A DNA stretch of 64,000 nucleotides from Octopus vulgaris (lineage: Eukaryota), in contig OX597828.1 in assembly GCA_951406725.2 (NCBI GenBank), forward strand, positions 4,464,001 to 4,528,000, given 5' to 3'. Positions within the stretch are counted from its first letter, which is position 1. Each line of letters begins with the position of its first letter. The position numbers and the translations under genes are program-made. Below the pieces are notes generated by a model, which saw only the letters and a list, made by a program, of their open reading frames with translations, was not told the origin of the DNA and ran no database searches. This document shows, piece by piece, positions 1 through 64,000 of the stretch.

Positions 1-320
1 GCAAACACCAAAGCGTGACCACTTTTTTTGTAGTAAACAATATGCAAGGACCAAAGCAGGTTCGGCTGCGTAGATAAGAAAACTGTGAAGTGTTAGGGAC
101 GAGTTTGTACCAAAGCAGCGGTTTCGTTAAAATCTTCAGAGTTTCATTTCGCCATAGACACAAAATACTCTTTGCGCATATATATGTTTGTCTGTGTGTG
201 TGTGTGTATCTATATGTATCTCTCTCTCTCCCTTCCTCCCCCTCTCTCTCTATATATATATAGGTGTGTGTGTGTGGATGTGTGTCTGTGGGTGTGTATA
301 TATATATACATATATATATA

Positions 321-550
321 TTTCTTTACTGCCCACAAGGGGCTAAACATAGAGGGGACAAACAAGGACAGACGAAAGGATAGAGTCGATTATATCGCCC
401 CCAGTGCGACACTAGTACTTTATTTATCGACCCCGAAAGGATGAAAGGCAAAGTTGACCTCGGCGGAATTTGAACTCAGAACGTAACGACAGACGAGATA
501 ACGCTAAGCATTTCACCCGGCGCGCTGACGCGTCTGCCAGCTCGCCGCCT
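321..550 (-). mobile_element. tRNA-derived SINE (Octopus-type, family 1)
   Basis: Minus strand starts GGCGGCGAGCTGGCAGA (A-box-like), then GAGTTCAAATTCC (B box), then GCCTTTCATCCTTTCGGGGTCGATAAATAAAGTAC. Related copies at ~7160-7257 and 62104-62260. Confidence 0.8.
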
Positions 551-639
551 CAAGATCTGCCGGGGTTAAACTAGTAGTAACATGGATCAGTAACCACTTT
601 CATGTAGCGATTAACTTTACTGGTGTGTATATATATATA

Positions 640-721
<82 letters not shown>

Positions 722-820
722 TATATATGTATATATATACACACACCAGTAAAGTTAATCGCTACACGAAAGTGGTTACTGATCCATGTTACTGCTAGTT
801 TAACCCCAGGCAGATCTTGA
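551..820. repeat. Inverted pair of ~78-bp repeat termini flanking a (TA)n/(CA)n microsatellite
   Basis: 551-628 (caagatctgccggggttaaactag...ctttactggtgtg) is the near-exact reverse complement of ~743-820. Confidence 0.85.
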
Positions 821-1071
821 GCAAGCTAGTTATCAGTGCGGCACTGCACCCTGTATATACATTATATATTGCTAGAAGTGGATGCGATCTCCTAACTTCT
901 CTAACAGACAAAAGGAACGCAAGACTGACTCAGTTTCGAGCTGGTTGGCTCATTCTCAGTCTCGAGATCGGTGTGGGCTTGTTACGTGTTAATATAGTTA
1001 CTACTCGCATCTATTCTTGAGATTTTACGACTAGCTATGTTGCTTATACATACATACACACATACATACAC

Positions 1072-1116
<45 letters not shown>

Positions 1117-1282
1117 CATGTATATATTTCCATACATATATATATGCATACATACATATGTATATAATTATATACATATCTATACATGTATACATATGCA
1201 TAAAGGTATATGTATATGCATATATATATGTATACACACACAGACACACAAATACACACACACACACACATATATATACATA

Positions 1283-2020
1283 CAATCTCTAACACTTCCG
1301 TCGCATTTCTTGACATTTCTGTCTGTATACACCACGTTGCTCTTACTATCTACATCCACTACAAACACAGCAACTCCCACTCCTACCTTAAATTCTCCTC
1401 CGCACACTCTACCTACACCAAGCTCTCCCCTACTCCCAATTCCACGGTCTGACCAAGCGATGCAGTGACAACCATGACTTTGAGACTCAGTCTCAACTCA
1501 TGGCTCACCACTTCATTGTTCGTGGATATCCCCTCGCCAGTATCCACATTGCCCTTGCCAGAGCACGTTCTGTGGACCATGCCTCTGCTCTTTCTTCTCG
1601 CATCCGTCCCGCCATTGCTCGTCTCCGGCTTTTCTTCATCTACCACCACTCCTCGTCCGCAGTTTCTTCCCTAAACCCACTTCCCAGTCTGAATCATTCC
1701 CCTGCTTCCGTCCACGCTGCCATACGTACCCCTACCTCTCCACCACTACCATCCTCATAGGATTCCGTCAACGTCCCTATCACATAGCTGACTCCTTTAC
1801 CCGCACTTCCAGTAACGTCATTTACTGCATCTCGTGATCTTTCTGCCCTTCTCTGTACATCGGTCAAACAGGACGCCTCTTGGCTGAGCACCTACAAGAC
1901 ATCAGATCATCTACAAGACATCCGACTTGGCAATAACAGCCCGATCTCGCACCACATCCGCTCTGCTAGTCGTTCTCTACAGCATCTATCTGTGTTGGGA
2001 CTGACTGTGTACAAGGAATC
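1283..2020 (+). pseudogene. Decayed Penelope-like retroelement fragment (RT thumb + GIY-YIG endonuclease)
   Basis: SVAFLDISV...HYKHSNSHSYLKFSSAH matches the PLE FLD/YxK...YL..S.H thumb pattern. LYIGQTGR at ~1853-1876 and HLQDIRLGNNSPISHHIRS...LSVLGL follow. Frameshifted. Confidence 0.75.
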
Positions 2021-3078
2021 GGAATGGAGCTGCTTGATGTATTCAAGTACGCCGTGATAGAATACTGCAAAGAATGCATCGCATTCAACCACACATTGCC
2101 GTCAGTATCTATATTTCCCGGAAGAGGATATTTAAGTATTCATATCAAATTACCGCGTGTTCGACACGATTTCAAGATCTCCTGTATATCTAAACTTACA
2201 CGAAGTGATAATCGCTGAGGCTGTCAGCAACATCTTATCAAAGATCTAAGACTCTACAGAAAATACTTAACACAAGGTAAGGAACAGTATGCTCATGGTT
2301 GCTTACCATTATTTACGTGTGCCTCATTCGTTGATTGTCTTTACAGTGAAAAAGTCTTTTGCATGTCAATCTCTGTTGAAAACCGTATTTTATTTTTTTT
2401 TAATTTCTTTGCGATACAAATAACAAACTTTAAAATTGCATGCGTATATACGTATAAATACAAACTCACATATATAAATATACAATTATTACTAATCAGT
2501 TCTTATGAAACAAATTGATTTGTACAGCTCGTACAGAAAACAATAACATATTTTAAATTACATTTTCAGAGATAAATTGATTTATTGTCAACATCACTTA
2601 TAATATAAAAGCGACAATTTGTTAAATATTTCTTTCATGATAAATATAAGCGTTGCACTCAATTGAAAATGTAGAAAAGCAATTTATTTTGTTTCCCATC
2701 CGCAGGTTATATATAATCATGTTGTAGGGGCTTTGAACATCCGCATGAACACAACTGAGTAAGAGATGGGCAGAGAAAGAAGGGGAAGTAGGGGAGAGAA
2801 AAAGAAAAGACAGAGAGACCAAAATTTTGAACATAAAATGTAGGTGAGCGACATCTACAGATCTAGAAGGCACGCTATGTATTTTATTTTAACAAGTAAC
2901 AGTGTATCATTACTAACGCCCCCAACATGCTTAAATGACGACAATTAGGGAAATAGTTCAATATTTTAAGGAACATATGCAAAATAGTATTTTATTGTTT
3001 ATTTGCATGTTTAAATGCACGCGCACACGCAGACATATTAAAAGAGAACATAGAAATATAAAAATGTACCGAATACAT

Positions 3079-3478
3079 AGGCCCAGGAGTGGCTGTGTGG
3101 TAAGTAGCTTGCTTACTAACCACACAGTTCTGCGAGGCACCTTGGGCATATGTCTTCTACTATAGCCTCGGGCCGACCAAAGCCTTGTGAGTGGATTTGG
3201 TAGAGGGAAACTGAAAGAAGCCCATCGTATATATATATATATGCATGTGTGTGTGTGTTTGTGTGTCTGTGTTTGTCCCCCCGCCCAACATCGCTTGACA
3301 ACCGATGCTGGTATGTTTACGTCCCCGTTATATAGCGGTTCGGCAAAAGAGACTGATAGAATAAGTACTAGGCTTACAAAGAATAAGTCCTGGGGTCGAT
3401 TTGCTCGACTAAAAAGCGGTGCTCCAGCATGGCCGCAGTCAAATGACTGAAATAAGTAAGAGAGTAAAAAGAGAGTAA
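3079..3478 (+). mobile_element. tRNA-derived SINE (Octopus OR-like, family 2)
   Basis: Head GGAGTGGCTGTGTGGTAAG, internal (TA)/(TG) tract, conserved tail GCTCCAGCATGGCCGCAGTCAAATGACTGAAA...AAGAG. Many copies in the window. Confidence 0.85.
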
Positions 3479-3914
3479 TAGTCAATTTTGTTTTAATTGT
3501 GCGGAGGTGTGGAGCATCTGCTGACAGATTTTATGTGACCTAGATATAATTCAGGCCAGCGATTCGAATTTGCATTCATGATAAATCGAAGATACGGAAC
3601 CTCCGTATCCTCGATGGCTGTAAATAAGTGTGAAACGATATGTGTTGCTTTCGTTCATACTCGCGACAACATACGTCCCTGGATTTGTAGTATACAGTGC
3701 CTTTTTAACACTCTATATCCTTAACCGATATTTTTGTGAGGGCAGACTTATATTACCAGAATTAGCCTGAAAGACCCGGGCTTTTATTAGAGGCCCGCAA
3801 AGATTTTTAAGTCACGTAAGGCCGAATCAAACTGTTTTAAATAAAACATGTAGCACCTACTACATGTGTTGAGTGCTTTCTCTTTCGTTTGTCCTCTCAC
3901 TCGTATTATTTTCT

Positions 3915-4110
3915 TCTTTTCTTTTTTTCATTTGTTTCAGTCATTTGACTGCGACCATGCTGGAGCAACGCCTTTAGTCGAACAAATCGACCCCAGGACG
4001 TATTCGTTGTAAGCCTAATACTTATACTATCGATATATTTTGTCAAACTGCTAAGTTACGGGGACGTAAACTCATTAACACCGGTTGTCAAGTGATGGTG
4101 GGGTAAGAAA
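3915..4110 (-). mobile_element. SINE family 2, 3' half
   Basis: Reverse complement of the family-2 tail (tttcagtcatttgactgcgaccatgctggagc...). Confidence 0.75.
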
Positions 4111-4224
4111 AACAGATAGAAATATATATATATATATTTTTTCTTTTTCTCTTTTTGTTTCAGCGCAGAGCTGCGGCCATGCTGATGCACCGCCGTTTGT
4201 ATATATATATATATATATATATAA

Positions 4225-6913
4225 ATCACCTCCCGGACGACGTTATTCTCAACTAAGAGCTAATACGGCCTTTTTGGATTATCGCCTAACATCGGTTGAG
4301 GACTCTCACACACAGAAGAATTTAATATGGATGCATATCACATAGATTATTCTATGAAAAATATACCGATCCCATCAAATGAATTTTACTCTAAGAAACT
4401 TCTACAGAAAATTACTGATCTAATTAAGCGTATGAGATGGAAGGCTTTCTTTTTTGATACAGAAGCGGACACCACGGAAAACATTTACTATCGTATAAAA
4501 TCCAAAAAATTCCCTCCCAGGATTAAGGGCTTGGAAGATTTCGAAGCGGACCTGCTGAAAATTATGAGCAAAATAAAATTTCGTAAGTCATTTAACGATT
4601 TTCAACATAAATTAAAAAAAGATATTAAACATATAAAAAGCTCCAAGAAAAAAGCACTTTTTTCGGATAAAACCAAGAACTTATACCTGGTAGTTAACAG
4701 CAAATACACACAACAGCATCATTAATAATTATACTAAGGCTAGGACACAGACATATACCGAAATTAATAAAGAAGCTAGCGTCATCGCCGCTAAACTTAA
4801 ATTAGATAAAAAAAAATAGAAGCCCTCCCCCAAAAAGAGGCCTTTGTTACTATTAAAGATCACAAAGAAAACCTCCTTTCCAACCCTAAATGTAGGCTTA
4901 TCAACCCAGCCAAGTCAGAACTTGGGATTATTAGTAAAGAAATTTTAGATAAAATAAATACGAAAATTAAGACCGATACTAGGCTAGTACAATGGTCCAA
5001 TAGTATGGAAGTCGTAGACTGGTTTAAAGCTATTAAGAATAAGAAAAAAGTGAGGTTTACACAATTCGATATTGTTGATTTTTATGCCTCTATCTCTAAA
5101 GAACTGCTAGATAAAACCCTCATCTTCGCTAGCGACTTCATAGAAATTAGTACCAATGATAAGGACATAATCTTCCATGCTAGAAAGACATTACTTTTCA
5201 GTGAGAACGCAAAGTGGGTAAAAAACACCGACACAGAGGGCGCTTTCGATGTGAGCATGGGTTCATATGATGGGGCAGGCATCTGTGATCTAATTGGACT
5301 TTTTCTCCTAGATACCTTAGGTAAGACATTCCCTAACGTACATTTCGCCATCTACAAAGATGATGCCCTCGCCTTAACAGCTAATACAAATGGACCAGCA
5401 CAAGATCGTTTTAGGAAGGATATTATCCAGTTAATGAAATACTTCGGACTTAGTATAACTATAGATACTAACCTGAGGGTTGTCAATTTCTTAGAGGTTT
5501 CCTTAGATCTTAATAAGAATATTTATAAGCCTTATAGAAAGCCCAATGATAGACTAAGTTATATTAATGTAGGTTCATGCCATCCCCCTATAGTATTTAA
5601 AAATTTAGTTTAAAATATTAGTAAGAGGATTTCTAGCCTCTCCTCTGATAAGGACATCTTCAATAGCGTTGCCCCAGTTTATAATAAGGTTTTAGCGTGT
5701 ATAATTTATATATATATATATATAATTTATATATATATGTATAATTTATATATATATAAAGGATGGGTGACAAGAATGTAGAGTAAGTGTAGAAGCGAAA
5801 AAACACATTAGTGCGTTCCGGATTCTTAAAATGGTTTTAGCGAAAAAATAAAATATACACCTATCACTAACCCAACAGTAAGGAAAAGGAATAATAGAAA
5901 TAGGAAGGTTATCTGGTTTACGCCCCCTTACTCACCCGAGGTGGCCTTCAATATAGGTAAATATTTCCTAGCACTGATAGATAGACATTTTCCAGTTAAC
6001 CATACTTATAGGAAACTCTTCAATAGACACAATTTAAAAATTAGTTTTAGTTCAACTACCAATTTTAAAAACATAATCAAACATAACATACAAAAAACAC
6101 AACAAGAAAACAGCTGTTCGTGTAGGAATAAAGAATTGTGCCCGCTAAATGGAGCTTGCATGTCCAAGACCATCATATATGAAGCTACCGTAAACTCTAT
6201 AACCACTAAAGACACCGTTTCGACGAAGAAATACGTGGGCCTTACAGAGGGTAATTTCAAGGCCAGGTTCAATAACCACACTTTGAGCTTTAGGCACTGG
6301 AACAAAAGAAAAGCGACACAATTATCTAATCATATTTGGTCTTTAAGAGATAAAGGTGTCGATTATAACATACAATGGAAGATTTTGGCCAGATGTAAGC
6401 CCTATACCAACGGCAGCGGAAGGTGCGGTCTATGCGACATGGAGAGATGGCTTATCTGGAAAAGCAGCTTAGACCCTACTACATGTCTAAATACAAGGAC
6501 AGAACTTTTCGGATCATGCCCATATGTGACTAAATTTCTGTTACGTTTTTGGTCCCCTAAAGAAAACAGATAGAACATGCTTTCTATGTTATGTCCCAAG
6601 AAGATTTTATATATTTTTAATATTTTTATATATTTTTTATGTATTTTTATATAAATTTTTATGACGAAAAATGCGAGCGATGTATAAGTACGCAGGCAAG
6701 CAGAGTTATAACACAGTAATTTCCCTTTATTGAACGGTATTTTTTCATAGCGTTTTCAAATAGCCAGATAACCGAAGAGACGGTGTTGTGGAATTCCACT
6801 TCGGCAACTGAAACTAGCAAAAATGCTAGTTCTAAAATCTCTCCCAATGATCAACGCAGTAGTTCGTAGTAATTCGTAGCCAATTTAACATGGCTTTCCT
6901 TTCAAGCGGTCTC

Positions 6914-6917
<4 letters not shown>
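4225..6917 (+). mobile_element. Penelope-like retroelement, near full length, pseudogenised (possibly Nematis-like)
   Basis: ORFs 4327-4725, 5005-5613 and 5941-6573. RT motifs FDIVDFYASI, MGSYDGA, IYKDDAL, VNFLEV, YRKPND...SCHPP. C-terminal SCSCR..CPLNGAC, IIYEATV...YVGLTE..FKARFNNH (GIY-YIG) and CGLCDME. Flanked by (TA)n on both sides. Confidence 0.9.
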
Positions 6918-6951
<34 letters not shown>

Positions 6952-7257
6952 GATGGGTGACAAGAATGTAGAGTAAGTCTAGAAGCGAAAATACACATTA
7001 GTGTGTTCCGGATTCTTAAAATGAAACCTCTGAATCGAGGTAAACTATTCCACTAGAACAATAGTTGGCTATAATAAATATATAACCCCAGTTGATAGTA
7101 AAAAGACAATAAATAGCCAAGCAAATGTATATGCCATTAAGTCCTTTCTGTTAAAGGCACAAGGTCTGAAATTTTTGCTCCTCAACTGGTACTTATCTTA
7201 TCACACCCGAAAAGAAGAAACGCGATGCCGACTTCGGTGGAACTTGAACTTAGAATA

Positions 7258-7671
7258 GGCGCAGGAGTGGCTGTGTGGTAAGTAGCATGCTTACCAACCA
7301 CATGGTTCCGGGTTCAGTCCCACTGCGTAGCACCTTGGGCAAGTGTCTTCTACTATAGCCTCGGGCCGGCCAAAGCCTTGTGAGTGGATTTGGTAGACGG
7401 AAACTGAAAGAAGCCCGTCGTATATATGCATATAAATATATATATATGTATGTATGTGTCTGTGTGTTTGTGTTTATGTCCCTCCAACATTGCTTGACAA
7501 CCGATGCTGGTGTGTTTATGCTGGTGTGTAACTTAGCGGTTCGGCAAAAAGGCCGATAGAATAAGTACTAGGCTTACAAAGAGTAAGTCCTGGGTTCCAC
7601 TTGCTCGACTAAAGGCGGTGCTCCTGGATGGTTGTAGTTAAATGACTGAAACAAGTAAAAGAGTAAAAGAG
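7258..7671 (+). mobile_element. SINE family 2, full length
   Basis: A box TGGCTGTGTGG, B box GGTTCAGTCC, same body and tail as 3079-3478. Confidence 0.88.
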
Positions 7672-8449
7672 GGAGTTACAAAATAATACACATTTCGTCC
7701 GACGTAGTAATTAGCCTGCCCATTTACTGTTGTATATTTGTCATCAGATCATTTATAAAAGATGTTACATGAATACTTTTGTCGAATCGGCTCGTTAATG
7801 TATGACCCAAGCAGGCGTACATACCGAAACAATAATGCTCGTTAAAAATAATTAGGAAATGTTATAAATACATGACATTATAAGTTAAGACGGTCACACA
7901 CACATAAACACACACATATACATACACACACACTCTCACACACAAACGTTTGTATCTCTTTACCTTGTGTGTTGCGAGTGAGAGAGGAAGAGAAAGAAAA
8001 TGTATCACGTTGGTAAAGTTTGTGAATAAAATATTGTCGTCCGTTTTCGATGAATACGCAATTGACGTACAGAAACTTAAGAAGATTGCAGAAAATTTCT
8101 TGGCTTTAAGGGTATCACGACAGGCCTGGTTGGAGGCCTAACTTTCTGAATTCTTCTACAGGGCTTAGAAAAACAGGAGACCCGCTGCAGTAATCGTATG
8201 AATGTGATAGAGGATTATGTTGAATAAAATCATAATTAACTGATCCTCGTGTATTTTCTTTTACTCGAAACAAGGAACTTGTCAGCACCTGCTGGTAATT
8301 CTATTCGTAGTTGCGTACAATACTATGGAGTTACGTAGAATACGTATAATAAATTACTTATTATGGCTTCTTGCCCTTGACTGAAATGTCTCAATTGTAA
8401 ATGTTTGTAATTTTTACATGCTCCAAAGGAGATCTGTATGTCTATATAG

Positions 8450-8640
8450 AGAGAGTTTACGAAAAAAAAAACAAAAGACGAAGACAGGTGGTGTACAAAT
8501 TAGTATAGCGCTCAGGAATAGAAAAAAGTCTTACGTTTCGAGCTTACGCTCTTCTACAGATAGGGACACAGAACAAATAAGGAGAGAAACAAGGAAAGAA
8601 AAAAGGTGTGTAGTGGCTAACGATCTATCATGGCGTCTGA
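8450..8640 (-). repeat. PLE pseudo-LTR-like repeat with variant hammerhead core
   Basis: Homologous to 31320-31515 and 58460-58668. Minus strand reads CTGTAGA-A-GAGC-GTAA-GCTC-GAAACGTA. Confidence 0.6.
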
Positions 8641-10374
8641 ATGTCTATGTATTGATATATACAGAGACTTTAAATGTGACTGGTAAGTCATCTGTTTAGC
8701 AAATTCTTGTAATAATAAGGCCAGAAATTTTGTTGAATGATATTCTGTTGGTTATTTCGTTCCCATTATCATATTTCCAAATTCTCTTTTAGGTGTACTT
8801 CATGAAGATTTTCATAAAGTATGCAGATACGACTGCTTCAAATTCATTATAAATCGCTGTTACGTTTTCTACCTTGTGAAAATATATATTTCTGAAGAAA
8901 AGATATAATTCAATAATTTATTTTGAATCTTCTGTGAGAGTATTAAATCCATTGAAAAGTGTTTTAGAATTAGCTTTATTATAACGCTCCCAACATTATT
9001 TTTAAATAATTGACAATACGTAATAGCCATAAATTACACTTTCTTTTAATACTATTCATTCATTCGTTATAATATTTCGTGAACTTTCTTTGGAATATAT
9101 ATTCGTAATAATAGACATTTTAAAGTATGAAATATTTATGTACAATAGAATTTTCGCAGAGATATTTTCTGTTCTATACTAGATAATGTGACCGACATTC
9201 ATGTGGCAAAACAAGCTTTACAGACGATAATTCATTCACATAAGTGTTACAATCTCCACCTATGCAGGGAGTTTCTGCATCATTTTTTTCTACTTTTGTT
9301 GTAATTTCTATCTACGTTCTGCGTTAATAATTCTACAAATTTATGATTATCGCAAACGCTCATTCTTCTTATCAACAGCAATATGATATTTCTCTAAAGT
9401 GAGTTGCACAGAATAGATGCCCATATATTAATCATCTAACAACCTACTCGAATCTAACAATATTAAAGCAAAACTGAAGGTCTCGGTCTACTGGAAAATA
9501 ATTTTCAAATGACATGATCTTGCACCATCATCTATAAAACCAGTCTATCTTTTAAATCTCTCTCTCTATTTTCAGACTGGTTGCAGATAAAGCGTAAAAA
9601 AAAAGAACAACAGCAACACCTTTTTTGGGTTGGCGACTTCGGAATCGCGTCGCAATGTTTGCTTAGCTTTAGTCCTTAATTGAATAATTTTGTCAGGCTG
9701 AAACATTTTCATAGTATAAGCGACCTCTTTAACTGTTGATCATAAATCCAACAGCTAATGAGATTTTTTAAAAAATGGTGAATATGAAGAAATAAAAAAG
9801 TGAATAAATCCAGGTAAAAATACATAAAGCGGTATTTAGTGTTCTCTATTCTATTAAATATCGACTGAATAAATTTTGAAATGTAATTATTATTCTGTCG
9901 AATGCAAATCCTCCAAGGGATTTGTGTTCGACAGTTCAAAATAATGAAATACACGCTAATTAGGTAGACCCTTCATTTCCTTTTTTCCGAAATTTCTGAA
10001 ACAAGAAGGTGATTTCACAGCATGTGTACGGAGATTTTCTGGGTTTAAATTTTGCAGTAAAAAACAAAACTGCGAAATCAATGCTATGGCAAAAACCAGT
10101 ATTTTAATAATTTTTGTAGACAAGTATGTGGTGTATCTCAAGAGATTTTATTCAAATGAATTATTCGGAATACATGATAAGCTAAGCGTGGACTTACGAC
10201 AGACGCCAACATAAATTTTGCGCATAAATATTATCGATACCTATCTCTACAACAAAAATACGAGAAAGCATATAAAGAGGGGGAGAAAGAAAATAAGGAT
10301 AAATGATAGTCACTTTGCATATTTCCTTGAGAAAATTCTGAATGAAAACAGTAACTTCACCTCATTTTCTCACG

Positions 10375-10409
<35 letters not shown>

Positions 10410-10472
10410 TGTATGTATGTATGTATGTATGTATGTATGTATGTATGTATGTATGCTGGTATGTATGCATGT

Positions 10473-11350
10473 ATACATATAACGGCGTACACCTTTGCTC
10501 ACCTCATAGTAAGTTTTCTTTTCTCGCCTTTTTCAAGCCTAGCCAGGCTCATGGGCCCGGTTTCCCGGTTTCTGCGGCGTATGTGTTTCCCCCAGCTGAA
10601 CGGGACTCAGTCAATCGCAGCGTTACTCAAGAAACAGGAAGAGAGAGTGAGAGAAAGTTGTGGCGAAAGAGTACAACAGGGGTCACCACCACCCCCTGCC
10701 TGAGCCTCGTGGAGCTTTTAGGTGTTTTCGCTCAATAAACACGCTCAACGTCGGTCTGGGAATGAAACCGCGATCATCCGACCGCAAGTCCGCTGCCCTA
10801 ACCACTGGGCCTTTGTGCCTCCACCATATAGAAAATATGTATCTAAATTTTTGTACGATTATTTTACTGTATTTTAGTCCCCCTCATACTTTCTCTCTCT
10901 TTTGTTTTTCTCGCTCCCCCTCTCTGACATTTCTTGGCCCTCGCATTCTTTAACTCCCACTTTTCATCCTCGTTTATTTTCCCTTTATCTCTTTGATCTT
11001 TTATTAATCCTAAATCCCACTGCTCCTGCCCCTCCTTCCACGTGACCAGTGTAAATCCAGTCATGATCTCTCTTTCTTGCCCTGACTGCTACCCATCAAA
11101 ACCTTTTATGTCCTTCTCCTATGTTCCTGTCTTTAGATCGAACAGTCTCAAGTATAACAACCTGAAACTGTGAGAACGTCTGTAACTTGACTGACGAAAG
11201 AAGGCCGCGAATACAAGCCCATTTTTCCTCTCCTTCTAATTACTTTTCATGTCTGCCTTTTGTTGTCCGCTATGGCGTTTTTATTCCTATGTTTTATATT
11301 TATATATACATATAACGGCGTACGTACACCTTTGCTCACTTTCTAGTAAG
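10473..11350 (+). mobile_element. Non-coding terminally redundant element (family B) with internal SINE insertion
   Basis: A ~40-bp direct repeat (tatacatataacggcgtac...cctttgctcac...tagtaag) lies at ~10473-10514 and ~11306-11350. Pyrimidine-rich body; structured motif at 11135-11230. Confidence 0.6.
10660..10825 (-). mobile_element. tRNA-derived SINE (family 3)
   Basis: Minus strand GTGGAGGCACAAAGGCCCAGTGGTTAGGGCAGCGGAC...GGTTTCATTCCC. A better-preserved copy is at 55695-55861. Confidence 0.75.
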
Positions 11351-11421
11351 AGTAAATACATACGTGCTCCAGCATGGCCACAGTCAAATGACTGAAAGAA
11401 GTAAAAGAGTAAAGAGTATAC

Positions 11422-11453
<32 letters not shown>

Positions 11454-11488
11454 ATATATATACATACCGTATATATAGAATATATATA

Positions 11489-11680
11489 GGGGGGAAAAGG
11501 GGCCTGTATTCGCGGCCTTCTTTCGTCAGTCAAGTTACAGATGTTCTTACAGTTTCAGGCTGTTACACTTGAGACTGTTCGATCTGGTAATTCCCAAAAA
11601 AGTTTAAGCTAAGAGCATTAGATTAGATTTTTTTGTAAGAAAGCTAACGAATATGTCAGACAACAAAGGCAAATGCGGAG
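11489..11680 (-). repeat. Inverted second copy of the family B terminal motif
   Basis: 11489-11585 is the reverse complement of 11135-11230 with few mismatches. Confidence 0.8.
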
Positions 11681-11730
11681 AACATGGTATTATAAATACA
11701 AACAACATAAATATTACAACATAAATTTTA

Positions 11731-11768
<38 letters not shown>

Positions 11769-11974
11769 CATATTATATTAATTATATTTATATTATTTGT
11801 TATTTATGTATTGGTTTATGTCTATCACTGTTTGAGTTGCCTAATAGTGGTTTTATCTCTAATTCATATACATATACATATCCTATATATATATATACAC
11901 TATGCATATATACACACAGAACACACACACACACACACACACATACATATATATTACTACATCTTTCTATAATT

Positions 11975-12163
11975 TCATGTATTTGTTTTAGTCATGTGAC
12001 AGCGGCGATGCTGGAGCACCGCTTTTAATCAAAGAAATCGTCCCCAGGACTTATTCTTTTGATCTCTTTTGCCGAATTGCTAAATTACGGGGACGTAAAC
12101 GCACCAACATCGATTGTCCAGCGATGGTGGGGGAAAGACACAACACACAAACTTACACGCACA

Positions 12164-12258
<95 letters not shown>

Positions 12259-12405
12259 GACGGGCTTCTTTCAGTTTCTGTCTACCAAATCCACTCACTA
12301 GGTCGGCCCTAGGCAAAGACAAGTGCCCAAGGTACCACACAGTGGTACTGAATCCGGAACCGTGTGGTTAGCAAGCAAGGTACTTACAGCCACTCCTACG
12401 CCTAT
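11975..12405 (-). mobile_element. SINE family 2
   Basis: Reverse complement of head (acagccactcctacgcct) and tail (gtcatgtgacagcggcgatgctggagc). Confidence 0.8.
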
Positions 12406-12422
12406 AAAGAAGAAATGGAATG

Positions 12423-12498
12423 GAGTCCCACATGTAAGTAATAACTAGGCTCGATGTTGCTTAACTTCCCAGATCCGACGAAAACCGGTGCTTTCACT
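12423..12498 (-). pseudogene. 5S rRNA-derived fragment (truncated pseudogene)
   Basis: Minus strand TGAAAGCACCGGTTTTCGTCGGATCTGGGAAGTTAAGCAACATCGAGCCTAGTTATTACTT matches the central part of metazoan 5S rRNA, including box A AGTTAAGCAAC. Box C is degenerate and both ends are missing. Confidence 0.8.
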
Positions 12499-12499
12499 C

Positions 12500-12705
12500 C
12501 TCCAGTGTTATCCAAGGGAAAGGCAAAGGGCCGATGCATCTTCGCACCTGTGACGTCACAACTCATTTCTGCAGCTGAGTGTACTGCAGAAACGTGAAAT
12601 AAAGTGTCTTGCTCAAGAACTCAACACGAAGACCGGTCCGGGATTCGAAATCACAACCTCGCGATCGTCAGCTCGACGCTCTAACCACTGAGTCATGCTT
12701 CTCAC
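12500..12705 (-). mobile_element. tRNA-derived SINE (family 4-related)
   Basis: Minus strand TGACTCAGTGGTTAGAGCG...GATTTCGAATCCC, then GTTCTTGAGCAAGACACTTTATTTCACG. Confidence 0.7.
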
Positions 12706-12717
12706 AAAATACATATG

Positions 12718-12764
<47 letters not shown>

Positions 12765-12850
12765 TTATGCACAATATATCAGCATATGAATATGCATATA
12801 TATATTTTATGTATATATATATATATATAATTATATATATTGTATATATA

Positions 12851-12891
<41 letters not shown>

Positions 12892-12939
12892 CTTTAAACA
12901 ACTATATTTTAACTTTATACAATAAGACAATATTTTTTG

Positions 12940-14200
12940 AAATGATCATTAGAAATTACTTGATTTACCTCTTTCTTAAATGACTCTACGCTCCTCATGT
13001 TAGTATTCATAAGGGTCTTTATATAAATAACCCTTCTAAACAAGTACCACTAAGAAACAATAAATATCATGTAGGCAGTATCAATAATAACATATAGTAT
13101 AACGTTAGATTTAAAAAATGATTAGTGTAAAATATGAAAGTTCCGTAACATAAATATTTCTTTAGCTGATACCAGGTATCAGATTTTTTTTTTTGATATT
13201 AGCTAAATAAGTAAATATATAATTGTTAGTCTAATATATATTGAATTATTATACTTTTCTATAAATCCTCTCTATTGGTGTTAATAAGCTACATATACTT
13301 TACCATAGTATTAGTAATTAAGCTATTTTATTCCTTTTCTATGGTGTTCTGCCCTACTTGATTATTTTATTTTATTTCTTTATTATTTTATAATTTACTT
13401 TTATTTATTCATAAAATTAATCTAATTTTTGTATCTCTATAAATTCATACTTACCTTATATAAAAGTACACTACTTATATAAAACTGCTTTGATTATAAT
13501 TTTATTAATATATAATTAGCATGTTCTTTTACCTCAATACTCCTTTATTAATATCTATATTCAGAGACACCATCTGACGTGTTAATATTTAAGTGTACAA
13601 TATGTATAAATATTAAACTATTTCTGGATAATTTCCTTTCCTCCCTCTATTGTGGTAAAAGTTTGGTGTATACTCAAAAGTATTCATAAATGTCTATCCT
13701 TTTGTTATAATATTCCTCTTAATAACCCTCTAAATAATCCTAAACTTTAATTGTATTTAACTAAAGTACTACATGATAAGACTTCCCCTGTTTCATTATC
13801 AATGGTCTTCTTATGGGCGACCCTCTTAATTGTAAGCTAACATCTTGTTTTAAGTTTTCCTCATGATATTGCTTCTAATAAATCTTGATTTGTATGACTA
13901 TACCAACTATGACTTCTGTCTGCTCCCTCAGCCCTACCCCTAACACATACTGCCCTCTGTTCTCTCAGCCTTAGATATACAAGGATTTGAAACCTAGTCT
14001 ATAAATTAAAACTGACCCCATAAAACACCCCCAAAAAATCAGTGAGAAGCAGAGTCAGTGACAATGTATATCTTCTTGATAACTTAGTAACTTCTATGCT
14101 GGAGTGAAGACAGCATGTTCTTTGTCTATCTCCTTAACTTCTTGGAGATTTTAGGTAAATTATGCTAATGTGTCCATCTGTTCTAATTTAATTAAATTCT
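12940..14200 (-). pseudogene. Possible highly decayed L1/Tx1-like non-LTR ORF2 3' region
   Basis: Strand-skewed, non-microsatellite block. Minus-strand peptides FLGVFY (~14030), R..LTIK (~13830) and LP..EGG (~13650, frameshifted) occur in the order expected downstream of an L1/Tx1 RT. No intact ORF. Confidence 0.3.
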
Positions 14201-14306
14201 ATGTCTTTGTGCAGCTGAGGATTACTCTGCATTTTGAATTGATGTAATGATTGCATTGTTCAATTAAATGGATTTTCATGAAACGATCGTATTGCATTAC
14301 CTACAC

Positions 14307-15178
14307 GATACAAAGAAAACAAGGACGGGTCATTCGGAGTTTTCTGTCCTCAGTCGAGTTCCAGATTGTCTTTGTAATTTCGGCTGCTTATACTCGAGAT
14401 TGCTCCAATTTGGCCAGCCCCATGGAACAACTAAGCTAACAACATTAGATTCCTTGGAAGAAAGTAGCGAATGTATACGAAAACAAGGAAGAAAAGACAC
14501 AGAGAATACAAATAACACAAATACAAATAACAGAACATATCAACAGGTGTCTTTCAACTAAGGATGAATTGAATTAAGCTGCCGTATGTGAAAGTAAAGC
14601 CTTACGACAGGGACACAAGACTTCTTAAGCACAGGAAGGAATAGAGATGCTGCAAGGCCGGCGGCCGGACCAATAAATAAAGGTCAGACTTGTGTGATCA
14701 CCGGTCACGTGGGGGAGAGAATTCAGAGACGGTAGAGGCAAAGGGATAGAAGAAATAAGGAGGGGCGAGAATAAAGGACAGGGACGCAGTGAATTGAAAA
14801 GTGGAGGGAAAGCGAGCATGAAGAGAAGGTAAGGAAATGTGAGGGGGGAACAAAAGAACGAAAAGTGGAATGTACGAAGTAAGCGTGAAAGAGCGGATAA
14901 AAAAGAAGGAAAGAATAAAAGAATAGAAGAATACAGTAGTACAAGATTTAGATGAATATATACTTACATATAAGAGACCAAAGCGTACATACGCGTTTAT
15001 ATGTTTTATATATAAAAAAATACAAACTGTGACAAGAACGCATAACATCCGGACAATTAGGTAATACAAAAAAGGGACAGCAAAACATCAAGATAGACGA
15101 TACAAAGAAAACAAGGACGGGTCATTGGGAGTTTTCTCTCCTCAGTTGAGTTCCAGATTATCTTTGCAATTTCGGCTG
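14307..15178 (-). mobile_element. Non-coding terminally redundant element (family A)
   Basis: An 80-bp direct repeat lies at 14307-14386 and 15099-15178 (period 792). Shares CCACGTGACC and AATCTAATG..TTAGCTTA motifs and the terminal motif with family B. Confidence 0.65.
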
Positions 15179-15211
15179 ATATATATATATATATATGATA
15201 CTAATGATAAA

Positions 15212-17660
<2,449 letters not shown>

Positions 17661-17679
17661 AATAATAATAATAATAATG

Positions 17680-17774
<95 letters not shown>
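17661..17774 (+). repeat. (AAT)n microsatellite, 3' flank of the Dong-like element
   Basis: Direct reading. Confidence 0.95.
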
Positions 17775-17775
<1 letters not shown>

Positions 17776-18030
17776 GGTAAAATTTATTAATAATTAATAA
17801 TTTTACCAAGTAGTTCGGTGTGTTGAAAGAACCATTATCATTAAAAGACCTTATACATTTGTTTTTCTCTTTACCTGCGTGAGTTGAGAGTAATACTCTC
17901 TGAGAGATACATACGGTAATGGAATAACATTTAACTGGTATTTCTAAATTCCCGTATGTGGTGAAGCAATTTTTGCTGAACCGTATTTATAATTATGCTT
18001 ATAATTATAGAATTTATATGTGTGTATGTG

Positions 18031-18106
<76 letters not shown>

Positions 18107-18114
18107 CATATATG

Positions 18115-18159
<45 letters not shown>

Positions 18160-20569
18160 TTGTGTTTGTGTATACACACATGACAGTGTGTGTTTGCATA
18201 TATATTTTTATGTCATCGAATGGCTTTGAAACTCTACTTTCTAGAGAAAAACGGATTTCATTTTAGAAATCTTTGTCGAAGGAATATGTTTTTGTTACGA
18301 TAATCAGGATATATAAATGTCTACGCGAAATAATTCAACATTCATATCGCTAATATTGAATTCTATTAGAAGTTCCCGTCTTAAAATCATGGGATATCTT
18401 AGTGTGTGTACGTTTGTGTGCGCGTCTCGTGATCCGCCAGTGATACTTAACTCTTTGTCTAACTTCCTCCCTCTCTCTGTGTGTCTCTGTCATATACACT
18501 TTTCCCCTTTCTCAGTCTCTCTATATATTTACCGCACTCTCTTTCACTCACCCTTTATCTCACTGTATATGTCTATCTCTAACACATGCATCTCTTCCCC
18601 TCTCTCTCTCTTTCTTGATATAACATGTTGTGCAAATCAGTCACATCGCATGAAACGTGATCGCTTGTCAATTTTCCTCTCGCTATTTGTCTACTTTCTG
18701 TCTTTTACGCCTTTTTAATTGGAAACTTCCCATTCTTAAGGTATTTTTTACTATAGTCTCTCTCATGCATCGTTTAGAAGAGCCTTCGTCGCAGAGACCC
18801 AGGTGAAGATGTGCCATTTCAATTCAAACGACTTCAATTTCCAGTGATTCTTTATTTTGTTACAGTCGTAAACAAGTCGTAAGAGATAACATTGTTAATT
18901 GGCAGTTTACGCCTTGAAGATCCCAAAGGAATCTGTTGTGAAAATAACCAAGCAACGATAGGCTACCGAGCTAATACACGGAGGTGCATACACACACGCG
19001 TGCGCCCGCTTGTATGTCAGCACAAATACATATATATGAAGATATTCTGTTTCAAAACTAGGCACAAATACACATGCAATCACTGAAGCATATACGCAAA
19101 TGCTCATGATTGCGGAGACGAATATATGCTTGAGTGTACTACAGAATAACCACAGTGGATTTTAGGCAAATAAATGTAACCTATACATTGGAAAACCTCA
19201 ACTTCATAGGAAATCTTAACACTAAATAGGAACAAATAAAATTGACTATATAACATATATACGAAACGTCCCTATGTCTATCTGTGATATAAACTGTAAA
19301 TGACAACTAATATAATACTTAATAATGTAAAGAATTTGAAACAAATAACCAGCAATAATAAATTCACAAACGGTGACCATGGTTATAGGATATAATATAA
19401 CTATCCCAAAATAAAATGATATCGGTTTCAGCATACAATTTAGAAACAAAATTCTTGCAATTTTAGTCTCTGAATGTCGTATTGCAACAAGAACATATAT
19501 ATTCTCTTTCTGTTCAGGAAACGAAAGTGTACATAATTCTCGTGTTTTTATAAAGCATCTCAACAATCGAATAACAAAATATGCTGGGGGAAAGTATTAT
19601 TCATGTGTGGTTAAAATCACAGTCAGGCAACAAACATAATGAAACGATATTCGCCATATTTGTTTATAAAATATATTGCATGGAAATTTGAGTCATTGTA
19701 CGTTCTTAAATGTTTGGATTGTTTCCGTACACTGTACGTTTCAATACCAGAGTTAATATGAAGAGAAAAACGTCTTGAAACTCTCATTAGTATGCTGCTT
19801 GTATCATATTACATTTGCATATACTTTTAAAGATATAAATGAATTATATCATTATATATATATCATATTCATACATACGCACAAACACACATATATTTAT
19901 GTAAGCGACAGAAGTATAATGAGCACCAAAAATATTTATATCAATTGAAAAGTGTATTAGAACACATATTATCATGAGAGAATCTCATAAATTTGCTACC
20001 GGCACTTTTGTTTACATCGCTAGTGAGTAAGTAAATCACCTACTATCGCCAATATGGAGACCACTAGGTCACGTGTCTCCGACTTTCCTTGGTCTTGTCA
20101 ATGGCGGACGAGTATATGTATCACATACAATTACCGATACCATTTATGACCGAGGTACATTGTCAGTAATCCCATTTTTGTAACTTTTCTATAACTATTT
20201 TAAATCATATTTTCATATTTATATCAAAATTTGCATCGTTAATAAATGTAGAAGACTCAGTGAGAATTCTCGTTAGTTTTGTAATGCATTGTCGTATTTT
20301 ACTCTCTATTATTCTTAATTCCAAATCAGCTCCGTCATATATAAATGCAAGCACATATATTAACACACAGAGAAATCCTGTGGCTGACTCGGTGTTTCCA
20401 CATATGCAGGCACATAACAATATGCGTGATTTAACATTATAACGTTCTGTTCTTTCTTTGATGTAATGTATATTATATCACAAGCAAAAACCCATTCATT
20501 CCACTTTCGCGGAATAATTCCCATTGGATATATCATACACTTTACGGATGTTAAATGCTGCAATGGGAA

Positions 20570-20880
20570 AGGACGTGGCTTGGTGGTTAGGATATTCAGT
20601 TTACGGTTGTAAGGTCGTGAGTTCGATTGCCAGTGGAGCATTGAGCAAAACACTTTATTTCACGTTGCTCCAGTCCATTCAACTGACAAAAATGAGTAGT
20701 AACTGTATTTCAAAGGGTCAGATTTGTCACATTCTGTGTCACTCTGAATCTCTCTGAGAGCTAGATTAATGGTATTCCTGATTATGGAGTGCTCAGCCAC
20801 CTTCACCTTAATTCCACGAGCAGGCTGTTCCCTTTACCAGTTCAATTGAAACCCACGTCGTCGTACTGACGGGGTGCCAT
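20570..20880 (+). mobile_element. tRNA-derived SINE (family 4)
   Basis: GTGGCTTGGTGGTTAGG...GAGTTCGATTGCC, TTGAGCAAAACACTTTATTTCACG, ends GTCGT...GACGGGGTGCCA. Homologous to 34083-34385 and 42430-42700. Confidence 0.75.
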
Positions 20881-22272
20881 TTTAAAACTTTTTTTTTAAA
20901 TGAGAAGCAGATAACAGTTATGAAGAACAGCACCATGTCTGTGATCCGATGACAAACAGAAGGAAACATTAGAAGGTTGGAAGATGACCAAATGTTTAGG
21001 AAACGTGAATCTCTGTCAAATATTTAAATGGTTTGAATCACTGAAGAAAGGGCCGTGCCTTTCAGATTTTACCGAATATCCAAAGAGACTCCGAAGGTGT
21101 TATTGTGAGACAAGCGATCTGGAAAGCCTACAATTGGCAAAATAATAAAAAGAAAATACTTTCCAGCTTGGATTGATATCGATCTCCAAATGTGTCAATT
21201 CACTACTACTCAAAATTTCTATCACTGAGAGCTTTATAATTCGTGCAATATAAAATTTAGTGCTTTTAGGATCAGTTTGTATTTTCAATCTGTGGATCAT
21301 ATTATCTGTTATAAGTAAATTATAATGTAAGGGCTTGCTTTAAATAGTCATGGATACCGAGAAACATCACTGATCCTTTTACTTCTTAATAGTAGAAGAC
21401 TAAGCAATCATTCGTCTAACACATTAGTATGACCTCTTCATTGAAGGCTAATTCAATTTAAGGAAAAGTGTTTCGACGTAAGGTAGAATAACTGGTCATG
21501 TGTTTGCTTTCTAATCTAATTAATCTATGTGATCGAAAACACGTTATCATTCTAAAAGCATTTTTACGCATCTTTAAACTTTCTTAACTTTTATCATAAA
21601 ACTGTCGTTTGACGCAATGTAATTGATAACATTGGTTTTTGTCAAGAATAATCGTATATATAATCAGTACGCATAATATTTCCGCTTTCCTAAATAATCT
21701 GTGTAATCTTAGTAAAATCAAAAAGTTTTAGAAGCCAAAGAGCTGGGTGGTACAGGGTGCTATAACAGATTAAATGCAACCGCCGTCTGGGAGGTTTCAT
21801 GATTGCTTCTAGATAAAGGAAACATTTCAGAGCAAAAAGAAAGCACCGGGAAAATGAAGCATAATCTAAACATCACAGGAAATTGCAGTATTATATTTGG
21901 TTCATTAATGAATCAATTAGATTAGCTCCAGTTTGTTATGCTAGATGTCAGGAAGTAAATTGAAATCGTTTATGTTTGGCTTCTTTTCCGCTAACTGAGC
22001 AAGAGGACCAGTTCACCATGGTAACAAAACGGTATAAAGCGTTGAAAATGAGTGGAATGAAAAGACAAGATAAAAGCGTGGGTTCTTTAAAGAAACGTGA
22101 CTTTCTTATTAAACCAAAAAGGTGCATGTCGACTGGCGTAAAAGTTTATTAGACGATTCTTGAAAAGAAATAATCTAATCAACTGCTGATTTTAATCAAA
22201 TATTAATTATACTGTCCAAGCAATTTAAATTAACGTACCTCGAGCTACAAATCTTAAATATGTATAGATATA

Positions 22273-22336
<64 letters not shown>

Positions 22337-22458
22337 GTGCGTGCGTGTGCGCGCGCATGTGAGTGTATGTATGTGTATATTTGTGTATATGTATAAACGC
22401 ACACGATAACACTCGCGCAAATCACACACACACACATACATATATGTATATATGTGTT

Positions 22459-22516
<58 letters not shown>

Positions 22517-24643
22517 TTTATATACATATACATATACATACATACATATATATATATATGTATGTGTGTGTGTGTGTGTGTGTGTATAAAGATGATGGAG
22601 TTCATTCAAGATTCGTATGGGCCACACACTAAAGGGTACTCTCTTATAGAAACTTATGTAGTGGTTAAAAAGCTCGAACCACACACGCAACGAATAGGTG
22701 GTACAACGTATGGCTGGTACTAGTAGCCACATACACACATCAAGCCAGGAAACCATTGCAAATATGAATTGGTCATCTGTTTGTCGAAGGGCAAACGTAA
22801 CAATACACTACGCAATTTACTCAGAACTCTGAGGATCGACTCTGAAATAACTCATAAACACGGTACAATTTGAGATTTGCTGAATGCCCTTACATATGCA
22901 ACCGCCCTTCCACCATATCTTTGTACAAGTGAGAAAAATGATAATGTGTTAATAAGCAACATCAAGGTTTCTATGTTAACGATCACATCGATGGGATCCG
23001 AAATATTTGCAATGAAATTGCAATATAACTGAGTATAATTGGCCATGTGAAAAGACAAAAATATGCTCCTCAAGTACGAAGATCAAAGAATATTATAACT
23101 GGATTTAGGTGAAATTCTCCTACTTACACCAAAGCACCAAGAGTACTATTCTTGCGTTATTTTACAGTGTGTCCGCTAACCATCTCATGCATAAGTCCTA
23201 TGTAATTTTTTAGAAGTTATGAAATGTTGGTGGATGTTTGATTTCACTGGTTGAACTCCTAGTTATCCTCCTCTCAAGTTAGACCTGTAAGAGAGCAAAT
23301 CTTTGCTAATGCTACCACGAACATTTAAAAGGCCGCGCCGTGTTACATATAATAAGCATGTGGTCTCACAGTATGCTGAGTAACCTGATCAATTTTACAA
23401 ATATATGTATGTGCTCATATTCTTCACTAAATTAATAACCTAATCAAAAGTTATGTGAGCATGCACAGATACATTAGAATCTATTTCATTTTATACTAAG
23501 AAAAGATGCAGGTTGCTACTAAGGAAGGGCATGCAAGTAGTCAATATTTGGCTTACATCTATAACTGAAGTATTTGTATTTTACTTCAAGATATACGATT
23601 ATATATTATTATAACTGCCACTTACAACACCAGCATCATTGCAGCCCAAAATGAAACCCTTAACCTGAAAATCTGTTGACAACGTATAAAATGATGTAGC
23701 GCGTGTTTTATCGGACAACACAGTCCAAAAAGAAAAAATAAAGGATCAAACAAACAAATAAAGAAGATTGTCATCTAACGGTAAATTATTCAACAAATCC
23801 TTAATCTGAGGAAGAAAAGAAAAATAGGAGAAGCCGGAAATATTAGCCATTTTGCATAACATAACTTTCAGTCTAAAAGTTTCCTCCTTAATTGCTAAAA
23901 CCTTTTGTAAATATTCTCCCGAACATCAAAAACATTACAAAATATTTCAAACGATGTTAAACTCTGATATAGAGCTTCTTCACATTTTTCACAAGCGATC
24001 AAGAAATCTACAAATTATTTACACTAACAATGCAAGCACTCTATGTATTTGCAATCGTACAAATAACAACATAGGCGCCTCCAAAGGAAAATATCTAATC
24101 TAAGTACGTTTTTAAGACATACCATATATTTTCTGAATTCTATATTGGTATTATTACGAATACTTTTAATCAAAGATTATGCCAAAAATATTTTATATTT
24201 AGCCAGGAGATAAAAATAATACTCACGAAAATACATGCGACATTTGAAAGACAGTAACATGCGCTTTAGCATCCCGTAAAAGACCTTATTTAGAGACAGC
24301 CAATAAAAAATAAAGAAAAAAGTGCATGGGCATTAGAAAAATAAAAACAATTGCTAAGTCTTTCGTTTAGTTTTACTGTATTTGTTTAGTTAATCCTTAG
24401 ATTAAACGTACAAAGTGAGGAAGAGCAGTGGTTCTTACTAGGGGTCTCCTTACTGGTACCCTTCACTCGATATTACAATAGAGGCAGATATATAAATTTT
24501 GTTCGTTCAACTTACTTACCCTTTACTATCAACTCCTCTTCCAACTTTAATCAGTTCCTACAACTACTTTTCACACCTAAACTAGTTTCTTAGCTTTTTT
24601 TTATATTTTTTAAATTTTAATCTGAGATCGTGTGCTGAAACAA

Positions 24644-24907
24644 AAACAATTGCAGCGTGGAAGGTGTTTATAAGCCATTTAAGAAACACACAAAAGCCGT
24701 TCGATTCACTTCAACATTTAAGTTTAATTTGTCAAAATATTTTCGTCGCTAAAATCCGCGACCTGTTCACTGACAAAAATCAGTGCTGCATCTGAGAAAG
24801 TAACAGTTAGTTCGTCATATATATGTACGTATGTATGTGTGTATGTATGTATACATGTGTGTATGTATGTATGTATGCATGTACGTACATACGCCTGTGT
24901 ATGTATG

Positions 24908-24941
<34 letters not shown>

Positions 24942-24959
24942 TGTATGTATGTATGTATG

Positions 24960-24990
<31 letters not shown>

Positions 24991-26236
24991 GTGTGTGTAT
25001 ATGCACGCACATACATACTCTAAACATAAAGCTATAAACCTGTAGCGATGGATAGATGTAGAGTGACCACTCATCACAATAATATCAAATTTCAACTTCT
25101 CCCGCCGAAGCCTGGAAGTGATTTAAGACCCTTACTCCCAAAACTATACCCTAAAACCTATTATCAGATATTTATCTCTATTTCACAGAACTTTTGTTTT
25201 ACTATTGTGCGTATGTATGTATGTATGTATGTGCGTATGTATGTAAGTATGTATGTATGTATGTATGTATGTATGTATGTATGTATGTATGTATGTATGT
25301 ATGTGTGTATGTACATACGTACGCATGTGCGTATGTATGTATACGCGCACATATGCATGTGCCCATGTATGTGTGTGCGTATGTACGTGTGTATGCCCAT
25401 ACGTAGGTATGTATGTATGTACTCATGTGCTACGTATGTATGTGAGTGTCTAGGAGAATGGGCAGACGTTTCTGTGAGTGTGTGTACATGTGTATGTGTA
25501 TGTGAACGTGTGTCCGTGTACTGGCATGTGTCCGTCCAAAGTAACAGTCATGTACACAACTTAGACGGACACATGCCAGTACACGGACACACGTTCACAT
25601 ACACATACACATGTACACACTCTCACAGACACGTCTGCCCATTCTCCTAGACACTCACATACATACGTAGCACATGAGTACATACATACATACATACGCA
25701 CATACATACATACATACGCACAATAGTAAAACAAAAGTTCTGTGATATAGAGATAAATATCTGATAATAGGTTTTAGGGTATAGTTTTGGGAGTAAGGGT
25801 CTTAAATCACTTCCAGGCTTCGGCGGGAGAAGTTGAAATTTGATATTATTGTGATGAGTGGTCACTCTACATCTATCCATCGCTACAGGTTTATAGCTTT
25901 ATGTTTATAGTGTGTATGTGCGTGCATATACACACACATACATATATACATACATACATACATACATACATACATGCATACACAGGCGTATGTACGTACA
26001 TGCATACATACATACATACACACATGTATACATACATACACACATACATACGTACATATATATGACGAACTAACTGTTACTTTCTCAGATGCAGCACGGA
26101 TTTTTGTCAGTGAACAGGTCGCCGATTTTAGCGACGAAAATATTTTGACAAATTAAACTTAAATGTTGAAGTGAATCGAACGGCTTTTGTGTGTTTCTTA
26201 AATGGCTTATAAACACCTTCCACGCTGCAATTGTTT
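24644..26236. repeat. 1.6-kb foldback (head-to-head inverted duplication) with ~20-bp spacer
   Basis: 24644-~25540 is the reverse complement of ~25559-26236. Identical peptides MDRCRVTTHH... appear on both strands of the ORF track. The arms differ mainly in (TATG)n length. Confidence 0.95.
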
Positions 26237-26389
26237 ATATATATATATAAATAATTAGAAAAAAAACACCTTTTATCAATTCAAAATGAACAATTAAATT
26301 ATATTATATTGTGTGAAATTTAATTTAATATTTCTAAATTGAATTTTTTTCCTTGTAAGTTTGGATTTTATTCCCTCAAATAATAATTA

Positions 26390-26447
<58 letters not shown>

Positions 26448-27903
26448 ATATGTAGGTATTCTACACGTATGTTTGTAATCATGTATTCATGTATATATAC
26501 ACTCACACATACATTTGAAGATGCTGGTTTGTGTGAGATGTGGCTTTTTGTGTGTTCGTGCGTGCCTCCACCTGTACATGCTTAAAAAGCGAAGTACATC
26601 CTGGTGTTCAAAAACAACAACCCCTTTTCTACGTGCCACATCCCATGTCGTGAAATACAGCATTGTATCCAAGCAGGATGATCAGGATGATTTAATGGAA
26701 AACAATATATAGCATATTTATTACCTTCTTTATTGCCGGGTCTGAAGTGTACTTTTAGCTCTCGTCTTGAACATTTACTTTTATAGATTTACTGACACAT
26801 AACACACACAAGCATCGGCACACACTTACATACACACATTCACACACACAAACACACGCCACGCACACACACACATACACACACACACACACAAGGTACG
26901 CACACCCGCACGCACGCACGTACGCACTCTCGCACACAGAGATACTCACACAGACATATTCACGAATAAATGTATGTACATACACATGTACAGATTTATA
27001 CGTCACGTCGTAAAGAGCAAGGATTCTCGTTAAATGTCTTCGAATATGTCAGATATACTAAAGTGGCAAGTACCTGTCGACAACATTCCGACTGCCTCGA
27101 TAAGACATCGGATATTTATGGTCATTTCACTGTGCCTGCACAGTGATTGCTTCGTACGATTGAGCAAATATTTATCGCTAGAAGCTGTTCAGTCAGTGTT
27201 ATAATAATATTCGCTGTAATTTATTGGGTTATTTTAATAGCACATAAACATGCCTTCAACTCACCATAGAACATTTCTCTGTAAATTTTTTCTGCTTCTT
27301 AAATCTATGAAAATATTCACCGTTCGCTTTTTCGTACAACATTCTCCTAAACCACCTATTTTCAATTCTGTTTAGAGCTACGTGTATATAAAACTCATAG
27401 TGTTAATTCTAACATTGAAAAGAATATCTTATATATAAATCTGAAATTAAAAAACGAAAAAAAACTCTTTTTAAAGTACAACCGCATAATCTTCATTAGT
27501 CTAAGAACATTTTTCTATTAATAATCAATAACGTATATTATATGTTATTCTTCGCGAGCTTTCGGCGATAAATTCTTTAAAAGAAACATAAAGATATTAA
27601 CTAAAATGCTGTATGATTACACTCATAATAGGACCGGATAGCCATAAGATGAAATATATTCGAATAAAATGTAACACGCACACATAATGGAAGCATACAC
27701 TAAGAATATATAGAATATGTAGCAGAACACACGCGCATATATGCATATATACATACATAATTGTATATATGTATATATATATATATATACAAAAAGCAAT
27801 AACGATTCAAGTTAATTTAAATGAATTTACTTGAATATGGTACCTAACTTAGATGCACCAAAACAAACTATACTGTTTTAACAATACAATAATGTGGGGT
27901 GAT

Positions 27904-28008
27904 TATAAGCGAGAAAGAACAACAAGAATGGATAGGTTTTAGTACAATCGTTTCATACATTGTATGAAACGATACTAAAACCTATCCATTCTTGTTGTTC
28001 TTCTCGCT

Positions 28009-28012
<4 letters not shown>
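27904..28012. repeat. ~110-bp near-perfect palindrome
   Basis: tataagcgagaaagaacaacaagaatggataggttttagta...tactaaaacctatccattcttgttgttcttctcgcttata, centred at ~27960. Confidence 0.9.
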
Positions 28013-28079
<67 letters not shown>

Positions 28080-28659
28080 TATAATATATATGTGTGTGCG
28101 TGGCTATACCAATATGTAAAGGGAGAGAAAGCAAAATAGAGAGGGAGAGGGAGAGAGCAAGAAAATTATATATACATACATAGGAACATATGTAGCATGA
28201 ACGCATATGCATGCGCGTATGCATATCAAAACAATTATATTTTACTCACAGCACAATGTCAATGGGAAGGACCGCAATAAATTGCAAATATTAAAAACAG
28301 ATAGTAATCAATACGTTTAATAATATATTCTTGGTATTCTTTCGTTGTGCGGAAAAAATAAGCTGAGTTTTCTTACAGTGGCTCTCAGATAAAATGCACC
28401 CAGAAGCCCATCCAACAAGATGATTTCAATTATTGCATTATGAATAGAATACATATGTAATTCAAATTAATAACGAATCATCATAAGCACATATATTCAA
28501 ATCAAGCTATCGACCACAGTAATATTTAAGTTCTGAATGATTTATATACCAGCTGTATACAATGAATTAGCCCTCGCCTTCCCTATTAAGAAAAATCTTC
28601 GGGTATATGCTTGTGATTTTCTCTGTGTACACCCCCCCCCCCATACACACACATATATG

Positions 28660-28900
28660 GAGACGTATGACCTAGTGATTAGGGTATTGTACTCATGAGT
28701 GCGAGATCGTGGTTTCATTTCATGGAGCAGGTCGTGCGTTGTGTTCTTGAGCAAAACACTTCATTTCGACACCTGACGTACAGGATACCTTGTACATTTT
28801 CTGGCAACGTCGATTTTATGGAGGGAATGGGCTAATGTACAGCATATGCATTTGATCACTAATCATTTATGCACGTTGCTCAGCAAGAAATTGCAGAAAC
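28660..28900 (+). mobile_element. Degenerate tRNA-derived SINE (family 4-related)
   Basis: TGACCTAGTGATTAGGG...GTTCTTGAGCAAAACACTTCATTTC. Confidence 0.55.
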
Positions 28901-30117
28901 ATCTTTTATGGAAACTCAAATGGAGAAATAAATTCATGTTTCAGCCAGGAAACACTGGGTAACTGTATTTCACAAGTCTCGTGGTTTTCATTATCACATT
29001 ATCTTTCCTCTCTTAGCTGGTCGAGTGCGCTTCTGGTTGATGAAGCGGTACAACATACACACGCTCACACACACACACGCACACACACACATATACTCAC
29101 ACAAAAACACAAACACACACACACATATATATGCATCAGTTTAGAATTAGACGTTCCATTACTCAGATAGAAAGTTTAACAACTGACTAGCTCGTGTATG
29201 GTTAAAGACTGTTGATAGAGAAATGAATATTATCTTCTGACGTAGGTAATAATATAGGCATATCATAATATGTCATATATCGTATCATAATATAGACATA
29301 TCATAGATAGGTATATATTGTTTAGAGCAAGAGTCTTTTTCCCATTAAACTTACATTCTGTTTACCTAGAGGTTACCTGGCGTATGGTTACAGAAGCACA
29401 AGTGTGTTCAATAAGATAAAATTAGCGGGTGTAGCGAAATAATGAAATGCGTTCATCGACAAGTTGCTGTTGTAGGAAGCCTGAAGTAATTCTTTTCTCT
29501 ACAGCCAATTGTAGTCGTCGAAAAGAAAGCAAGTTAATTACGTAAGATATTCTAATTTAAATTCTGTCAATTTGAAAGCTCAGCCGTTTCGTGTAGATTC
29601 AACAGTGCTCAATAGCGCAAATTGTATAGAAACACTTCACCGTTTTCACTATCGAATCATCCGTTCAGGGAACTACTTATCGTAATTGGCATTGTAAAGA
29701 TAGCCAATTATATCAATCATGGAAAGCAAATTCAAATATTATAGGATAACTAATCACAGATCGTGCTTTATTAACGCTTACGCTATTGTGACAGTTGTAA
29801 AAGTCTTAAAGTTACTTTGCGCACGATATCCATTTCAGACGATAAAGACGTAATTCAATGTCCAGAGATTTAACTATTCACAGAGAATTTCTTGGTGTAT
29901 CCAACAGATATGCACATCGTTTAGCATCGGAGAAATGGTAATATTTATAAACACAGTTATATGCTTGCTTATACCGGCACACAGGCGCATTTAAGCACGC
30001 ACATCTAAACACAGAAACATGCACACGTACAACACGTGCGCGCGCATTCACACAAACATATATATATATGTATATATATATATACAAACATACGCACGGA
30101 TACACAAGGGCAACCCA

Positions 30118-30161
<44 letters not shown>

Positions 30162-30495
30162 GTATATATAGTCAATAATAATAAGGGTAAAATTAATTAA
30201 TTAGTAATTAATAATTTTACCAAGCAGTGTTCAGTATGTAAAAAGACCATTTACGGTATATTTAACATTACTTTGTATAATTAGGGTTCAGCTAAAAAAT
30301 TTTACTTTACCACACACCGGACTTTTAGAAATAGCAGTCAAAGAATTTAGCTATTTCCTCTACTATAAGAAGAGTCTCCCAGACAATGTATACTCAAAAA
30401 CAATGTATACTCAAAAACAGGGAAAAATAACAAAAGATCACTCGTACATCGATTACTTGAGAACGCCGTTTCTGGGTTAGTTAGATATAGAGATG

Positions 30496-31150
30496 CTAGA
30501 AATACATGTCTGAGAGGGCTATTATGAACAGTAGTGGTCCCAAAACAGTGCCTTGCAGAACACCGCTCATTATTTGCGTATCATTGGAGGTAGCCCTATT
30601 CGCTACTACCACCTGACTTCTATCCTTCCAGTTAGCCTTATAGAAATGTAGGCTGGATAGGGTTTGAGTGTCATCTGTGCGGAGTTTATTTTTAGAATCA
30701 TTCCGAGCCATACATTGTCAGTTCTATCATGATATGGTCTGAGAATATTGTCGGTGTTATATTTACGTTGTGGATACTTTCCACAATGTTTACAAAACAG
30801 AGGTCAAGGATATTTTTGTGCTTGGTTGGAGAGAGTATGCTCTGCTCAATGCATAGCATTTTCGTAATATCAAGTAGAGATTCTGTTTGATTTCGCTCTT
30901 TGTTCGTCATTCCTAGGGTTATATTGCCTTCAGACCACCTGATGTTGGGAAAGTTGAAGTCACCCATTCAGGAATATAGTAGTACGTTGATCCAATTGTG
31001 GTAGTACCTCCTTTATCGCACTGTGGCTTTCCTCAAATTTTCCATCACGATTTGAGACATCAGAAGGGCGATATAGTGTGCATAACACTATATCAAGTTG
31101 ATTTAGATGTACTATTAATGTGTCACACACCAAGTTCGAGTTCGATAACA
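30496..31150 (-). pseudogene. CR1-like LINE remnant (APE endonuclease joined by deletion to RT)
   Basis: MGDFNFPNIRW, ILDLCF and FSDH (APE) are directly followed by RSQVVV...SGVLQGTVLGPLLFII (RT). Confidence 0.85.
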
Positions 31151-31319
31151 GGGTTAATGGTGTGACATCTCGAATTTACGTTGCAACTCCACCGTGACGT
31201 TTTTCTTCTGTCTGTACGGACGACAGCATTGGTATGTGTTTCTCCGCATCACTTGTCTGCAAATAGATGTTTCTGTAAGTGCAAGTAATATATATATATA
31301 TATAATATGTATATATATA

Positions 31320-31700
31320 AAGGGAAGGTTTACGAAAATAAACAAAAGACGAAGGCAGGTGGTGTACAAACAAACAGATGTATTAGTATAGAGCTCAGGA
31401 ATGGAAAAAGTATTTTACGTTTCGAGCCTACGCTCTTCTACAGAAAGATACACAGAAAAAAAACAAGGAGACAAAAAATGTGTGTAGTAGCTAACGATCT
31501 ATCATGGCGTCTGACTTCGGACAGAATGGTCAGACGGGAGAGTGGGAAGTAGGGGAGATAACAAGGTCAAGATGACCTCTAATACGAAGGAGCCCCCAAC
31601 ACAAGGGTGCGTGTGTGTATAAGAGAGTATGTATGTGCGTGTGAAAGAGGGATGGTGGTCTGGACGTGCGTGTGTGTATGTATGTGTGGGTGTGGAAATG
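31320..31700 (-). repeat. PLE pseudo-LTR-like repeat with variant hammerhead core
   Basis: Minus strand at 31410-31450 reads TATCTTT-CTGTAGA-A-GAGC-GTAG-GCTC-GAAACGTA-AAATA. Abuts the inverted Penelope RT segment. Confidence 0.6.
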
Positions 31701-32126
31701 TGTCAGTTATGATTTCATTGTAAAAATTTTTTTTATCATGATGTCTAAAAATAGAAGTTGTTCTTTGTTATATTCCATTGTGAATTGAATGTTACTATTT
31801 ATGTCATTTAGTGTTGTTTTGAAATCCAAAAGTTTCTCGATGTTCTCCTTCCAGATGATAAAACAGTCATCCAGGTATCGCTTTCAATTTTCTCCTATGT
31901 AGAGGTAAAATGGGTAACCATATTTCTGAAGTGATACTTCATATAAGGTGAATTCAAAATAACCTATTATTAGGTTCGCAAGAACAGGAGCTGCTTTCGT
32001 CCCCATCGCAATTCTGCATTTCTGACGATAGTATGTGTCATCAAATAGGAAATAATTGTTCTGAAGTATAAATTTTAAGGATTCAATAATAAAGATCTGG
32101 TTTATGCGTTCCGAGAGGACTTCCAT
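31700..32126 (-). pseudogene. Inverted RT core of a Neptune-like Penelope element
   Basis: ILQNNYFLFDDTYYRQKCRIAMGTKAAPVLANL, then *KRYLDDCFIIW, FTMEY and LFLDI on the minus strand. Confidence 0.88.
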
Positions 32127-33420
32127 TTTTAGACATCACGATAAAAAAAGTTAACAATGAAATCATAACTGACATTTATTATAAACCAACTGACTCAAAA
32201 CAATATATTCTTTTTAACTCATGCCACCCGAAACACATAAAAATAAACATCCCTTTTAACTTAGCGAAATGGATCTGCACAATAGTGCCTGATAGAATAA
32301 CTTGGGACCTTCGTCTTCAAGACCTCAAAATAACACTTATTGAAAGACAATAAACACCCTCTCTTATCGACGAGGGAATTAAACGTCCCAAACAATTAGA
32401 CACAAAAACACTAAGAACAAAAAAACATAGCACCACACCGCAAAATAAAGCATTACTTTTTTATATCAACACACAACCCCAGACGCAGTGAGGCATTCAA
32501 CACTATTGTGCAAACTCTCCCTTTACCAACTAGAGATCCAAAAATGAACGACATCCTGAAAACACACAAACTTATCAAATGCAAATAACAAGACAAATCG
32601 CTAAAGAGACTACTAACAAATGCGAAGCTTTACAAAACAACCACGAAACCAACGGTTGGAAAATGTGGACGCCCGAACTGTGGAACCTGCCCCAACCTGC
32701 TTGAAGGTTCGGATTTCCTTTTCAAAGAAGGACAGATGTTCACAATTAAAACTAGTTTCACCTGTGACTCTGAGAACCTAATTTATATAATAACCCGCTC
32801 GGGTTGCGGTCATAAGTACATTGGAGAAACGAGTTTAACTTTGAGAAACAGAATCACTCTGCATAAGGAGCAAATCCGTTTCCCGCAATAGTGAACACAT
32901 AGAAAAATGTGCAGGTAACATCAAACCAAATTTCACAGTCTTCCTTTTCTACCAGTGAAAAGACGCAATCTCTCAACTAGAACGCTTAAATAAAGAAACT
33001 TATTTCATTGAAAAATACAAAACACGTCTTAATATGCACGCATAACCAACTTTTATATTTTTACATATTACATCACTGTACATAAATCCCCTACTAAACA
33101 ATGTATTTTTTAAAAACCTGTCTCTTTTCTGTACACATATTTATTCCCCGCCCAAAACCTGAACAGTTAGCTCCCTTACACACAAAAATAACAACAATAA
33201 CAGCCAATTACCTCCCTTTATTTGTTTACTTGTAAAGTCATTCACTCGTGAATTTCATCACACACAACATGGACCAAATTTCTTCTTAAGAAAAAAATAT
33301 ATATTCATATAAATTAAACATTATATCATGAATAGCGATAGCGAAACCGGTCGATATATTAAAAATTATATTAAAACCATGTAAGTGTGCGTATTTTCCT
33401 TTTTTTAATTTCTTATATAC
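32127..33420 (+). mobile_element. Neptune-like Penelope element 3' half (thumb, Zn finger, GIY-YIG, pLTR)
   Basis: FLDI...IYYKPTDSKQY..FNSCHPKHIKINIPFNLA, KCGRPNCGTCP, LIYIITRSGCGHKYIGET. Decayed hammerhead (GAAACCGGTC) at 33322-33357. Confidence 0.88.
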
Positions 33421-33465
33421 ATTACAACCCACCACGTGGGGACAACCGAAATTCCTCTTTTCTGT

Positions 33466-33527
<62 letters not shown>

Positions 33528-33705
33528 TATATAATTAAACGTGCCAAACAATTAGACACAAAACACTAAGAACAAAAGAACATAGCACCACACAGCAAAA
33601 CAAAGCATCACTTTTTATATCAACACACCACCCCAGAAGCAGTAAAGGGCAACGGGAAACTCAGAGTAACAGGTTTTGTTGAATCTTCTGCTGCTTTAAA
33701 TAAAG

Positions 33706-33768
<63 letters not shown>

Positions 33769-34012
33769 ATGTGTATGTATATATATATACATATTATAAT
33801 ATATACATATATAATACATATATAATATACATACATATATATATATAACACATATATATAATATATATATATATAATATATGTATATATATATATATTTA
33901 TATAAGATACATATATGTATATTATATATATATATATATACATATACATGATATATATTTGCATGATATATGTATACATGGTATATATATATATACATAT
34001 ATATATATAAAT

Positions 34013-34045
<33 letters not shown>

Positions 34046-34082
34046 CATACATACATGCACACATGCGTAATACATATACATA

Positions 34083-34385
34083 CTGGCACTCCGTCGATTA
34101 CGACGACGAGAGTTCCAGTTGATCCGATCAACGCAACAGCTTGCTCGTGTAATTAACGTGCAAATGGCTGCGCGCAGCACAGTCATGCGTACCCTTAATA
34201 TGCTTCACTGCTAATTTCAGGGTGACACAGAATGCGCAGGGCTGGCTCTTTTCAAATGGAGTTGCTACTCATTTTTGCCAGGTGAGTCGACTGGAGCAAC
34301 CTGATATAAAGTATCTTACTCAAGGACACAACGAACTAACAATCGTGAGTAGAATACCCTAACCACTAAGCCACGTACCTTCACA
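34083..34385 (-). mobile_element. tRNA-derived SINE (family 4)
   Basis: Minus strand GTGGCTTAGTGGTTAGGGTATTC; homologous to 20570-20880. Confidence 0.75.
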
Positions 34386-34435
34386 CACACACACACACAC
34401 ACATACACGCACATACACAAACACACATATATATA

Positions 34436-36030
34436 CAGTTGCGGCCAAAATGTTCAGAACGGCATTGTTTTCGTCAGAAAAGTAGGTATAAGTTTTTATC
34501 AAAGTTGTTTTATATAAAATAAATACAATGTTAATTGTTATTGTCTGAGATTTTAGTGTAATTTGAGATGATAATACAAAAGTAATGGATGATTTAGTGA
34601 TTTACTGCAAAACCCATGCCGGCCAAAATGATCAGAACGGTTGAAAAAATAACAAAATAATCAAAAACGACAGAGAATACTGGAATTATTTAATATTTAG
34701 TGTGAAGCCCTTTAGCTTCAATCACACTCTGACATCTTCGACTGCATGAGGAAATTAAATTTTCAATTTCTTGTTGGGTGATCTTATTCCATTCTTCCTA
34801 AAGGGCATTCCATAATTGCTCAGTTGTTTTAGGATTTCTGGCTTTCGAACGTTCTCCTAGAATATTCCACACATTTTCAATAGGATTGAGATCTGGGCTT
34901 TGAGCTGGCCAATCCATAACAATAACCTTTTCAGCCTTGAGGAAGTTCATGACCACCTTAGCCTTGTGACACGGGGCATTGTCCTGCATGAATATGGATG
35001 GTGGCTTAGTTGAATTTCTCAGCACAGGCAAGACATCATCTTTTACAAGTTGTTTATAAACTCCTGCACTTAACTTTCCATGTAATCGCACCAAAGGGCC
35101 CACACCATCTCCAGATATCATTCCCCAAACCATGACACTTCCTATACCGAATTTAACACTAGTCTTAGGGCATTTAGGCAACAGTTTTTCGCCTACGAAC
35201 GTACCTTTTCCCATCTGAGCCAAATAGCATAAACTTAGATTCATCACTGAAATGCACCGTTTGCCATTTTTCTTGAGACCACAACACATGTTCGGTTGCA
35301 AAGGTAAGACGACACTTTTTATTCTTGGGGCTGATTCAGTGGCTTCACTGCAGGTGCTTTTGCTTGTAGGTCATGTTCAACTAAACGACGAGACGCAGTT
35401 TTTCGAGATAAAGTTTTCTTCAGTACAATGCTCATTTTCCGAGAAACAGCAGTTTTAAATCTGTCCTTTTTAACCAACTTTACCACAGCACGACCTTCTC
35501 TCTTAATCGTTTTTCTTTGCCTACCTGAAAACCTTCTTGCTTCCCACGAACCACAATCATCGTAGACCTTAAGAATACCGTGTACAACACTTTTTAGATC
35601 CAATAGATCCAATAGATCCAATACTTAAATTATCCTTCCTTCGAAGCTTAATAATCTGCTGACGAATTGGTAACGGAGTAAGTGGCATTATATTAACAAA
35701 GTACACTGCAAATATTCTTACTAATGCTTAGTAAACGAACCGTCATGTAAACAAATTCAAAACATTAGAGTTCGCCGGTTAAATATAATAAAACACGGAG
35801 TAAAAACAAACGTTCTGATCATTTTGGCCGCCATGGGTTTTGCAGTAAATCACTAAATCATCCATAACGTTTGTATTATCCCCTCAAATTACGCCAAAAT
35901 CTCAGGCAATAGCAATTCATATCGTATTTATTGTCTGTGAAAATCATAGAATATAAAACAACGTTGATAAAAACTTATACCTACTTTTCTGACGAAAACA
36001 ATGCCGTTCTGAACATTTTGGTCGCAACTG
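34436..36030 (-). mobile_element. Tc1-family DNA transposon, full length, IR/DR-type TIRs, TA TSD
   Basis: TA|CAGTTGCGGCCAAAATGTTCAGAACG...CGTTCTGAACATTTTGGTCGCAACTG|TA. TIRs of ~205-220 bp (34436-34639, 35811-36030), each with two copies of a GGCCAAAATG(T/A)TCAGAACG-like motif. Confidence 0.95.
34695..35688 (-). pseudogene. Tc1 transposase pseudogene (DD34E)
   Basis: GSVMVWG, FMQDNAPCHKAK, WPAQSPDLNPIENVW. N-terminal SGRQRK linker. Stops and frameshifts. Confidence 0.92.
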
Positions 36031-37988
36031 TATATACATATGTATGCATGCATGAATGTATGTATGTATGTTTGAATGTGTGGCAACATGACCAAATTTC
36101 AATTCCAGCTATCAATAAAATATGCAAATATACCCATTATAGAAGCGTTCCCTCTGCAGAGACCAAACAATGTGAACCCAGCTACAAGGTATCAAAATAA
36201 GGAGTGCGATAATGTATGCTGTTATCCATTTGATGAAGTATATTGAACTGGACATAAAAGAATTGAATGCAAACTTAGGCTACAGCCAAAATCATATATT
36301 GTTTGGTTAAATTTATAATACACAGTCACACATATATGTCTGCCATATATACACACAAATATTTATTCACGCTCACACACATACACACACACCAACTAAT
36401 TTAATAATAAATAGAACAAAAAAAAACATCGCTCATTAGAAGTTTACTGTTATTGCGAATCAGCTGGTAATTCAGTGTATTATCATTGAAGCTTTGGACA
36501 CGTACAGTTAGCATACAATCAGTTAGACATTGCTAACAAAGTCCTTTTAAACCCGTGATTGGAAGTGGTGTTTCAATAGTCAAAGTGAGTAATTCATTCA
36601 AATAATTACGTGACAGATAGAATCTATTGCTTGTAGCTCTGCAATGATACCGAGAGGGTACTCATTTGAAACCTGTACATTTATAGTTAACCGTTCGCTA
36701 TATTTGTTAGAACTGATGAGTGAGGAATCGAGTAAATAGTCAGAATGTGTGGAAGATTTCCAAGGGAAATGTTTTTTTTTTAATCGGCTCAGTAATATAA
36801 TTAATTATTTCAGTATCTACAGCTTTTCATACCACTTCATTAAGCTATATTAACGACCACCATTTTATTGTAAGTCTTTCATATCCTAAGTCTCTGAACT
36901 TACAGTGGGATATAAAATTCTCTTTATCGTTTCAATTAAATAATGCATTAATTGCTCTTAGTTAGAACTTACAATCGACCACACCCGAGATATCACAACA
37001 GTATGCCAGTAAATTTCGAAATCTGACTAACAACTGAAACAAATGTGGCTGAATAAACGAGAGATATATCGACCTTCAGCATCATTTTCGGACAATATCG
37101 AAAAGAACTGAATAAGGCACACTGCGAACATTCATAATTTTTGAAACTCACTCCACGTCACTTTTCTCCTGAAGACTTCATAACCATTGAAATAACTTCT
37201 CCAATATAAAATGAATAATTTGGATAGTGTCTCTCCGTTCCTAAGCTTACAATTGCCAATACTGTTTCAGTAAAAGTTTACTTATACATAAAAAACTTGC
37301 AGTATCTATCAATAGAAAAAAATGTCTCACCTGGGAGGAAATGGCTTTTAATCTCTTCCGCCCGTATTGACTACAGCTAAACTATATCGGTCATTCAACC
37401 TCACTTGCAACCTAACGCTATCAAATTCATTTAATCCCATGTAAAAAGTTATGTGATTGATGTGTTCATAATCCCCTGATTGTTGAGTACTGAGCTACTG
37501 ATCCACGTCAAGATTCCATCCATTATATGCAGTTTGTAATACAATGAATTAAGGTTGTTGAATATATTATGTCACATATCGCCGCCAAATTAGCGCTAAC
37601 ATCCTCTCAATATCCTATCAACCTCCTGTCCAAATCACGTTGGCTGATAAATAATACATAAAGAGTTTACCTTGTGCTGCTCTGATGGCAAGAATACCAC
37701 TTGACGTGAGATGTCCACTAGAGGCATTAACAACCATAAGGCATCTTGAATATTTTTGAATCCTTCCTACCAGCCTCGTTATATTTGATAAACATACGCC
37801 TGCGTATGTTTAGGTAATTTATAATTAACTAAATCATGTAGTGATTTCGATTATTTATCCTCCCATATGCAATGTGTATGTGTGTGCGTCTGTGTGCGTG
37901 TGCGTCTGTGTGCGTGTGCGTCTGTGTGCGTGTGCGTGCCTGCTTGTGTGTGTGTATGCATGCATGTATATATACATGTGCATGTGTG

Positions 37989-38026
<38 letters not shown>

Positions 38027-39144
38027 CGTGCGTATCTGCTTAAAAGATTTTCATCTTTGAGGTACGTACAAATATTTCACCAAGGTTGTTGTACTTCACG
38101 GTGTTTACATCTTCCTTGTATTTGGCGTGGATAGATAAATACATAGATAAATAGATAGAAAGATAGATAGATACATACATACATACATACATACATACAT
38201 ACATACATACACACATCCAATGCACTCGCACGTATAAATGAATGTATTGTCTATGCATGCATGTATACATTTAGGCATGTATACATACATGTATTGAATG
38301 CCTCGGCATGAATTGTAGTAAACATTGTTTATTTTAATTTTATTATACATACGCAGTGTCATATACCATACTCCAACATATCTTATGGCAATTAACGTTA
38401 AATTGTTTTAGTAAAATTGATGAAATACTGATAATATTTCTGAGTTATTTTCTGAATAGTGTCTATTATTGTTGACTGAAATAGATCAGGAAGGATAAGC
38501 CAGGAAGTTTAAGCAAACGTCCATATTAAACATAATATGACAAACAAAATTATTAACCATAACACGATAATCAACGAAGATACCATTGTAACATTTCAGG
38601 CTTAAAATTTTCGTTTTTTTGTATATACTTTGTATGATTAGGATAAAAAATTCATTAGGTGAACGTCGTTTGATAGAATGCTATCAACCACAAGCATATT
38701 TTAGTCGATACAAACACAGATGTAAACAAGAATGTTTTGATATGCACAACTGATTCGGATTATACAAGTCATAACTAATTTCTACACCAAAAGAATCGAA
38801 TAGAAAAATACTATATATAAGCAGAAAAAATGTGTGGGTGGTTGCGGTGGTGGTGCAGTAAGTATAAATTCAAATTGTACATTACAAGAGCACAGTTTTG
38901 CATATTGTTCTGTATGAATAATGGTATATATAAATTGACAAATAGAATAATAATTCACTTTAAAAAGATCGAAGCTTATCCTAAAAAACGAATGCTAATA
39001 AACTCTATCAGCAACGGCAATCACTTAAGCGAAAAGACCAACAATTCAACAACAATAACATGTGGAACAAAAAGAAGACACCTGAAAAAAAAAACGGATA
39101 TAAATTCATAGAACACACACACATACTAGACGTACACACAAATA

Positions 39145-39202
<58 letters not shown>

Positions 39203-40289
39203 CTCATTCGCACACACACACACGTGCGCGTGTATATTTGGTAATATATATCTATGTATATACGTATATAATTGAGGTATAAAGCGTTATGTAAATATAC
39301 GAATAGAGAGATATACGCTAGTCTGGTGTGAATGTAAGTGCTTGCGTGTGTTGAGAATGCTAAAGGAATCTGAATCGAAAAAAATAAGTCGAGTATTGAA
39401 ATGTCGAAATGAAAAAAAAATCAAACGTAAATATAGCAACATATAAGAAAACTAACAGAGATGTGTAATGAAAAGCCAAAGGGAAAATAACTAAAGCAAG
39501 AGTGTGAAAACTACGTTGGAAGAGAAGGGAGAAAGAAAAAAAATCGATTAAAATACTACAAGCGCAAACATTATAGAAAGAAATAAGGAAACTGTATGTG
39601 CATTTTAAGGATTCTTCAACACACTTGGACATCTCTTAGTTATTCATTTATTCTGACAAATTATGCAACATACCACGCTGCTACCTCAAGGCATTCTTTT
39701 TATATATTCATTTGGTCGTCACTATCAAATATTTAACAGAACTACATTCGTATATCTCACAAGTAGAAAATCAAAGTATAAAACAAACTCATATTTGTAA
39801 ACATTTACACACCCCACACATATATATGTATCTATAAGTAGATGTGAAGACATTTTAAGGAATTGTTAGGTGTACTGATGTATCTGTATGCCTGTTTTTG
39901 TATGTGTGTATGTGGGTGCATCTGAGAGAGAGAGTGTGTGTGTGTATGTGTGTGTACATGGGTGAGGGCTCGTATTTATACAAATTTCAGATCTTTCAGA
40001 TTCCCGTTAGATGATTTAGCTGCATTCAGATTAAAAGGTAAGTCCTTATTGGCTTTGGGTAAGCTAGACTCCGATTCGGAAGATCAGGTAAAATTGTTGT
40101 ATATGGCTAACCAGATACCTACATGGTGTTAAACAATCTACTAAGGGAGGTAAGTCAGTCTCCGCTAACACTCTTTGAAATGCATTTAGCCATTTCATCT
40201 CAAATGTGTTGCTTCCCTGATTGAATTCGTCAATTTACAAATTCAACATTGAACAGAAAATAAAATAAAATAAGGAATACCAAACTTAT

Positions 40290-40622
<333 letters not shown>

Positions 40623-40639
40623 CCAGTGTAGGGCTTGTG

Positions 40640-41530
40640 TAGGATGAAAGATTGCAAAGATAAAGCACGGTACAAGTAATTGAAAACGAATGAAACTGAA
40701 AGAAGGTAGGTAAAGAAAAGAATACATGGACAATTTCATAGGGATGCTGAAGGTAAGACAGACAGAGAAAAAAGATGGTTGTGGATGACTAAAATGATTT
40801 AAAACCAGAAACGGGTACTCTAATCTGTGCTGCCCAAGAGCAAGCTCTATCAAGCTACATAACATACAGAATAGACAACACACCAGAAAAATGATAAGTG
40901 CAGAATCTGTAGACAAAATGGTGAAACCGTTATGGCATAATACCAGCCAATGTACGCCACTAGCCCAGAAGGAATATAAGAGACGCCACGACAATATAGC
41001 AAGGCTTGTACAGAGGACACTTTGCAGCAAGTATGGACAGTGCAAAAAATTGGTACGACCACAAACCCGAAGACATCGTCGAAAATGATAATGCAAAGAT
41101 CCTGTGTGATTTTATATTTCAGTGCGACCTTGAGATAGAGAATAGGAAGCCAGACATAGTTTTATTTGAAAAAGAAAGCAAACTGTGCTGGATCATAGAT
41201 ATAGCATGCCCAGCTGACAACGAGGGATGCGATAAGGAAGAAAGAAATGTCGATAGATATGGCAGGTGAACTTAAGCAGTTGTGGTCGATGAAAAAAAAA
41301 AGGTAGTAGTAGTACCAATAATTGTTGGAGCCCTGGGAAGAGTGAGTAAAAATCTTGAGAGGTACATGGAACAAGTAGGGGCTGCAATAAGGGTAGAGCA
41401 CTTACAGAAAAAAGCACTGCTTGAAACCGCTCAAATAATCCAGAAGGTGCTCGAAAAATGAGAGGTGTTACTTTAGTTCACTGGTAGTGAACAGCTGACA
41501 CCGTAGTACATCTCCAGCGTTAGAAGCTAT
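40640..41530 (+). pseudogene. Older R4/Dong-like RLE element, 3' fragment
   Basis: LICAAQEQAL, YKRRHDNIAR, NRKPDIVL, IIDIACPAD and IIVGALG. (GAT)/(AAT) repeats follow. Confidence 0.8.
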
Positions 41531-41586
41531 GCAAAGCAATGATGATTATGACGACGACGTTGATGATGATGATGATGATGATAATA

Positions 41587-41646
<60 letters not shown>

Positions 41647-41865
41647 TTCATTTAATATTTCAATCTGGTTGCTGAATATTGTTGGTATAACAATGGGACA
41701 TGTTTTCGTAGAGCCTTTGTACAAAATTATTCAACATATGCTTATAAATTTTAGCTAGAAGGTAATTTCAGAATCGCAAAGGGTTTACCAAAATATACAT
41801 GACAAATACCTATGCACAACATATCAACAACATCAGCATTATTAGGAGCGGCAGCAACAGGTGCG

Positions 41866-42057
41866 GCAAGAAGAAGAAGAAGAAGAAGAAGAAGAAGAAG
41901 AAGAAGAAGAAGCAGAAGCAGAAGAAGAAGAAGAAGAAGAAGAAGAAGAAGAAGAAGAAGAAGAAGAAGAAGAAGAAGAACAACAACAACAACAACAACA
42001 ACAACAGCAGCAACAGCGACAGCAGCAGCAACAGCAGCAGATGTAGCAACAGCAGCG
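41866..42057 (+). repeat. Compound (AAG)n(AAC)n(CAG)n trinucleotide microsatellite
   Basis: Direct reading. Confidence 0.95.
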
Positions 42058-42429
42058 ATTTATTAGCATTACCACCATCGACTCGAGTATGATCAGATTT
42101 GCATGACACTGAAAGTACATCCTTCTATATCGTCCATAGTATGCATATTTCCACGTCCTTTACACCCCTTGCTTTCTGATCGATCTATGTCTTCGCAAGG
42201 CAATGACATATCAGTCCAAAGTGGTGTGTCGCAAACACCCTCCTCGTAGCGTCTCAAGATTGTCCAGCAAAACTAAATATTCTATTTAGAATACAAACCG
42301 TTACATTTGCTTTCTGTATAATATTTCATTATCATGACGCAAATTCCAGAACTGATTAAAAATGGCTGGAAGTATTCTCATATCGGCACCATCCAAAATA
42401 GTTTCAAGAGTTGGTTAGGCCCAACAATT

Positions 42430-42700
42430 AACACTCCGTCGGTTACGACGACAACAACCTGCTCGTGAAATTTACTTGCAAGTGGTTGAGTACTCCACAG
42501 ACACTAGTGTCAGTAAATTAGTTCTCGGTGATATTCAGCATAACACAATATGACAAGGCCGGACCTTTGAAATGCAAGTACAACTCATTTTTGCAAACCG
42601 AATAGACTGGGGAAACATGAAATAAAGCATCCTTCTCAAAGACACAACCCGTCGCCGGGTAGGAAACTCACGATCGTGAGCAGAATAATCCAATCACTAA
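42430..42700 (-). mobile_element. Degenerate SINE family 4
   Basis: cactccgtcggttacgacgac...ctcgtgaaattt...caagtggttgagtactccacagacac; homologous to 34083-34385. Confidence 0.7.
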
Positions 42701-43312
42701 ATCACTAAGGATCAATGAAGAACGATAAAGCAATCATTATTGACGAACTAACGAAGTATTGGACAATCTAATTAAAATCAACGAAAGAAAATCACTAGGT
42801 GGAAACGATCAAGAAAGATGCGAAAGTACTCCTTGAAAATTAGGGTTAAGGTCGAAATATATCTTTTGAGGGAAAAAATGTATTTCTTGAGAGTGTCCAT
42901 ATGTTATTCAAATTTGCTATATCCTACCGCTGTGTACAGAAAAGCTTTTGTATGATGATATGGCTAATGCTAGAATGATTTATTCAAGGGCATGTGCCCT
43001 CAGAATCCAGATCATTGACAAGCTGTTACTCATTACTTAAAGTAAGCAAAAACAAAGAAACGGATTGATCGCTCAATCAAATGGAAGGAGTTTCAGTGAC
43101 ATGCAAATCTGAGCAATCTCGACTGGGTGTGTATGATGATGTTGTTGATGATGATGATGATGATGATGACGGCGAAAAAGCAAATGATAACGATGACCAT
43201 ATTGCTATATGAGTATATATATATTTGTGACGTGTATTGTGGAAGTATTATTGCATCTAAACGCACATTTTAAACAGTTATAAACCTATGTTGAATATAT
43301 ATATATATATAC

Positions 43313-43366
<54 letters not shown>

Positions 43367-46300
43367 ATATATATATTTATGTATGTATATGTATATATAT
43401 ATATACGTATATACATACATATATATATATATATATATACATATATATACGTACACGTATATATACATAATATATATATAAATATAACTACATACGTACA
43501 CACACACAAACATACATATATATGTGTGTTCGTGTGTAGGTTTATACGTATGTATATATACATACATATATATATATATTTGTTTGTATGTGTGTGTGTA
43601 AACAGCAAGAAAGCGAGAGGGTGATGGGACACAGAAAGTTGAGGCACGTGTTTACATTGGCATCTTTATGACAAGCGACATAATATTTAATGTAGTTCAT
43701 TAGTTAATTTAAATATATACACTAATGTATGTGTGTGTTTGTAGATGTGGTTGTACGCCTGTATGGGTGCGCGCACGTGCTATAATGTGTTAAACCCGTT
43801 ATCTTTACTGCCAGCGTAATATGTAAATCACTTTGAACGAGGCATATATATATATATATCTGCAAAGTAATTCCTTGATGAAAATGCAAACCATTTACAA
43901 TATTTCATTTTAAACTTAATTTTGCTATTTGTTCCATAGAAGAGCATTAACATGGCGGAAATGGCACAGGGTTTACTGCCTATCAACCTTGTATTGTCTT
44001 TCATCTTTCCGATATCCATAAAATATAACCATAAAATACATCTTTGAATATAATCACTTTCACAAGTGTAAGAAATGAAAGAAATAGGAACGAATCACGT
44101 CGCTGGAAGCCTATAATTTTCTATTTAGTTATTTAAGAATATGCTATCATACCGAATTACCGCTACATACTCTTTGAATATTGATAGAAGTTATAATGAA
44201 ATGATTTTAAAACGTGGCCATCTGATCTTATGTAAACAAGTGAGAAATATATCAATATCTTACTGAACTTATAACATATAAGTATACAAATCGAATTATT
44301 GAAATATTGAAGTAGCTAAATATTATGTAATAATGGCATGGAGAGCTAACCGAGTGAGGACTCTAAATTACTCTGAAGTAATATCAAGTTGATATCACAA
44401 AATTGAGAAATTGCAGTTTTCCTTGACACAGTATTTCACGAATATAACAACACAAACTTTAATATGTGGATTTAGGATAAAAGCACCGAAGCAACTTCCA
44501 AATTAATTTATACAAATACGTGTGTTTGACTCCATACTAACTTATGGATAGGCAAACAACACACCAGCACCGGTTGTCAAGTGGATATAGGGGACAGAAA
44601 AATGCACAAAAAGATACACTGACCCAATCACACACATACACACAAACGCACGCACGCACGCACAACATTTATATATGTATGATTATCTGAACTTTGTGTA
44701 TAAGCCTTGTGGTAAGTCCACTGAATCATATTCACAGTTTGGTCAACCCGATGTCATCCACAGTAGCGATATAATTTTCACTGGATCTGCATCAGAAAAT
44801 ACGCAGTTTTTGTTAAATTTATATTTGATGAAGAAAGCGGAAGTTGGAGTTAGTACGAATCTTTATTCACCACACCCTTACAACATCAGACGTATCCTAC
44901 GCTCTGTCAGTGTACAATTAACAAGAACGACATGCCAAAGGGACCTCAGTATATCTAGTGGGATATATTTGTCTACATCTACATTAAGTGACACAGCCTG
45001 CACTTACTGAAGCAACGCAACCAGATGTACAATATTTTTACCCCTATGGCTAAGATGCAGGATAGATCGAAACGATTGTCGTGCTGAATAAATGTCTCTT
45101 TGGGTGATAAATAGATATAACTCGTTAAAGTAACAGTTCCTCAATGTATCTTCTCACTTCTTGTAAAGAAAAGCAGCAAAACAAAGGATAGAAGTTCATT
45201 TATATAGAAGATCAAAAATATGATAACAGATGCTAAAAAGAAACGCACACGCTATACAGCGAGAAAAGTATTCAAAAAAACACTTGACGGATAAGGATGT
45301 ATAAACGCCGTCGTGGATGGCGCATGTACACTTGCTCATACAAGCTTCAAAGAAGAGGTAAGAATACGTACACATGTGGTTTGGTGCACACACGTTCAAA
45401 CAGCGAGTTAAATAGCCATTTGGTTCTTATAAGAACGGGGAGGTTAAAGCTAAACTTAATTCATCGATGCCTTAAAGTAAATTATGTCAACAGTTACCCA
45501 AATTCATTTTCACTGAATTGTGTGAAAGTACATTTATATGCGTGTGGATATTTGGAGAGCATTTCTGAAATTCTATTAATGATCATCTCAGTGGTCTACA
45601 GAATAGACAGGGATTCCTCGGAGCACAGTCGGCATCGCCAGGAAATGAAATTGTATGGGTTTTGCTTGCCTTACTATGGACTAAGTTATGATATACTTAA
45701 TTTTATCTTCCTTCAGTCACCACACAAAATCGGCCAAATATGTTGAATGTCTCGTAATGATTCTCTTGAAGCTGGCGACATGGTTTCAATAAAGATTCTT
45801 AAATGAATCAACCGTTTGGTCAATGTAAGCCTACGGCCCTTAGATGTAGAGCTTTCCACTCGTCATATTTGCAAGTTGTTTGTAACGAAAAGACATGAAT
45901 TTACTCATACATAAGTTGACAGCTGACTATGAGATTTGACAAGGGATAAGTTGTTCACAGATGTCATGAACAACGTAGCAACGAGCATGGTTCATTTATA
46001 TACAAGATTTGTACTCAAAAAGGGGTTCATAAATGGGCACTTTGATTTCTCTTTGCGTGAGTATTTATTATATTCACTTATATATATATGACAGTTCTGG
46101 CTTCATTTTCCAACGTTGTCGCCGTATTAACTGTATCATAATCATGCCTACTAACACAATTTTGCCGCATTTGTTGCTTTCCATTGCGGCTCACATCTTC
46201 AGTATTTAGATGCGTATGTTTGCTATATCCAGTAGATGGATTATTGAACTGTTTTCTGTGTATGTATGCGTGCGCGCACGCGTATGTGTTGGGTAGATTG

Positions 46301-46539
46301 GATATATATGCTTATATCATAATCTTGCTAGTTATCTTTTGCTCTTTGCTACGTTGTTCATGCACCTGTGAGCAACTTATCCCCAGCCGAATCTCATAGT
46401 CAGCTGACAACTTATAACATGTTTGCACATTTGTATATTCGTTACAGACAACTTGCAAATGTGACTAGTGGAAAGCTCTGTATACTACAAATTGGCAGGA
46501 GAGAATGCATGCCCTTTGGGTCCTTCTTATCAAAGGCAT

Positions 46540-47055
46540 TATTGCGCACCGGAATCCCTCGCTGAGATGTCTGTTTATTACTGCTTTATGTGAAGTTACG
46601 CATACTGAAAACAAACATCGGGTCATATTGTTTCCAACTTCGATTAGATAATGTTCTACTTTCCAGCCTGTGTCTTCAAAGTCGTCAAAGAGATGTTTGT
46701 AATGGTGGGTCTTTCGAGGAAGCCTTATCTCAGGTGGGTTTGCTACATTCTTTTCCTCGCACAATATGATGATATCTGGTTTCTTCGTAACTGAAATGGG
46801 GAAGAATCTTTTGCACCATGGTAAATATGTAGTTATCTCCAAAATGCCGTCCCAATGTTCATCATACGTAGGATATTTCTTATTCAGACGGATCTGCTGT
46901 CCTGGGTGCACGAAAGGAATGAAACTCTTGGCTATACTTTTGTTTTTCATCTGTGGTTCCTTTCCATTTTTGATTAGAGCAATTTGGTCCTTTGCAGCGT
47001 TGAGGAAGATATGAAGAACCACATTGTGTCTCTAGGTATATCTATCTAGCTGAAC
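46540..47055 (-). pseudogene. HERO/NeSL-like RLE non-LTR 3' fragment
   Basis: DRYT*RHNVVL, KKPDIIIL, YKHL, GWKVEHYLIEVG. Confidence 0.7.
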
Positions 47056-47169
47056 AACGGGCTCAGATAGATTTGCGGCTGTTCTTTTAAAGAAATGCAA
47101 GCGAGCTCTCTCGCAAAACTATTGCAGATACTTTTTTTCTGAGTTTTGTTACTTGACGTAAACTTCCTA

Positions 47170-48480
47170 TAATTTTAAAAGAAGGTATATAGGAGGAAGA
47201 AGAGCAGATGCTAATAATTACTGGCCGATCTTTCTGACTTCACATGTCGGCAAAGTCAAGGAAAGTATTTTCAGAGCGGGGGGGCCTATTACGTCCCTGG
47301 AAGAAAGATAACTTGGAGGAAACACCTCATTTAGCCACTGTAGCATTTTGACTAGGTACTGAAAGAGTACTTTAACCATTGGAATGTGGATGTGGTGTAT
47401 CTTGACTTTGCCTAATCCTTTGATAAAGTTAATCATTGGATGATGATATGGCACAAACTGCGTGACCATTTTATCGCAGGAAAACCGGAAGAGTAGCTAT
47501 ATGTCCTTTTGAAGGAAAGATGTCAAGCAATTACAGTCATTGCTGGTTTCTCTGCGGAGACATCAATTCTCAGCGGAGTACCTCAAAAAACGGTAATGAG
47601 GCACCTACTGATAATGGTGGCTCTCTCAGACATAACCTCAGCCATACAATCAACAGCTCTCACAAGAGATATTGATTATATAAAAGACTCATAGGCAGTC
47701 AAGGGCCCTGAGGATATAGTAAAACTAAAAAACAATCTAATGCAATACACAAATTAGTTGATGAAAGTAACATGAATCAATGATAAGACGTTTCAAGAAT
47801 TCCCCTACCGGTCCACAAACAGACAAGAATTGAGATACACAGTCCAATCAAAGACACGGTATCGGTGCGTGACCTGGGAATCCACATGAATAATGATGCA
47901 ACATTATATGTGATCACTACCATGATGCCAACACTGTGCAGGCGAGTAGCTGGATGGATTCTGATTTGATTCAGAACCTAGAAAATGGATGACATGCTAT
48001 TACTGTAGAAAACTTCTGTACTCAGTCGTCTGGATTACTGCTTCCAACTGTGATAATCGTAAAGCGACAAACGTGTAACGCCACTACGCAAAGATCAATC
48101 CGGTAAAGCAAATGTACTACTGAGAGTGGATAAAGATTTATTTCCTTCAGGAAAGGAATGAAAGATATACAGTGATATAACGTATGGGAGATCCTGAAAA
48201 AATCTAGCTTCCAACTTTGAAATTGAAAGCTATACCGACCACCGGACTGGACGACACTGCATAGTACCAAAGATCCCGTTTAGTCCAAATTAAATAACGA
48301 CTCAGTACTGTAACAGATTAGGTTTCCAGTGACCGCAAATATTGAACATTCTGTCAAAGAGCTTCAGAGATTTGCCAGGTGTAGATTTGGACGTCTTCAA
48401 AGAACGTTGGGACAAATTTTCATTTGAGATGCCAAATGAACCCTTGTCACTGCGGGAGATGCAAAGAAGTGGAGATCTGT
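47170..48480 (+). pseudogene. Decayed CR1-like RT region
   Basis: NYWPIFLTSHVGK, VDVVYLDFA*SFDKVNH, SGVPQKTV, VRDLGI and F.GPQILNIL..DL.GV..FK. Confidence 0.8.
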
Positions 48481-48562
48481 CGAAGCTAGCTACTACAGAA
48501 GAAACAGTACTGCAAAGAAATCCAGTCACACTGATGGTGTTGCAGCATGAAAGCACCAGAGG

Positions 48563-48606
<44 letters not shown>

Positions 48607-48615
48607 AGAGAGAGA

Positions 48616-48654
<39 letters not shown>

Positions 48655-48657
48655 GAC

Positions 48658-48726
48658 AACCATGATTGTCACACGCTGATGAGAAGTAAACACCTTGAAA
48701 CTCGAGTCCGAGTGTATCATGAGTTG
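48658..48726 (+). ncRNA. Type I hammerhead ribozyme, copy 1
   Basis: CACACG-CTGATGA(48676-48682)-GAAGT AAAC ACCTT-GAAAC-TCGA-GTC(48706-48708)-CGAGTG. One mismatch each in stems I and II. Confidence 0.8.
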
Positions 48727-49009
48727 AAGGCGGGGAAGATGACTTCCCTTCACAAATACTGAGAGGACACAGATAGTGTGTCTATAGCCACCTGGAGGAG
48801 ATATCTTCCTGGGGCTACAAACTACAGTAGCATCCACCCTTAGGGGTTAGCTATATTCAAATGGCAAATATGCGTCACGATGTGTTACCGCTACTGCTTA
48901 TAACTCGCTCTGAGATTTATCATTGTTTGATTTCACTTTTTCAATATCAGTGTCATATCGACACTGGAAAAAGTATATGTATTTGTGAAGGGAGCTGACT
49001 TCTCGTCGA

Positions 49010-49079
49010 CAACCATGACTGCCACACGCTGATGAGAGGTAAACACCTTGAAACTCGAGTCCGTGTGTATCATGAGTTG
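49010..49079 (+). ncRNA. Type I hammerhead ribozyme, copy 2 (intact)
   Basis: CACACG-CTGATGA(49029-49035)-GAGGT AAAC ACCTT-GAAAC-TCGA-GTC(49059-49061)-CGTGTG. Full core, 6-bp stem I extended by CATGA/TCATG and CAAC/GTTG. Confidence 0.92.
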
Positions 49080-49848
49080 AAGGCGGGGAAGATGACTTCC
49101 CTTCACAAATACTGAGAGGACACAGATAGTGTGTCTATAGCTAGCTGGAGGAGATATCTTCCTGGGGCTACAAACTACAGTAGCATCCACCCTTAGGGGT
49201 TAGCCATGTTCAAATGGCAAATATGCGTCACTATATATATATATATGAGCAATATATAATTTTTGACAAAAATTTACGATTATTCAGGGAAGCAACACTT
49301 CTATCACAGCACAATGGTAAAATTAACAGAGCTAAATATTAACAAGTAGGTGTTGTGATGTAAATCTAAGGGTAACGAAAAATTGTATACCAAAGCTTAC
49401 TTAAAATTTACTATAAAACAAATTAATACTTGGGTGCCATCGTAGAAACGTAACAATCGAAACGTTTATTGCGAGATATTCTACATCAATCCGATTTCAA
49501 TATAAAATACATTTCAGAAGACAAATCCGCTTCTCTTACTGTTGATGAGATCGGCAGAAGTGTAGATACGATGATTATAATTCTATAAACTTTATTGTTC
49601 CAAAGACACTGCCAAAATCTTATAACGGAAATAGGAAAAATATTTAATAAACAGATAAAACTGGAACAGAATCATGTTTGCAATAAAATATACAAACACA
49701 TAGAGGTACATGAATGTGTTGCACAAAGATATATGCAACAAATAGACATGAGCATGTATAGATCTTTAGGTGTATTTGTATATGATTATAGATGTATAGG
49801 TATATTTGTATATGAGTATAGGCTTACATATGCGTGTGTACTAGCGTA

Positions 49849-49897
<49 letters not shown>

Positions 49898-50255
49898 ATG
49901 TATATATATATCATAATATATATATATATATATATATCTCATAATATAATATACTATATATATATATACATAAATCATAATGTAATATAATATATATAAT
50001 ATGATATAATATACATACATATATATATATATATATATATGGCCTGCTCGCTTAGCCAGCGGGGTGGCGTCATTCGATGGCTAAAACAATGCGAACGCAT
50101 TGTGATCAGCGATGTGTAACAGCACCTGATGGTCTGGTCGGTCTCGTGATCGTGATCGTGATATATATATATATAGTATAATATAATTTATATATATGTA
50201 TATTATAATATAATATAATATATGATAAATATATATCTATATATATCATAATATA

Positions 50256-50311
<56 letters not shown>

Positions 50312-50338
50312 TCTGTGTGTGTACAGTGAGAGAGAGAG

Positions 50339-50370
<32 letters not shown>

Positions 50371-51262
50371 AGAAAGTAGGAGAGACGAACATGAGCAGAA
50401 GAGATTGAAGGTAAGAGAAATAGAGGAATTAAAATTGCTAAGATGCGCGGAACCCGATTTGTCTGAAATTAATAATAATTACTTCATTTACGTTTAAAAC
50501 GTAACGGATATTTTCATTTCCGTGTACATGTAAAACAAAAAAAAATACTCCGATTTTACTTGATTCAATCAAAGTAGTATTCTCAGTGTTGGATAAACCA
50601 AAATGGAAATTGTATTTACTGTATGTATAAATAAAATTAGTTTAAACATCTAATCGGATTTTCAGTGAAGTAAACATGATTTTAAATATATAGATTTATG
50701 TATCTCTTTCATTTTCTTACATTTTATTTTACATTATTATGCGCTTTGCACAGTTGTTTTATGTCTCTCTCTGTCTCTGTCTCTCTTTCACGTTTTATCT
50801 CTCCATCTTGCTCTGTCTATCTATCTATTTATCTATTTATCCATCTATCTAATTTTATTTCTCTCTGTTAGTCTGTTTCATTGTTTACCGGCTTCTGTTT
50901 CTATATGTGTGGATAGAAATGACGTGTATTTAGTTTTTACTTGTCTATATATTTGTACGTATGTGTTGGTGGGATAGAGTTGGTTACACTTATATAGACA
51001 TTTAATATTATTAATGTCACAAAATTTGAAAAGGATATTATCTTAAGTTAGAAATATACATCCTTTTAAATTTAAAGTTTACTCAGTTGCACTTATTCCA
51101 TAATAATATTATATGACTGAATATATTATTTATGAAAACAAAATTATGACTAAATACCTCATACAATAGTATAATATATATATATATATATATAATATAT
51201 ATATATAGATTCATTTGAATCTAAATTGTTGCTGAAAAAAAATATATATATACATATATATT

Positions 51263-51307
<45 letters not shown>

Positions 51308-51322
51308 TTACATATATACATG

Positions 51323-51394
<72 letters not shown>

Positions 51395-54069
51395 TATAAG
51401 TATGTATGTATGACTGCATGTATGCATTGTAGATGACAATTTCTATTACATGATTTTAAGTTTTATGCTAAACAGAGCATTATTCGGATGGATGAGATTT
51501 TAGCAAACTTTCTCTTGGACAGTTGTTCCTTTCATTTTATCTCCGAGTTGCACTTGACTAAGCATATTTCTGAAGAGACGCCTCCCAATTATCGCAAATC
51601 TTGGTTATATATAATCTTACTATATACAATACATTCTTTCTTTTTCAAGACGGTAATATTGGTGGTATTTCACTGCTGTTTCTGGTTGGTTGTGCTGCAT
51701 ACAGATGTTTAGGTCAAGTGTTCTTTATCTGTAGGAGAAAGTTATCTATCACATTTGTGGAAATATAAAGGGAATTATACTAGAAGCACATGAACAAGAG
51801 TAAAGATATATGACTTGTCATGTATATGCAGACACAAAAAATACATTCCCTAAAGTTAACTCAATTTATAATCCCTGTTTCTCTCAGTCAAACTGATCAG
51901 TATTCAGTTGATTGACCAACCAAATCCGTGACCGTGAAATTAACCCCTAAATGTCTGTTACTTATATCTTTAACACAATTCTCAAGTCAATATTGTATCA
52001 ATGTTATAACGTTTGAATTACCAACAGAAACCATACAGTGAGAGAAAGACAGAGAAAGCGAGAGAGGGAGAGAGAGAGGTGAATAGACAAATAGTGTCAA
52101 TGAGCCAGAGAGGGAGGGAGAGAGCGAGAGAGCGAGGGAAGAGTGAGATTGGGAGAGGGAGGGAGAGGAGAAGCGAAATGGAGAGTGTGACCATTAGAAA
52201 TCTTTCCAGTTCTGAACAAGGTACCTTTCCGACATCTAGGCGACGAACCTTAAGTGACCTCGCTGGTATTTGAAACTCAATAAATAACTGGTTGAAATAT
52301 CCGGCATTGCAGGAGTTCAAGACCTTTGGTATTACAGGTAACATTACAAAGCAATCAATTTAACTCATAAATCTTTTGAATAAACACTCAGCGAAGTTTC
52401 GAACTAAGTAACTCACCGAATATCTTTGAATATTCGGTGAGTGGCGGCTGTAATCAGACATCCACGTCTCAAAAATAGGAAAGTTCACTTTTGCAAAGCA
52501 TTTCAGACATACTCAAATATTTTCAATCACCTCATTTCTATTTAAATCTAATATTTACTCTAACTTGAAACGATACACGTTCGCCTTAGAGCCTAACCTT
52601 AAGTTCTTGCCTTAAATCCAAACTTTAAGCAACACTATAAGCGCGTCGTTAAAATTTAAGCGGCAGTTTTAATACTAAGGCTAAATTATAGCTAAAACTC
52701 TTGACGTAACCGATCGCTATCTCTAATGTATAAAAGAAAAAAACTAGTTATATACAATGAAACAGATTGGTTCAAATCTATGATAAATAGTTTAATTTTG
52801 AAGCTGTTATTTTTAGAACAGACGTTCATTGTCTAAAATTAAATCAATTCATAATTCCTGTTTTCCTCTCAGTCAAAATCATTAATATTTATGTCCGACC
52901 AACCACATTTGGAGTTCACACAATTTCATTACGGTCAGAAATGGAAATTGACGGATATGTTCTTCTGATTGTCTTCTGTCGGCATCGATGACAACATGAA
53001 AGTCCGGTGTAGAAGTGCATCCAGAAGCATACATCTAACTTGATAATACTCTATATGAAGCAAGTTTGGCAGTTTTAAAATAACCTATAACCTTTTGCAT
53101 GCACACATTACTCTATGCTATAATATACAAAATAGAAGCTAATCACGCATATTATATAGTCAATACTTTTTATTTGAGAAACTTCATTAACTCATAGTCG
53201 CCAGGGTCCTTCAGTCCGTATCCATCTAGCATTTTTTTCAATTATATTTGGCAAGTATATTCTTCATTTTACTCATTTACAAAAATTATGGGTTAATTTA
53301 AGAAACATAGAGCAGTTACTGCCTGTGATTTCAGGGATTTAATTCTCATTGTTCTCTCATTAATCTATATTATGAGTTATGCATTATAGTTGGAAAGTTA
53401 TAGAAAAGCAAATTTAGATCGTATTTTTGTCTACACTACTTCACTTATTTGTGAATTTATTATGTAATATTTCGAGTAGTAATGTATAAAATAATTGCAA
53501 ACATGGATGAATTGTATAAAAATCAAAAACAGCTCTCACATGTCAGGTAGGTATTGATGCTCATGAATGATAGATATAGTTATAATGTTCTGATGCTAGA
53601 AGAAAAACATCACCGATTTTACCCTCACTAGGAAATACCAATGAGTATTGCATATACGAAAGAGTGCATATGTGGAATTTCAATATGTCCAACATTATAT
53701 CACAGTTAAATCTCGAATATTATCCCACAGACATCTCAAATTAAAGAAAATACAGGTTACTGAAGAAATTACAGGTTATTCATGTTTGAACACATTTGTT
53801 CCTAAATCTTTGCGACGGGACAAGAAAATGGCAACAATAAAACAAAGCAACATAGCTACCTAAAATACTCTTATGTACTTCATGGGTGGGCGTTTTTTTT
53901 TTTCAGAAATAGACACTCAAATGTCTTCTTCACTGAAATACATTTTGGAGGCTAAAACTATCATTACTAGTTCAACAATTATGTTGAGGAATGCTCGTTA
54001 AATCAATACATGTATATATAATACGCTACACTTCTTTTTTGTTCTGCGTATACATCATTTATCTCGTAT

Positions 54070-54375
54070 ATTTTACCTGTTTCAATCATTCGATTGCAGC
54101 CATGCTGGGGCACCGTCTGAAATTTTAGTCGTGTGAATCGACCCAAGCACCTATTCTTTATGACTGGTATTTATTCTATCGATCACTTTGGCCGTACTGC
54201 TCAGTTACGAGGACATAAACACACCAACACAGTTGGTCAAGTGGTGATGGCGGACAAAATCAAACACCTACGAAACACACACCAATCCACTCAAAAGGAT
54301 TTAGTCGGCCCGAGGCTATAGTAGAAGACACTGGCCCAAGGCACTATGTAGTGGGACGTAACACGAACCATATGG
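54070..54375 (-). mobile_element. Degenerate SINE family 2
   Basis: cagccatgctggggcacc...tcggcccgaggctatagtagaagacact. Confidence 0.7.
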
Positions 54376-54429
54376 TTTATGTATTGAGTACCTTATTTAC
54401 TGTGGTTAACCCCGACTCAACCCGGGACC

Positions 54430-54479
<50 letters not shown>

Positions 54480-54494
54480 GACATACATATACAT

Positions 54495-54548
<54 letters not shown>

Positions 54549-54553
<5 letters not shown>

Positions 54554-55442
54554 AAATTTATGAATAAATGAAAGAATGGAGTTGAACGACAAATTAACAA
54601 ATTTCCTTTATTTTCGACATATGTTTCGAAGGCTGCATATTCCTAATTGTGAAGGAATAAGGAGTACATTATGCCGCTTTCTCATCAGGAAAAACAAGGA
54701 ATTTATGTCAACATCAAGATTCACAGATGACTAATATAGATAACCCCCTTGAATTTTAATTAATATATTTCCATTTATATATTTCACCCCTTTAGTTTAA
54801 AAAAAAAATGTTTTTGCTTTCAAAAACATACTACCCAATCCATTGAAGTTTGTTTTGTCTTTGTCCCAATACCTCGCCCTCCTCTTTCTTTCTTTTTCTC
54901 TCTCTTTCCCTCTATCTATAGTAATCAAGCACACATACACATATCTGCTACAACACCACTATCTGTTTTTTGACATCTACCCATCCACATACACATTCAC
55001 GCACACACATACACACACATAGGTATTAATACAGTTATATTCATTCACTCACACAGACACTCATTCACAAATGAATTTAACAAAACCCACCATACATACG
55101 ACCTGTTCCAAATCACCTTACTTTTCTTAGGCCTCTCTCCCCCTACTTCGTTTGAACTCTTGAACCTTTAGAACCTTCTAGAATTTTCTACATTCAACCA
55201 GTTTGACGTCACTCCTTATAAAAGGAATATTAAAGAGACACTCATTATCGCTATGCGCTCCGTGAGAGCAGTCATCTAAAAGTTTTTGTTAATCTTGATG
55301 TTGACATAAATTCCTTGTTTTTCCTGATGAGAAAGCGGCATAATGTACTCCTTATTCCTTCGAAACATATGTCGAAAATAAAGGAAATTTGTTAATTTGT
55401 CGTTCAACTCCATTCTTTCATTTATTCATAAATTTTATAAAA
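54549..55442. mobile_element. Non-coding element bounded by inverted hammerhead-bearing pLTR-like repeats
   Basis: 54549-54721 is the reverse complement of 55291-55442, apart from a 24-bp deletion in the latter. Confidence 0.8.
54603..54701 (-). ncRNA. Type I hammerhead ribozyme in a pLTR-like repeat
   Basis: Minus strand TTCCTTGTTTTTC-CTGATGA-GAAAGCGGCATA...TATGCAGCCTTC-GAAAC-ATAT-GTC-GAAAATAAAGGAA. Confidence 0.85.
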
Positions 55443-55581
55443 ATACACACAAATTTCCACACGAAAACACGTAGTCTCTGCCCTGGGCACGTAACTTCAA
55501 CCGTGTTATTTCTGATGTGAATTTGCTACCCAGGTATCGGTTAAACGAATTATCCATAAAAAGATATTTCATTTTTCTACT

Positions 55582-55618
<37 letters not shown>

Positions 55619-55639
55619 TATTTTTTTTTTTTTTTTTTT

Positions 55640-55861
55640 TTTTTGTACTTGTTTCAGTCATTTGACTGCGGCCATGCTGGAGCACCGCCTTTAGAGTGGT
55701 GAAAGAGTACAGCAGGGATCACCACCTCCTGCCGGAGCCTCGTGGAGCTTTTAGGTATTTTTTCGCTCAATAAACACACACAACGCCCGGTCTGGGAATC
55801 GAAACCGCGATCCTCCGACCGCAAGTCCGCTGCCCTAACCACTAGGCCATTGCGCCTCCAC
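55640..55861 (-). mobile_element. SINE family 3 head joined to the family-2-type tail
   Basis: Minus strand TGGCCTAGTGGTTAGGGCAGCGG...GGTTTCGATTCCC, followed by GCGGTGCTCCAGCATGGCCGCAGTCAAATGACTGAAACAAG. Confidence 0.8.
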
Positions 55862-56255
55862 AATGTAATGGATAATAAAACGAATGGTCTATACCTGGTA
55901 CTGTCTAGGAAAATAATCAGAGGTTTGGCAAGGGAAGGGTATCTGGCTGTAGGAAATCAGTCTGATACATGTGATCATGCAAATGTGGATATTTCGTGCA
56001 TGCGTACGCGCAGACACAGACACACATACATACAGATAGTCAAATACGCGCGCACACACACACACACATTACATGGACGATAATATTTTAAACCGGCGCA
56101 TTTAAAACTGTATATAATCAAGCGCTTCAATTCTCAATATATACATCCAATTTCTTTTCCCCATTGTTTTGAAGCACCATTTTCTTACATTAATTTAACT
56201 ATCAGTATTTTGAGCGAAATGAGTATGCTACTCACGTGCATAATTAAAAAAGAAA

Positions 56256-56367
<112 letters not shown>

Positions 56368-56716
56368 GAATTGTAAAATAAATATCTACATTTCTCTACG
56401 TTCATGTTTTGTACCAGTTTTTTAAAATATTGTGTTGTAATATCATAATGGTCGCGATATCGAATAGAAAATAATTTCACTCTAGCATTTCACTTACCAT
56501 TTTTATTACTATTTGCTAATCTTGATTCTTTAAACGTATTAGGAAACATATACAGGCCAGTCACACACGTATGTCTATGTATGTATGTATGTATGTATGT
56601 ATGTATGTATGTATGTATGTATGTATGTATGTATGTATGTATGTATGTATGTATCTATTTATTTATCTATCTATCTATCTGTGTGTCTGTGTGTCTGTGT
56701 GTCTGCCTGTCTGCCT

Positions 56717-56786
<70 letters not shown>

Positions 56787-58077
56787 TGTCATAAATTACC
56801 TTTTTTTATTTGCAATGTGCATTTTCGATGATTTTTCATATTTTACCCTTACATTTCCACGTGTATTTTATATTTTCTTTTTGTAAAATATTTCTGCTAT
56901 ATATATATATATATATTTATATATATACTTATATATATATGCTGTGTGTGTGCGTGTCTAACGAGCTCTAATTCTACTGGAACTCATCTTCTTCCCTTTA
57001 ACTAAAAGCTTACACAGACATATGAATATATATGCATATAAGTGCGTGTGCGCGTGTCATTATATGAGTACGCATAGATTTGTGTGCACTTAGTCGTAAA
57101 CTATAAGTGTTCATTACAAGGATTAACTCCTAAGCATAAATAAATGAAAGTCCCTATAAATAAATACTTATTTAGAATATGTACAAGTATACATATTGAA
57201 GACAGTGTTTCACGAGTTGGCAGTAGTGAGTTATATTTTTTATGTTCAATTATAGTTTGTAGCATACAAATGATACAACCGATTAAATCCTTTCTATTCA
57301 TAAGTGTACAATTAAAAGAACATAATGAAGTGTGCATTAACCGTGCCTAACCTATGAGAAATAGAAATTCCTTTAAAGTTTTGTATATTTGTAGTGCGGA
57401 ATTTGTAAAATAATTCAAAGGGATAAAATGTTTTCTGTCGTATTTGACGGCAGATTTCTCTGCTGTATATGCCATCACGCAGTTATTTCCTAGAAGATTA
57501 AAGACGAACAATTTTACAGCTACATTTGAAAGTATTCTACAAGTGTTCGAAGTTGAAATTTTCTAAAACGATAGATTAGAAATTTCATTAAGTTTGTAGT
57601 TCTTTAAGCTAGGTTAGTATTTACTAATCGTATTATGTATCAATGACTTTTTTTTCTTACTTCAACGATATTTGATCTCTACTTTTTATATTCACAAATT
57701 TTCAGTTCGTAATATAAATGTTAGTCAAGTTTACCAGAGGTGACCTGTCACCCGTAAATAAGAGAAATTACGTTCATGTTTGTGAGGATAATAGCTATAC
57801 AAATTTGGCCATTAAATATCTGAAGAGCTTCTGAACATGTGTGAATAAGAGACCTGCACACAGACTCACAAGTGCTTGTGTACATATAGTTAATTTGTTG
57901 AGTAATTCAACTTCAAAAGACGAAAGAAAACATTTCCAAATAAAATGAGAACTACGACGAATTTAGGTTTGAAATCTAATCAAAGAAGCAAATAGAGTTT
58001 TAATAAAACATAAATACTTCGACTAAGTTATCCTGAAAACATCTATTTTTATGTTTAGGCCATAAGAGAATACACGC

Positions 58078-58120
<43 letters not shown>

Positions 58121-58130
58121 CACGCGCACG

Positions 58131-58170
<40 letters not shown>

Positions 58171-58179
58171 CACGTATAT

Positions 58180-58350
58180 ATTCTTTTACTTGTTTCAGTC
58201 ATTTCCCTGCGGTCATGTTGGAGCACCACCATTTTTTAGTCGAACAAATCGACACTAGGTCTGATTTCCTAAGCCTAGTGCTTATTCTATGCACATCATT
58301 TGCCGTATCGTTATGTTACGGGGATGTAAACACACCAACACCGGTTGCCA
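58180..58350 (-). mobile_element. SINE family 2, 3' part
   Basis: ttttacttgtttcagtcatt...ggagcacc...tacggggatgtaaacacaccaacaccggttg. Confidence 0.65.
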
Positions 58351-58459
58351 AAAGACAGACATACATGCATATATACATACGTATACAAACACAGACACAC
58401 ACACACACATATATATATACATATATATATATACATATATATATATATACATATATATA

Positions 58460-58821
<362 letters not shown>

Positions 58822-58824
58822 AAT

Positions 58825-58980
58825 TGTTGTGTGGTAAGAAAGAATCTTGATTCCTAATCGCATAGTTTCGGGTTCGGTGCAACTGGGTGCCACCTAAGAC
58901 AAATGTCTTCGACAACATCCTCGGCCCGATCAAAGTCTTATGAATAGATTTGGTAAACGGAAACTGAAAGAAGAGCGTCG

Positions 58981-59016
<36 letters not shown>

Positions 59017-59230
59017 CTCATTTATGTGTGTGTCTTTGTGTCAATGTTTGTCCCTCACCACTAATTGACAACTGATGGTGGTGTGTTTACGTCCCCGTAA
59101 TTTAGCGGCTCGACCGATAGATTAAGTACTAGGCCTACAAAGAATAAGTCCTGGGGTCGATTTCTTTAACTAAAACCCTTCAATGTTGGTGCTCCAGTAA
59201 GGCCGCAATGAAGTGATTGAAACAAGTAAC
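58825..59230 (+). mobile_element. SINE family 2
   Basis: tgtgtggtaag...ggaaactgaaagaag...gtttacgtccccgtaa...gaataagtcctggggtcga. Confidence 0.78.
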
Positions 59231-59231
59231 A

Positions 59232-59287
<56 letters not shown>

Positions 59288-59339
59288 CTGTGTGTGTGTG
59301 TGTATGTGTGTGTGTATGTGTGCGTGCGTGTGTGTGTGT

Positions 59340-59514
59340 AGTTCTAAACTTGAGAGATGATGAATTATGTATATTATTTATATTTGACGGATATTTGTCC
59401 TCATCTTTGTTCTTAACACAACGTTTCTGCTGTTGTACTTTCCAGCCTTCGCCAGGTGTGCCGGAGGAACTTCCGAACCCGTGTTCTCATTTCTAAGGTA
59501 TTTTCCGAAGTTAA

Positions 59515-59594
<80 letters not shown>

Positions 59595-59672
59595 TCACTG
59601 CCTGGAATCGAATTCTGAATCTTGGAGTTAGTAGTCCGCGCTCGTAACCACTACGCCATATGCCCGTGGGCA
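59340..59672 (-). mobile_element. tRNA-head/(AAT)n/hammerhead-tail short element, copy B
   Basis: Minus strand GGGCATATGGCGTAGTGGTTA...ATTCGATTCCAGGCAGTGACCTG, (AAT)n, tail with CACAC-CTGGCGA-AGGCTG...CAGCA-GAAACGTT-GTGT. Confidence 0.75.
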
Positions 59673-59863
59673 TATACATACATACACACAACAGACCACT
59701 TTGAATTTCCTTCTACCAAATCCATTTACGAGGCTATAGTAAAAACACGGGCCCTCGGTGCCACGCAGTGTGAACCCAGAACCAAGAGTTTGAAAAAGAA
59801 GCTTCTTACTACAGAGCCAAGACTGCACCTTTAAAAGTAAGGGACACTTCACGAATTTGTGTG

Positions 59864-59905
<42 letters not shown>

Positions 59906-59937
59906 TTATGTGTGTGTAGGTATGTATTATATGTATG

Positions 59938-59994
<57 letters not shown>

Positions 59995-60029
59995 GTGTGT
60001 GTAGGTATGTATTATATGTGTGTGTGAAC

Positions 60030-60550
60030 AGTATAACAGGAAAGGCTATAGGGCAAATATAAAGAAAAATGCTATTTAAGGGACAGTGTCATATGCAATA
60101 AAAAGATATAAAGTGCGTCGGAACACAAAATGCATGCAACAACATTACAGGGGAAATTCAAAATTTTGATACAGCCATTTGGACTGCATCCAAGGATAAT
60201 GTGGCCATTGCAAATGTATGAAATAGCCTCGAGTAGAATAGAAAGGATGGAACAAAGATGACCTGGTCTTCCAAGACCACTTAATACAACTGCACTATAT
60301 GGAAAACCCGAGCTGCAACTACCGATCACATCAAAACCGAAGAATATAAAGCAGGAAAGTGCAAGGACAATAATACATTATTTACATTATTTACATTCGA
60401 CGGATATTTGTCCTCATCTTGATGGTTGTCAACACAATGTTTCGGCTTATATACCCTCCACTTCTTTAGGTGTCTTGGGGAAATTTCGAACCTGGGTTCT
60501 CATTCATAAGTTATTTTTCGGTGTTGTTGTTGTTGTTGTTATTATTATTA

Positions 60551-60636
<86 letters not shown>

Positions 60637-60705
60637 GTCCAGGTCACTGCTTGGAATTGAACACAGAATTGGGGTTGGTAACCCGCGTTCATAACCACTA
60701 CGGGA

Positions 60706-60776
<71 letters not shown>

Positions 60777-62050
60777 TCGAAAAATACCTGAGGAATGAAA
60801 ATCTAGGTTCGAAATTTCCTCAAGACACTTGAAGAATGCTGGAGGATATATAAGCTGAAACGTTGTGTTAGCAACCAACAAGACGAGGACAAATATCCGT
60901 CGAATGTAAATAATGTACATAATTCCTCATCTCTTAAAAATAGAAGTGTATTAAGAACAATAATGATGCTATGTTATTCGAAAGATCAGAACACCTGAAA
61001 AAACCCTCCAAAGGTACGAACAGGGAGGAAATGGAAAGCAGAAGAGTCAGTAAAGAGGGTGATTGGAAATCTAAGGCACGGCAATATCGTCGGAGCGACG
61101 CAAAAAGCAGGAGCCGGTCTTGGGTAGCACAATTTCAAGTCATTTTGCATGAGCAGTGTAAAGGAGATGAAAGAGGCAGTGGTACACGAAGTGAGAGAAG
61201 AGGAAGAAGAAAGCGAAATGTACATTTGGTACAATGTAGTCAAAAGAACAGTGCTTGAGATGGGAGGAATATGTAGTCAGTTGCAGAATCTCATGGAAGG
61301 TACTTTGGGATTGGGAACAACCAAAGACATCCTTCCTGATCAAGTCTACCTTCGACGTTTTACCTTCATCGGCGAATTTAGTTCGGTGGAACATACAAAC
61401 AACTGATGAAGAGGGGAGAAAGCGACTTTGAGACATGTGTCAAACTGCAATCTAGTACTAGACAGATATACATGGAGTCACAATCAAGTACTCGGTGGCA
61501 TAAGCACAGCACTCAAGAAGATCAAAGATATAATAGGGGAGAATATCTGAAAGTAGAAAAGCGCGGAAAAATATATTTCCAGAAGGAAAGAAAATAACAT
61601 AAGGCCAGGCCTTCAAATAATATATACGAGACGGATGAAAGATGGAAGGGATACTGGGAGCTGGCCATAGTTTTGGAAAGACAGTTAATATTTCCACTCA
61701 TAAAAACAACAAAAAAGACAGCTTAATCCTATGGAACAGAGAAAGGAGAATTGGAATTTTGCTAGAGCTAACAGTGCCATTGGAAGAGAACATCGCTAAT
61801 GCATAGCAACGGAAGGAGAAGAGGTATGAAAAATTAATCGAAGTGTGTGGAGAACAGGGACGGACTGTCAAATATTACCACATGGCAGTGGGGCTAGAGG
61901 CTTCATTGAAAGGAAAATGACGATGTTATCTAAAAGGTTTGCATTTTCGAGCTCACAGCTGTGAAAAGTAATAAGGAGGATACAAGAGGCAGTCGAAAAG
62001 GCTATTTGACTGAAGCGAGAAGACCCCAAATGACTTGAAAGCCATAATAT
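60030..62050 (+). pseudogene. Decayed HERO-like RLE non-LTR element interrupted by an insertion
   Basis: WPLQMYEI and TALYGKPELQLPI lie before 60370. FLIKSTFDVLPSSANLVRW, DRYTWSHNQVL, LLELTVPLEENI and a VG.RGF-like motif lie after 60950. Confidence 0.75.
60375..60948. mobile_element. Inverted pair of tRNA-head/hammerhead-tail elements (copies C and D)
   Basis: 60375-60700 (minus, with partial tRNA head) is joined to 60710-60948 (plus, (AAT)n + tail with TTGAAGA...GAAACGTTGTGTT). Confidence 0.8.
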
Positions 62051-62103
62051 ACCGACTGGAAAACAGCGTCGCTAGGTGAGGCTGGCTGACACATAAGTAC
62101 CTA

Positions 62104-62260
62104 TTTCTTTACTACCCACAAGGGGCTAAACAGAGAGAGGACAAACAAGGACAGACAAACGAATTAAGTCGATTATATCGACCCCAGTGCATAATTGGTA
62201 CTTATTTAATCGACCCCGAAAGGATGAAAGGCAAAGTCGACCTCGGCGGAATTTGAACTC
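62104..62260 (-). mobile_element. SINE family 1, 5'-truncated
   Basis: Close match to 321-478. Confidence 0.85.
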
Positions 62261-62939
62261 ACCATCGCTGATTGACAGGTAGGCCAAGGTAGCGGTTTCG
62301 TTCATAGCGTCCCCTTCTCCTCGTTCAAAGGCTTGTACCACCAAGCAGCCGGTCTTCTCTGACTGCTGGAACTAAAACTAACACGACACTATTGGAAGAC
62401 AGGTTTAGAGAGGGCGCGGGCTAAAACTACGCGCCCTTCCCCTCCATTAGTCAGTTGAAGTTTATACAGTATCACGTGACAGTTAACTGGTGCTGGCTGC
62501 TGAAGTCTACCGGCTTTAAAGGGAAATTTGGCAGGATGGTCAGTCGCCCGCTGACGTTCGTTGACGCTGCATCGAAGAAACCAAAGAACAGAAGAAAAAG
62601 GAATAATGAAGAACGGCACTCAACAACACAGCTGAAGACACCTCCGAAAGTGGGGTCCCCGCCACGTTGAAAACAGTAGAGGAGCAGCGGCTGAAACAGG
62701 ACGTGGTTCCTCCTGATGATGTCTTTAACCACTGGACGTTTGGTGGTAGCGAACCACGAAACAACAAAAATTATATTTTGAAAAAAAAAAAAAGTTATTT
62801 GCATGTGAGTTTGCGAACACATCAACCAAAACTCGATCCAGTACACATGTATAAATAGCATGTCTGACTTAACATACTCATACAGATGTATGTATATATT
62901 TATTTATATACTGTACATAAACTTGTATGTAAATATATA

Positions 62940-63460
62940 CCGTAAATGCTCGAGTATAATCCGCATTTTTTCCCCAAAATGTAAAGGTCAAAATCCCTAG
63001 TGCGTACTATATACAAGGTTCAAAATGAAAAATATTTTCTAAGCAATGTCCAAGTCTCTATTTGCTGTCCGGCAATGTTTATTCAGACGTATTTTGAGGT
63101 GTCGGGCGCTAAGCCTTAAGCTAATCCTGAAACAATGAAATCATAAAAGAATCATCCATACCTTGCAGTAAGCAACATTTATTACAAAAAAAAGTAATGA
63201 GAACACAGAATAACATTTAACAAACACAATTTGCAAACATATTTACATTCCCATATAGCAGTTAAGAACATCACCATTATTGTATTACGCATGCGCAGAA
63301 GTGTTTGTTCGACTAGCTGCTGCTAGCTTAATTACACACACTACTCAAGTTAGAGAATGGGTGTGCATTATACACAAGGTTTAAGTTTTTCAGTAGTATA
63401 GCCCCTTAAATATCCCCTGCGTATTATACTCAAGGGCGGACTATACTCGAGGATTTGCGG
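62940..63460. mobile_element. Tc2/pogo-like non-autonomous DNA transposon (MITE)
   Basis: TA|CCGTAAATGCTCGAGTATAATCCGC ... GCGGACTATACTCGAGGATTTGCGG|TA. Imperfect TIRs of ~25 bp, with subterminal TGCGTACTATATACAAGG-like repeats at ~63001, 63363 and 63419. Confidence 0.85.
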
Positions 63461-64000
63461 TATGTATATACGTATATATATGTGAGTGTGTGTATATTAT
63501 ACATATATGAATATCATATGTCACCACATAGACATGCATATGTATGAGTATCTGTGCGCGCATCTATATAGTAATATATGAAATGTTTTCGTTCATCTCT
63601 CACTGTTTTCTTATGTGATACATTCTCATATTTGCTGTCACATGTTTTAATTGCCAATTTTGTGTCTTGTTTTGTATATATTTTGAACTTTAAATTGGGA
63701 AAACAGTAACAGAAACCCATTCAAAAACATAGTGTTGAATGTAATTCAGCGGTGAGGGCAAATGTGAAATGTCTAATCGAGCGTTAGAGCGTTAACTTTG
63801 ACGAAATTCAATAGCGTTAACTTTTTAAAAGAAGTACGCCTCTGGGTATTTACTTTATCAGTTTATTCTTCTGTGTTTTAGATATAGTACTACGTTGTAG
63901 TATGCGCATATCACTTATTTGTATTCGTCGCCAACTGCCCATCATTCCGTTTTGGTTTGGTTATTCGTTGAGCACTGGCAAGAAAAGATGGATCCATCTT

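Follow-up and report, generated by a model that had tools for sequence, protein, structure and literature searches.

Hammerhead ribozymes of types I, II and III share the block cycle S-C-G, S being the cleavage block, C the block with CUGAnGA and G the GAAA block. The type I hammerheads of retroelements are located towards the 3' end of each repeat unit, occur in tandem non-coding derivatives, have a short palindromic stem III and are proposed to cut multimers; non-LTR retrozymes also carry type I hammerheads. According to the available part of the report of Eckert et al. 2023 (PMC10085705), types SGC and CSG cleave in vitro and block C is assumed to be uninterruptible. Type SGC, which was found there in metatranscriptomes, has an intact block C with a stem II strand 3' of CUGAnGA, a short (~3-nt) S-G linker, crossing stems I-III and an extra helix 'I' tying stems I and II. 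Core insertions are mentioned in the accessible part of another source as being of only 1-2 nt (PMC3088659). The PK hammerhead (PDB 8YDC), as far as the available description goes, combines the hammerhead core with extra helices and an altered stem II, and keeps A9, G10.1-C11.1 and G12 in one short stem-loop of pistol-like topology (PMC11300833). Naiads were reported to lack a canonical hammerhead, only 'HHR_core' (10) and 'HHR_half_core' (8) being flagged in the available part of that study (PMC8557442).

The window analysed here is a stretch of 64,000 nt of the Octopus vulgaris genome (contig OX597828.1). For two of its elements, A and B, the original prediction had proposed an unassigned pseudoknot motif, possibly a new or permuted self-cleaving ribozyme. 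As read from the sequence, the motif contains every part of a hammerhead core, arranged in the non-circular order S-G-C. The 5' strand of stem II is placed upstream rather than after CUGAnGA, and the A9/G10.1 gap is occupied by two extra helices, IV and V. By analogy the motif would work like a hammerhead, and it belongs to no described type. The core, the S-G-C cycle, the short S-G linker and the crossing stems I-III are shared with the published description of type SGC, whereas here the chain opens within block C at A9/G10.1 and helix b joins the distal ends in place of helix 'I'. Unlike SGC and CSG as described in the available text, the motif has all three distal links closed and gains helices IV and V plus a kink-turn or bulge, and its host is an animal retroelement. 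It resembles the PK hammerhead in its core, extra helices and altered stem II, but splits A9/G10.1. Position near the repeat-unit 3' end, tandem non-coding derivatives and proposed multimer cutting are common to the motif and the retroelement type I hammerheads, from which it differs by the reversed block order and the long stem III arm. No prior report of the motif was found in the literature searched, which lay largely outside subscription journals.

Layout of the elements and of the motif

The positions of the features are given in Table 1. The strings quoted for families A and B in the original prediction were located where it had placed them. Element A abuts (TA)n and starts 11 nt past the cut predicted for the motif copy upstream. 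Both elements show the head-to-tail terminal redundancy that had been claimed: 85 bp in A (93% identity, 14302-14386 and 15094-15178) against the 80 bp proposed, and ~45 bp in B against ~40 bp. The redundancy of B is real, since 10468-10514 and 11302-11350 align to one place in other B units, a mapping which also ruled out its origin as two SINE tails. B1 has lost ~186 nt just 5' of the motif by an internal deletion near 11135, together with the helix IV 5' strand, hairpin V and the stem II 5' strand, and in B2 stem II and the kink-turn G have decayed. The identity of A and B is 68% over 422 nt, which confirms their kinship but not their rank as separate families: as judged from their alignment, they are subfamilies of a single non-coding, (TA)n-targeting tandem element of roughly 720-850 nt. 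No coding ORF was found within the A or B units, the stop-to-stop frames being only short or low-complexity, as had been predicted. The A, B and C units are retrozyme-like, being non-coding tandem units that carry a predicted ribozyme. A tandem array at locus L137 contains five motif copies that are ~99% identical and spaced by 720-726 nt.

Table 1. Positions of the elements and of the predicted motif parts in the window.
Feature	Position	Strand	Remarks
Element A	14302..15178	-	One 792-nt non-coding unit + 85-nt terminal redundancy
Motif copy A2	15094..15178	-	3' part of motif only; 5' boundary at +11 from cut
Element B1	10462..11353	+	One unit, ~45-nt redundancy; C17 11147, GAAA 11164-11167, CUGACGA 11191-11197
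tRNA-type SINE inside B1	10515..10822 (approx.)	-	A- and B-box-like segments at SINE 5' end, by eye
Element B2, 5'-truncated	11490..11722	-	C17 11573, GAAA 11553-11556, CUGACGA 11523-11529
Putative split-core permuted hammerhead, full copy A1	14331..14473	-	Helix IV 5' strand through helix IV 3' strand
Helix IV 5' strand	14458..14473	-	Partner is the tail 14331-14346, directly after A9; first pair mismatched in A1
Hairpin V	14420..14457	-	Ends directly 5' of G10.1; contains the shared AATCTAATG..TTAG segment of the original prediction
Stem II 5' strand GGCTG (G10.1-10.5)	14415..14419	-	Displaced upstream; partner 14382-14386
Helix b 5' strand + GA of kink-turn-like loop	14404..14413	-	Partners 14361-14368 and AAA-GA bulge strand 14369-14373
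Block S	14392..14403	-	Stem III 5' strand, U16.1 14399, C17 14398, stem I 5' strand TCGAGT
Predicted cut, A1	between 14398 and 14397	-	Inside block S
Block G	14374..14386	-	Stem II 3' strand CAGCC, GAAA 14378-14381, stem III 3' strand; one C-A mismatch in A1
Block C 5' half	14347..14359	-	Stem I 3' strand ACTCGA + CUGAGGA
Segment complementary to stem I 3' strand + CUGAnGA	14555..14565	-	Possible attenuator; found only in A and B

From 5' to 3', the motif runs through the helix IV 5' strand, hairpin V, the stem II 5' strand, helix b, GA, stem III, the UH cut and stem I; there follow 3-5 nt, the stem II 3' strand, GAAA, the stem III partner, a 3-nt bulge with GA, the partners of helix b and stem I, CUGAnGA and the helix IV 3' strand. 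The stem III arm is interrupted by a kink-turn-like loop. The crossing of helices b and c, the compensatory difference in helix c between A and B, and the position of GAAA upstream of CTGAnGA all agree with the original prediction. Its pseudoknot of helices b and c stands, but it had overlooked the UH site and stem III, as well as the kink-turn pattern and both helices IV and V. Under the assignment proposed here, helix c corresponds to stem I, helix b prolongs stem III, and the GGCTG/CAGCC pairing makes up stem II. The Rfam search of the window returned nothing at the gathering threshold, and only sub-threshold miRNA/snoRNA matches, with no ribozyme, were obtained for loci L134, L137 and L138. 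The motif is nevertheless assignable as a permuted hammerhead, so that "permuted" can be retained from the earlier wording, while "unassigned" holds only for Rfam and a new catalytic class does not apply.

Conservation of the core and covariation of the stems

In a first look, 1,036 candidates of A and 1,317 of B were counted. The core-only pattern gave 9,446 genome matches (2,589 + 6,857) versus 182 (27 + 155) for the reversed control, so that the motif is no chance occurrence. GAAA, the A15.1-U16.1 pair and UH with H not G were imposed in these pattern matches, but not in copies found by DNA similarity (30 A and 30 B fetched, 27 and 29 parsed). In the latter, UH, GAAA and CUGAnGA were all kept in 21/27 A and 25/29 B copies. 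CUGAnGA itself was intact in 21/27 A and 26/29 B copies, N7 in B varying among C, A, G and U. The cleavage triplet carried UC in 26 of the 27 A copies, with UA in one, and in all 29 B copies, and H17 was never G. The GAAA box, the A15.1-U16.1 pair and the UH site with H not G are present as in hammerheads. The pair 10.1-11.1 beside G12, as is typical of hammerheads, was mostly G-C: GC in 12 of 23 clusters, GU in two and AU in one, and was unpaired in eight.

Covariation was assessed in a MAFFT alignment of 23 cluster representatives, which was not fitted to the structure; the clusters are not fully independent, being partly related to one another, and a choice by eye, made for diversity, accounts for 12 short loci. 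Covariation was detected in the stems, 21 of the 22 pairs changing on both sides (135 such cells versus 62 shuffled, 0/500), and the pairing fraction was 75% versus 30-42% in slid controls. Family-swap permutations, performed with the 16 clusters that were not hand-picked, gave 0/5000 for each of stem I, stem III and the upstream stem II, and 8/5000 for helix b. Helix IV reached 4.62 versus 3.39 bp (7/5000), an earlier test with a window too close to G10.1 being weak (199/5000), and hairpin V -5.3 versus -1.7 kcal/mol. Plain MFE folding did not recover the pseudoknots. The covariation, along with the thousands of genomic matches, bears out the proposal of a conserved structured RNA at the place of the PLE or retrozyme hammerhead. 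Stems I, II and III flank the core and covary as in a hammerhead, but the link from A9 to 10.1, where a hammerhead has no more than 2 nt inserted, is replaced by a gap that helices IV and V fill.

The block order S, G, CUGAnGA and the 3-5-nt S-G linker would also suit an ordinary type-SGC hammerhead, in which a stem II strand follows CUGAnGA. However, pairing between the bases that follow A9 and the strand preceding GAAA is no better than chance (2561/5000 with the 16 clusters, 4132/5000 in another test); these bases pair upstream instead, as helix IV. This assignment is extremely improbable; in view of the missing stem II after A9, both a type II hammerhead and an ordinary SGC were ruled out.

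The kink-turn-like hinge

A standard kink-turn consists of a 3-nt bulge followed by tandem G-A/A-G, placed between two helices, and kink-turns serve as protein-binding sites. The motif shares the 3-nt bulge and the tandem GA/AG, its bend being predicted from sequence. The GA/GA element, which was not imposed by the search, was present in 21/27 A and 25/29 B copies, and the pair next to the GA tandem was most often U-U (6/23). A plain bulge replaces the kink-turn in one young subfamily (15/54 intact copies) and in several Naiads.

Stem III and helix b would form a hairpin, the ~20-nt loop of which would be gripped by both flanks through stems I and II, and helices IV and V would create a four-way junction replacing the A9-G10.1 bond. 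In our model, it is somewhat favoured that the kink-turn, or elsewhere the plain bulge, folds the arm back, which would allow a single molecule to build the site. By rough geometry, the cis fold would be only just attainable in kink-turn families; with longer or straight arms it could not form unless some pairs melted. The same ribozyme and cut might instead require two copies to build the site, either within a tandem transcript or as a dimer. One copy would then insert its terminal loop into the internal loop of its partner, and cutting would be limited to multimers. A symmetric dimer accepts any arm length, and stem III measures 5 bp here and 10-13 bp in some published Naiads; moreover, minimal PLE hammerheads are thought to work as dimers (PMC4209133), and tandem arrays such as that at L137 occur. 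Nevertheless, a dimer needs neither the hinge (kink-turn or 3-20-nt bulge) found at the same spot in nearly every family read, nor the almost fixed arm lengths of the kink-turn families, and a site formed by two copies is regarded as possible but doubtful.

Copy ends and the predicted cut

The 5' boundaries were scored in the first 100 matches of family C, a related subfamily, located on one contig and anchored at +27, a sample that includes tandem siblings and a few misclassified rows (L413, L411, L444 and L447). Forty-eight matches extend past -44 and 6 internal deletions were dropped. There were 41 boundaries at 0..+27 versus 5 at -1..-43, which corresponds to a hazard of 0.0182 versus 0.0023 per nt (p 5e-8), and next to the cut 16 at 0..+6 versus 0 at -7..-1. 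Of the 41 boundaries downstream, only 3 were called at exactly 0, and RT stalling or TA microhomology may account for a second cluster at +9..+13. Sixteen of the first 30 loci start just 3' of the predicted cut, all of them short and ending at ~+113 to +185, and 2/40 family A copies start at the cut. Such massing of 5' ends just 3' of the predicted cut is expected for a self-cleaved template.

A non-catalytic structure of hammerhead descent, binding the RT or an L7Ae-type protein, with 5' ends produced by RT stalling, would be compatible with the core opened at A9/G10.1, with the general ability of kink-turns to bind proteins and with the many boundaries at +9 to +27, within the 3' helix strands. 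Against it, the catalytic positions are all conserved, even as N7 and the sequence of each helix drift. Furthermore, the boundaries stop at the cut, although +0..+5 belong to a 5' strand already freed by the RT, and the scored window extends to the 3' arm of hairpin V, with only 2 of the 5 upstream ends at or beyond -21. A non-catalytic role is therefore unlikely. It is highly probable that the motif, with its hammerhead core sequences, three covarying stems in the order S-G-C and upstream stem II 5' strand, self-cleaves after UH and sets the 5' end of the RNA that would serve a Naiad-type RT as template.

Under self-cleavage, tandem units would be transcribed through and then cut. Reverse transcription would begin ~120-170 nt 3' of a cut, primed by (TA)n, and proceed to or near the cut end, which would yield numerous fragments of ~140 nt reaching from cut to tail. 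Where the RNA was only partly cut, copies made of a unit plus a tail would arise, with head-to-tail redundancy like that of element A. Because the A9-G10.1 link is absent, activity could be low. In the PAc PLE, cleavage required protein, was dispensable for in vitro insertion and left no read ends (PMC11167929). Contigs from four presumed-RNA runs cover a family C copy, with a depth step near the cut that is explained by shared sequence.

Relation to Naiad elements

The same fold was found downstream of degraded Naiad reverse transcriptases in the O. vulgaris genome, the motif lying downstream in sense at 17/30 loci with an RT C-terminal piece. RT motifs are present in this RT-linked family (RVT_1 at E 1e-5, short of the cut-off), and a Pfam search of three L134 pieces gave nothing. 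By eye, the fold stands at the end of 9 of 54 published Naiad consensus sequences, and type CSG was recognised in 6 further ones; the motif ending Naiad_Obim and Naiad_Ovul matches the RT-linked family of this genome. A CTGAAGA search of the Naiad supplement gave no parsable motif in 30/43 matches, and several arthropod Naiad matches fit neither the split-core nor the CSG form. It is probable that the motif represents a natural active hammerhead topology, in which A9/G10.1 is opened by a four-way junction, the three distal links are closed and a kink-turn provides the bend; that it supplies the ribozyme so far missing from Naiad PLEs, from cnidarians to cephalopods, CSG being the nematode counterpart; and that thousands of genomic 5' ends record the in vivo cut. 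If the motif cleaves, the statement that Naiads spread without hammerheads would be overturned, and the failure of descriptors to detect them explained. The rule of an uninterruptible block C would be broken and a topology added beyond the six considered, non-circular permutations would pass from rare metatranscriptome RNAs to thousands of animal-genome copies, and a hammerhead would be shown to contain a kink-turn. That insertion ends pile up at the cut also bears on the in vivo role of PLE hammerheads.

Elements A, B and C resemble Naiads, as these are characterised in the available part of PMC8557442, in (TA)n targets, partial tandems and inverted 5' pieces; (TA)n targets, 5' truncation and partial tandem and inverted copies were all observed here. 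Naiads carry an ORF, whereas A, B and C are ORF-less and gave no BLAST match to the Naiad 3' UTR. No Naiad ORF with an N-terminal GIY-YIG and RT was found in A or B, and no autonomous partner of A, B and C among 20 hand-picked divergent RT loci. PLEs with a C-terminal endonuclease were rejected as carriers, as 30 GIY-YIG loci share no motif region with A or B and the sole S-G-C pattern match that they contain is wrongly spaced. A, B and C are likely non-coding passengers of Naiad PLE enzymes. Locus L240 contains a separate short A-type insertion.

Split hammerhead motif and its covariation

The structured element shared by families A and B carries the conserved segments of a hammerhead ribozyme. 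A UC is located immediately 5′ of helix c (stem I), the four bases preceding it pair with the four bases following GAAA, and CUGAnGA stands at the end of helix c. The four-base pairing is GCAA/TTGC in A and ACAG/CTGT in B, and is replaced by ACCA/TGGT in four and by ACTG/CAGT in three of the 29 B-like copies. Among copies found by DNA similarity, with the core not imposed (30 per family, 3 A and 1 B being unparsed), all three boxes were intact in 21/27 parsed A and 25/29 parsed B copies. The motif is, with high confidence, one that would work like a hammerhead, and it is predicted to cleave itself after the UH (C17). The strand blocks of Eckert et al. (PMC10085705) follow the order S-G-C, which is no circular permutation of the hammerhead. 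Because block C is split, the motif lies outside types I-III, SGC, CSG and GCS as defined. A literature search found no published report of it.

A genome pattern consisting of the core letters and two GA dinucleotides gave 2,589 and 6,857 matches, compared with 27 and 155 in the reversed controls. The 121 distinct motif instances fell into 23 clusters, which include truncated instances and one likely chance match. The original prediction of a conserved structured RNA is supported: the crossing helices are real, and pairs covary in the 23-cluster alignment. The covariation check, run on an unfitted alignment, revealed changes on both sides in 21 of 22 pairs and 75% paired cells versus 55% after shuffling; the clusters are partly related, so these figures are not probabilities.

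The bases preceding GAAA pair with those following A9 only at chance level. Since twelve short loci had been picked by eye from the match listing, some obvious chance matches being skipped, the test was rerun on the 16 clusters without them, and this pairing was again at chance. The actual partner is an upstream strand, which lies 13-17 nt before the kink-turn GA and completes stem II (GGCTG/CAGCC in A, GGGCA/TGCCC in B). Hairpin V ends 0-2 nt 5′ of G10.1, and helix IV is formed by the tail after A9 and the strand immediately 5′ of hairpin V. Permutation anchored on V gave 7/5000 for helix IV in 21 of 23 clusters and 9/5000 in 15 of the 16 clusters without the loci picked by eye; a test in a wrong window, not anchored on V, was weak (199/5000). 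The two helices would create a four-way junction at A9/G10.1, a position where Eckert et al. (PMC10085705) assumed an insertion of no more than 1-2 bases. The patterns of that paper would therefore likely miss the split motif.

Hinge and arm geometry

The interval between stem III and its arm extension, helix b, is a 3-nt bulge with tandem GA in 21/27 A and 25/29 B copies, and a plain bulge replaces this kink-turn pattern in one young subfamily (15/54 intact copies). Helix b connects stem I to stem II at their distal ends via 0-1 nt, so the arm must either fold back or be supplied by a second copy. According to a rough rise-per-pair estimate, folding in cis is borderline for the kink-turn families and, with a straight arm, impossible unless short helices melt. 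For the putative three-dimensional fold, cis folding with a hinge is favoured, and a site built between two copies as a dimer is the main rival.

In members of the young subfamily (L392, L422, L482-L484), stem III is extended by 6 bp and a 4-nt bulge is present, the two taking the place of the kink-turn; near-identical copies form ~845-nt tandems. In families D and F (L138, L139, L121, L122), the helix b arms are longer and the hinge carries a GA-rich loop of a non-standard kind.

Elements in the window

The strings, crossing helices and repeats reported in the original prediction are all present in the window. A and B are related, as proposed, but not separate families: being alignable over the motif and ~400 nt 5′ of it, they are subfamilies of one element. 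Copy B1 carries a SINE insertion and an internal deletion, and B2 is a separate copy, inverted and truncated. The proposed Rfam search gave no match above threshold in the window or in L134, L137 and L138. The segment complementary to the stem I 3′ strand and CUGAnGA is kept in 6/11 A and 8/14 B copies reaching that far, and none was seen in family C; it is possibly a switch blocking the ribozyme.

Coordinates of features in the window and at other loci
Sequence	Position	Strand	Feature
Window	14555-14565	-	~11-bp complement of stem I 3′ strand and CUGAnGA, ~150 nt 5′ of motif in A and B
Window	11355-11410		Piece of common SINE-like repeat; matches many fetched loci
Window	11995-12290		Piece of common SINE-like repeat; matches in many fetched loci (by eye)
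Window	15400-17563	+	3′ part of non-LTR retrotransposon, presumably R4/Dong-like; frameshifted, RVT_1 and zf-RVT, flanked by (TAA)n tracts
L137	797-3990		Tandem array of five family C motif copies spaced 720-726 nt, ~99% identity
G000:C15	4446291-4446548		Degraded, divergent RT piece matching Naiad-type query, ~18 kb before window; no motif found downstream

Genomic boundaries at the predicted cut

When the probe began at the cut, upstream homology was absent in 5/100 family C and 2/40 family A copies. A probe at +27 covers both sides of the cut; among the first 100 family C matches (6 internal deletions dropped), 48 ran on, and 41 boundaries lay at 0..+27 versus 5 at -1..-43. This sample includes tandem siblings and a few misclassified rows. 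The step is visible close to the cut, with 16 boundaries at 0..+6 and none at -7..-1; copy A2 of the window starts at +11. A cleaved template predicts such a sharp edge at the predicted bond. Most boundaries are off exact position 0, and RT stalling or microhomology may shape their spread. The 3′ ends cluster 120-170 nt beyond the cut, at (TA)n, which fits the internal initiation shown for another PLE, for which no read ends were observed at the hammerhead (PMC11167929). Cleavage would probably play a role in transposition.

Relation to Naiad elements

In 17/30 loci, a degraded RT C-terminus is followed at a distance of 0.4-1.4 kb by one motif family; RT motifs are present there, with an RVT_1 match below cut-off. 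This motif family matches the consensus ends of Naiad_Ovul and Naiad_Obim. Craig et al. (PMC8557442) report that Naiads are without canonical hammerheads. The matches read by eye in the supplement of that paper comprised 60/62 for CTGATGA, 30/43 for CTGAAGA, 15/25 for CTGAGGA and 15/23 for CTGACGA; some are hidden by line breaks, and the parsed counts are unscored lower bounds. Among these matches, the split form was parsed by eye in at least 9/54 Naiad consensus sequences, several of which visibly contain IV and V; the nine are three from Acropora, those of Obim and Ovul, and four known only by file part (9, 12, 12, 19). Type CSG was parsed by eye in at least six, in the nematode part (three Nippostrongylus, probably Haemonchus, others in parts 13 and 16). 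These six Naiad ends, in file S5, parts 13-16, read as type CSG with an 'I' helix. Eckert et al. (PMC10085705) reported only two natural type-CSG sequences.

Families A, B and C have target, tandem and inversion habits in common with Naiads, and no sequence similarity to them is detectable. No coding partner for A, B and C was found among the PLE/RT loci examined; their mobilising partner may be a Naiad, on whose enzymes they would depend. The L137 array points to a recent amplification, whereas Craig et al. (PMC8557442) describe the Naiads of cephalopods as having long been inactive. Also observed was an abundant PLE (L067, L072, L086 and relatives) whose GIY-YIG is C-terminal and which shows many open frames of 781 aa; the L067 3′ end carries, by eye, a degenerate type I-like hammerhead.
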